Assembly: GCA_040954595.2 (NCBI GenBank)
Contig: CM082576.2
Coordinates: 9,241,129 to 9,305,128 of the forward strand
DNA length: 64,000 nt
From: Balanoglossus misakiensis
Lineage: Eukaryota; Animalia; Hemichordata
Direction: 5' to 3'
A program made the position numbers and the translations under genes. Below the pieces are notes generated by a model, which searched no databases, was not told the DNA's origin, and saw only the letters and a program-made list of their open reading frames with translations. Below, piece by piece: positions 1 to 64,000 of this stretch. Each line of letters begins with the position of its first letter. Position 1 is the stretch's first letter.

Positions 1-186
1 GTAGAAACCGATTTGAACTTAAACCTTTTGAACCCAACTTGGAACAAAACTCCCAATCATGTCATAGCTAGGTCAACACGCGGCTCATGGTGCAAAGCGT
101 TAGACAGACCAGCAGTGCATTTGTGAATGTTTTTGGTAGACCTTCAGAAAAAACAACAAAGCAAGTTACATAATTATATAGTGTAC

Positions 187-3100
187 CTTGCGAGAGCTTC
201 TTCTTCAGCATCTTAACTCCTTTGACTCTGCCAGCCGAGCTCTCACTGAGCGAGTCGTGCGTGGATGAAGTGCTGGCAGTTGCTTCGCTGTCTCTCAGCA
301 TGCTCTCGTAGCCGCTGCTGGTCCCCCCGGTGCACGGGGAGGCGATCTTGCTGCCCGTGAATCCGATGGTCTCACTGATAGTACTGCTGTTGTCGCTGCC
401 GTGCCCGCTGCTGCAGCGGCTGGTCATGCGCGGCTTGGTCACCGTGGAGTACGGCGAGAGGAAGCGGGACTTGTTCTTGGTGGGCGTGCTCTCCGCCCCG
501 GCGATGCCGCTGTCGTTGCCGCTGTCCGAGTCCGTGTGCCTCAGCGACTGGCTGGGTCGGCCGTTCAGTTCAACGATGCTCTTGTTGGTCTTCGCGTTGT
601 TCTGCTGGGCTTTGGTGCTTGAGCTTTTGGCAAGAGACGGCGCAGATTTGCTGACAGCCCTGCTGCTGCTGGACAGACTGCCACTAGGCTTACTTGAAGT
701 CTGGGGGATTTTGCTGCTCCCGACACCAAACTTCCCACCTGTCGAAGTCTTACTCGAAGCCTTGCTGCTCTGGTTTTGCATAGATTTCCCACTGGCCTGA
801 GAGGACTTGCTGGTCTGCGTCATTGCCTTGCTGGATGCTGCACTTCTCACCGAATGCATAGATGATTTACTTGAGGTAGTTGCAGAGTTCTTGGTCAGTT
901 TGGCTGACGGTAAAGGCAGTTTGGAGTTCTTCGAATTCAACTTTGAGCTTCCGGTATTGCTGGAGAGAAGGTTGACGGCAGTCGTGCTCGATGACCTCGT
1001 GGGCAATTTGGTGCTTCTGCTGCTGGCGCTCGATGCCGACCGCAGACTCGCGGTCTCCAAGTTGTGTCTTTTCGGTGGCGACTTCATCCGGATGACGTCC
1101 GCCAGGGATGCAACCTTGGTGTTCTCGTGTTTGGCGTGCTGCCTTGGTTTGACCATGGCTTTCGGCTTTGGTGGTACATTTGGCTTATCGGCCTTCGACG
1201 CGACGGCCGGCTTGCTCGTCTTGGACGTGAGGGAGGCTTTGGCACTCTGACTCACCCTTCTGACTTCCACCTCCTTCTCAAACCTGCGCGGCGGCACTTT
1301 GCGCGCCGTCACTTCCTGGTGGAGTTGCCGGATGTTGCCATTGATGTCCTCCCTGTTCGTACAACAACTACAAACAGAGTTCGCCGGCGACAGCGCCCTA
1401 GCCGGCGACAGTGGAGTTTTCATGACGCGGCAACAAGAGTCCGACGCGTACCCGTCGGGCTTGCCGTTCAAGTCCTTCCTCCTCAACACGTGGTTCGACC
1501 TCCAGTTGTACATCGCGGGCTTCGTCCGCTTGACGGCCTCGGGCGGGTCGCATGCGCCGTCCGGTCGCCGCGACAACCAGCTGGGAGGCTCCTCGGAATC
1601 CGACATCACCGGAGAATAGGTGACCGATCCGATGGTGGTCACTGGCAAAGGCGCCACAAATTCGTCCGGGAGTTGAGACTTCATCTCCGCGATGCTGCTT
1701 ATGTCCGGGTCGGATTTCCCCTCCACGTGCCACAGCCTGGTCTCTTTCCTCCAGGCCGGCTGCTGGCTCGACTGCTCTTCCACGGTGAACTGTATCGGCT
1801 CTAGTTTGGATGGAGACGGATCTCTCTTGGGGGACCCCATCAACAGATCCGGCATCGGGGCACTCACCTGGTGTTTGGGACTCTGCTTGGGACTGCTGCC
1901 CTCATCCCACGGCATCGACTGCGGGGTTATCTTGGGATGCACAGATATGGTGCTCTCCAGTGGCTTCCTCGACGGACTGGTTGGCGGACTGACGACTTTG
2001 AAGCTGCCGGGGATGCAGTTTTCCCGGACAAACACACCGGCCTTTTGTACATTCCCCCCTTTGTTGATGAGACTCCTCAGAGTTGGTATTCCACTACCGT
2101 TTGTACTATTGCACATATTGACATCGGTTGGAGATTGATCGTTTGGCAAGTGTTCTGGAAGATGAAGGTCGGCTTGGTCGTGGCTTTCCTGCGCCAGTTC
2201 CAAGTTTTCCGGTTCCTCTTCCCTGAAACTCTCTCTCCTCCTCCACACAGGGTCTGAGACTTTCCCCCTCTGCTTGTTCGGGGCGACAGTGTTTGCCTTT
2301 GTCACAGTCTTTTCGTATTTGGCAGTTTCAGGAGCAATTTCGCGAACAGGCTGCTGTTTGATCGCCGGTGTTGCCTGCAGGCCCTGGTATGGCTCAGTAT
2401 CCTTGACTTTGTCGTAGCTATAAAGACTAAGAAAACTCGTCGGTCGCGAATTCGGACCGAGCGTCGATACTGTCGTGAACGTGTTGTCGCTGTCGATGCT
2501 GAGCATGCTCAGTGGCCTGAGAGGGTGGTCCTCGTCGCTGCTGTCGCTCTTGTCTCCAAGTTCAAAGTCTTCCATCTGGCTGACCGTTTCCTGAATGCAC
2601 CTGTCCCACAGCTGTTTCTTGAACATGTCGACGGAGAGGTACATGTTGGAGGAGGGTTCGTCTGGGATAAGGCTTGGCTCGATGGACTCTATGTCATCGT
2701 CGTCGTACGAGATCTGAGAGATCGACGCCGACGCCGGCATGTTCGGGTGTTCAAAACTGTGGCCGATCATATCGGCCAGGTCGGAGTCTGAATTAAGGGG
2801 AAGTTCCGAGGACGAGAACCCGGGACCGTTGATGCCGGCCATCATTTGATCCAGGGTCTTTGTGAGGAGATCCACCATGGGCGTCTCGGAGGGACTCTGC
2901 AGTTGGTCCTCGGCGTCGTTGCCGGGTCCGATCACTTCCATGGAGTTCCCCATGTTCAGAGAGAGGTTCATGATATCCGACATTGCAAGTTCCTGAATGG
3001 TCTCCGCCTGCCTCATCATGCAGAGCTCGATCTCCTCGTCGTTGATGTCGTAGTCGTCCATGCGCTTGTCGGAAATGTCCGGCGCGTTGACTTCCAGCGA

Positions 3101-4627
3101 GAGGGTCGAATCCCCTTGGAAGGGTTTGACCGCCCGCTGGTTGTCCAGAATATCAAAGTCCGACCGGCAGCTTTCCTCTGGTCGGTCGCTGACACTGTGG
3201 CGGAAGGCGTTCGATTGTTCCCTTTCAACCTCCTGTTGTTCCTGGGCCTCCGTTCTTGAAATTGGCACAAAGTAACAGTCGCTGACCTTCTCGTTTCCCC
3301 TGACGATGTTTTCCTCGTTGGTGGTGCTCATTCCGACAGGTTCAGCCCTTTCTTCCAGGCTCTCCTCTGGTTCTTGTTCCTGCCTTTCATCTTCTGATGC
3401 TTCACTCAAGATGCCGTCCTCCTCTCCCGCACTTACCCTCGTCCATGCCGACTGTTTCTGCTCAGTGTTGTCTGATGACTTTGGCACACTCTCCATTGTC
3501 TCTTTTCTACCCTGTTCCGCAGTGGTCTCAACCTTCTCACCCTGAGGATCAGTCCTTTCCACTTTGCTCACAGTTGAACTGCTCAGCTGTGAAACAGTCC
3601 TTTTAGGGGGGATCGGTTTAGGTCTGACCGGAGGCGGAGGGGTCTGTTTCTTTTTCGTCATTTTCTTTGGAGTTGGAATATGACTAAGTTTCTCGGTTGA
3701 TTTTGTTTTCGCGGCTGTTTTTCCGGGAGACTGCGATCTCTCTGGTGAGGTAGAAGTACTGTCCCTTGGCTTGGGTTTTTGCAAATGAGCAGTGACGGGA
3801 GTTGGTATGCCTGATGACCTTTTCTCTGAGATTTTATTTCTTGGAACGCTCACTTTGCCCTCACTTTGCTGTTGTTGTGTGGAGTCGACACTCTGAGAAG
3901 TCCTGGAGCCGACAGTGTCAGCTGGTCTGGCCGTCTCCGGGCCGAATTCACACAGGACGTTAGCGTCATCCACCTTTCTCGCCGTCTCGGGTCCAAATTC
4001 ACAGAGAACAGTTCTTTCGGCAGACTTGACCGGTTCAGCCTGCCTCGGCCCAAATTCGTGTTTGGGGACCGAAGTGGCAGTCTCGGGACCAAACTCACAC
4101 AACACCTTCCTCTCGCCGTTGGCGTCCACTTTCCTGGCGGTCTCCGGGCCGAACGCGCAGATAAATCCCGCGGAAGGTCCCACGTTCTTCCGCCTGACTT
4201 CGGGGCTGTTGTCCGCACTCCTGCTCAACGAACCCTTCTTTCCGGACTCCCCGTCCGACCCCCTGGACCCGGAGTTCCTCCTCCTGACTTCCGGAGAAAA
4301 AGTCCTTCCCGGCCGATTGAAAGACGGCGGTTTGGACACTTGGGCCGACCTGGGGATGATTGGCACCACCGCGGGCGGTCCCTCATTATCGGTCAAATCC
4401 CTGTCGCTCAACGCGGCGCCATCGGAACCGACGTATATCACTGTATCACAAGACTGCTCGCTGCTGGATATGTACTCCGGTTCGCTGAAGTTCAGCGCGT
4501 TTGTTACCGGTGCATCTTCCGGTACTGACGATGGAGGATTTCTTGAGTGTAGAACTCTCATGTGAGGCCGGCGTACGCGACCTTCATCGCACGAACTCTC
4601 ACCTCCAGATGAACTCGTGCTTGAATA
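187..4627 (-). CDS. KIF26: KIF26 (kinesin-11) giant post-motor exon, 4441 bp, Ser/Pro-rich disordered tail
   Basis: Acceptor AG at 4629-4628 and donor GT at 186-185 (CAAG|GTACAC). Begins [21 protein letters not shown] and contains [34 protein letters not shown] and [14 protein letters not shown], which I recognise from vertebrate KIF26A/B. Phase 0 to 1; the gene continues beyond the left edge. Confidence 0.93.
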
Positions 4628-4794
4628 CTGCAACGCACAACATTTAAAACAAGATTAACATTAAAAAATTACCTTCACAACAAATGAGAACTCTAGCTGA
4701 ACTACACAAACATCTGACTGTAACAATATCTTTACCATCACTGCAATATACTCTAAAGAACTGTCGAAGCTGATGGATTTGAGGGTCAACTCAC

Positions 4795-4957
4795 CCTGGA
4801 CTTCTTTTTCCTCATCCTGTGTATTCTCGACGCCATCTGGACAGTGGCCAGTGTCTCTGAATGAAACGGCATTCCACCGGATACGTGCGCAATCATTGTC
4901 GTCCGACATGACAGATTACCCAGCGATTCTCTGAGTAGCTGAGTCAGTTTACTGTCT
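4795..4957 (-). CDS. KIF26: KIF26 exon, end of motor domain ([26 protein letters not shown]...[21 protein letters not shown])
   Basis: AG at 4959-4958, GT at 4794-4793. 163 bp, phase 2 to 0. Kinesin SKLTxLLxxSLG motif. Confidence 0.95.
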
Positions 4958-5367
4958 CTGTGGATGCAGTAAATCAAGAACAAATGAAAATTAAACGCCG
5001 CTATAAATCTTAGATTTTTTATTATGTCTCACTGGGTATTTCAGCAGTGATTTGTTTTCTGTATTGCATATCATCTTTTGTAGATGAATCTCTATTAAAT
5101 TGTGTGGCAGTGTGATGTTATGCAGAAAAGAACAAAGAACCAGATGACAACACCATGCATCAACTGTATAACGATTTGATGTACACACAGACTAAGGATT
5201 CAAGATATGCCCATGTAGTAATTTCTTTCTTATCGATTCATATGTGGTTGTTATAATTCCTCAAGCAATGCAAAAAGTGCACATAATAAGTGTTTATTTG
5301 TCATCATTCAGACTGGTAACACGAAGTCCTTTATAGTACTATATAACTCCACCACCCTCTCACATAC

Positions 5368-5611
5368 TTGTAAGGGACGTGCTTGGCTCCATTCACCAGG
5401 GCCAATATCACGTTTCCCAGGGCGGACAAGGAGAGGCCCGATCCGCTGCCGTTGGTCTTTCCCAGCTTCTCACAGCTGCCGAGATCAATGAGGTGGAGCC
5501 TGCTTCTACCTCCAGCGACACCACCCTTCCCTGATTTATCCACCCGGTACTGATAAATATGTAATGTAAACAGCATGTGGGAATTCTTGGCATCCTCGTC
5601 CAAATCCCCAT
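5368..5611 (-). CDS. KIF26: KIF26 motor exon (switch I NSH, switch [14 protein letters not shown])
   Basis: AG at 5613-5612, GT at 5367-5366. 244 bp, phase 1 to 2. Encodes [15 protein letters not shown]...[15 protein letters not shown]...[22 protein letters not shown]. Confidence 0.95.
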
Positions 5612-6304
5612 CTGTGGTAATAAAAGAAAAAATTAGGCCACATTAATATCAATAATTCATCGAGGATATACTGTTAAATCAAACTTTAATGGACGCATGT
5701 TGACTAGCTCTTTATTCCCCAAATTTATTGCATGAGTGAAAAATTGAAGGTGTCATGAAAAGCTTAAATATGTATTTGAACCGGTGAGTCATAAAACAAT
5801 GTCATTTGGAAGCACACAGAAAATATCGATATATGTGAATTTATGAGTGGTTCCTACTTTCAAGCTGTGTACAGGTAATGTCCACAAACAGGAGTTTAAA
5901 CAACTATATAAATTTGCCTGTCACTGTCAGTGCGTTACTGATGGCTAAACTTAGTACAAATAAACCTGAACAGAACCTTCCCTTTAACCATTCTAAAGCA
6001 AGGATCTAATGTATGACCAAAGCACCAACTGCTGTCTGAAATGTCGGGAAACATCAATGGCGCCATCGCTGGCGAGATGGGACGATTTCCCTCGTTCTGG
6101 ACTAGCACCTCGACTTTTTTCCCCTAAGCTCAATCCGAGCCACATCACCGAGAATGGAATATGCACTCATGGGTAAAGCAATTTAGTGGCTGTATATTGG
6201 CGAACATGTTAAGCCCATTTACGCTTTAAGTCTTGCCACCATTTATCACCATCAACGCTGAGCGAACCACAGGACGTACAATGTATATACCCGGGGGTTC
6301 TCAC

Positions 6305-6466
6305 CTGACATCCTCTGGGACCTGGCAGCTAAGGCAGCATCGAGGTAAAAGGCAGCTTTCTCTGGAGTTGGCGCCCGCAGCTCACTTTGGTTGTGCAGCT
6401 GCACTCCGCAGATTGGATCTTCTCTGAGGTAGATACCCGGGGAGGTGCCTACACCATTGGCACTCC
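6305..6466 (-). CDS. KIF26: KIF26 motor exon ([41 protein letters not shown])
   Basis: AG at 6468-6467, GT at 6304-6303. 162 bp, phase 1 to 1. Confidence 0.94.
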
Positions 6467-7535
6467 CTGCACGCGAACAAAACAAAAATAAAATACCACA
6501 ATTAATTCTCTCTGACAGGGTAGCCGATACAAAAAAAAGTCATTAAGCCTCTTGGAACTATTTCACTCAATAGATCCTTTTCCCTGGGGAATTGATGAGG
6601 AATTTCATGGCAATATAAATAAATGATATTTAAAAATCATTCTCCTTTTTTTGAAAAAAGAGGTGGTTATTAAAAAGTGCTGCGTATTGATGAGAATTTT
6701 CATGGTCAACATCTCATTGCTAACAGGTTGATGTCAATCAGTCAGTAACAAAAAACGAAAAAAAAAAAAATACCGACGAGACTAACACTGCACGCATTTC
6801 CTAGACTCATCACTGAAAGCTCGAAAATTGCTAAATAATGCAGAGCAGAAAGGCTTTCAAGCCCCTCACTCCTTTTGTTCCACAGACAGCTCGAGCGCAG
6901 AGCGATCCAAAACTGAAAGCTATTCAAAGTGATACCCTAAATGACTGCCAAGTCGGAAGACGACACAAACCTTTTCAGAATTGGTCGCAGCGCTGCAGCG
7001 GAAGGGTAAAATACAGCGCGCCGTTTACAGAACTAATGTGTTTTTTTTTCATTTGGTTGAATCTTCATTGAAAACCTTTTATCCAATACAAGTCAAAGCA
7101 AATGAGTTGATTGGGGCTGCTGCTTCAATATGTATGACTCCCTCCCTCCCTCCCTCACTTCATTCCTGAGCCCAACCGCCGTGCGTCAGCCCGGTAGGCC
7201 ATTATCAAAGCATCACTGCCTTAGAACAATCACGGTGACTTGGAAAACTTTTGTAGAGGTCTCTAATACTGCTTTGACTTCTTGAAAGCGGTCTCGGTTG
7301 GTGTCTGGGGAATTTTAATTACCTGTTAAACTGTAAGTGATACACGGTGTACAAACAGGACTTTCTTTCCTTCCAAATTAACCTGATGCCAGGGTTTTTC
7401 AAAGGTAACAGAACACCATCAAACTGATAATAAGCCATTTTTTTTGCATGGCTTCCTTGTTAGAAAATACAGTGATCCTGCGAGAAGGGGCAACGTTTTA
7501 CTCTTTCTTTTAAAAACTCACTGTTTCATACTCAC

Positions 7536-7733
7536 CCATGGCTTGTTCAGCCAGTAAGTCTTTGAGGGTCTCCGACTTGCCCAGGACCTCCACGGCCGAG
7601 ACTCGGACAGAGAACCTGGCCCCGGACCTCTCTTTCCTGTCGTTGATCACTTTGAAGAGCCAGGAGATGGCACAGGGTATAATTCCCAGATTCTGGGGCG
7701 AGTCGTCCTGCCCGATCATGGTGTATGTTTTGC
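7536..7733 (-). CDS. KIF26: KIF26 motor exon (GKTYTMIG...[11 protein letters not shown]...[10 protein letters not shown])
   Basis: AG at 7735-7734, GT at 7535-7534. 198 bp, phase 1 to 1. Completes the P-loop. Confidence 0.95.
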
Positions 7734-9166
7734 CTGTGAAAACAGTCACCAGATGGTTTGTCAAGTTTACTGTACGCAGCATCAGCTTGTTCGAACAAAC
7801 ACGCATTACTTTAGATTTGCACGTTTCAAAAATATTTCCGCACGAAACAAATGCTATGATATACTGTAGCAGATATGCGGAAATGTTTGTCTATTAACAC
7901 ATGTTGGAAAATGAAAATGATACTGTAGGTATATACACGGGCAGTTATCAAAATTATGTTCTCACTGTTTTATACACTGAGCTGAAATAAAAACACATAA
8001 AAAATAAAATGGTACAAATAACATTAAACAGGTGCAACCACATATAAGATGAATCAAAATACATTGAAAGGAAATGATTCAATTTAGTGTCAAGATATAA
8101 GATGAAATATGACAAATCAGCCAAGCATTTGCAAAAGTACATGCACTTAGGTGACCCCACTCTTACATGTTACATTTTGAAATGCAGTTAGGTTCCAGGG
8201 AAAGACGTAAACTAAAACATTTCCGAGAGCAGTTTCGTCTTCAATTTAGGAGTCACCGCGTCCCCTCTAGGCATGGTCTCGGCAAGCAAAGTTCTTAACA
8301 ACGGCAAACAATATTTACGACGGCAGTAAAAATAGTCTACACAATCATTTTTCAATTATTTCATGCTTTCCTCGGAGTAAGTGTTCCCTTAAGTCTTAAA
8401 ATGTTTAAATATATCGATGAGAATATTCGAGTTGGCGACTGGGTGGGTAAGTACAGAATAAAAAGAAATGGAGAATTTTGCGGCAGGGATTTTTTAAGGA
8501 AAGTGGGGGAACTGTCAGTCTGGTTGCGACTTGACTTCAACGGCCATGATATGCCTGGAAGGATCAATCACACATCTGAAGTGGCTGTATGTGTAATCAC
8601 ACAAAGTTCACCTGACAGGCTTTCAGAAGGACCCACTGGCTTGCAGTGTGATTTTTTGTCTCTCTCTGTGTGTGCATGTGTTTGTGTGTGCTTGGGTGCG
8701 TTAATGGAAAACTGACACACACGTTCGTTCGTTCTCTTCCAGCAGAATGCACATTATTCATATTGCCGACTGCATAGCCCGACGAGGTAATGTGCCGTCG
8801 GCTGTCATCTCGTGTTGAGCTGCATGGCAATTGAAGGGGGTGGATGTCTTTAGACTTTAAGTACTATTTACGGCTAACTATGACAGTCTCCATCAACAGC
8901 GGCCCATCCATCGCATTCAGAACGCGCAGAACACCGTGTCCAGATTGCCCGCGATAATTTGTCACCGCCATCGCTCATACGCGACGTATAGTTTTTCAAT
9001 ATCGAATCATATTTTTTGAAAAGGGGAGTCTCATTTTTTATTATCATTCACTCCGACATCAATATGGAAAGTCATTGTGTTTGGTCTTACACTTGACTTG
9101 ATTCATGCCTCCGCAGGTCTCCACGGCAGTTCTATTAAAAAATGGGCGTCGCCAATTACTCCTTAC

Positions 9167-9260
9167 CTAGACGTGCATGTCCATAACAGAAGAGACAACC
9201 GTCAGCTCCATTCACCACTGATTGCACTATATCAGCCATACTTCCTGCGCAAATTTCGGT
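9167..9260 (-). CDS. KIF26: KIF26 motor exon missing from the ORF track ([32 protein letters not shown])
   Basis: Translated by hand. AG at 9262-9261, GT at 9166-9165 (CTAG|GTAAGG). 94 bp, phase 0 to 1, bridges the flanking exons in frame and supplies the first half of the P-loop GHARLGKT. Confidence 0.93.
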
Positions 9261-9617
9261 CTAATAGAGACAGAAGAATAAAAGGGAGAAAAAACTTCAG
9301 GGATTCGGAAAAGTTTGACTAAGATTGATTTTGGAAATTTGAGTTCAAAAAATTAATTAACAATACGTGTTGACTGTTAGTGTAGCTAAATTATGGTCAA
9401 ATACTTTGTTTGAGGAGAAGTCAGAGCTTTTTCGACAGAGTAACTGTTCAATGCAATCTAACACCGCGTCTAGACTACTGCTATTTTCCTTCTTCGTCAG
9501 GGGAAATTGGTCTTCGACTCGGAAAAATCGAAGGCACGCTCATTTGGGACCGGTGCTGACATTTTAATGTATTTGTAAATGTACATTTGGCGTCTGGAAT
9601 AAACACTCCATCGTTAC

Positions 9618-9824
9618 CTGTGATGCATCTTGTGAGAATATGGCATCGAACGCAAACATTTTCGGAGCCACAATTCCTGCTCGCCTGCTCGCCGGTGTCA
9701 CATAGCCATTATTTAGAAACGTCGGGTCATAAATCGTCACTTGCTTCTTCTTCGCGTCGATGGAGAGGAACGAGCCTCCCTCGTACTGATGCGGGCTCGG
9801 GCACACCCGTAACATCACTTTCAC
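9618..9824 (-). CDS. KIF26: KIF26 first motor-domain exon (VKVMLRVC...KKKQVTIYDP...PKMFAFDAIFSQDASQ)
   Basis: AG at 9826-9825, GT at 9617-9616. 207 bp, phase 0 to 0. Confidence 0.95.
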
Positions 9825-12454
9825 CTGAAAGACAGCATTAAGATAAGGAAAAACATGAGGTTTGCGTTAGCAGTAAATACACACCTTAATTTCTATTGTG
9901 TGTACATTTTACATTTACTCCGCGATAAACGTCGATGGAAATCTTCCTTTCAATGAAATATCCTTGGACGGTTTATTAAGATTGACAAGCGGGAGAGTTT
10001 TTATCAAAACAGCTGAATGTTTATCAGACCGCTGCTCGATAACGGCGAGGGGCTGGCGAAAAGTATGAGATAAGTCAGTGGGATCTTTTTAGTTAAATTG
10101 TGTGTCATTGAAAGTGACAGCTTATTGGAGTACGGACGCGGCAGTTATGAAAATTGCCCTCAATGATGGGGGGTATTACCGATAACGCCACAGATAACCC
10201 TAATAAAAGAGGCAAAATTATTGCATATCCAAAAAGAACTCTGGTCCAATCTTTATGAAAGTACTGCTTTGATTATGATGAAAGAAAAGAAAAAAGGGAA
10301 ATATTATCGCGCATGAAAGAGACAACAGTATAACGCCTGATAACAGTCGAGGAAACAAAACCCATTCACTGAGTCGAACAATGCCCACTATAGGTTTTTT
10401 CTCTCAATATCTCCGCCGTTTCCAAAAAAAAATTATACTGACTGCGCAGTTAATTTAACTTAAATCCAAATTTAATTGAAATCTCCCCCAATCACTAGAA
10501 TCATTGCATGAATTTTTCCTCTATTATGAAGGCTTCCTTTGTTCTTTGTTCCTGTCGACCATTGTAGGTTTTTTGTCTCCAGCCGAGACCAAGCAGGTGT
10601 GTGCTCACTCATTTTTCCTCTGTCTTTTGTGAACCACGAAATGACTAACACAAGAATGCGTAAACACTTTTGATGGTGGACTGAATCAAAACTGCATTGA
10701 TACACAAACGGGAAAATTGCGTTAAAATTGTTCAATATGTCAACATTTGCTTTGCCAAAATTATTTAAGGACATGGCAGCTGTAGAAGTAACTATTATGG
10801 GGGCGTTGTGTATTCACGGTCAGAAAACAGAATTTCTATCTGCGTCTCTCAGCTATTCCCAAGCTGCATGTTAAACACGACACAAATGGAATGATCCTAA
10901 AGCTAATTTATTAGAAATATAAAATTACTTTTGATAGGAACTAAAAGCAGTTTATACGTCGATGCCACTTTTTATTGCCATTAATATTGCTGTGTTATCA
11001 AAACCATAATTTCAGCAATTATTCTCCTCAGGAAATTGGGAGTAAAATAAAAAGAAAGAAATGTATTTGGTGCTGGCAGTTGTAAAATTGCCAGCCACTA
11101 ACTACTTCAATATCATTAGATGCAAATTACTTCCATTTCAATCTATTTATTTGAGTAAGATATTAGATAAGGAACAGCATGAGCTTTGCAAAACCTGTGT
11201 CAAAATACGGTATCTGTAAGTGTTATTCATTATATGCATATGTGAAACTTAAAGTATAGTGAAAGCTCATGTTATATGTTTATATATTTCTGTTTTTTTT
11301 CACAAGAAATTGCTGTGAGCCAATGCTTCAACCTGCATTTCATTTCACTCTGGTTAGATGCATTGTTACAGTATCACACATCAATATCCAATATAATACA
11401 GCATGTATGTCTTCATACTATGAGGACGGCAGAGGGAGGGGAGTTCTGGGTACACATGCATAAAACATTTCACATCGAGGCCAATGATTATTACATGCTC
11501 ATAAAATTAAGTAATCACACTGTGATAGCTATCATGAAACCTTCCTGTCGTGACTACACAAGTGACAAAAAAGAGAGAGAAATACTCTCCAACCGCTGGC
11601 AGGTTCACCTGAAATCTCAATTTAAAAAGTGCTCTGCTGCGTATGGCATCTTTAATTAAAACTATATCAGAGGTGGCCTTGGCGGGATATACCAGAGCAA
11701 AATTGGAAACGTGTAATCTGGTTTACAGCATCATCAGAAATTAAAAGCAGGATCTGTGATGTGCAAAGCGTTGGAGATAACCATACAAGTGGATGGCATT
11801 TCTCTATTAGACACGACGGTGATGCGGAGAAATAAATTTCAATCTCTGACTTCTGCATATTTTGCAGAGATGTTTGAAATGCTTGTTCAAATATTTGAGC
11901 CATGTCTAGTAATGATGCAGTGCCAGGGATGCTGTTGGTGCAAATGACTGAACTGGTGGTGTATTCATATTCAGGAGAGAAATGTGGGATATCTTCCAGC
12001 TACGGCACAGGTTAACCCGGCGCAACAATTAAAACAAAAACACAAACTAACTCTGCATGCAAGGCACAGTTTTAGACTGAGCCACATTTACAAGCCACAA
12101 TCAAATTCAATCTCTTACACAGATACTAGAAAACATGGCCATTTTATTAATTTGGTAAAATTGAAGAGATAGAATTAGGACATGATCCACATACAGCAAA
12201 AGCTGACACTCATCATCAAAAGAGGTAATACTAGGGTGTCGTGTTGAGGGATGGTATGCGTTTTCAAAAGATAAATCACATCAAAATGATGGATGAAACA
12301 TGTGTAACGTATCCTCAATTACAGCACCCTGATACCTGGAACTAACAGCTACAATTATCATGACAGGAATTTGTAATTTTCACAAAGCCAGTTAATAATG
12401 AAAAGCGAGACTGATGTAGTGTGAACAAATGATGCTGAGACACTGTAGTGACAG

Positions 12455-12496
<42 letters not shown>

Positions 12497-12531
12497 CGAC
12501 GACGACGACGACAACGATGACAATGATGATG
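12455..12531. repeat. Compound (GAT)n/(GAC)n microsatellite
   Basis: Seen directly in the sequence. Confidence 0.9.
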
Positions 12532-13755
12532 TTCAAACGCTCATATACCCCAGTGACATCAGACACATTCAATAGTTACAGGATAATCTGCTGGTAGGCA
12601 CGCACAAAACAACTTTCATTTATGCATCAGGTCGGCTTTTCCAGTTTTCTCTTTTTTTTTGTATAGCATCTCCGACGCATGTAATCCAGCGTACAGATCC
12701 TCTTATGGGCAAGCTGTGTGCTGTTGGTAATTGACAAATTTCAACAGTTGCCACTTAAGACCGCTAGTCATTGTGAAATCATTTTGATACGAGGCAATCT
12801 GACACTGTTGAGGGTACGGCCAAATCCAGCTTAGATTGCAAACAAGTGCTGCGGAGAAGTAGAACTGAAATGACATCCCTATCAATCATGCTGCACTACG
12901 TCACGGCTGTAGGTATTACAAGAGAACTTTTCAATTCTAAAAAAAACCTCTTCTTTTCTACGCTGTTATTACTTCCTTGTTATTTCCAGCAGGGAATTGT
13001 AACAGACATCATTTGTATTTTCTAACAGCTGTAAAAAATATCAAATTTTACTAACGTTTTAAAAAGTTTATCAGAATTCTCAATATTTTTAATTAATCTT
13101 AAAACAGAAGGAAAATATCTCCAAACACAAAAAATATACACGCCACTCTTTAGAGATTGGAACAAGGGAACAAAACAGTCATGGATTAATCGTGGCAATT
13201 AAGCATAAGTCTACGCCTGCACTGCAACAGCTGCAATGAATACACATCCTCATAAATTGAGACATCAACATTCCCTTTTATTCAATGTTTGATGACTTTG
13301 ACCTTGAAAGCAAATCATCATCACAATTTAATGCATTTTATTTGTTGCATATGTTCAATGGTTGTAAATTTACATTTTAGTGTGCGTGGGCAATTTGAAA
13401 TTCTGTGACGTGTTGACCGCTAGCGGTGCCAGTCCAAAAATATAAAATTTTAGTAGCAGTTTATTTCCTTCGTGCCCACATTGAACATGACAGAGCTTTA
13501 GGAGCTGTGATAATGCGGGGGTACATTTGGTTCAGTGAAAGTCATTATTGAAACACCTCACTATATCACTCTGATATCGTCAACAACGTTCACGCTAAGG
13601 TTTTATTTGCACGCTAGTTGCACAGTGCGTGTCACACTCTGCTCTCACAGTGAAATACCATGTTTTGCGCACTTTATTTCTAGTCATACCGTTCAGCTTA
13701 TTAGATTTTGATACAAATGAAATCGAACCTCAAGAATAAAAGAAATCCTGACATG

Positions 13756-13787
<32 letters not shown>

Positions 13788-13845
13788 CCATCACCATCAT
13801 CATCATCATCATCATTACCACCACCACCACCATCCTCCTCATCAT
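13756..13845. repeat. Compound (CAT)n/(CAC)n microsatellite
   Basis: Seen directly in the sequence. Confidence 0.9.
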
Positions 13846-16800
13846 ATACAGAGTTCTCAAGGGTAATGAAAGAACCAGCATATCTGTTCTGTTCTATTTA
13901 GCTGACCACTTACTGTGAACTGTTTGTATCTTTATCCCAGAACTGTGTTCAACTATTGAGAAAACGTTTTTCAGCTGTTATTTATAAACCAATCAATTAA
14001 ATGCAGCACAGTTGCTCCTCCCATGCAATTAGACAAATGTGTCATTTATCACTTTACAAATAGTGGCATCACAGTCGCCTCCCAATAGCCAGCCAGTCTG
14101 CACGAAATCTTTATACAGCCCAGAGTTATACAGATCAATACTTCTCTCTTTTTTTTTTCTTAATACTTTGCGAAATCACAGTGACTCACAGAAGTTGACC
14201 GCAGTGAAAGTTCTGAGCTGCCGCGTGGGAAAGCGCGCCGAGTTAGGGGGTCTGACACGCAGCCGGATTGAGTTGAATATTGATGTGGTGACATAAAGTT
14301 GAAATAAACGATGGCAAGGACAGATATGTCTCCTTTTTTGAGTGCAGCTATCAAGGGGGTAGGTGCAATAGGGTTAATGTGGTGACAGTTTTCTGAGCCA
14401 GACAGAAAATTAGATTCCGCCAGCGGATATTTTAACCTGAAAGTGGCGTTTCTTCGCCACAAGTGATTCGCCTCACACCAAGTTGTTTTTTGTTTTATCA
14501 CAGGCGCAGACTCCACAACAGAAAAAAACACTCAAACGTTGTCTGATGGCTGTGACCAATGTGAGCCGGGCTTTATGGTTATTCCAAAATTTACTGCTCT
14601 TCTGTGTAGACGGATTAAATTCATCAACCGCTTTAAAAAAAATACCGTACCAGATGGCTCTGGGAGATTTATGTTTACTGCTCCCTTACCGATAGGTTTT
14701 AGTCTTCCAAGTATACACAGATAACAACGTCTCTGCAAGCCAGAAATTTAATAAATTTGTGGATCTATAAAGATAACTAACTGGAAACAATACTCCAAGC
14801 ATACACATACAAATGCATGTGAAAAACATGAAAAAGTAAAGCATTGTTTGGATACACCCGTGTAATGTGAATGTTTCCATTATAGTTTTTAAAAAAAGGG
14901 AAAACTATATCAGCTTTGTTTGTCGCAATGGTGAATTGAGAGGGGGTATACGCCCCAAAAGACAGACTGATTGAAAGGGGGGAAAATCAGATTAATTTGC
15001 AGACTATATGCCTTGCAAATGAAATCTGTACATTGTTAATTCCATAATTTGATAGAGCAATCCGACATGATATAGCTTTTAAGCTATAAAAATGTTTGGG
15101 TGGAAAACACGATGTGGCACTGCCATCTCGGATGGCAGACAAAGGCAGCGGGACTAAGTGAATTTCTTTTCACGCTGCACCACGTACTCCGTGTTGGCAC
15201 AGACTGACGGAACACCTCTTCCTGTACAAAGAACGGCAACGTCACAAGGTATCCTGTGCAACTAACAACGGATTTATGCGTCACTCTTTCTCGGGGCCTC
15301 GAATTTATGGAAGCCGAAAATTAAAACTGAACGCACTTGCGAGAGTGCACACACACAACGAGACCTTCCCTCGCAAGAATCCGTGATGAGGAGCGAAAAA
15401 GAAACTTGGGAGTTGCGAGCCCATGAATAATTCACAGGTGTTTGGGCTGAGCGCATCGTCGGGGAAATGTGACAGGGCGTATTAATAAGGCGGGCTGTTG
15501 ATACAATTTGTAATTTTAATGTAACATTCATAATTGCTGCCAGGAGTGAGAACCCTCGGAGGAGATCTCTCTCTACAGTCTCACATTTACAGCCAAAGCG
15601 TTTTTTTTTAGAAGCCGGCTCCCTTTCTTTCTACTCTGTTACGTCTAATGAATTTGGCATTATGGGTTATCCAAACTGCAAATCTGACCTTTTATGTCCA
15701 ATGCTGTTCCGTATCCCAAGGAGACGCAGTTGCACAGAAAATGGGGGGGATGAAACAAATGAACGACGTACCAAAATGGAAACAAGCCTGACAGAAAGAG
15801 CTTTACATGGGTATAATCCCCTGTTCGCCAGTGTTATTTCCTTTCCCTTACGAGTTCTCGGGTTTCAAAAGAAAAAATTACTCTGATCTCTTTCCTGTAT
15901 TAAAATTTCCCTATTCTCGGGCATGCGATGATTGCGAGTAACAATCCCAGCCCCCCGCTCAGATCACAATGCGAGTGGAGAGTGGAAAGTTGACCGGCTG
16001 AGATGAGTCCCTGACTTCCTGTTCCACGGGCAGTGATTGCAATTTCCACGGCGCGAGTCATACAGCTTGGTGCGTTCCAAATTGAAAGTGGGTGAATTAG
16101 AGAGTGGAGCAGAACCGAGACACACACACAGAAAAGCAGAATTGGGCAAATTATCCCAATTTAGGGGAATTGTCTGACTAATAAAAAACCCAGTCTCTAC
16201 CGGCAAAAATTATACCGTGTGTAATTTTACTTTTTCCTCTGTTCATTCTGCAGGGTTTGTTAAATTCAATGTGATGACGCTGGCAGCAATCTTCCATACA
16301 GTCTATTTAATGGCTGGGGCCAGGAAGCCAGTAGCATAATAAGCATAATTTGTCTTGACCTCCAAGTTTATATGCGTAGTGAATGTCTAAAATAAAGTAA
16401 GGGGGGGGGGGACTCTTGCTGCAGGAGTTTCACTCGTGACCTTCGATTTTACGTTATGCGCAATGAATGCCTAAAACAAGTAGGAAGAACTCTCGTTGTG
16501 TGTGGGGGTTTCGCTCGTTTCTGAAACAGGAGATTGTCACAATACATGTACTCGTGTCCAATCTGTTATCTGAACTTTTGAGTTTCCATCTCTTCGTCCT
16601 ACTCAGGAGGGCAAATCCCCATGGTTATACTCAGCTCACGATGCGTTCCGCGCATTCATAAACAAAGGGGTCGAATCACAATTGCTTTTGAAGATTTTCT
16701 TTAAAATTCCATTGTGTTGCCTGGGAGTTTCCAAATCAGTATTCCACGTCTGCTAGCCTTAAAGCCTTGCAGTCATCTCCGTGCTTCAAGAAACGATGAC

Positions 16801-19800
16801 ATCAACTGACTGACTCACTCAGAGAATCAAATTGTGTTGATTTTCTATAAGGCCAGAAAAAAACTCTCAGCGGAGTTCGCGCTGAGGGCACGCTTCTTGA
16901 AATAATAAATTTTGCATGTTTTAATGTCAATTGAAAGGTATCTGATGCATCTGGAATGAAATCATTTTCTAATACACAAATCTAATAACAGTTCCTTATC
17001 AGCTGCATAAGGCTGGTGACAGACAAGCGATAATGTTAATATTTTTTTTCTCTCTCGCTCTCACCGCCCGAAGAAATATCTATAAATTGACATTTCCTCC
17101 GAGTTTTTCTTACAATCATCGAGCAAATGAAATCAGTGAAACGCAGCACCTTCGACGAGGACGTCATCAGCTGCCTAAGTTGGAATAAATTGGTTTTGTA
17201 ATTAGAATTTATTTCTGCGGTAATACTTTAACAGGATCCTGAGACAATAAATCACCACGGGGTAATCATTCTGTAAACATGCCCAGTAAGATGAGCTGGT
17301 GGCACACAAACAGAGGTGCTAATAAGATAGCATTACTTCAGAGGCAGAAGACAAACACGGCTCGGTGAACTCCCCACACAAACCCTTTCAAGTCCGACTT
17401 GCCCTCCGCTCACCCGCCCCATTTTCCCATTTCCGAACGTCGCGCACGCCTTCTTTGCTCTGATTAACGGGAGGAATATGGGCAGAGTCACTGCAAACAA
17501 CCCCTGGCTTCTATCAATGTATGTTTCTTTTTTAAAGCCACTTGCACTAATTCTCCCCCCGATTCAACGCTCAATCCCGCAAATCAATCAGCGTTCCCTT
17601 ACATTGTATATATATATGTGATAAACACTCTGGCAGAATAAATTGCTCTGGGTCATAATTTTCTGAAACGTAGCTAGATTAATTGTCCGGCGCCTACTCC
17701 CTTTTGCATTCAGCTGCAGCGCTGCACTTCAATCAGAAAAAAGGAACTCAATGTAAACAAAAATTCATCCTTGGAAACACTGCGGCAGGTTTCTCAGGGA
17801 AACGCGAGACCTGGAAGGGTGGAGGCACCTTTCAGACTTATCAATGTCACTCACAGCGAAACAACATGAAATATCTTATATTGCAAAATTTCAAATTCGT
17901 GCTCGAACATTACACAGATTTTTTTTAAATGACTGAGACCAATCTGTCTAAAATATTTAAGTACACTGCAGTTGCATGATTGGGGCTACATCAGATATTA
18001 ATCTGCACAACCATGGTGCAGTCGTCGGCTCTTTTGAGTGCCACTTTTCCCTCCAACGTAACTTTCCACTTCATCGGCACTTCCTCCATCATTTGAAATT
18101 GTTCAGTTTTTATTTCAATACTTTGATGATACGTTACATGATGGAAAAATCACAGTCCATATAAATGTAACTTTATTAGATTCTGAAGCAATTTCGACGG
18201 AGTCATATCGGCGATTGTTAGAGGCCCGAATTATCTCTTATTTCTGCGTTTCCTCCCAGCGTTCATGAATAAATTGTATTGAGATGCGTGTTGTGTTTTT
18301 ATTTCAGCCTGCTTAAAAAAACTAGTGACGTCTGAATGCAGTTTCCATGGTGCGTTCGTCTGGTGCAGCACTAACTGCAGGCGGTGACGCTATGTTACTG
18401 AACATCTCTATTAAAAAAAATACAGGATTTTATTACCACAGCATCCCTTTCAAGCCATTGTTCCAGTTGGCGTGACACATTAGTGCCGAGCTGAGAGTTT
18501 TTTGTTCTGAATGGAGTTGGAGAGAGAGGTGCCTCTTACGACCAGGTCACAGACAGTTTTAAGTACGACCGCCGACCTTTCCCTCACGTTCTGATTTGAA
18601 TTATTATACTTTGAGCAACTTATCATCGATACAATCGCCATTTTCATTTTTATGGGATGAAATTTAACTTGTGGCATTTTATAGGTTCCCCGACTGTTAA
18701 TGTCCAGTGAAGACCTTGAGTTTTTTGTTGAAGTTTTGTTGGGTGGCTTTGTCTCTCATGACAGGTGCTGAATATTTAAAATTCTAATGGGCTGCCAGTG
18801 CCCAGCACTTGTCTGCTCTGTGTGAATATGTGTGCATGTTGTATATACATTTTGTAGCTTTAGAGTCTACATACAACACTTGCACATGCTGGCATGACTA
18901 AAAGTGCAGGGACATATATGTTACACAGTGCGCATGCATGTGCATCACTGCGACAGGGGCTTGTAACAAATTAACAGGTGAACCCCTAGCTTTCCAAAAA
19001 TGGCACAGTCAGACCTCAGGCTGTGGTAGCTGCCATGATAATCTCGAAAACAGAAAAAAACATAGCCGTAAGATTAATATTTCCATCACTATTGAGTTTC
19101 ATCCTAAGCAGCCGTTACTGCAAAAATCAAGCCTCTGGGAAAGCTGTTAATATTATGCGATACACATGCAGCTTTGGTAATTCTGACCCAATCCCTGGGC
19201 AAATACCCATCCGTTCTATTAGTGAAATTCTATTTAATAAAACATATCTCTCCAGATATGGACTGGGGGATTTGTAGGAACAAAGACTTCAGAGCTGCTT
19301 TCTCCGCTCATTTCGTTCTGTCAACTTAGCACGACAAAATCAACTGGAAAAAAATGAGCAAAGGAATGATAAGCAAATATATCACAGCCTCTCTATTATC
19401 TGACTTTGCGGGGGGAAATTGATCAGATTTTCATTCCGATCCCATATTCTAAGGCTTCATTAAAATTACATGGTTACTGGGATATTTCATTATCACGGTC
19501 ATACAATTTTCATTGCTGACAATATGCCGAAGTCTCCCCCTCCCGAAAGTTTAATCCCGTGAAAAAATATCACAAAATTACCTGCCAGAAAATTTATTAG
19601 GCAAATAAATTAATAAACATGTAAATGATAATCAATATTCAGCACTATTCACGGCATTATCAATTTTTATGTCTGTGGAAATTAACTGTGGAAAATTAAT
19701 CCAATAAGTGAAGCATTAGTTTGATTCGTAATCTGACAACCGGCATTCACATGTGGTTCCGCTGGATTTTGAAGAAAAAAAAATTCCTTTGTGTCCGGCA

Positions 19801-22800
19801 GAGTTATCTCGCCGAAGCATGGAAACTTTAATTTATGGCGATGTTCAGCGCGTCGTGGCTCCTTTCAGATTTTTTTTTTAACGGCTGGTGGAGGATGAGA
19901 AACGCTGCCGTAATTGCATGGGAAGAGCCAGGGTTCATTGATATGCAAAATATACATCCTTGGCGTCATAATTCATGACATGTCACTGGGATTCAGGAAA
20001 TGATGCTACTACACTGAACTAAGTTACTGGACTGTAAACTATCCGCAGTACAAAAAAAATACATGGAAAACTTTTATTAATGTCACTGGAAACCTCCCGA
20101 GATCATGAATCAGACAAAAACAGGCTTTTTTTTCCTTCTGTATGTGTATGTGTGTGTGTTTGCCTGCCAGAGCTTGCATTCATAGGTTTCGATTGCATCG
20201 GCCAGGATGGGGGCTTTCATAGAGATATTTGCCTGAGGCTGGGATTGAGATTACAGCGAATGAAATCACATCAGTGGGAGCTAGGGTAGAGAAACAACGC
20301 ATAGCATACTAACACACACACACCATGCAGATACAAGTAATTCTCACGTTACAGGCACTTTTTGTCAATTTTTTTTGCTTGTATTTCTTACCCAGCAAGG
20401 AGCCTTCGGATTGCCATATCTGAGATATGACACGGTAGGCTGGGTTGATTTTGTGCCGCTGTGTTGATATTTCTTTTGTGCCCGCCCCATTAAATTGATC
20501 CGCGGCTACCTGCTGGGAGGCGCATTGTCAGGGCCGCAGAAAAGAAACAAAGGATGGCCAGGTCCCTGGCTTTCTGTGCGAGTGCCAATGGATGGTGTTT
20601 TGGAAGTGAGAATGCCAACAGCTCCACGCGAGAGAAATTAACACTTTTGCTCTTTTTTCTATTGTACGTAATTGAATAGATGGAGATGACAAGGTTGAAC
20701 ATCAAAGACAAAGACGTGCGCCCTGTGTTAATTTTTTTTTTTCTCATCAGAACTAATGCACCCTCTGAGATCCATTACTTTGGCGCTCTGCTTCATCAAG
20801 CATGCACAGAAAAAGCTCGCCGAAACATGCTACCTTCAGGCTTCCCCTGCCTACTCACAAAGCCACTGAACATAAAAAAGAGTATTATACACCCCTGCCT
20901 GATATCTTTCATTCTGATTGCCGTGTTTTTTGCCCTCGTGTTTTCTCAAACCAGTCACCCTCGTGATTTCCAAGCGAGTTAAAATGTCTCTCTCCTCGCT
21001 CTTATAGACTCCGATTTGATGGGGGGGGGGGGATGTTAAAATGAAAAAAAAGAAGACCCCTGGCAAAATTTGTAATGCTTATCTATTCGTGAATGGCTGG
21101 TGTGCTTCCTTTGTTCCGGTGTAGCAAACATCTGCAATATTTGATACGCTATGAAAACGAATAAATGGAATTCACACACATGCACCTTGAAAGCCTGTGG
21201 CAGTTTTTTTCTCTCTGAGCGTCGAACGCGGGAAAAAAAAAAGATGAACCGTTTCCATCTCAGTCTGCAACTTTTTTTTAATAATTTGTCGACCACCGAT
21301 TCAGTTTCTTCCCTAAGGGAAATAAAGGCAACGGTACATACAGGCTTACAGCTGGTTAGGAAACCTTTGTCTGCCCGCTGCCCTCCATTCAAAAGTGTTC
21401 AAATAGAGCCAGTGAAATCAATATAATGAATTTGCCGCCCGCACAATGCCAGCAGAATTCAAATTCTAACCAACCTCGGTATCGGTACACACATCCCCCC
21501 CCACACTAGACCGTCTGAAAAAAGACTTTCCTAATCGCCTAAAACAGTCGTAATATTGTGGGGAAATTCTATTGCTAAATTCGGCGATCACTGGAGACTG
21601 GAAACCAATATACGGCAACACAGATAGCTTAGGCGAGTCATTAGAAACGCTATGAACAGCACTGGGGGAAAAACTGATGCTTTTAAATACCTGTCACTTT
21701 TTATAAGTATGTTGATGTATATATTATACAGCATTAATTTACTGAGTCCAGTCTAATTTATTTTTGCTCAAAAATGAAATTATTCTATTAATATTGATAA
21801 ATTATGCCTGCTCGTTCATTTATAATGAAAGCAATTAAACATTCCAAAGTCTTTAGTTCGATCGTTTCCAGTATTATTATTGGAATGCTGAATTATCTAC
21901 TTTTCGCATTCAGGCTATTTATTGGCCGTCATAGAGCCTTTAAAGAGGGAAATTAGTTTTATCTTTGGCAAATAATGATTCAGTTGGTACATTTTATCAA
22001 AACATTTGTCATCGCCGAGAGTGGGGTAAGCAAAGCCACTACATCCGGACTGATGACAGTTTGTAATGTATCTGTTGACGGTGCTCTTTGTCGGCACGCA
22101 AAGTCCAAAGAAAACCATTATATTCTCCTTTTGTTTTGAGAGAAAAATAAAATCTCCCTCATTAAGTGACATCAGCCTGACTAAAACTAATACCAGAATT
22201 GATTAGGATCTAAAATCATTAGAGAGATATCTTGGAACAACATGCAAACACGTTTAAATAGAAACCGATCAATATTCCATTGAAGTTGAGAAATCACCCG
22301 TTTCAGATAGCAATAAAATAGCTTTTATTTATAAAAGGGGAGAATCACTTCATCAAAACAATTCTTCAGAGACAACTGGTTCGGTTTCTTTTCTGCGCAT
22401 CCATCGGTTTAAACACCATCAATAAATCCATACACGGCCGTTCAGCAAATGCAGAATGAAAACGGACCCGCATTGGCTTTTTCACTCAAAGATACAGAGA
22501 CAATGGGAAGTTACACGGGTTACTTTCACAGCTTTTCTCATCTCAGGAAATCACAGTGGATGCACTCAGTGCCTCTGAACATGGCCGACAAACGGGTTGA
22601 TTTTCAGATTTATCGACCGTTTGTATAGATGCAGTCTCTGGGAATGCATTTCAAAGCAGCAATCGAAGACACTGGGCATTTTTCTAGCTGCATTGTTTCC
22701 GCCACGTCGTGAGGCACAATGTCTCGAAAGTGTCACCCATTATTTATTCTGAAAGGACAAGCTCGAGGGGCGGCGTGCAAATCCGCGCTCCTGGACGGTG

Positions 22801-25800
22801 ACAATTTAATGCGGGGAAAAAACCTGACATTTGTGGACACATGGCGGCATTCTGAGTGACAATGCTTTTAACAAGATTTCCTCTTTTTTCTTCTTCTCTC
22901 AAATGCCAAAGTGCGCTTTGGCGCAAAAGTGGCATTTCAAGAAACTGCGAAAATGCAAAAAAATGGTCAAGGAAACATGTTTCAAAAGGCTTACATTAGA
23001 GATGACGACTAATAGGCATCTCACTAGAATCTGGCGACAGTATCTTTTTTGTCTTGCTAAGATTGATCAGGACTCAAACAGGTATAATTATACAAGCGAT
23101 TATGATCGTTTGATTTTGATGCAGGTGTCGGTGGAGTTTCATACGTACTTCAGACAATTGCAGGTAGACACACACCTAACACATTCCATTCACAGCTCAA
23201 TTACCGAGACAAAAGTGATCCATTTCTGATATCTGCGTCTCAGTTTCGATAAAAAGCTACACTGCATCAGAGAGAATGGCTGCCTACGAAGAATTTATAA
23301 GTAAAACATCAGGGTGAGGGATAACTTGCACTTGCTGATCATTAAATAATAATTAATTTTTCATATAATATAACAAATACAATAAAAGTAATCCCAATGT
23401 CTGCCACTGTTATTTTTGCAATGATATAACTGAATGCAAAGAGCTGCCTGCTCAGAAAGATGCTTTTTAAAAACTTAATATTGTCAAGGACAGGAAATAA
23501 ACGACGTGTGATGAACGCAGAGAGTCACAGCGGGGTCATTCAGAATTCTGACAGCATCCACGCACTGATGGAAATGTTTATCTTTCCAATAAAATACAAA
23601 TTATATAAAGTGAGACAGTAAAAAGTTCAGCAGTAAACTGAATGACGGTGGCACTTTACGGCCGCTGATAAGGAAGTATTTTATGATGATGCCGGGGCAA
23701 CTCCCTGTGTGCCCTTCATGGTGGAAATGTAATGATGGGTCAATATCCATATTCATTGGTGATTGGCTATTTTCTACCTGCCTGAGACCATTAAGGGGGT
23801 AGACGCTATATATTTTTTTTCTTACGCTGAATTGTCAACGGGCTCATCACGAGTGGCTAAGCGTCGTAAAAGGGAGACAGATATCTGGGGCAGGGCCTGA
23901 TGACTCTGCTGAGTAGTGTAGCTGTCACGGAGGGAAAAAAAGAGAGAGAGCACAAACAGTCTCATAGTGTTCCCATGGCGATACAGGCGATAGATCAAAA
24001 CAACATTGATCTCGCCAAGCCGAGGAAGTATCCACTGCTCTTAAGGAATCTGTTTTCGTGTCAAGTGACGAGAAAACTGAAAGAATCGTGCTCAACAATT
24101 AAGATTGTGTCAGCGACAGCTTTTCGAAAAAAAGAGGATTTTGTTTTGCTGTCATCATCACTGTCACAGCGGGGTCACGTCTTTTACTTTTAATGTGTCA
24201 GGATATTTGATGGACTACCTGTGTTCATGAAATCTCAAGGCAGTTGCTTTCATCAGCAACCACCTGAAAAGTTATAATCTCCCGGAGCAAAAGGTCAAAC
24301 CGCGCCATCATTTTCTTAAAGTGAACTTAATACATAATTACTTTTCACCAAGTAATTGTTGGTGGTTTTCTGCCGTTTATTGAAGAAAATTTTCTCCCGG
24401 GCTACCGTAATGAATTACGGCGAATGAATGATCTGTGCACAGAAATGTTTTAGATGGAAAAAAATAAAATAAAGTCCAGGGCATTGATTGCGAGCAATTG
24501 GGTATATTTGATGACGCTAAATGAGAAATTTGAAAATAGCTCAATAGTGTGCCCCGAATATGCCCTAGAATTATGACGTTCAGTGTATCGACAATTACAG
24601 CTCACCACTCATATGTTTAACTCTTACAAGAAAACTGCGGGACTCCTACATTCTGATGCCACCATGCCTCATATCATACTCGGGGGAGGGTGGGATTATA
24701 TTAAAAATCCAGTGTGGAGAGAACCGCGTCACTTTTTCCCCCCTCACCTGACTGTCACGCCCGCAAAATTCCCTTCTGCAAAACACATAACACGAATGAT
24801 GGATACACTCCTGACACCTTGTGACTTGTTTAAGCCATCTGTTCTAGCTCTACGGTGCGGAGTTTAATTTTGGATATCTGATTGGTAATTTCCTGCAGGT
24901 TTTCGTTCTCTGCCCGCGTCACCAAATTGATAAATTTGCAAGCCGGGGTGTGACATGGTTTCTCAATGATCACTGCACACATCACAACTGTACATAGCGG
25001 GGTTACCTACTGTAAAATCTGTGCTCTTAAAACTCGCCACACAAAACACACCATTCCCTCCCCTTTAACCCCGTGCAAACTTTCCCCCCTAAAGCGATCA
25101 AACTGTCACCATAGCAACCAGGATGTGTGCACAGGCATATCATCGCGTCAAAACTATTGTGGCTAAATTTATGATAATACGGGATAGCGTATGAGCGTGC
25201 GTGCTTTGTAAAAGGGGAGCTAAATTCTTAAACGATAGAGAAATAATAACGGCTGTGATTCAGTGCGGTACTGCGCGGACCTAATCAATGCACGAATTTA
25301 AATATTTGCTCGCGTCTGGCTGGATGGGCTGAACAGGTCATCCGTACGGCTCTACATAACGCTAAACTTTGTTCTCTCTTTTTTTTTCTGTTGTTGACGT
25401 AGCCGGGGCTGACTCATTTGTAGTGGTGTGTGCATATATGCAATCATCGCATCCATGCTTACTTTAATCCCTGCAGGCAAATCGTACCTGCGTGGTTTCT
25501 TTGAAATTCAAGGCTTTCCATTTCCCAGTGGTCCAATGAATTAATAGTCCAGTATTGTGGAATTAAGCCCCAATCACACCGTGACTCAAAGACCGCCAGT
25601 GGGGGATTACTGTGCACATACACTCAAGCAATTTGTCCAAAATTGCATGCACTCTTCTTAAGTTTCCATTATTGCGCTAACTTATGCTGCGCGGGCTGCT
25701 CCTCGGACGACCTGGAATTCATTACCTTGATTACGTATGCCTCCAATGTTTTAGTTCCGAATTAAAATTCCCCAGGATGACTAAATATGACTTGAGCTGG

Positions 25801-28800
25801 TAACATCCCCAATAAATATTTAATTAATTTAGCTTTCTATTATTTTAATTATGTACAAATCTTTCTTGGGTGGGTACTAATCAATGCACTGGTATATCTG
25901 GGTATAATATGCAAATTGGGCTTGAGCCAGCGAGATTGAGTCGGATTAGATTGGGAGTTGTCACTGTACTCCAATCAATAATTTCTGCAGCTTGACTTTT
26001 ACTCGGGAAAACACAGAATTGCCATTAAGGCGACATGCTCCGAGGTGTGATTCTGCATGGAAAATTGAACGGTTTGTGCGTATATATAGCCGGTGGAGCT
26101 CCGATACAACCTTAATCCAATCTGTGACTTGATTGCTCCCACAGAGCAAACATCGCTGGAGAGCGTTCTACAATCAGGCCGCGTTGAATGCCGGCCACTC
26201 GCGAAAGGCGCTCCCGTAATTCCGCCGTACCTGATGAGCAATTTGAAGCTTCCCAGCGTGTGGGGTACAGGTAGTTTAATCTCTTTGAGTGCTCCCCACC
26301 GTTCGCCCTTTCTCTACTCCAACACGACTCTCCGGGAGGCCATGCAGCGCGAAAGTAGTTTCATCAAATTCCTGTTAACACATAAAACCGACCGATATTT
26401 TCTCCGCGTGTCACACAAATTGGCTGACGCTTTAAATCACTGATGAATTCATTTACAATATGTTACTCCAAATTCCCACTTCTGACCTACAGCTCAGAGG
26501 AAAAAAAAACAATCAAAACCGCTGCCGCAATATTCCTGCCTATTCTCCGAGTGAGCGGCAGTTTTTATAGCGCTCTTTCACGTACTGACAGCGCTAATAT
26601 CCCCTGTGCATTTTTAAATTTATACTTTGTTCAATGAAGTCATTAATCAACTCCTTGTGAAAAGTAAAAAGGGGAAGGTCTCCGCTTTGCTGACAGCTTT
26701 TGAGTTCTTGACATTACTCCCAGAAGTGCAGCTAAGAAAATATAACGTTCTCCCGCGGAAAAAAAAATACAAGTATCGGTGATTATAATCCCTCCTCAAA
26801 CGCAGAGAGACTTTGACTCCGGGTTGACAAGATTGACAGACACGGGTGTGAGTTCTGTGTTTTGAGCTTACTTTAACTTGAATAAAAAAATCTGCAGCAT
26901 TCAACCACTGGATCAGTGCCGTATTTGTGCGGTCTCCGTTACTTTCTAAGCTGGCACAATGGAGGAATGTCAGCCAATCTCACTAGCCTGGAATGTAAAT
27001 GTATTTTACGTGACCTTTACAGAGTTACACAGGAAAACATATCAGAAGTATTTCTTCTTGTGTGCATATTCTATGGCAACTGTTATTAGATTGCAGTGTT
27101 CAATACCATTGTTGGCCGTTCGTATTGACATTTTCACTGAGATACATCAAAGGACGTGATGAAGCATACTCTGCTCTAGTTACTGGGGAAACGCCGTCGC
27201 CGGGGCAACCGTTTGCCACCTTCAGCTATTCGCAGCACACTATGAAATCAGCAACATTTTGACATTCTTAATGGACAAGGCAGCACAAAGATGTGTTACA
27301 GGCTTGCACACAGACAATTCAACATTCAGTTTTAATACGCGTTTACTTTTTTTCCCCCTTCTGTCTCCGTGTAATAGCATTTACCCGCTTTGGACAAAGG
27401 TCAGAAAGGTCACAGACTTCGCTTCTCTTTGCATCTCCACTTCATATAAAAAACACCCCTCTGTGAGTGATGTGCCACTGAGAATAGGTGTCACAGCTTT
27501 TCACTTTTTTTTTCTCTCTCTCTCTCTCTCACTTGGCCACATCATCTGCAAGGCTCCAACAGGATTTACAAGTCGAAACCTATTATTGAACCTCTTCTAC
27601 CCCAAATCTCAGCCAGCTAGCCTACTTTGTGCTTGATTGGAGCTCTTTTACGGCAATGAAAACAACTGCAGGAAAATAATCAGCGATGGCAATCAATTTA
27701 CAGCCTTAAAACTGCTGATAGCCGAATGCAATTTCCTAGAGGACACAAATATTGCACCCACACCACAAAATACAAACTGCTGTAAATGATTTATCCTCGG
27801 TGAAGGCGAAACGCGGCAGTGTTGGATTTTTCTGTTTTATACACCATCGTTTTTCATTACGCCTGGCGAGCTCAGCGATCCGGCTCCCTAATTTGAAAAC
27901 AGGTTTCAGAACCATTTACTCAGTGAGCGTGTTACAGAGCCAGCCAAATGTACGTTTTTGTAGCCATATAAAGAGGACAATATATTCAATTTGATCGTTT
28001 TTTCTCTGTGGATTTAACCTGACAAGTTCAGCCTGGGTAATACACTGCACGATTTTTTTTCTCTGAGCGCAATTTCCCTTCACAAAATGGCAACACACCT
28101 CTACTGGAAGAGAAGTATGGAAATTTAATCAGGGGTTCAAAGTAATAGTGAATTTTTGCAAGTGAGATTAGAACAAGCATTTCTTTTTGGAGGGATTTTT
28201 TAGCATGCGCTCCCAATAATCCCTTTTGTTTTGTACAGAAACTGTGGATGTATGCATAGCTTGTTCTCCCCTATTTGAACTGGCGATGCATTACTAATAG
28301 ATTGCGAAAAATCACAATCATATCAGCAAACAGTTCTGGGGGAATTTTATCTCTGATATTTTTTAAATGAAGGAAAGCAATGAATGAACGTTCGGGACTA
28401 TATAGCACGCTGATAAAAAGCGAAGTCATTTTGATTAAAACTGCCAATTGAATCTTTGTCATACACTGATTTCTATGTATATTCCTCCGTCATACAATGC
28501 ACGTGGTTCTGTAGTCCCGTTCTAAATTAATTTTAATGATTGATGGAGCCGTACGAGTCGTCATTATTACGGGCATATTGCCGGTGTAATACAGCTGTCA
28601 AAATTATTTGCTCTTGTCCAAATCTTGGAATTGTGTGCATAAGACGGAGTTGGCTTGGAAACGCACGCAGCGGACTGTGCGTTTTTTTGCATGCCTTGCG
28701 TAGCTGCATATCACTTTACAACATCCTCCTGTGCAAACCGTGTGGTGACTAAGCGCCGAGACACAAGAACAGTGGAGAGAGACTGATTATTTGTATATGC

Positions 28801-29215
28801 ATGGCGGGTAATGAGTGCATATTGAATCTGAGCGACCAATGTTGCAGAAACTGATAGCCGTGCATATTCTGCCCGTACATTAATTAAATTTGGGTAGTTT
28901 TCCATGCTGCAGTGAGTACATTCGACCAGACCCAATTACACACCTGAGTAAGCTGTACCTGAGAATACGTAGTCATCCGGTGGCAAAAAAAAAAAATGCA
29001 ACTCGGGGTAGAGCTAACTAACGTGCGCGGTAAATGCTACAAGTATGGCCCTTGTCTTGCCCTGGGCTGTGACTAATGATTGAACGTACTCTTCCTGACT
29101 GTAATTACCATTAGGTTCATTGGTTTTTGAATTTCATGCCAGAGGAAACGTTCCTCACGTTCTTCCACGTCTTCACACCTAGCACGTGGCAAACCTTGAG
29201 CCTGTCCGATGATGC

Positions 29216-29283
29216 GCACACACACACGCACACACTCATGCACACGCACACATGTACACACATGCACACACACATCACATACA
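29216..29283. repeat. Imperfect (CA)n microsatellite
   Basis: Seen directly in the sequence. Confidence 0.85.
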
Positions 29284-32200
29284 CCTTACCAACGGTGGGG
29301 CTTGAAAGAACTAAGGGGAAGGTCAAACTCTGTTGATCTCCTCTGATTACACTTTGACACACATTCCCTTCCCCAGAGCGTTTTCAATTCTGGCCTTTTA
29401 CGCAGTGAAGGGTTTTATCTCAGCAGCAAATACTCCAAAAAAAACAATCAAAATACTCCATCTAGCAGCACTAAAATCAACAGCTCTTGCAATCTTGGAC
29501 CAAAACCAGATATTTGTCATTAAAAACACAACAAAATCAAACATAAAAATAAATATGAAACCTGCAGAATACACACACAAATAAATCAAATTTTCACAGT
29601 TCAAAGTACTGGAGCCCAAGACATATGAATATTATTGACCCAAGTGCACACTTATGATTTACTTTCACATTATAAAAGGCTGATTAAATACAATACCCTC
29701 CATGTTGGCTTAATGTTAGATCTAATAAATGGGTTATGAATTATTATATCAAGAATTCAAATTGATTTCTCTCTCTAAAAATGGACCTACAACAACCCTG
29801 ACCTTAATAAACAAAATATGTACACAGTCATGGGATAAATATTTATAATATTGGGATAAATACAATCGCTTTGAAATATGGGAAATTGTATTTCATGTCT
29901 GGAGTGCGTGAATGATCTCATTGCCAAAACCACCACCACCACCAGCACAACTGTTGGCTGATTGTTTGAAGTTTTGAAGGACTGAAAAGCTTCCCATGTT
30001 ACAGTCAATGCCATCACAATAAAACCTGTTTGTATGCAGGTTTCACTTGCTGGCCCAGAGGTAAACGCTTTAAAAGTTTCTGTAACACATTCTTGCTTTG
30101 AACAGAATAATGGTGAACGCTTAGAATCACTGGAGGCAGACGTTAACACCGTTCAAAGTGACGAACGCATCACAGGGTGTTGAATTAATCCGACACCAAA
30201 ACACTGAGAAAAGATCGAGGGAGAGCTTGCCAGCAAATCTTTTAGAAGACTACAGCGACAATGATGCGTAGATTTTTTGCTCAGAGAGTGGACCGACCTT
30301 TCTAAAGCACGTACATGTATATGATGACTGCCGGCAATGCAATATTAACCCTGGCTTGGTTTTTTTTTCTTGTACAAGACGTTACAACGTCTGTAGGTCA
30401 AATTCAGCTGATTATCCTGGGTTCGCAGAAGCAAAGTCCCCATTAGTGGCAAGCAACAACCCTGCAGTGTATAGTCATTAATCCAAGCATAGCAACTCCA
30501 GAACAGCTGCCTTAGAAACTGCATGTGAAGGTATCTGGGCTAGTTATCAAGCAATTCAACCAACTTGTCAATCAGTCGATTCAATCTAATAAGCCTTTAT
30601 TTCTTACTTGTTCACTCAGATACTTCCTCATAATTGGTCTCGTTTGATGGGCAGGTTCCAAAATAAAGCTGATCACTGCATGCTTTGCTTGGCCCATTGT
30701 GGAAATATTCTTTTTTTGTATGCGAGTGTGATCAAGGTACATCAAGTGTGCGCGAAGCCACCATGCGTGGCGACGTACCGAATCTGTTTGTCCTTCTAAA
30801 AATTATAGAAACTCAAATTTTACGCATGCACCGTCCGTCCTATCAGCACAATTGGCGCAATTACGGCTGTATTTCCCCCGTTGGTTAAAGCCTAATGTAG
30901 TCCAATTTTCCTAGCAGATGAGGTGCCCGCAGACCTTGGGGGCCTTGTCGCGCACTATCGCAAGCACTGATCTAACACTGCCGGATTACAGAAATATGGA
31001 AGAAATTGGACTGCCTGTCTGTGTGTGTATCTGCAGGATTAAGATTCCCAATCACTGGCTGTCAAGATGGAATGAACAATCAAGTACTTAGGAAAGGATG
31101 TTCTGGGCTGACTCAGATTTTTATCTCTTTTTCGCTCGGAACATCAGTCAGAGAGTCTGCAGGCAAATTAATACTCATTCTCCGAAAATAAAAAAACAAC
31201 AACCTTAACCTACGACTGAACTTGAACTTTACATACAAGGCAACCACGAATTATACATACAACGCGTGACCGTGATACGACACTAAAGCTTGCATTAACT
31301 CTGCAACCGGACAAACTAACTAGAAATTTATTCAGTAAAGCGCTGAGGGTATCATGAAAGGCAGATGGATCTGACCCCCGCGACCTTCCAAATTAGTATT
31401 TAGCCTTACATTTCACTTCTCGGGGCATTCTCTGCATCGGTGCTAACTGGCTGGGAACGTCACTGAAATTATGATAAAGCTTTATTCAATTTTCCGAGAA
31501 CTCCCCTTGAAATCATTTCTGCATCGCGTCTCATAATTTCACAATTTGTATCAAATTGATCGGGCGCTGGGGTGGGCAAGTATGAAGGCTGAATCAGAGA
31601 TATTTATTTCTCATCTTCAATTATCCCCGGTTGAAAGGCTTTCCTTCACACACAACCACTGCCCTAACATTACTGCCGATGTGCAATCATGTCAAAATGC
31701 ATTGACAATTTTCCTATTAAGGCACAACCGATTTGCCTCGTCAGTTTTTTTTTTATCTCGCTCTGTCTCTCTCCACAAGTCAATAACTGTTTTACATCAG
31801 CATTCCTCAACAATGATGAACAATTAACAAACCATGCGCTAATGTCTATAATTGCATTAAACTTCCAATATAAACAGACGCCATTCACTTGGACTTCATA
31901 ATTACTCAATGTATGCCACTGATTTATGCAAAGCTCTGGTAATTTCTGCATGACCTAAGGGCTCGTTTGATTGTGCCTCTGAGAGTGGGCACTAATGAAA
32001 ACTGTGATGAAACAATGACATTTTTAATTGGTCCATACTGTCGCTAATGTATTGGGAATAAATTTTTTTGTACCTTGAGGCTACCTGAATATTTCTGAAG
32101 AGGCTTTTGCATGACAGCTGGAATGTGGAATCTTTGTTCTCAGAAACTAACCAAGGATATACTCATAATATCTGTTTATTCACCTGCCATATGCTGGCTA

Positions 32201-35200
32201 TAATAGAAATAAAAAATGATGGAAATATTGGGCGACAAATTTCAGATTTTATTGTCTCTGGGTTTCACTGATCAGCAATCCTCTTGTTACAACTGCATGT
32301 ACACATTCCCTCCTCAAAACCCAACGCCTCACCTGTGCGAGTACAGGACATAGGAGGGGAAATGCAGAAATTTAATTTGTCCTGTTTTCCAGAAAATTTA
32401 CCTAAAAAAAGACGTGCAGCAAAGCACACACCGTGGTAATGCAGTTTGAGGATGGCACGGACATAAATGTCAGTCTCGGTAAATAGAATGAAATTAGCGA
32501 AAATTGAGTTGATTGAGCAATTTCAGCAATTTGCCCATCCATGCTACCAAAGCTGATTGCATTAGCTGCTATTTGCAATCTGGCAGAATTTGCATTCAGC
32601 TATAAAGGCCAGCCACTGTCCGAAGTGCGCGACACAACCAGAATTTCAGGTGAATTATCGTCAAATGTTTGTAACGATCGTGGATTTTAAAATAAACCGC
32701 ACTGATATATACAAAATGCAGCCACGCCATTGAGAGAGCAGAAAAATACTGAAATAAAGCGTGTCTTGGAAAAAGCTATTATGTCCAATAGTTTGCAGTT
32801 TCCATGGGTAGTCAGAGATCTTATGAACTACATGAAAACGTTAAAAGCCTTTCTCAGCTCTTTTTTCGAATGTGTAAAAGGCCACGGTAATTGAATTAAG
32901 GATGTTTTGCTTCAAGATTAGTTGAGTCGAAGATTTGAGCAACAACACTGAAAGGAAAGGCTTCCTCGTGTCAAACACGCTGAACGTAAAACCCCAGCAT
33001 CTCATCAATAATTCAATTAATACTGCAAACAGAAGCCCTATTTGCATTCAGTTTTTACTTTCAATTTAATGAATAAGTTTGACCCTATCCCCTGCACCTA
33101 TTGATATTTCAGCTATTAAAATAAAATCTCCGTAACCTGACTGGTTGCTTTTAGGATATGACACCACAGGTTATCATTCCTGCGGGTTTTGATTGTGGTT
33201 TATCTTGATTATGTTAAGCTGCCTTTCATCTGCCGTTTCCAATTAAACCGAAAATTCAATTTTTTTTTTCACTCTCTCTTCTTCTTCTTTCGGCTTAACT
33301 TAATACTCGCAATGCTAGTATTTGGGCAGGGGCTGGGATTTAATCTCGGAGATTCATTGAGACCTGCGAATATTAAGTCTCACCCAGGGTAAACAAACAT
33401 TTCCGTTACCCGGCAGAAGGAACTCTTCAATCCGGCACAAAGTTGTGTTAGAAGTGTGTATAGTTTCGGATGCTTAGCTCTAACACAATGGGGGCGGGGG
33501 AGGCCAGTGACAAAAATAGTGCAATGCCTGTGACAACCTGCCACTGCTTCTCACTGCTAAGCCTATGGGAAAGTAATTCATTAATTATAACTGACAAATC
33601 TACGGACGCTCAAAAATAACACTGCGGAAAGAATGGATACACACTGCACAACAGCGAGTTGTTGATCTAAGACTTCTCAGAGTGTTATTTATAGCGAGAC
33701 AAAAATAGCAGACATGAAAGAAAATATTTAGGTTTTTCTGATCGTCGCAACCTTTTTTTTTCTTCCTCTCATCGGTCTTTACAATTAATTCAGCTCGTCT
33801 GCAACAAAAGTGCTACATGGGCACAATGGTTGCCTTTTCTGGGCATGTCTTTCACAAAAAAGGACTCACACACACAGGTGGATGTTGGGAACAGGCTTAT
33901 ATCTAGTCGCGGGCAATCAACTTTGAACCAAACCACAATGGCTGGAGAGAGAAAGACAAGCATAGTTACATACAAACATACGCACACAAAATTGAACCGT
34001 AATCGGAGGGGTTTCTAAGCAAAGCACGCAAGGGCGGAGAATCTGTAAAGGGGTGATAAAAGGATCAGGCTTTAGGGGAGGAATGGGGAGGGGTGCTAAT
34101 CCGAATGGAAGTTATTGATGGTCCCATTATGGGATGTTGGACGAGCCCCTGTGTGTTCTAAGACTTCGCCCTCCGGCAAGGATTCTAACACCCCCCCCCC
34201 TTTCTTAGTACTAAGAACACTGTAACAAATTCATTCCTTTCAGCCCAAACAGTTTAAAGCAATTAATCGCACTACTTGGCTTTGATACTTTTGTTGCCGA
34301 TACTTCATTAGTTGGCCGTATGTGCATTTTGAACACATGTCTCAGTGTCAACCTGGCTCCCACAAGATCTAGACTATCTGAGAGGGGTTGACAGAAAAAG
34401 CCAATCAGCATCTAGCACATCCTATGGAATTCCCATACAGAGGGAGACTTTGTATGAAACAGCTGAAAGCTGGATCGCCAGAAAAAAAGGACGTGTTGGT
34501 GTTGTTGATTTCCTCGGGGTCTGACAGACTTTATGCGACTGGGGGGACAAAAGCCTCATCCAACAGCAGCTGGACTGTACAACAAGAAAGGTGTCACTCA
34601 AACTGGCAAATCCGCTTCTCTGCTTGAGCAGAAAAGCAGAAAACTTTTTTTCTTCTTCTGCAAGCCTTGCATACTGATGGCTCATGGATGTACGAGACTC
34701 CAAAAAACGCTGATGGAGGCAACCGCTAAAGCACAAAGCAGTTTGCAAGTGAAAGACACCAACGGACAAAGGCCTCATCTCGCCGATCATTAAACCCTTA
34801 TTCCCCCAGCTAAAGCCCGCACTTGAGCAGTTTTAAGTGCATGAAACATAGGCTATCAATACGGGGCATCTAAGCTAATGCTCAATCATTTTCTTGTCAC
34901 TGGCAACTTTAAACAGCTGTATTTGCATATATCTACAAAACAAGAACGTTCCATCCGCATTCCCCTAAAAATGCACTTTCAAGTTTTTGCATGTTCTGCA
35001 ACTAAGTGTTTGGCGTATACAAGGTCAAGTAAGGCAGGTACTACACATCGGGCTCTTACCGACCGTGCTTTTTTATCACTTTACCCTTTGTGTGCGAGGA
35101 GATTCTATTAAACTCGAGTTTCTTCCTCTATCATGGCAGTGTGAAAATAAAAGCAGAGTGTAAGTGCGGCATTATGAGCGAGTGATACGGCCGTCTCGAT

Positions 35201-37086
35201 AGACCCTACACGTACAAATGAGGTGTATCAATATATTATGTACGACACAAGTATCGCAAGGGGGGAGATTTATTCTGCTGACATTGGGTACATTTCAGGC
35301 TCTTGAAAGGGGTTTCTCCACAACTACACGGATTTGCAAAACCGGAAAACGTACTGCATCCATCATGGGTTTTTTTTTCTGTCCGCACAACCAGTCAGTC
35401 ACCCCTTCCGAATGAACTGCTTGAGTTAATGTTTCGTGGCACGGGCAAAAAAGCAAGTCGGCGCTCGGCAAACTAATTCGTTCCAGGCCGGCCGCAAACA
35501 CGTTTTTGTTTTCTAAAGTGGTGTTCTGAATGCCGCTTTTGTCAAACGCTGGTCAGGCAATAATTCCTACAGATTGGGGCTGGGCTTTGTTCCCGGGTCT
35601 AATGCTGAAAGTTGTAACTAAATCTGATTTACTGAGATTTAAAACAGACTGAAAGTCAGCCATACAATGGTAATAGCCGTCTCCATTTTATGGAGGTTAC
35701 AAAATCCTTCTTTGACTCCGTGTTTGGAATTGTTCATTTTACCCAGTAAATCCCCCCCCCCTCTAATCTCACAAAACTCTTTGTTTCAGACTGGAAATGT
35801 CACAATTTACATTTTCATCTGTGCCTTCATGCTTCAGCTAGCGACACCATTTGCGTCCTAAGTAGATAATTTTTTATTCTTTTAATCAAAATCTCGATTC
35901 AGAAAGGTGCTGCCTTAAACCTCACATCTGACAAAGGCTATTGTTTTAACATGGAAATGGTGAGACTGGAATTCTAATCTGGGCACTTAAACGTGTCGTA
36001 GCACTGACCCGTTCTTTTCTCACGAGTTTGGAGGCATTTTTCTGCACCAAAGTCTGCCTGTCGAAATTCCTAAATTGAAAGAAATCCCTTGTTTGGAGTG
36101 CACATGAAACTAATTAGCAAACTTAACACGCAGACCCAATTTGCATGTCCTACATTTCACTGATGCTCACTCTCCGCTTTGATGAAAAAATCATTTCGGT
36201 GAAGTATGCCTTGTGCTTTTTGCCCTAATTACTGTTACAGACCTGCCGTGATACAATTTCATAAGTGGTCTGGAGTGGAGGTGGTAAAATATTTAAAGTT
36301 AAAAATGGAAAACTACAAATTTGACAATTTTGGGGAAAATGATACGAGTATTCATGCTAAAATTTCATGTACAAGTACTTTATTACAGGCTCCATGCAGA
36401 TATATTTTTTCATGTATACTGGAGTATTTTGAGTCATAAAAGAGGTTGTCTTTGTTAAAATTCCATATATATATATATTTTCATCATTTCTGTAAACGAG
36501 CCTCCCTGCTGGTTTTGTTAAAGAGATTAGAGTCCAATATATGTAATTAAATCTTTGGTAATATATGGTGCCAGTTATTAACTCTGTTTCGGTAACCATT
36601 TACAGATTAATTCTCATTTGGTAAATGAAATATTGGGACACACTCTGGTGAACATATTGTACGTGTTATGAAGAATTGACAAACCGTCTATCAGGCCAAG
36701 CTGGATTTATCTTGGGATTTAGTCGGGAATATTACGGCGTCATGGTTTTTACACTGTTACGGCTGCTTGAGGTATTATGTGTCCGTATTAAAGGGAGGAA
36801 AACATGATGAATTTCGCGCTGCTCGCTCAGGTAGGGGTTCCACTGACTGTAACTCGCAGTGCAAGAAATCTCACCGTTTCATTTACGTAACATATGAGGA
36901 AGAATTACATTTGTTGTCCGTAACATAACAACAGCTCAGCCAAGCAAATCGAGAGAATCTGCATGCGTCTGAAGAAAATACTTTTTCCTCCTCTCTCTGG
37001 CAGACAGAATTCCAGAGGCCAGACATCATGACTGATTAAACTCTTTGTCTCTCCTCCGCATTGTTCCTTGGCAAAAAGGCCCTTAC

Positions 37087-37270
37087 CTTTCCCATTCCGG
37101 GATTCTCTCTCCGGCCGCTTCTCAGCAGACATGGCGGTGCTCCCGGTGGGTTTTTCTGGATGATGTCGCTGAAGTTTGTCGGGAAGATCGGTGGCTCCGG
37201 ATTGGGAGGATCCGCTGGAAAAGTCTGTTTCTTTTTCTTCTTTGATGTCAAATTCAGTTTCTGTGCAGCC
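37087..37270 (-). CDS. KIF26: KIF26 pre-motor exon ([14 protein letters not shown]...[22 protein letters not shown]...GMGK)
   Basis: AG at 37272-37271, GT at 37086-37085. 184 bp, phase 2 to 0. Joins the upstream AASFFAR to give the KIF26 signature [14 protein letters not shown], and joins downstream to give GK|VKVMLR. Confidence 0.92.
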
Positions 37271-40200
37271 CTGTGAAAAGATAGAAAATAAACATATAAA
37301 CATAGGCATAAACAGATAAATAATAATACTGCAAATTGAACAAAACTTAAATCAGTAAGAATTTTTCTGACATCATCACAGAGAGGTGACCAGGTAAGGT
37401 CTCCAAGAAATGATCCACAGAAGATTACTTGCTTGAGTGGTTTCCCAAGTAAAACCTTTCCTTGGCATTTTCCCCCAGTTACAATCACATTTTCAATAAG
37501 AAACAATCCATACACAGCAAAGGAATCCAATTCTGTCTCAAACAGGGTTTAATTTTAGATGGAAATGAAATGAAATGTAATCAAAACTGAAACTGCGTAA
37601 CACGCTGTGGGGAAAAGATGACTCTGCATTCGATGCATTCGTTCAGTTTTTTTTTTCTTCTCTAAATTAAATCTGTCATCACTTTACAGCCATGGAAACC
37701 GAGTTATTCAGCGTTGGCAGGTGAGGCGCTTAAACGCCGTCTGAAGTGCTTGTAATGACGACATTCAAGAAATTGTTTCATCCATTTTGCATTTCATTCT
37801 CTCTTTTGAAGACACTAGGGCAAAAAAACAAATGATGTCGTCTCTGTGTCTCTGTCCATTTCCCCGGTTTACGGCGCGGGTGAAAGAAAGAAATGAAGAA
37901 CCCTCGCTGAGCAAATAAGTTCTCCCGCTCTCTGAATGGAAAAGCCATGCATGTATGATGAAGCCGACACCGATAGGTGGCTAATAGGGAAAAGCAGATG
38001 TGTCGATGAGAAAGCCACACTGTCAATCACCTGGCACGGAAACTGGAAACTTTCGCCGAGAAGGAAGCGCTCTTTCCCCGCGTTGCGTTTTGAGAAATGC
38101 ACAAAGCAAACAGACACTGAGACGCCACACAGCTTATTTGTTCTCAGAAAAGTGGCACGACATCCTATGGGGGCCCTTGTTATTCTCTCATTAGAATTAA
38201 CATGCAATTTCCTCTGACCTCATCCAGATTGAGATTGGAGGGGATCAGGGCGCGAGATGCGAAATGGCATCATCTAGGCTTTCTGTTTGTTTGAGGCCGT
38301 GTCAGCTGGGCTTAAACTTGGTGCTACACGCATACACTGGTTGATGCTCCGTTCGGTGAAGGAAAAATAAATTGCTACAGAAAAGCAGCTATCAAAATTA
38401 CAGCAAAGACCAGACTTGATAGTGGGTATTCCCCTGAAACCAGGTGAATGTGAAACGGGATACTGTACACAACAAAAAAACCCACACACACACACACGCA
38501 CACACAGACAAACATCTATTGTGATGTGCAAAGTCAAAAAACATACTGTGCAAATCTGACAAGTGGCTGATCGGTATTCCGGTCACAACAGTGAACCAGG
38601 TGAGCAGACAAGTGCACAAATGATTTTGTGTATTTTAGGACACTTCACAGGTTTACTGTTTCCAGTATTATCCCCGCTCCCAATGCTGCTCTGGGCGCGA
38701 CACTGTTTTTAGTGGTCTACAAATAGTAAAGCCTTTTCTGTTGAAGAATTAAGAGCGTGTATACACCCAGAGTCCTTGTATACCGTACATAACTCTTTAT
38801 TGATTTATACGCATGCTGCTATAATCTTCCGGGATGAAGTCTTTAAGCGACGGTAATTGGACAGGTATTTAATCTAGATCAAGGTGCCTACCCAACTGTT
38901 GTGGTTGGTTGCGGGCAATGTTTTCTTTCACCCTGTTCATTTTTTTTCCTCTCTCGCTTCTTTCTGAATGAAATCCGCGCAGGTAAACAGGAACACGACA
39001 CACAAAGCTTTGGATTTGGGGTTTAGAATGAAGCCGTGTAACGGGCACAGTTCCAACAACGTGTGCTCTATTTTTTTTTATATAAATATAAATGACGTGA
39101 CGTGGACAGGACTCGGTGAGTGACAGTTGCTGAAACACTCTTTTCAGGTGCACAAAAAAACATCACCTAGTTTACTGCCTGCGGAACTCGCTCGGCACAA
39201 TATACATAAATAGGAAAAATATTTGGTCTATACACTGATCAACACTGTGAGAGGTGCCAATCACTAGCAGGATGACAAAAGAGGGCCCTAGGTGGTCTTA
39301 GTCAGATAGAGCAATGGGTTGGCAAGAACCAAGGTCTCAGTACCGGTGGTAAGACAAAAAACCCACGGAGAAAAACACGATGCCCATGCAACTCTCTAGA
39401 TCACCACTACACCATATACAGGAAGTGTCTATTGACAGGCCAATTCCATAGTCAGGTTGCACAGGCATACCGCAGCATCAATGTAAACAAGGTTCACCTA
39501 CTTGTAGTAAACAAACTCTTTTCACCGGCAACATTTTTACAGATTGACAAAACAATAAAACAAATCACTATCGATGCATTGTAACAATATACAGCCACTG
39601 GATTCCTATATGAATGTGATATCCGATTTGTGTGGTCTGTGTATATACTTTTAAAAACAATATACACTTCAAAACCCGCAAAAAAGGATTCAGGAAGAAG
39701 GTGAAAGTTACCACACCTGGAGGGGGGCTGATTCGATATCATGGTCTCTCTCCCGGCAAACCTGTTGGGCTTGTTAGTAACGCCACGTTCCCCAGTTGCT
39801 GTTACAAGTGAGGGTGTGATGTTTTCACTCTTACAGCTAAGGCCTGCAGTCGACTTAACATGAGTGGCGGGGGCCGAACTGAACTAACGTCCATCCAGTC
39901 GTCGATCCCACGCAACAAAGCAGACTGTGTGTGGCGTGTAATGGGGTTTTGTTGTTCCCATACAAAAAAAGTGGGCCCACATTGTAGTGGACTGGTAGGA
40001 TCCCCACCGATAACAAACCGATTAACAATGCTCTGTCATTCACGAGTCAAATTGGGAGGGGGAGGAGGCTTTCATTAGCCCCGATGACAATTGGCTAATC
40101 GGTGTCCGCTTAGAACAATTAAATGAAACAGAAAAAAAAGCTGGCAGCAATCACGAAATCTAACCATCATTCAGAACTCCCCCCTTTTTTTTATCCGAAT

Positions 40201-43200
40201 ATTTCCAAACTACACAGCCTAGTTTTCTTCGGCGCTCCTTCAGTCGTCTGCAAGGATGGTGTGTATTCAATCAAGTAGAATAAAACTCTTCAGTTTTTAT
40301 CAGGCACCCTCTCCGCAGTTAGCAGACACTCAGTCTGCAGCCAAATCAAGGAGTTTGTTTTTGGGTTAACAAGATGAATGATGCACGGCATAGTGCGCTG
40401 ATTTCGTTCATTAGCTCGTATTTAATATACTCGCTCGGCAGACACCGTGAACAGATCGCGCCGCTCTCCGAGACACTGACGGTCCCTCAGTACCGAATCA
40501 AAATAAAGTCGTCCTACCAGAGATACAAGTGAGATTAAAGAGTGCGAGTAAACTGAAGCGACAATCCATCATTATGAAATAAAAGCCCGTTGTCCTTATA
40601 TACGCAGAGGTCAAGTGAAATGACTTGATTTCTCAATAGAGGGTCAAGTGAACGGACTTGATTCCTCAACTCAACAGAGGGGGATGCGGTACCCATGCAC
40701 TCATTGACTCCACTGTGTGCAAGGCAACTATCTGATTGTGTAGTGCAAGCATTCAACAGATCTCAAAAACAAGTTGTCGACGACGGACTACAAGAATGTA
40801 ACTGACAGCTTTTAATGTACCAATTCCATCTTCTTGTTACGGCGGTATTGTGAGTGCGTCTCTCCAGAGACGCACGGTGGTAAATTACATTTCACTTCTG
40901 TAAATTTTTTAAAGTAATTTCTTTGAGCGGACTGATGGCTTTGGTGAGCTGCACTTTGGAATTGACACTTGATGTACCTGTTAGGGTCGGGTGTGGGGAG
41001 AAAAAAAAGTGCATCCCGGAGTATTCCCCGGAGACGGATGGGGAGAGATGCCATGGAAAAAAATATCATCACCTGCTCTATTTTGGCCCAGGAGACCAAC
41101 AGAGTGCATAGCCCACTAACTCCGGCTGGTAATTTGTTTGTTTGAAGGCCGGGCGATCCAGTTGTGACGTGCAGTTTCCATGATGCGACGTGTCATGTGC
41201 TCCGCACGACCAGACAGTTTACAGTAAAAGTATTGCCAGTTATATGGTGAGCAACGTGCGTGTCAACACCCAGGGCAAATGAACAAAAACAATATGCTGG
41301 CAACCCCCACCCCCTTTTTAAGTATATATTAGGGTTCTCTTCATTGACAGGCCAGTGAGAAAATAGAGGTGCAAAACATGACGGTGCTGTCAATCAAACC
41401 GACTGAAAGGCTCCCCCCAAAGTAGCCATTCACACCGTCGTGTTGCCTGTTGAGTACCGGTGAAATAGACGCGGCCACCTTTTGTTGGTGTTTGAAGAAG
41501 AAAATTCTAAACAAAACAATGCACAATCAGCAAACTGGGTTAAGGGCCGAAGTCACGCTGTGTCTGAAGTACACCAGGTTGCGGGATGAGTGAAGGCTCC
41601 AGTGACTGCTATGGTTACAATTTACGTACCCTTTGATCATGGTTCATCCAACTTTGCTATTCATCCAGTCCGTCGAAGAAAAAGAAAAAAAATTGTTTAT
41701 CCACTTCATCCAGGCTAGCTCCAAAACGAGGACATCTCAGGTGTTCAACTCTGGACTAATCCGTGGGACTTTGGTGTGTGTACGGAAACATTGATGCACT
41801 GTATCACACTCACTATCACTATAAATATGACAAAGTCTGTGATCAATGGCAGCCCCCCTCGACCAATCAGAGGACAGCACTGCCGGCAGCTACTTTGCAA
41901 TACCTCATTTGAGCTCCCAGAACGATACTGTGTCGTCAGTCAACACATCACGGCATAATGATACCCTTGGTGATTATACACTCTAAAAAGGCCAATCCAG
42001 AAATAAACAGCCCGCAAATAGGAAAATCAAATATCTGTTTATTTTCTTCCCCTACTACAAAAGTACATTAGGGGAATGTGCGTAATTGTCAGTGCCCACT
42101 GATTGGCTATTGATTCAGGCTGCCACCAAAGCTTAAATTGACAGCTATTTTGCTAATGAATGAATAATCTAGTTAATGGGCGAAGAGAAAAAAACCTGAG
42201 TGAAGTGGGAGGAAATTGGGATTGATTTTCGAGTGAAAAAACAATACAGGATGAGGAATCGCCCGTGCTCATAGCTCCAGTTCAGTATTTGCCTTCGCTC
42301 AGCACCAGTATAGTGTAAACATGGTAAGGGTTTTAATTGCTCTCCACCATTTTTTTTCTTGGGCAAATATTATCGTAATTTGCCCACAGAAAAGACAATA
42401 GCCTGTGACAGAGTTACCTCACACCAGGAATGCAAAACTGAATTGAGCAGTTGTTGAGAAGAATAAAGCAAACAGTCCGGCAAACAACTTCACCATACTT
42501 GAAAGTGAATCTCTTGACACCTAATCACCTAACAAATCATTTGTGATGTTTTCCAAAAACAATGCCCTTCCATTTGCATTTTGATGAAAGCAAGCCACTT
42601 GAAGTGTCAATCTGTTGCTCTGGTCGAACAAAGCAGATATTGACACAGTGATCATTAACATACTTTTCTCTCAAACCCAAGTTTCCATGCAAACTTTTTT
42701 AAGATACAGTAACGCAAACACTGCCTCCACTGAAATCCATCTCCAGTGAGCCCTATCATCTCTGATGATGCGTTGTCGTAAAAACGTACACCTACTGAGG
42801 GCGCTCTAACCGCGATGAAACGTGGGCCGTAACAAACAATAGTAAGAAACAACATACAGGTGCCAATTTTAAGAGTGTTTCTGAATAAAGTTGGTACAAT
42901 GGTCTTCTGAAAGAGGTATCTTCTTGTGAGCATAGCTCGTGTTCAGTACATTTAATACTGTATGGAAGATCAAGGGCGGGACAGCCTGTGAAATTAGGCC
43001 ACAAATGTTCCCAGAGGTCCTTTTAACAGACAAGATTTACTGTACATGGAAATCACACAATTATTGTAGTGTAAAGATTGATAATTCTCCTTCCTACACA
43101 ATTTTCCTGCCGTGCAGTGCCTCGATAATGAGGTCAGCGCAGAGGCAAAATAGTAGGATGATGATTCTGAAGTGATCAGTGCTTTGGGGGGGGGGGGGGT

Positions 43201-44478
43201 GAATATAATCGTATGTGGTATGAACTGACAACTGACACAGACCAGACAAACTCGACCATTCAGTCTATCCTGTCGGATGACTGACAAACTCTCACTGAAA
43301 TTCCCCTGAGAGTCTTTACAGCCCGGAAATCTTCTTTCTTTTCAAGCATCTGTCCAACAAGGATTTAAAATAAAAAACATGACTATACAAAGAAGGCTCC
43401 CCTCTGTTTTCCTTTTTGCTTCATCTGAATGATAGACATCAGGCCCATTTTAAAAGGTGTAAAGTTGCACAGTGCGTAAAATGACTTTCAGTATTGGGAA
43501 CAGCGACAGAGACATTGATCATTTGATGGTGACATCTCAGCTCTCCCAGACATATCTTTAAGTGTGTGTCTTGTCACTTGGGGGAGGGGAGGGGGGAACT
43601 ACCGGAAACCCTTCTAGATCGAATTCAAATCAAAGTCACCATGACGTCCAAAAAGCTAAATTATCCAGGCTCTCAATAAAAGTTCCATTTTCAAAATGGA
43701 CGGGCAAATACCCTTGAGTCATGCACATTGAAATATTGGCTTATCACCGGCCAATTTTTTGCATATGAATCATTTCAAAATCACCAGCCAAGTATATGTC
43801 CATCAGTCAAGTGACGTTTCCATAGAAATTACTCTTGCACATAATTGGGAATAATCATCAGGGGAATCACAAGGTCATTAATAAGAAAAACGCTCCTCTC
43901 AGAAGATGCAACAGTTTGTGATTAATATGAGCCCTCAACTTTATTATATTTGGATTTATTGGCACATTTAGTTGCCCAACATGAATAAGTGATGTGCAAC
44001 TCACAGTTGATTAATGGAGTTTCCTGAAAGTATATCTATCTGTAACATTACTGCACAGCAAATCGAAATCATAACATGACATTGTTACAATTCATAAACA
44101 ATTCATGCTTTGCTCTAAATTGTGACTTGCCGTGTCGCTCAGAACTGACCGAAGAATATGTTATTGCAATTGCCTAAAATAGTTGTTGTTTTTTATCTGA
44201 TAATGAGAATGGTTGTGTGTTATAATAGGTAAGGGGGTCCAGATGCTTCGAAATTCTCTGAGTGCACATGTGTGCAGTCTAAAAAGCGATATGTCAATCT
44301 AAAAGCCACTGGTCTAATCTCAAACGATAGAGGCTGAAAGGCTGAGACTGTCAAAATGGTCCACTAAATTTATAGCTTATTACTTTTTATCGCGATATAT
44401 TTTTTTAAACTCACTTTAATGAACTATTATCTTATGTCAGGAATTCAGCTAGTAATAGGCTCTGTGCATTGTAATTAA

Positions 44479-45205
44479 GGTGGCATTGCATGAAAAGTTG
44501 TGATTTTTGCCAAATTTTACTTTTTTACATAAATCGGTAGGCCTAATACTGACCCACAACCTGACTAATACGTCTTGGCGGAAATGGTGCATAATCACCC
44601 CAAAATAGCACTTTTCTGAATGAGTTCACAGCTTAACAAATAGGTGTCAACAATGCAAATAGCCGTTTTTCTCAGTTTGCATTTTCGCTGCTCTTGACAA
44701 CTTCGGACTAAAATAGCTTCGCCCTGCGTTGGCCGAATTTGCTCAAATTTTGACAGGGAATTGTGTATGACCCATCCAACAAAACGCTAGTTTTGTTTGT
44801 CGATAAAGTGTCCCTGGCGGGAATAAACTCTGATTCAATACAACTCACCGTGAATTTGATCAAATTTTCTGAAAATCTAACTTTTAAACGCTGTTACTCC
44901 TCAATGGAAGCAGATAACGCAAAACAAAATTTTTTTGCACGTGTACTCTAGTTTTGAATGACATATTAAGATGCATGATGCATGGTCAACTTTTTTACCT
45001 ATTTTAAATTTCATGACATAATATCAAAAAATGGGTTTTTTCACCCAAAATCGCCACCATTTCCGGGGATCAATAATATTTGCAACTCAAACAAAAGTTC
45101 AAAATCTCAGCTTCCAGAATATATATGGTTTATGGGGGTTTTAACTTTTTCTTTGATGAGAAATAGGCCTCTGAAAAAGTCTCGACGGTTTCATGCAGTG
45201 CCACC
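44479..45205. mobile_element. Non-autonomous DNA transposon (Kolobok-like MITE), 727 bp
   Basis: TTAA at 44475-44478 and 45206-45209. TIRs GGTGGCATTGCATGAAA and TTTCATGCAGTGCCACC match 16/17. TTAA TSD with RR...YY termini fits Kolobok rather than piggyBac (CC termini). No coding capacity. Confidence 0.8.
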
Positions 45206-48200
45206 TTAAGCTGGGTACACTACTTTAAAAGAAGCCTGAGTCTACAAAATGTAACCCTGACAAAGGTTTCATTATCAATGCATTAGACTAAAAGAAGAGT
45301 TTTTTAATGTGTCCCCTATAAAATAATAGGATTTTCTTTGGCCATCCTTTGCATTATTCAGGATCAGAAGATTCATTACTGGGGGGAGGGGGGGAGTCAG
45401 GATCAAAGAACGTTTCACATTGAACATGATTATCCACTCATCTTTCAGGGGGCGGCTGTCAGAACCGTGTCAAAAAGCATCGTTCTTTGGAGAGAGAGAG
45501 AAAAAAAAGTACACGATAAGGAGATATCAATAATTCAACAAAAGCTTTCAGGGGTCTCAACTCTTCCATTGAGCGGCGTGACATCCACAGGAGAGAAAAC
45601 TTGGCTTTTATGCCGTTGCATCTCCCGCACTCCTTTCTCAGGGTATCTTGACAAATTTTCAAGATAAGACCCAATAACACTTTCTCTCTCATAGTGTACA
45701 TCTCATGTTTTTGCATGATACACTCTGAGAGAGGGAGAGAGCAAGTGGCTCTTATCATGATGGCTGCGTTTCCTGCATAATGTCAGTTTCTCTTAGTCGG
45801 GATAATGAATCCTTGTCAACTTATTCTCTCTCTCTGTCTCTCTCATTTTTTTTTCTCTCTCTCTTTTTTTTCAGCGATTTGGCGTGATAAAAGACAGCCG
45901 CATCAGGTGTTGGCAGGAACATACAGGGAACTGTATCCGTTCCATTTCACTGCTAGTCACTCGTGCAGATTGAGGTGACTTTTACCAGGTGAATAAATTC
46001 ACAGTGATAGTGAATCCTTCAGCTGTTGGGTTTCTCAGTGTGGCAATCGATCACCTTTGCCTAATCTGTCTTCTTTCCCCTCGTCTTTTTGTTTGTGCGG
46101 TTTACGCGGCAATCAACTGATGAATTACACGGCCGTAAAAAGCACACACAGTTAAAACTCAGTAAAACCAAATCCAGCGGTTGAAAAGAAGTCGTTCCAT
46201 TATACCTAATCATTCAACCTGCAGTCCTGTGTCATTGCCTGTCTTGTACGAGACTAAACCAATAAAATTTCATGGCTGCCAATATAAAACACGATTCCCC
46301 GCTGCTTGCAAAGTAGCAGCGCTGTTCGGGGACAATTTACCCTGAAATAGACTGCGTAAAGAAAGTGGTCACCTGTCAAAGACCGATGGAGCAATATTGA
46401 ACCACTGTTAATTACGAGAGACTGGCACTCTCCGAGCAATTTCCTCCCATTTTAGAAAACTGCTGGAATAATCAATTTTGTTTCAGATGGACCGATTTGT
46501 CATAGCTTTCCAAATGGACATATCCCCGTGGACACTCACTGCGGTTAGTCCAATCTACAATACAGTAGCATAATTGCCTGATCAAAGAGACTCTTCACAG
46601 CGGGCTGGTTGCATAACTGCAATTTACATTAATAACGACAGCAAGAGTAAATATTGTCTCTCTATAATTGAATATTGATATCTTAATAAAGTGTTGGCGT
46701 GAACTGGTCATTGGAATTAATGCTGCTAAATAAGACTTTATTTACACTAGGGGGAAAACAATAAATTTTTCATAATATCTGGAGTCGAGCAGGAAATGAA
46801 AAGATGGTAATTTAGAGCCAAATTATCCAAAACAATAGCCCAGCTAAGGACACCTAATTGTTTAAGTATGAAATGTAAAAGGTTTCATAGCGTGCTGGTT
46901 GATACTCAACAGCTGAACGTAACTAAGCTCGGTCTCTGGTGAAATTCAGACAGGAGATGGAATGGACATGTTTTACACCTGCAGAGGGCTCCCTCCAAAA
47001 TTCGAGCCGCGCTGATCTACCGCAGCTATGTACAGGTGATGGTGGTTGTTTCAATGGATGATATTGATACTTGGGCCAACTTAATTGCCACAGAAAGGGA
47101 TTGTAAAATCTGAGCATAATTGCATTCTCTGCACCAGTGAGCACCGAGCAAAACTAGTGGGTGGCTGAAATGTGTTGGCGTTAAAATTTGAGAGCGCAGC
47201 TTGGAGGAAAAAGCCCTTTCCTTTTGTCGTCGTGACACTTGCTTGCAAAGAAAACAGTCGAATTGCGACCGTTTTTTTGTCGGACAAGAATTAAGTCTGA
47301 GTCGGGTAACACTAGGATAACATGGCAATCTTTAATTAGAAGCTCAACCATTCACTGGCCCGGACACCTTAGGCAATGAGTGGGCCCAGGAATAACTGTT
47401 GAAACACCCGTCGCTTGTCTAAAACAACAAAATGTTACTTGCCAGGCATGTAATATAGATGTCGGTGTGTTTTGGCCTTTGTTGGGGGATCTCGTAATAC
47501 TATGTATATTTGTTAATGTCCGAACGGGCAACAAAGATTGCCTACAATGACAACCTTTACAGGCCATTGCTGCCCGGAGATTGCCGGCGGACAATGTCGG
47601 AATCAAGCGCAATAATGCACCGGAGTTGACACAACAGAAATCACTGGAGGGAGCTGACCGTTCATTATGTCCTCATTCCCCAGAGAAAACAAACTGTGTG
47701 TGGCCGTAAGTCAATATGTAAAGGTGAGTTTGTATTTTGGCCTTTTTTCCCACTGTAATAAGCGATTGTGCCAAAAAGAAAAAAAGACCTGTGTGCTTGT
47801 ACAGCTTTTGCTCTCCATCTGCCACCGTCTAGCAACGCTCAACCCCAGACTGATGAGGACATCAAAATCCATTCACTGGCACCGACAGTCTATTTTGCTG
47901 GAGGGGGGGGGGGGGTGGAATTGGCGCTGAACTTCCATCCATAGCGTTTTCACATTTCTAACCAAGATGAAGGTGCGCTCATCTGTATGGTTGTATGAAT
48001 ATCTTGTAGTCCATTTCTGCTGAGTTGCCGGACAACGTAGAATTGGTTGCTCGATAAAGAGATCCAAGCTGACCTATTAACAGTACATATCATGTCAGCA
48101 GCCTTTGTCCATCCACTTTCCACACTCCAACAATGGCCGGCATTTGGAGTGAAAAAGACGATGAATAACCGACTGATAAGCAGAAAACTGAAAGATGCAT

Positions 48201-50175
48201 TCTTGTATGGTTTCTGTGTCAGGAAATCAGACCATTATAAACAGAATCCTTTCTGTGAACTGTAACCGAGTCCTCACTATTAATATCGCTCCCTTTTCCA
48301 GCCATTCAGCTTCTGTTGTCATTCAAAATGCAGCACAATGCATTAAAGCAGAGGGAAAGGAGATCTCACAAAACCCACCGGCTTTACTGACAGCAACTTT
48401 TACACTTGTCTGACAAATAAGAAAACCATCAAATTAATTACTTGCCAGTTTGTTGGCCATGATTAGACTTAGCTGTGTAATTAACAAGACACTTGTTTTC
48501 AGGTCCTCACAGCAAACATCAATACTAGGTCTGGCAGCGCTTGTCTGATGAGCCGCATAACTACCACCCTGTTTTCCCGAAGAAATGTACAAATCTCTTC
48601 TCGGTAGTTGCAGAGGAAAATCTAAATATAATCAACTAAATTGAATTGGAAATTATGTCCAGATTAATTCTGAGATATGGCCCTGAGACTGCACTTGATT
48701 ATCTTGTGAAGATCCACCTGATAAGCTAGCTGTCCTTTGTGAAAGTCAGTAGCAGAAAGCAACTTTGAGCTTGTATATGAACAGGCTTGCAACACTCAAT
48801 AGAGTGCAATAAACCTGTAATCTTATCTTATTCATTGCAGTAGACTTATAGTGTTTTCTTTATTGATCATAAAATTGGACTGCTGTAGTAGTACATGTAG
48901 TAGTAATCTTTGCAAAGCACCATGGGAACTTCACAGACTGCTTCAAAGACGCTATCATTCAAAATGATGATCGCTTCAAAGAGTGTCCCTGAGACCAATT
49001 TGCTCTTTTAAAAATGAATTTGCACACTTGGGTAAACTACTGATTTATACTACTTTAACGGGCCTTGTGTCCAGTTGTTATTGGGTATATATAGTTATAC
49101 AGCCCGAGGCTGCCTGTTTTCGTCTATGTTACAAACACTGCGATAAGTACTTAAGCCTGAGAATAGGCAAAAGACAATTTACAATGGGTACTGTAGGTTG
49201 TTAAAACGCCCCTGTGAAATATTGATTTTCACTCATTAAACTTTCCTCTTGTTCCTATTTTAATTTTTGATGAACTGCCAACACTTAGTTCCATGACGTC
49301 TCCCCATGTTAAGGGAGATCTTATACATTGTAGACAGACTACAGAACTACATGTACCGAACAAGCAAAACTGACCTTTCCTACATCTGAAAAAAGGCATA
49401 ATTCACTGTAAATCTTGTGTGATTTCTGTCAAAGCCAACCAAGTGAAAACAAAAGCATGTGCACCTCTCACTTACAACTTCTCTGAATTATTGATGATGA
49501 TGGTTAAACCATGTAGAATTAGCGTGCCCACTCATGCGGACAATTCTGACAAAGTGAATTCCGGTACTCCGTCTCTGTCTCTAATTAATTTCCAAGAAAT
49601 TGAAATCCCTAAATGCTAATTTCCCAGCGGGACGGCCATACCGCTGCTGATGATACACTCCTTAATAGCAATGGACTTCCCATCAGTTAGTTGTAAATTA
49701 ATACCTCGGTATAAACAGTATAATGCAATATACTGCTGACCAGCGAAAGGGGCCTACTGAAACAGTAGAACGACTTCGTAGATTTCGCAATGTATATTGT
49801 ACATGCAAGTAGCCATTTGTAGGGCAGGTCATGAAATTACTCCACATCCTTTTAATTCACCTCGTTTTCAGCCTAATTGCCAGGATTCTGTTTTAATGTC
49901 GCCAGCGGGTAATGTCGTGGGTAATTCCATATGCAATGCAGTTTTAAAGAGGGAATCATATATCGGGGGAAATTTAATTTTTCATGAAGTACAACTTGTA
50001 GTCGTAATTTATTTACGATGCCTGGAGACTCTCGCAGTGACCTTACGCGGAAAGTAGAAATGCAGCAACGTGGGAATGGAGAAGACAGAGGAGCAAAATT
50101 GCATAGATGGAGGTGATCGTTGAACTCAAAGTTCTGTTGAGAGAAGAGAAAATGGCATTTTTTTTTCTCCCTTAC

Positions 50176-50360
50176 CTGGCAAAGAAGGAGGCTGCTGCAG
50201 AGGTGTTGGACGCCGATGCCGTACTGGCGTTGGAACTGGTCGGTGGGGATCTGCTGAGGGAGGACACGGCTGCTCCGTGCTGCTGCGACGTCTGCCTGCT
50301 CACGGAAGCATCGGACATAACACTGCCGGATCTGCTACTGCTGGCACTGCTGTGCGTGGC
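50176..50360 (-). CDS. KIF26: KIF26 N-terminal exon (ATHSSASSSRSG...SAAASFFAR)
   Basis: AG at 50362-50361 after a pyrimidine tract, GT at 50175-50174 (CCAG|GTAAGG). 185 bp, phase 0 to 2. Confidence 0.9.
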
Positions 50361-51421
50361 CTGGAGAGAAAAAAAAGATGAGAGAATGCTTGGTCGTGAA
50401 CAGGCGGATAAGAATGATTGATCTTCAACCTGAAAAAAAAATTGTGGCAACTTGTATTTCACTTCCGAACTTGAGGGTTTGTTTGTTTTTGATTTTTTCA
50501 GTAGTGTAGAATATTTTATCACAATGTGATGCGGTTCAGCTCGGGAAATAATCTCCAAATGAAAGCATGTTAAAAGTATACTCTTTGCCGTTACCCACAG
50601 ACAAGTCAAACAAATGGAGTGCCACTTTTTCTTTTGACATCACTTTGCCATTAGGAAGAACTAGAGACCAGGCCCCAGCTGATGCACTCCTGGCCTGTGC
50701 CTGACAAATGTTGCCGTTTATACTTGATTTGACAACTGTTACGAAGGGGAAAAATTCACACATGCATTTTTTAAATGGGATATCAAATCACAAATTGTCC
50801 AGTCTAGCGCACGAAACAGCCTGCCAGGGAAAGCCATCAAATGCCTCTATGCTTGGATGCCCATCGCACACACACACACTTCCGGTTAAAAAAAAAGAGA
50901 GGCCTGTAAAATAATCTCCTGGGGTATTAAATATTCACCCCCATTGAGAGAAACAAATGAATATTTCATCCGACGAGCCCCTCACGTCTGGCCCTGTCAT
51001 TGGTCGAACACAATCGCCCCCATTAAACTTTGATGCAACATTTTCACTGCTGTATAATTGATCGACGGCTTTACAATCAATTGGTGCGGAGAATTGCCCG
51101 GATGAATTCTTCATGACCACGCTAACAAGGTTTGTATTGGGGAAACAGCGATTTAATTACTCTTGTACCGTCCCCTCCTTCCTCTGACACTCTCTTCGTG
51201 TAATCAAACATGCCGACAATCGGAAAAGTGCCAAGAACTCTTCAACCTGCTTAATTGATATTAACTCAACAAAAAAATGTATGTCAAGTCAACACACCTG
51301 AAAATGACTGACAGGAGAGACAGAAATGAGGCTACAGCTGAAGGTCACTCGACCGTGTGGCAGTCTGCATTGTGGTGGCGGGCAGAAACTAGGCAGACAA
51401 GTGTGAGACATTTTTAATTAA

Positions 51422-51702
51422 GGTAGTAGGCGCCTTGAAAATCATAGTCTTAAACCTCTTCTCAAATTATGCTGAAGGCAATTAAAAGATTGTTCTCCCT
51501 TGTGGTCATCATGCGAAATTTTGAATAAGAGAGTGAAATTGTCTTAAATTTTGAATTCAAAATGGTCACCAATCAGTATGTTAACTCCAAGGAGAAAAAT
51601 AAAGTTAAAGTACCAATTTTTTTAAATGTTGATAGGCAATTTTCTTCTTTGCTTTCAAAATGACGTGCACTTTGAATATCCGTTCTTGGGGTACATTCTA
51701 CC
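51422..51702. mobile_element. Degenerate TTAA-flanked MITE (Kolobok-like), 281 bp
   Basis: TTAA|GGTAGTAGGCGCC ... GGTACATTCTACC|TTAA, with TTAA at 51418-51421 and 51703-51706. The terminal 5 bp match perfectly; the rest of the TIR is decayed. Confidence 0.6.
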
Positions 51703-54030
51703 TTAATGTTAATATTTTAGGACATCTATAAGTCTAAGATACTTAAGTCTCCTGGTTCAAGATATGACTCCTATATACTATCGGCTAAATTCACTCACGA
51801 AATATATATCTCAGAGTCTCCAAAAATTAAAGTTGACACTTACTGATAAAGCTTTTATAACAGCACCACCAAACACTAAACAGTTTCAAGTTCTCATAGC
51901 CACACTATATCCACTGTCTTTGGGTCCCACCGGAGCTTTGGCCCAAAGGTATTTTCACTGACTAATAACTTCATCCTCCTATTGATTTGGGGGCTACCTT
52001 TTTTTTCCTTCCCCAAACCAGGTTAAAATAAGTTGACTTTGGACATCAATATTTTTTCACTCAAACTTGCCAAGTTAAGCACATAATGCCGGGCTAATCG
52101 CTATCTGGTGATTGACATCTGCTCTGAAGTGGGATAACAGCTATACAAGCATTCCCTCGCCAGTGAATAAAGGGCTGAAACAAAACCCCATTTACTCCAG
52201 TCAAGGCATTTCATTGAATGTGCCAAGAAAGCCTCGCAACCGGCACAAAACAATGAAAATCAATCACGTACAAAGGTGATAATAGAGAGAGAAAATTAGA
52301 CAGACCACCTGAATTGTTTTCGGCTGAGACTTATTTACTCGGAAGATCCTACAAGTGCGGCAGGATCCTCATGACCAACAAAGTCTGGCTGCGGTGTTGC
52401 CGGCGACTTGGCAACTTAATCGACCCTCTCACAAGCTATTGAAAATACAGTACAGTCAACTTATCAGTCTGTAATTTTTCTGGTGGTGTCCCTACACTGT
52501 ACGTTACCCTAGCAGCCTCACAGACACTATAAAATGCTTAAATCTATCAAGCTACTCGGTTCAAACCACTAGGCAGCTTGTCTGTCCAGCAACTCTTATA
52601 GCAAATACTAGCCTGCCATCAAGCATTGTCGTGCAAATTAAATTTCTATATACATTACCATTTATATTAATTAATTATCACTGCCCGCCACTAAAATAAA
52701 TTTGCTGAAAACTTCAGCCTTGCCGGCTATCAGTGCTTGGCAGGTGTCCAAAAAAAGGTTGTCATCTGCTGCAGAATTCATCACAATCATACTTGCGTGA
52801 CTTTTTTGTCTCCTTTTTTTCACACAAAAAATATAAAATGTGGATTATGCATGTATAGAATTTAGTTCAGCTGAAAACGGCACATGTTGCCGAATCCCTG
52901 CAGGAACAGACAATGAGCAAACGTTGAAGCTTTATGTTTCGAACAAAAAAAGATAAAAATCCATGTGCCCCAAAAGAGCATGACAAACCTCAACGAATAC
53001 TACACGTATCATGGGAACACGCAATAATTTCGCCAGGCTGAAGGGGAGTGGATGTCTCACTCGTTGCGAGTTACGGAGGTAAAAAAACTCTGAATGATAT
53101 GTCTTCACACAAAAAACCACCCACCTCTGGTAGTAAACTGTACTGGTGTCCTGTCAAACTTGGCAGAAGATTGACCGAGTCATTGATGGCTGTGGTCGCA
53201 CTGCCAGCCATAACCGGGAGGGTATATGAGTTGATCCTGACCAGAAGCCCGGGCTTTCGGTATATTGTTGGGCAAACAATAAATAAAACTTTCTCTTCCC
53301 AACACTGAGTGACAGCTTTATTATTAACCGGCCCGTCCATTCTGTAATGGGTGGTGCCAAGCTGTAAATCTCTCAAGTGCTTATTATGAGCTGAGAATCT
53401 ACCTTCCATTCAAATTGATTGTGCCCGGCCACTATTAACATGAAGGCCTGTACACATTAACGGCTGATTCAATAAGGCGAAGGCGTGTACATTAGAGACG
53501 GCACTCAGCTCGACCGCCATTGATCCCAAAGAAAGAAATCGAGTTAACTCTTAAATCCAATGTTTATCTATGAGAGACAGACAGGGTCGGCAGGTCTGCC
53601 ATGAAAAATAAATTCTAACACAATATCTCCGCGAACCAACTGGCGCACATAAATCGCGGCTCTCAGGGACAGTACGCCTTTCACGTCGCCAATACCGTTC
53701 AAAACCTATACACTGATAAAGTTGTGATTAATTAATCTAATGCACAGTCGAGTTCAATACCACGGGGTCTGCCACATCAAATTAGGCAAACTGGGAGGTC
53801 CGTGAAAAAATAGAGAGACCGTGAGTGGAGGTTTTCTGGACAATACCTCATGGTGGGGAAAACAAATGTTTTTTTCCATATTATTTCAGATAATTAACCA
53901 AGCATTGGAAAACGTCCTTCAACTGACAAACATGACTTTTCCACCTTTTCAGTCGCCAAACAAATTGTCTCTTTGGGCCTTAGGAAAATTTTAATAGTCC
54001 AGCCACAAAGGCTCAGTTAGAAACAACAAT

Positions 54031-54144
54031 TTATTCAAAGCCTTATCACATAGCGAGATTATTACGCCATGAATATTCATAAGACCAGTGTATATAAGTA
54101 AGAAGAGAATGCTACTTGTGGCCAATCCCTTGCTTCCAGACTTA
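54031..54144 (+). repeat. Split direct repeat A1
   Basis: TTATTCAAAGCCTTATCAC...CTTCCAGACTTA, identical by eye to 60178-60291. Confidence 0.95.
54091..54128 (+). promoter_or_regulatory. Putative Pol II core promoter of the retroelement (TATA plus Inr)
   Basis: TATATAA at 54091-54097 and Inr-consensus (YYANWYY) CCAATCC at 54122-54128, about 31-33 nt apart, inside repeat A1. The next ATG is at 54151. Confidence 0.5.
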
Positions 54145-54150
54145 GAAGTG

Positions 54151-54387
54151 ATGATGACTGACGGACGCAGTAATACTCCGGCTACCACAAGCTTGCCTTT
54201 ATCGGCTACCACGGCCACTTTTACACAGGCTCATGTAGCAGGGCCTTCAGCTAGTCAAGGCAGCTCTACACGTGTTTCGGTGCAAGTCCCGGAAGGCGCA
54301 GCTTCTCAGGCTCAGGTGGTGGCAGGCGATACGCCCGCTCAGCATAATAATAGGGATGGCCAAGATCAGCGTTTATCGCAGCAGCAG
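54151..54387 (+). CDS. Putative leader exon of the retroelement (79 aa, low complexity, MMTDGRSNTP...RLSQQQ)
   Basis: ATG at 54151, open to the donor CAG|GTAATT at 54387/54388 (phase 0). After the donor the sequence turns T-rich and the ORF translation stops looking like protein. Confidence 0.6.
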
Positions 54388-54535
54388 GTAATTATCAGTT
54401 TTTGGCTCATTAGCGGAATGTCAATGTCCTTCGGTCTTTGGCTAGGTTTTGTACATACATGTTTCATCGGCCATATTTTGGTCGGTTTAGTTCGATTATG
54501 TTGTTATATTTATTGGGTGTACTGTTAACACTATT

Positions 54536-54950
54536 GTGCAATAGTAGGCGCTCTGGGAGCACCAGGTGGAGTTGCACGAATATGTTATTATGGATGGTGC
54601 AATAGTAGGCGCTCTGGGAGCACCAGGTGGAGTTGCACGAATATGTTATTATGGATGGTGCAATAGTAGGCGCTCTGGGAGCACCAGGTGGAGTTGCACG
54701 AATATGTTATTATGGATGGTGCAATAGTAGGCGCTCTGGGAGCACCAGGTGGAGTTGCACAAATATGTTATTATGGATGGTGCAATAGTAGGCGCTCTGG
54801 GAGCACCAGGTGGAGTTGCACGAATATGTTATTATGGATGGTGCAATAGTAGGCGCTCTGGGAGCACCAGGTGGAGTTGCACGAATATGTTACTGTGGTG
54901 GCACAATAGGTGTTCTGTGAGCACTGGGCGGAGCTGCATGAACATTGTTC
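54536..54950. repeat. 61-bp tandem array inside the retroelement (about 6 near-identical units plus degenerate units)
   Basis: Units start at 54536, 54597, 54658, 54719, 54780 and 54841: GTGCAATAGTAGGCGCTCTGGGAGCACCAGGTGGAGTTGCACGAATATGTTATTATGGATG. Unit 4 has one G>A change; the array degenerates after about 54892. Confidence 0.95.
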
Positions 54951-55428
54951 ATGTAGTGGAGAGCAATAAAGGAATATGCGGGGAGCATCGTAGAGTGTGT
55001 TAAAAAAAAGCATTCGACTGAAGTTCCATGCAATGTTTGATATTCTGTACAACGGTTGGAATGACGGAATGTGTGCAAGGAGTGCGTAATTAGGTAGATT
55101 TGCATATGAATGGGTAACAGTTATTTTAGAGCCACGCACACAATGGACATTGTTTAAGGCATGCCAGGTGGGGCGTGCATTCAAAAGATACCATATGGTT
55201 GTGGAGTGCTCCTGTGAATTTGCATAAGTTCTTTCTATTGTTCTGTATGCTCATAGTATCATGCATGTTGTTTTGTGGAATACGGTCATGATATTGGGTG
55301 TGACTTCGAATGTAGCCGAAATGGTGTCTGGTAGTGGAATTGTCTTACGCATGGGATATTGTAAAGTAACACTGTTAGATGATATCAGGATGTGACGTTG
55401 ACTGATATATTTGCCTGAATTGTTTCAG

Positions 55429-55899
55429 GTTAATGAGAAGTTGACACTGCTAATGAAGAAAGTTGACAAAATCGAAGAAACAGCGGGTGTAGCATCTGTA
55501 GATGAAGCCTTGCATAAAGTGATGGAATTCGCGCATACCCCAGCCTTCTCATCAAGACCACAGGTGTTGAGTGCTCTACGTACGTTGGTGGATAGAGCTA
55601 CTTTGGTGTCGCATCCTAAGCTGCAGAGATTTCGAGCTGTATTGTCGCAGTTTGAAGCGAATGATTTTGGAGAGGACGCTGGACGCTTGATCATTCTGTT
55701 ACTGGGTAACAAAGAGGAAGAAGAGATTGCGTCGAAAGTTTCAAAATTCTTAAAACACAGGCCTTCCAACGATCGTTTTCGTCCGTATGGCCGAGGAAGG
55801 AGAAGGCAATCGTATGGGAAAGATTTCCGATGTTTTAGATGTGGCCAGCCTGGTCATTTTGCCCGCAATTGTCGAATGAAGCCAGATCAGGAAACGTGA
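55429..55899 (+). CDS. Gag-like nucleic-acid-binding protein with CCHC zinc knuckle
   Basis: RFRPYGRGRRR followed by CFRCGQPGHFARNC (CX2CX4HX4C). Phase-0 acceptor TGTTTCAG at 55421-55428; first internal ATG at 55453; stop at 55897-55899. Confidence 0.88.
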   Translation, partial: VNEKLTLLMKKVDKIEETAGVASVDEALHKVMEFAHTPAFSSRPQVLSALRTLVDRATLVSHPKLQRFRAVLSQFEANDFGEDAGRLIILLLGNKEEEEIASKVSKFLKHRPSNDRFRPYGRGRRRQSYGKDFRCFRCGQPGHFARNCRMKPDQET

Positions 55900-55952
55900 A
55901 TGTGTCTTGTAATTCAGTGACTGTAATGACGTTATTTTGGGATACATAATGA

Positions 55953-55958
55953 AATAAA
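55953..55958 (+). terminator. Putative poly(A) signal after gag
   Basis: AATAAA about 54 nt after the stop, in context ATGAAATAAATA, with a GT/T-rich tract at about 55985-56003. Confidence 0.45.
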
Positions 55959-56164
55959 TACACCCGTCTTTATTGTATGCTGCATATTTGTTTATTTGTG
56001 TTGACGAATGATAAGTACATGTCCCATGTTTGAAGATTTGCATGTACGTATGCATATATATAATGTGGTTTAGGTTACCTCTCGATGGGAGGGGCCTTAA
56101 CTAGGCTCTTTGCTTTTGCAACCTGCCATTTGTAGGATCCTGTCGAGGGGCGCCCCCACATTTC

Positions 56165-58387
56165 ATGACGGTTGATATCACCGTTTTGTTGATGGAATCC
56201 TCTTTTGTTTGCTGTTGGTTTCAGCCACCAGTATGGGAAAATGACTTTATGGTGGATATGCATGCTGTCCCGAGAACCCAATATTCGTGGAGAACGCTTG
56301 GGGGCGCCCCTCGTCAGGGTCCTCACCATACCTCGCCTTCGATAGCTATGATAGCACGCGGAGTAGAGTTTGCAACTCCTGATGACTTGGTATTTCGGAA
56401 TACGGAAGATTTCATGGCCGGGCAGATACATGAACATGGTGATTATTGGGACATGATTACAGACCATATACATAACAAGAATGACATTATGGACTGGATA
56501 AGGAATCGTGTTAGTATTTCACAATATTTTACCCATTTCAAGGGGGAGTTTAAAGGGCAACAGTATGATCATGATATTCCACCCCCTAGGGTGTTTCAGA
56601 ATCATCCGAATTGTCGTCAGCATGGTCGGTTTATCGCTCAGACTATCGCTGAACGTGTTAAAGCTGGAGCAGTATCAGTTTGGGGGTTGGTTGGTCGCCA
56701 CCAACCTCCTTATTTGGTTATGCCGATTTCGGTTGAACCGTCTAAACCGCGTATGTGTATTGACATGCGCTTTCTTAATCTATGGACGGAACCTCGTCCG
56801 TTCCACTTAGATAAGCTTTTTGAAGTCACTAGATACTTGGCTGAAGGCGATTTTCAGTTTAAGTGTGATGATAAGAGTGGGTACGACCACGTTTTAATAC
56901 GACATACTGATAGAATGTATGTAGGATTTCAATGGGCGGGGGTGTGGTATGTGAATAATTCATTACCTTTTGGTTGGAAGTTATCGGCATATGTATATCA
57001 CACTTTGGGATATTGTGTTACTAGTTATGCTAGATTATTGGGAGTACCTTGCATTCAATATATCGATGATAGGCATGGGGGTGGATTAAAGTTGCCAGCT
57101 GATGCAAGTTCTTCTTGGGATAGTTTGCAATGTGCACAGGCTGCAGCTTATATATTGTGTAAAATCGCTATTGATGCAGGATATTTTCTCTCTTTGGAGA
57201 AAAGTGTGTTATATCCTGTGACATCTTTGATAATGTTAGGTTTTTCAGTCGATTCGGTGAATAGATCCTTTTCTATCCCGGATGATAAAAAAACGAAGTT
57301 TTTAAATTTGCTGGAGGATGTTCTGTCACAGAGGGCAGTTCCACTTTTGACAATGCAGAAATTAATGGGGAAATGCATTTCATTTACGTTAGCATTACCA
57401 TGCGCTCGGTTATATGTTCGACAAATGGCCAATGCTTGTGGGAAAGCTCAGATATCGAGTAGAGCTTTGATACCTATAAGGGGACGCTTGAAATCTGAGA
57501 TTGTACAGTGGAAATCCATCTTAGATTCGGCGGGTAAATTTATTTGGCCAACCGAAAGTCATGTAGGGGTAAGGGTATTTTCTGACGCAAGTCAGTACAA
57601 ATGGGGTGCGGTTATGTACGTAGCTAATAACAAGGTGGTTATAGGAGATATGTGGGATAGTAAGTGGAAAGATTTTCCCATTATAAAGAAGGAAGCAGAA
57701 GCTTTGTGTAGAGCATTGGTTGGTTTTCAAGAGCAAATTCGTAATACTCGAGTTGATGCATATATCGATGCACTTCCTATAGTACAGGCATGGAATGGGG
57801 GAATTCCGGGAGCAAAAGATGTTGATTTGAATGAAATTTTGAAGCGTATCTTTGACTTCTGCTTTCAGCATAATGTTCGACTCACCCTTACATATATACC
57901 TTCTAAGGCTAATGATGCCGATCTACCTTCTCGATCTACATCATTGTCAAATGCTACTTTGACCGCTGTGGTATGGCAATTCCTGGAGGAAAATTTTGGT
58001 CCTCATCATATAGATGGCATGGCTGATGTTTCTAATAAGAAGTTATCTCGATATGTGTCACAGTTTCCTCAGATAGGATGTGAGGGTGTTAATTTTTTCC
58101 AGCATGTTTTCTCAGACAAGGATACCATTTATGTGTATCCACCATTTTTCTTAGTGGGTGCGACACTTAAACATGTCATTAGTCAGAGATTACATGCCAC
58201 AGTGATTGTACCGAGAGGTCGTTTTCTGGCTTCGTATTGGCCCGTTATTAATCAATTAGCAGCTGCGGTTATAAAGTTGGGTAGTCGAGGGGAAATAGGT
58301 ATTATTCAAGCCCCCTCTACTCAGGGTTATATAGATTATGAGTTGCGGTGTGACCTCTTGGCAGTCAAATTCGATTGGGATGTATAA
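56165..58387 (+). CDS. Pol: reverse transcriptase, RNase H and DIRS-type adenine methyltransferase-like domain
   Basis: RT motifs KPRMCIDMRFLN, DDKSGYDHV, SLPFGW and YIDD (57059-57070). RNase H motifs FSDAS, KEAEAL, YIDA and YIPSKANDADLPSR. MT-like motifs GPHHIDGMAD and IYVYPPF. Uninterrupted 740 codons. The true 5' end may be the acceptor at 56224. Confidence 0.93.
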   Translation: MTVDITVLLMESSFVCCWFQPPVWENDFMVDMHAVPRTQYSWRTLGGAPRQGPHHTSPSIAMIARGVEFATPDDLVFRNTEDFMAGQIHEHGDYWDMITDHIHNKNDIMDWIRNRVSISQYFTHFKGEFKGQQYDHDIPPPRVFQNHPNCRQHGRFIAQTIAERVKAGAVSVWGLVGRHQPPYLVMPISVEPSKPRMCIDMRFLNLWTEPRPFHLDKLFEVTRYLAEGDFQFKCDDKSGYDHVLIRHTDRMYVGFQWAGVWYVNNSLPFGWKLSAYVYHTLGYCVTSYARLLGVPCIQYIDDRHGGGLKLPADASSSWDSLQCAQAAAYILCKIAIDAGYFLSLEKSVLYPVTSLIMLGFSVDSVNRSFSIPDDKKTKFLNLLEDVLSQRAVPLLTMQKLMGKCISFTLALPCARLYVRQMANACGKAQISSRALIPIRGRLKSEIVQWKSILDSAGKFIWPTESHVGVRVFSDASQYKWGAVMYVANNKVVIGDMWDSKWKDFPIIKKEAEALCRALVGFQEQIRNTRVDAYIDALPIVQAWNGGIPGAKDVDLNEILKRIFDFCFQHNVRLTLTYIPSKANDADLPSRSTSLSNATLTAVVWQFLEENFGPHHIDGMADVSNKKLSRYVSQFPQIGCEGVNFFQHVFSDKDTIYVYPPFFLVGATLKHVISQRLHATVIVPRGRFLASYWPVINQLAAAVIKLGSRGEIGIIQAPSTQGYIDYELRCDLLAVKFDWDV

Positions 58388-58542
58388 ATCATGTAGTTGT
58401 TACTATTTATGGGATATATGATGGGTATACAGTAAATGGTTTTTCTTCTTTGGTGAATTTGTAGTATTGCAAAAGATCGTTAGGATTTTGATAGAGATAT
58501 TATAAGTGTATCTTCTATTAATGTCAATATTATCTGGTATGA

Positions 58543-58552
58543 AATAAATAAA
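58543..58552 (+). terminator. Putative poly(A) signal after pol
   Basis: Two overlapping AATAAA hexamers in the same ATGAAATAAATA context as after gag. Confidence 0.45.
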
Positions 58553-58606
58553 ATATTTTATGTCTTAGTAGACTGATGAATGGGTGTCTCTTATGATTTC
58601 TTCTAG

Positions 58607-59875
58607 ACATGTTGGATTTGTGGTGCTTTGAATGATACAACATCTCAGTCATGTGGTGTCTGTTCATCAAAAGCGATCCAAGGAACCGGTTTAAATGACT
58701 TCAACGGTGTTGACCTTCATCATATCGACCAACGTATCTCGGATTTATTAGGGGATCGATCTCCGTATGAGAAACAGAAAGACCGCTTAATACAAGAACT
58801 TGAGTTATTCCTTGCAAGACTCCCTGTGCCCAAGCCTGTAAGCCGTGCTAGCCCGCACGATATTGTTAGGTTTTTAGTCTTTAAGGATAAAGATGCGAAA
58901 ACGCAAGTCCATCGTTACACATGTGCATACTTAGGTCAGCCGGGTCGTGCGCCATGCGGTTGTCCTAAACGTCTGAGGATAGGTTCAGCCAAAAACATGA
59001 TATCTAAGATCTCTTCATATTTTCAAGCACGACAAAAAGAAAATCCGAATCAGCGTTTTTGTAACCCCACTGATAGTATAATGGTGCAAAGGTATTTAAA
59101 GAAAATCTCTGAGGAGCAGGCACAAGCGAATGTGACAGTCAGACAGGCTAAGCCGTTATTTTTGCCGAAGGTCATTTGCGTCTTTGAGCATTTGTTAAAG
59201 TTACTCTCTTCATGTTCGTCACCACTCTTAGCATATATATATGCTAGAGACATGGCCGTGTTTAAGCTTTTATTTTTCTCAGGTGATAGAGCAGGGGATC
59301 TGGGTCACATTAAGACACAGGAGGTTCTTCGTTTCCCCGATAATTCAGGTTTGCTTTTCAATCATACATTTGGGAAGACTCTTCGTGGATGTAATTCAAA
59401 TATGTTTGTACTTAAGAGATGTGCGGATACCCGTTTGTGTCCTGTAAATACTTTAGAGCGATATATTGATTTGTCTTTAAATCTAGGTGTAGATATCATG
59501 ACTGGGTATTTGTTTAGACCCACTAAACCTAATGGTGATATAGAGAACAAACCTTTGTCATCGCAGGTTATATATCATCGGCTTAAACTTTATTTACAAT
59601 CACTTAATATGGATGAAGGTGAGACACCACACAGTCTGAGAAGTGCGTGTGCTATCACTATGTCGTTAGCGGGTGCTCACGTAGATGAAGTCATGAGTCA
59701 TGTGGGTTGGAAAACTGAGAAGATGGCTGATTATTATACTAAGCTGTCAGTTGTTGCCAATATTGGCCGCCAAGGCAATAGAACGGAGGATTTGCTTGCT
59801 TCCATGCGACATATTGAAAGGTATAATGCAACTGAGAAACTTGTTGGATTCACAAGGGCTTTTCAGGCCAAGTAA
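58607..59875 (+). CDS. Tyrosine recombinase with N-terminal C4 zinc finger and ALOG DNA-binding domain
   Basis: Frame opens right after TTTCTTCTAG (58606). Contains CWIC-GALN-x6-CGVC, an ALOG-like segment FLVFKDKDAKTQVHRYTC..G.P...PCGCPKRL..GS...ISK...NP.....VQRYLK.I..EQAQA, and catalytic R (SGDRAGD), K (GKT), HSLR, HVGW and Y (MADYY). Confidence 0.92.
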   Translation, partial: TCWICGALNDTTSQSCGVCSSKAIQGTGLNDFNGVDLHHIDQRISDLLGDRSPYEKQKDRLIQELELFLARLPVPKPVSRASPHDIVRFLVFKDKDAKTQVHRYTCAYLGQPGRAPCGCPKRLRIGSAKNMISKISSYFQARQKENPNQRFCNPTDSIMVQRYLKKISEEQAQANVTVRQAKPLFLPKVICVFEHLLKLLSSCSSPLLAYIYARDMAVFKLLFFSGDRAGDLGHIKTQEVLRFPDNSGLLFNHTFGKTLRGCNSNMFVLKRCADTRLCPVNTLERYIDLSLNLGVDIMTGYLFRPTKPNGDIENKPLSSQVIYHRLKLYLQSLNMDEGETPHSLRSACAITMSLAGAHVDEVMSHVGWKTEKMADYYTKLSVVANIGRQGNRTEDLLASMRHIERYNATEKLVGFTRAFQAK

Positions 59876-59936
59876 AATGTGGGCGACTTTTCTGTGATCT
59901 GTTATATTATACGCAGCTACATGGTAGTTTCAATAT

Positions 59937-59942
59937 AATAAA
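59937..59942 (+). terminator. Putative poly(A) signal after YR
   Basis: AATAAA about 62 nt after the YR stop. Confidence 0.4.
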
Positions 59943-60099
59943 TAGTATATACTTGTGGCTTGGACACTCCTCTTTCGTCCGTTTCCTTATTGACGCAAAC
60001 CAGTGGGGGGAGTGGGGATTGAGGTTTGAGGATTGGGGATTTAGGTGGGGGAATCTTTGAGGAGAGTTTTATAAATAATGAATATCGCGGGCAAATGGA

Positions 60100-60291
60100 C
60101 AACATCAGGCTCTTTAACCCATTCCTTATAATAATAGGTATATCATTGAGCGGAGTGATTAGGCTTTAAATATTATATTATTCAAAGCCTTATCACATAG
60201 CGAGATTATTACGCCATGAATATTCATAAGACCAGTGTATATAAGTAAGAAGAGAATGCTACTTGTGGCCAATCCCTTGCTTCCAGACTTA
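60100..60291 (+). repeat. Internal B1-A2 junction copy (B1 60100-60178, A2 60178-60291)
   Basis: CAACATCAGGC...AAATATTATAT runs directly into TATTCAAAGCC..., i.e. a copy of the element's right end fused to a copy of its left end. Confidence 0.95.
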
Positions 60292-60421
60292 TAGAAGTTA
60301 AGATGTAATTAGGATCGAGTACCCAGGAGGGGGATAAGGTGACTATGTAGGAGGAAGTGGGGATCGGGTAAGGTGTTCGCCCACCCGCCCACCCCCTTTT
60401 TATCATTTCGCTCATGATTAC

Positions 60422-60500
60422 CAACATCAGGCTCTTTAACCCATTCCTTATAATAATAGGTATATCATTGAGCGGAGTGATTAGGCTTTAAATATTATAT
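60422..60500 (+). repeat. Split direct repeat B2 (right terminus)
   Basis: 79 bp identical by eye to 60100-60178. Confidence 0.95.
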
Positions 60501-61444
60501 AATTACACGCACATGCTTTTCCAAACATGCAACACTTCTTTTTCTTTCAGGAGACCTTTTCTCCTTTCTATTTTTCTGCAGCTGTTTATGTTTCACCGGG
60601 GAGGTTACCACACGCAGTTCCACCAAGGCTGCTCGGCACACCTCTAAACAGTAGTCCGGGCCGGGGACCGTGGGCTCCTTCAGCCACTTGCCCAAACAAT
60701 GACTCAACAGCCAGAAACCCAATACTTTGTCTCCAAACTAAACAGCAGCCACCACTCTCCATACTCCCGTCATTCAAGCATGCACTTGAGAGAGTCCAAA
60801 ACACAGAATGTCCATGTTTGAAAAAAAAGAAAGAAGAGAGAGTGGCTCCACGTATCTTGGGACTTCACGCTAAAACAACCAGTTCATAGGATAGACTACT
60901 TAGTTGCCTTCTTGAATGGCCTGTGGTATTCTTAATAAAGTGACTTTTCGCTTCGCGATATCAATGGTTTTGTTGTCCCCCCGTTCAAACCCGCGAGTTC
61001 CCCAGGTGAATCGAAGATACATGTACCCTTGTCCTGCCCTCCCCTACTCACACTCGCTGTTATTGTTGCATTGTGACAGTTTGTATGGCAGTGTCCCGGT
61101 CAACAAGTACTTGCCACCATCTATGCGGACACAAACTATCAGATCAATGCTGCCTTTTCTCATTGAAATTTGATGACAGCAATTAAGTTTGATTTTTATT
61201 GACCTCTTTTGGAGACTATGCCCATACACTGCAGTGAATGGCGTTAAACTGCATTGAGTTCCTTATGAGTTTACAGACATTAAAAAAGGCACCATCTTTA
61301 TATTTCTTTTTTTTTAAAGGTGGCAAGTGAATGAGAGTGTTCAGGCAGCATGCATCATATATCCTGGTAGTGAAATGTAAGTATAAGGTGCGAGTGTACT
61401 ACATGACAGTGTTGTCATACTGGCAGGTATATATTTTTTCTTAC

Positions 61445-61924
61445 CTGATAGTGTGGAAGTAAGGCACTTGGTTGCTGGTTACTCCAGGTGGGTGCTGATG
61501 CGGCCGTCGACGACGACACCGTGCTGCTGCTGCTATCCCCTTCCAGGTACTGCTGGGCCTGCGCGGCCAGCTGTATGGCCGACATGGGCGACGAGGACGT
61601 GGACGCGCTGTTCGGGGTGCCGTAGATGCCCTTGCCCTGCCTCGACTGCCGGGAGTGTCCCAGGGACTTGTCGTGGGAGTGGTACATGTAGAGGCAGCGC
61701 TGCAGCGAGGCCAGGTTGCAGGAGCCCACCAGGGCCGGGATGTTGCTCAGGGAGGAGGTGTCGCCGCTGGACTGCGCTCGCTCCAGGGAGTGCACCATGG
61801 CAACCGCCTCGTGCTTGAGCTGGCTGAGGTGCGTGGCGCACACCTCACATCTGTTGTCCGTCCACTTCTGCGAGCTGTCGGGCACTTGGAGCTTTTCGTG
61901 CAGCACTGCAGATATCTCGTGCGC
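61445..61924 (-). CDS. KIF26: KIF26 N-terminal exon (AHEISAVLHEKLQVP...RCEVCATHLSQLKHEA...PHYQ)
   Basis: AG at 61926-61925, GT at 61444-61443. 480 bp, phase 0 to 0, GC-rich codon usage. The CEVCATHLxQLKxEA motif resembles the KIF26A/B N-terminus. Upstream exons are outside the window. Confidence 0.87.
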
Positions 61925-64000
61925 CTGTGGGAGGAAAAAAAAAGAAGAAACAATTCAATTCAACGTGATGGCCTGGATACAATAAGTGATGAAACACCAT
62001 CATCTTCGCAATTGTCGTCAAGGGAATTACAGCAAAAACACAATGACGACTGAAAGCAAATGGATATAAAAGGGAAGAAAACTATGACAGAATGTACATA
62101 AAAGTACCATTGGGATATATACTCTTGTTGGCGATAAAGACATTCCCAGCAGCTAAAGTTTGACAGCTAAATCTTCCACCTATTTTATCCAGCACAATGG
62201 TACAAATTCATGAATAATTCATGTCCCGCTGCCTCGCGTAGGCAGACCTCCGTTGTGGTGGAAAAACTCCTCATTAGCCAGTATTTCCTTCTCAGACGCA
62301 CAAAGTTGGGGAATTTGACATATGCGCTAATATGATCGGTTTCTTCTTACAATGCCCGTCTGAACAAACACTCTGCAGATGTAGCCTAGTTTGAACTAAG
62401 GATTACCGAATGATGATGAACAATTGAGACTACGTGTGAACATGCCATTATTAGAGAGAGGGGGACTTCTGTTACAACCCCCAACAAACTTAGGGCAGCA
62501 GTTGTTCACCAATATGAAATGTGAATACACATCTCCTTATCCGACAGAACATTTTAGTATTTTTTGTTACCAGAAAACTAGAAAAAAAAGCTTGATATTG
62601 TTGACAGCACTGCCAGAGATCGGCGCAAGAAATGGTTTGAGCCAATCAAAACTTGTTGATTATGGGTGGGTTTGTTAGTGCTTCCAGTATTTGACTGAAT
62701 CAAATAGGCACTTTGAATGACATGTTTAGGCATCATGATCTGTTCAATGGGCAAACCCAAAAGCTTTGTCCCAATGCTAATTTACAGTAACTGACTAATT
62801 ACATTACAAAGTGGACAGTGGCTGCATCCAATGTTGTGGGAGATTACACCACCTCTGGGCGATCTCTCTTACACAAATGGGGCTTGCTTTTTGAAAAAAA
62901 GTAAATTTCCCTCATCAGGAAACACAGTGAGACGAAAAAAATTATTCAACATGGCCGTCCTTAAATAAACACAGATCATCCAGCTAATAGAAGTTTACTT
63001 TCAGTAATTGAATACAGTTTAATACCATTGTCTGCAAGAGCTGGTGTTGCTGCCTGTTTTGAAATCAGTTCCTGCATAGACAGTATGTAGTTCCAATGCG
63101 TATGGTTACTGTCATCTGATTGGCTGCGACAAAAAAACAGCGAACACTTGAGGATAGACATGTGCAGACAACATTATTGTCGTCTATTCACAACTGGCAT
63201 TACATACGCTGGCTGCTGCTGAATGTCTGTGCCTGTACGAATTAAGTTGTGACTTTCAGCTCAACGATTTGCATATTTATTTCATTTGGTCTAAATCTGA
63301 TTAAATCCAATGGCCACGTCTCAGACAGTCTGCCCAGAGCTCCATATCTGCATAGGTGAGCAGATGGCCGATCTTCAACACAGCACGCTGTTGACTACAG
63401 CAACGTAATTGCATCCAGCCCCCAAACAGTCCGACAGAAACCAGAGAAATTCAAGTCATGTGCACCAAACAAGTGGAGAATGCTATATACGTGGATGACC
63501 CCTCGCTGAGCTGCAATACGCCACTCTGGCAGTATATGCACACTGCATTCAAACTCACTTGTGTGCAAAAGAAACAGTTAATTTTTTTCTTCATTATGAT
63601 CCATTCAAAATCCAAATCAAAAGGAAGTCTGTCATCCTAAGGAACACAGGCATCAAACACCACACACAATTACCGACTTTGACAGCGTTGAATCTAATTT
63701 TCAGAACGTTGTTCAATTCATAGTATAGAGAAGGAGAATGTGGTTTAATAGAATAATTATTCCATTTTTTCCTTCAAAAATGGCTGTATCATGGATATAA
63801 CAATGGTACCTTTGTACGATATTAAATTGCCTAGGACAGTTTTTTTAATGGATAGGGATGAAAAAGGCTTTGTTACGTGCAACTAAACTGAAGTGTGTTC
63901 AAATACTTCATATGGACAACTACTTGTAATAGACTCCATAGTGCTTACCAAAATAATGACATTACCATACAGGGGGAGTTACTCAACTTGTTTATCATTA

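Follow-up and report, generated by a model that had tools for sequence, protein, structure and literature searches.

Genes and repeats of the element

The window analysed here, a stretch of 64,000 nt from Balanoglossus misakiensis (assembly GCA_040954595.2, contig CM082576.2, positions 9,241,129-9,305,128, forward strand), holds a tyrosine-recombinase (YR) retrotransposon. The element occupies positions 54031-60500 of the window, in the order A-genes-B-A-B that characterises split direct repeats; its features, all on the plus strand, are given in window positions. Its left end is repeat A1 (54031-54144), identical to A2 (60178-60291) at 114/114 nt, and its right end is repeat B2 (60422-60500), to which B1 (60100-60182) is 99% identical over 83 nt. 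No target-site duplication was found at the ends of the element. A1 contains TATATAA (54091-54097) and an Inr-like CCAATCC (54122-54128), a putative promoter. On the minus strand, a reading frame at 61418-61954 includes an exon of a KIF26-like gene (PF23081, E=1e-14), and host splice sites flank the element on both sides; the element likely sits antisense in an intron of this host gene.

Behind A1, an ATG opens 79 codons (237 nt, 54151-54387) that end at a phase-0 splice donor, CAG/GTAATT. This leader is rich in A, Q, T and S, of low complexity, and matches no Pfam family. Three further frames follow. The Gag frame (156 codons, 55429-55899), recognised by alignment to relatives and by a CCHC knuckle (PF00098, E=3.5e-7, above the cut-off), is modelled with pLDDT 81 as a long N-terminal helix, a helical domain and the knuckle; the model found no PDB match with E <0.001 and no capsid fold, and matches in a structure search of Atlas were all <0.9. 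The Pol frame (720 codons, 56225-58387) encodes reverse transcriptase (RT; LPFG at 247, YIDD at 279), RNase H and a methyltransferase-like tail with a YVYPP motif at 636, and is 35-46% identical to relatives, its Pfam matches all falling below cut-off (RVT_1, E=0.009; RT_RNaseH, E=0.09; Dam PF05869 at the Pol end, E=0.034, 14.3 bits against a cut-off of 28.1). The YR frame (422 codons, 58607-59875) consists of a CxxC-CxxC zinc finger with pairs at 2 and 16, an ALOG domain (PF04852, E=9.4e-19) and a catalytic domain (PF00589, E=4.6e-11) whose residues R228, H342, R345, H365 and Y377 occupy columns invariant across 53 sequences.

The element is an intact ALOG-type tyrosine-recombinase retrotransposon that we class as probably PAT-like, a label that compares its repeat and domain layout with published definitions; the tree that we built covers YR only. 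It combines a Gag-like first frame, RT and RNase H in pol, and a recombinase with its catalytic residues, as expected of the order DIRS, with the repeat order A1-genes-B1-A2-B2 of PAT-like elements and the zinc ribbon followed by ALOG of the ALOG type. The Pfam search listed no protease or integrase family for the element. A DIRS1-like assignment, which calls for inverted repeats, was rejected: the element contains none of the window's 25 longest inverted pairs; its repeats are direct, and its ends carry only 18-nt inverted arms. The repeats would also agree with a Ngaro-like element, a class without methyltransferase, but the weak methyltransferase match speaks against it.

Splice and poly(A) signals within the element

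A first-pass annotation had proposed that the leader is spliced to three alternative terminal exons for Gag, Pol and YR. The TATA box, the leader and its donor, the acceptors with their branch candidates and the three AATAAA signals that it listed all match the sequence. Among 20 listed donor-like sites of the element, only one scores above the donor at 54387/54388 by rough, untrained weights of our own. Acceptors end at 55428 (gag), 56224 (pol) and 58606 (YR), and among the 181 YAG sites of the element they rank 36, 1 and 10, respectively, by a simple and equally rough pyrimidine score. In the candidate YTGAT branch points the A precedes the acceptor end by 23, 32 and 30 nt, respectively, and gag and YR have GACTGAT in common. 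The acceptor signals are thus uneven in the window alone, the Gag acceptor being weak, and their excess over chance rests on relatives. Predicted intron 1 (54388-55428) contains a tandem array of 5.9 copies of a 61-nt unit (54536-54892), in a place where relatives also carry tandem arrays, and an extra, fourth AATAAA at 54965.

All three joins are in frame and give predicted products of 235 (Gag), 799 (Pol) and 501 (YR) amino acids, each with a single terminal stop; unspliced RNA would encode only a 125-aa read-through peptide. The strongest single argument of the first-pass annotation concerned YR, and it held in full: the acceptor AG falls within an in-frame TAG, the first Cys of the finger is codon 2, and the first in-frame ATG (58997) is residue 131, within the ALOG match at 51-168. 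Less favourable to splicing, in-frame ATGs lie early in both the Gag and the Pol frame of the window: at 55453 for gag, and for pol at 56165 and 56192, both upstream of the acceptor, and at 56249, downstream of it.

Each gene is followed by AATAAA: at 55953-55958 after Gag, at 58543-58548 after Pol, 64 nt before the YR acceptor, and at 59937-59942 after YR, upstream of B1. The first two share the context ATGAAATAAATA. Poly(A) cleavage usually occurs 10-30 nt from its signal, and the zone expected for the Pol signal would cover the YR branch candidate at 58571-58577.

Conservation of the proposed joins in relatives

Relatives comprised 82 loci in 41 families. These families sample a larger set: of 201 relatives in the metagenome scan, the best 80 were kept. 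Single-protein scans of viral contigs and genome contigs yielded no relatives, nor did an alignment scan of viral contigs. The best acceptor ahead of the zinc finger was chosen blind to frame. Among the matches listed, it was in phase 0 at 44 of the 45 loci with a readable finger (62 were examined and 17 unreadable ones set aside); counted by family and leaving the window out, the figure is 21/22 (P=1.4e-9), compared with 57/192 for control windows taken from coding DNA. The single exception, locus L052, has a phase-0 acceptor of lower score 14 codons ahead. Anchoring the test on BLAST hits gave lower figures among the matches listed (33/53 loci, 20/31 families) because of frameshifts in decayed copies, for which reason the finger was used as the anchor. 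Pol acceptors were in phase 0 at 22/30 loci and in 15/19 families including the window (P=6e-5), again among the matches listed, and in 8 further families an acceptor precedes the Gag frame where its long helix begins, an observation to which we attach no statistic.

Could the frames be expressed with no splicing at all, from internal promoters, by reinitiation or at non-ATG starts, the pyrimidine tracts being merely T-rich spacer? The spacers are indeed 28-48% T, many YR frames have a GTG near their start, and the early ATGs of Gag and Pol would suit such starts. However, this reading leaves unexplained why, among the matches listed, an AG of a single phase lies 12-16 codons before the finger in 43 relatives and an in-frame TAG closes the frame directly upstream of YR at 13/24 loci; nor does it account for the joined oyster proteins described below. 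An in-frame ATG ahead of the finger is absent from 22/24 loci and 20/22 families among the matches listed, the remaining 2/24 loci counting against splicing. We regard expression without splicing as highly improbable.

We give the same low probability to an ancestral layout of which the present copy or family has kept part, splicing for instance Gag and Pol and making YR otherwise. It would fit the position of the window's YR acceptor, 1 codon before the first Cys versus 12-16 codons in relatives, the different YR joins of Ptychodera models, and a stronger off-frame YAG at 58464. Yet that site precedes the Pol poly(A) signal and opens no frame, the YR frame is closed by TAG at the acceptor with no ATG for 130 codons, and the element is intact with identical repeats, which points to a recent move with a working YR.

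We also looked at the leader side and the 3' ends. Relatives show an equivalent leader and donor; of 12 leader regions chosen by eye, 10 had their top donor in phase 0, and GT stood directly 3' of all 13 leader ends found (13/13), with no processed copy among them. Among the matches listed, a poly(A) signal follows Gag in 13/14 families against 2.9 expected, and one occurs in the Pol-YR spacer in 10/14 against 3.7 expected; none of 300 shuffles reached 13 or 10, respectively, and the reverse strand was at chance (10 against 9.5 expected). Within 200 nt of the YR stop, a signal was present in 16/37 families among the matches listed, against 6.5 expected. Antisense poly(A) signals in the Gag-Pol spacer had seemed frequent and proved to be at chance level. 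Across the 21 families in which Pol-YR could be compared among the matches listed, 10 have a signal, in 4 a spacer of at least 60 nt lacks it, and in 7 Pol and YR overlap or nearly abut, so that 11/21 lack the Pol signal or room for one. The poly(A) signal after Pol is not general across families, a point against our model; three terminal exons fit the B. misakiensis copy and are not a rule of the family.

Leader-joined proteins in databases

In a Magallana gigas family, the same leader is joined at the same residue to Gag, Pol and YR. Leader-Gag is found at the level of ORFs (Logan P0131, P0150 and P0194, on 1.1-1.4 kb contigs), and leader-Pol (XP_065927580.1) and leader-YR (XP_065927831.1) are RefSeq gene models; on longer contigs, the Gag ORF P0143 is without its first 135 residues. 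Mytilus models likewise join a leader to Gag and to Pol at one residue (P0137, P0193), and Ptychodera models join a low-complexity leader to Pol at most 1 codon from the window's acceptor. The oyster and mussel elements form a separate clade in a quick tree of YR only, and their leader is longer, with two exons and the donor inside Gag; their joins show the principle, not the junctions of the B. misakiensis copy. All 11 coral proteins (11/11) retrieved with a coral-type leader in a search for spliced forms were unspliced read-through ORFs. The core of the proposal, one phase-0 donor and three phase-0 acceptors, is supported by conservation in about 20 families and by the mollusc joins; the junctions of the present copy are predicted ones.

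The first-pass annotation had also suggested that the common leader could target the three proteins to one particle, an idea that found no support. The 79-aa leader shows no similarity even to that of the nearest relative, Ptychodera, and the short leaders of different elements have no common sequence. Most likely the leader supplies the start codon and a flexible linker rather than a targeting tag. The mollusc-type leader domain has a predicted fold (pLDDT 88) with weak structure matches (Z <=4.2), several SAP/LEM-like ones among them at 2.4-3.5.

Gene models also raise the prospect that the acceptors are real and used serially, giving a Gag-Pol-YR or Pol-YR polyprotein, or YR by way of a short Pol piece. 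Fused chains join all three genes (P0140, 1443 aa; P0141, 1416 aa) or Pol to YR (P0027, P0015, P0076); 7/8 RefSeq models of Ptychodera reach YR via an 80-residue Pol piece, as do two Saccostrea models, and a phase-0 donor lies close to the end of Pol in loci L047 and L080. The accessible text of Iyer and Aravind (PMC3537659) notes methylase-YR fusions in animal models. These models are a point against separate splicing of each gene, the RefSeq joins being gene models in any case. The signals that serial use would need are, however, poor: the window has no phase-0 donor >0.7 in Gag, none >0 in the first 130 Pol codons (best in-frame -0.2) and none >=2 after codon 448, and in L001 and L022, whose Pol frames are intact, no phase-0 donor within Pol reaches 2.5. 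Such models moreover lose the Gag knuckle or the Pol end, Gag is followed by a poly(A) signal in the 13/14 families noted above, and the element encodes no protease with which a polyprotein could be cut (PMC3783388, accessible text). Serial use is in our judgment unlikely, though less so than the two alternatives weighed earlier.

A proposed route of expression

We consider it probable, from sequence comparison, that one leader exon with the start codon is spliced to any of three in-frame acceptors and that Gag, Pol and the recombinase are made in this way. Transcription from a promoter in A1 would yield a single pre-mRNA, whose donor at 54387 would be joined to 55428, 56224 or 58606. Cleavage behind Gag would give a short Gag mRNA, the most abundant of the three; read-through would allow the Pol mRNA, and further read-through the YR mRNA, so that tiered read-through would set a falling ratio of Gag > Pol > YR. 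With the Pol signal placed over the YR branch-point candidate, a transcript would be either cleaved after Pol or spliced to YR, not both. None of the three mRNAs would extend into B1-A2-B2, a region required for reverse transcription, so that only rare unspliced read-through RNA could be copied, which would preserve the introns.

The B1/A2 junction suggests how the copy might be inserted. At 60155-60196, 18-nt arms with 2 mismatches are inverted around a 6-nt spacer, a layout resembling att/loxP, and the same core is present in 9/35 families among the matches listed against 0.07 expected. The start of A1 is the right arm of this core (54032-54049), and B2 carries the left arm (60477-60494) and the 6-nt spacer. 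The core is a likely recombinase site: the cDNA would close into a circle whose junction is the inverted-arm core, and the recombinase would join that core to the target.

Relation to known systems

Gag excess by splicing and early termination has a precedent in the Arabidopsis Ty1/Copia element EVD, in which, according to the accessible text of Oberlin et al. 2017 (PMC5580714), alternative splicing tied to premature termination produces an RNA for Gag alone and a surplus of structural protein. A spliced, early-ended Gag RNA is what we propose here; in EVD, by contrast, full-length unspliced RNA makes a Gag-Pol polyprotein, whereas here each protein would need its own splice. The first-pass annotation knew of no description of the present layout, and our literature search likewise found none. 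A word search for spliced expression of YR retrotransposons returned nothing in the accessible text of PMC3537659, PMC3266345, PMC4157794, PMC6681497, PMC7192593, PMC9341512, PMC12477816, PMC3783388, PMC13465315, PMC5633606 and PMC2632668; supplements and Repbase Reports, which could mention spliced ESTs, lay outside its scope, as did Goodwin and Poulter 2004, Poulter and Goodwin 2005, Poulter and Butler 2015 and Kojima 2020.

The closest elements are the ALOG DIRS1-like retroposons of Iyer and Aravind 2012 (PMC3537659), which, as far as the accessible text describes them, share the Gag knuckle, RT-RNase H, an inactive adenine methylase, a YR with zinc ribbon and ALOG, direct repeats and an origin in marine animals. 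Their animal copies are treated there as mostly disrupted, and the accessible main text does not contain 'splic', 'intron' or 'exon'; the B. misakiensis copy differs in being intact and in having a leader exon, poly(A) signals and three acceptors. PAT-like elements have the same order A1-genes-B1-A2-B2, with Gag, RT-RH-MT and YR and no target-site duplication, and are described in the accessible text of PMC4157794, PMC3266345 and PMC6681497 as three plain, often overlapping ORFs without spliced expression. In the same sources half of 28 DIRS1-like elements are without long overlaps, so non-overlap itself is not new.

The Gag exon has a counterpart of another kind. The LAP2alpha exons of TMPO and ZNF451 were captured from DIRS1 Gag, which is inferred to have probably brought a splice acceptor and a poly(A) signal (Abascal et al. 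2015, PMC4495291). The present Gag exon has just this make-up, but those elements are vertebrate DIRS1 with inverted repeats, and use of the signals by the element itself is not proposed there. A shared leader exon with three genes, kept in many distant relatives, is apparently undescribed for the YR class.

Retroviral mRNAs end in the LTR and Gag is made from unspliced RNA, and the Pol mRNA of foamy viruses is without any Gag sequence. In foamy viruses, a dedicated spliced mRNA encodes Pol independently of Gag, and Pol has to be packaged separately (PMC3705302, accessible text). The route proposed here differs from both in that Gag too would be spliced, in the common coding leader and in the internal poly(A) sites.

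Implications

The literature examined, as far as its accessible text goes, draws the ORFs of YR retrotransposons as plain frames and does not address how Pol and the recombinase are expressed. If our model is true, every protein of these elements has been annotated without its true start, animal copies that seem broken might in fact be whole, and a retroelement retains three introns because each of its mRNAs stops short of the repeats that copying requires. The model predicts exact junctions and 3' ends that are testable in corals, oysters and mussels. The conserved junction core in turn supplies a substrate of defined sequence for a eukaryotic tyrosine recombinase that is as yet uncharacterised.

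More tentatively, and with the odds somewhat against it, shared-exon splicing with tiered poly(A) sites and mRNAs unfit as template may be a general mode of YR retrotransposons, a third strategy beside frameshifted polyproteins and retroviral splicing. Were this so, even Gag would need a splice and the genome RNA would code for nothing useful; the capture of DIRS Gag twice in mammals would be explained by its being a ready-made terminal exon; and the inverted-arm core with its 6-nt spacer would be the recombination site of a eukaryotic RNA-borne integrase.

Anatomy of the window element

The element occupies 54031-60500 on the plus strand and is framed by split direct repeats: A1 (54031-54144) is identical to A2 (60178-60291) at 114/114 nt, and B1 (60100-60182) matches B2 (60422-60504) at 99%. 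The first-pass annotation had missed these ends. In a site-by-site check, the leader donor (54387), the acceptors for Gag (55428), Pol (56224) and YR (58606) and the other sites it had named were present at every coordinate, and the three in-frame joins were computed to encode uninterrupted products of 235, 799 and 501 aa. All three ORFs are unbroken. Gag carries a CCHC knuckle; Pol displays RT motifs, and its matches to RNase H and methylase fall below Pfam cut-offs; YR combines a zinc finger with an ALOG domain and the complete set of catalytic residues. The nearest recombinase, at 48%, is from Ptychodera flava (support 100 in a quick tree of YR only). We assign the element to the order DIRS, as one of ALOG type and PAT-like; the methylase match behind this assignment is weak, and the tree comes from YR only. 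It likely resides in an intron of a KIF26-like kinesin gene on the opposite strand, with minus-strand exons at 61418-61954 and about 50175-50334.

At the B1/A2 junction (60155-60196), inverted 18-nt arms surround 6 nt, forming a loxP- or dif-like, att-like core, AATA-N6-TATT. The element ends (54032-54049 and 60477-60500) show no target duplication, and the right end retains the entire spacer. The core recurs in 9/35 families against 0.07 expected, a count that is partly circular since the motif was derived from these matches. The core is likely the recombinase site; we found no description of such a junction core in the literature searched.

Three further features were noted. Unspliced RNA (54151-54528) would encode a 125-aa peptide consisting of the leader and a hydrophobic tail; read-through peptides of relatives have similar tails, probably as a by-product of T-rich introns. 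Intron 1 contains tandem repeats (54536-54892), as does that of the related loci L001, L007, L009, L016, L024, L065 and L081; such arrays occur in many families, with unrelated units (26-145 nt), and they may contribute to intron retention or RNA packaging. Downstream of the second promoter copy in A2, the ORF-less stretch 60292-60421 has two good donors (60338, 60367); A2 could give rise to transcripts that splice into host DNA.

Conservation of splice and poly(A) signals

An alignment-based scan, whose metagenome part comprised the best 80 of 201 relatives, returned 82 loci, which group into 41 families when clustered at 75% nucleotide identity. Three of these (L080, L081, L082) are animal-type retrotransposons in contigs filed as bacterial genomes, probably through host contamination. 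For YR, we took the top pyrimidine-tract YAG within 80 nt upstream of the zinc finger, chosen blind to frame. A YR start was present in 62 loci; the finger was readable in 45, and in 44 of these the acceptor was in phase 0. By family, the window left out, the figure was 21/22 (P=1.4e-9), and control windows within coding DNA gave 57/192. The finger lacked a preceding ATG in 22/24 loci. Its first Cys lies 12-16 codons from the acceptor in relatives versus one codon in the window. A similar test placed the Pol acceptor in phase 0 in 22/30 loci and, with the window counted, 15/19 families (P=6e-5). In eight more families an acceptor stands ahead of Gag where the protein's long first helix begins; this site was not top-scoring in every family. 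Upstream, short P/A/Q/V-rich leaders follow a TATA box and are closed by a phase-0 GT; the highest-scoring donor was in phase 0 in 10/12 leader regions, picked by eye.

Poly(A) signals follow Gag in 13/14 families (2.9 expected), lie between Pol and YR in 10/14 families with a spacer of at least 60 nt (3.7 expected), and follow YR in 16/37 (6.5 expected). In 300 shuffles, counts as high as these never arose. In the Gag-Pol spacer, signals on the reverse strand were at chance level. In seven further families the Pol-YR spacer is too small for a signal, which would leave the mRNAs of Pol and YR with a common 3' end. A signal behind Pol is not a general feature of these families. For the window copy, it is reasonably probable that each mRNA has its own poly(A) end.

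Protein records of relatives

In a Magallana gigas family, a single leader is joined at one shared residue to Gag, Pol or YR. The Pol and YR joins are gene models (XP_065927580.1; XP_065927831.1 and four similar), and leader-Gag is seen in Logan ORFs whose contigs measure 1.1-1.4 kb. Longer contigs carry a Gag ORF without its first 135 residues, which indicates an intron that is missing from the short contigs. Joins of the leader to Gag, Pol or YR also occur in Mytilus, Argopecten and Lineus gene models, and in Ptychodera models a low-complexity leader is attached to Pol at most one codon from the window's acceptor.

The mollusc and Lineus elements belong to a clade of their own, in which the leader spans two exons and Gag contains a strong donor (seen in loci L047 and L048). 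In this second layout, found in molluscs and a nemertean, the leader is long, includes a folded domain of 105 residues and is followed by an intron, and the Gag exon contains a strong phase-0 donor downstream of a coiled-coil helix (L048 593 and 1621, L047 164; proteins P0092, P0143, P0137). Gag would read through this donor, from which Pol and YR would be spliced; both would then carry the Gag helix, which could co-assemble all three proteins. The mollusc-type leader is also joined to host proteins in models P0133 and P0289 (an integrin-beta-like and a GTPase-like protein), which suggests exon capture.

Several results cut against the three-acceptor model. YR is reached via a Pol piece in 7/8 Ptychodera models (P0121-P0127) and two Saccostrea models (P0116, P0128), and some gene models of relatives fuse all ORFs. 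The leader-short Pol piece-YR arrangement in RefSeq may be a fourth isoform or a modelling habit; donor scoring revealed no donor in the window that fits either this route or the all-ORF fusion. A coral-type leader used as query matched unspliced ORFs in 11/11 cases. Within the window, Gag and Pol have early ATGs, and the acceptor ahead of Gag is a weak one, ranking 36 among 181 YAG sites of the element. The earlier proposal that a common leader co-targets Gag, Pol and YR finds no support in the window's clade, because sequence comparison detected no similarity between the window leader and that of its nearest relative; such co-targeting by a short leader is improbable.

A model of expression

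The anatomy and its conservation are real, and we consider it highly probable that one donor and three alternative acceptors produce Gag, Pol and YR. A single promoter in A1 would drive transcription, the leader donor would pair with any of the three acceptors, and tiered cleavage would yield Gag > Pol > YR. Pol cleavage and YR splicing would be mutually exclusive, because the Pol signal lies 64 nt upstream of the YR acceptor (37-80 nt in most families having one). The last poly(A) signal (59937) is upstream of B1. Since the repeat-annealing model of such elements (PMC6681497) requires A and B copies, spliced mRNAs would be unfit templates. Copying would be restricted to unspliced read-through RNA, which would have to evade splicing and four AATAAA signals and end in B2, not B1. 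In line with this, no processed copy was seen among 13 leader ends, all of which are followed by GT.

Partly similar systems are known. The Gag RNA of Arabidopsis EVD is spliced and terminated early (PMC5580714), and the Pol mRNA of foamy viruses is spliced (PMC3705302), but in the relevant parts of these sources neither has a coding exon common to all three proteins. In the literature searched, the main Goodwin/Poulter/Butler reviews, Repbase and supplements being outside its scope, we found no YR retrotransposon described as expressed by splicing. The feature is conserved, and the mode of expression appears to be new within a known class of element. The three-acceptor model would account for the acceptor and poly(A) signal that Abascal et al. 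inferred in the Gag of DIRS1 (PMC4495291).
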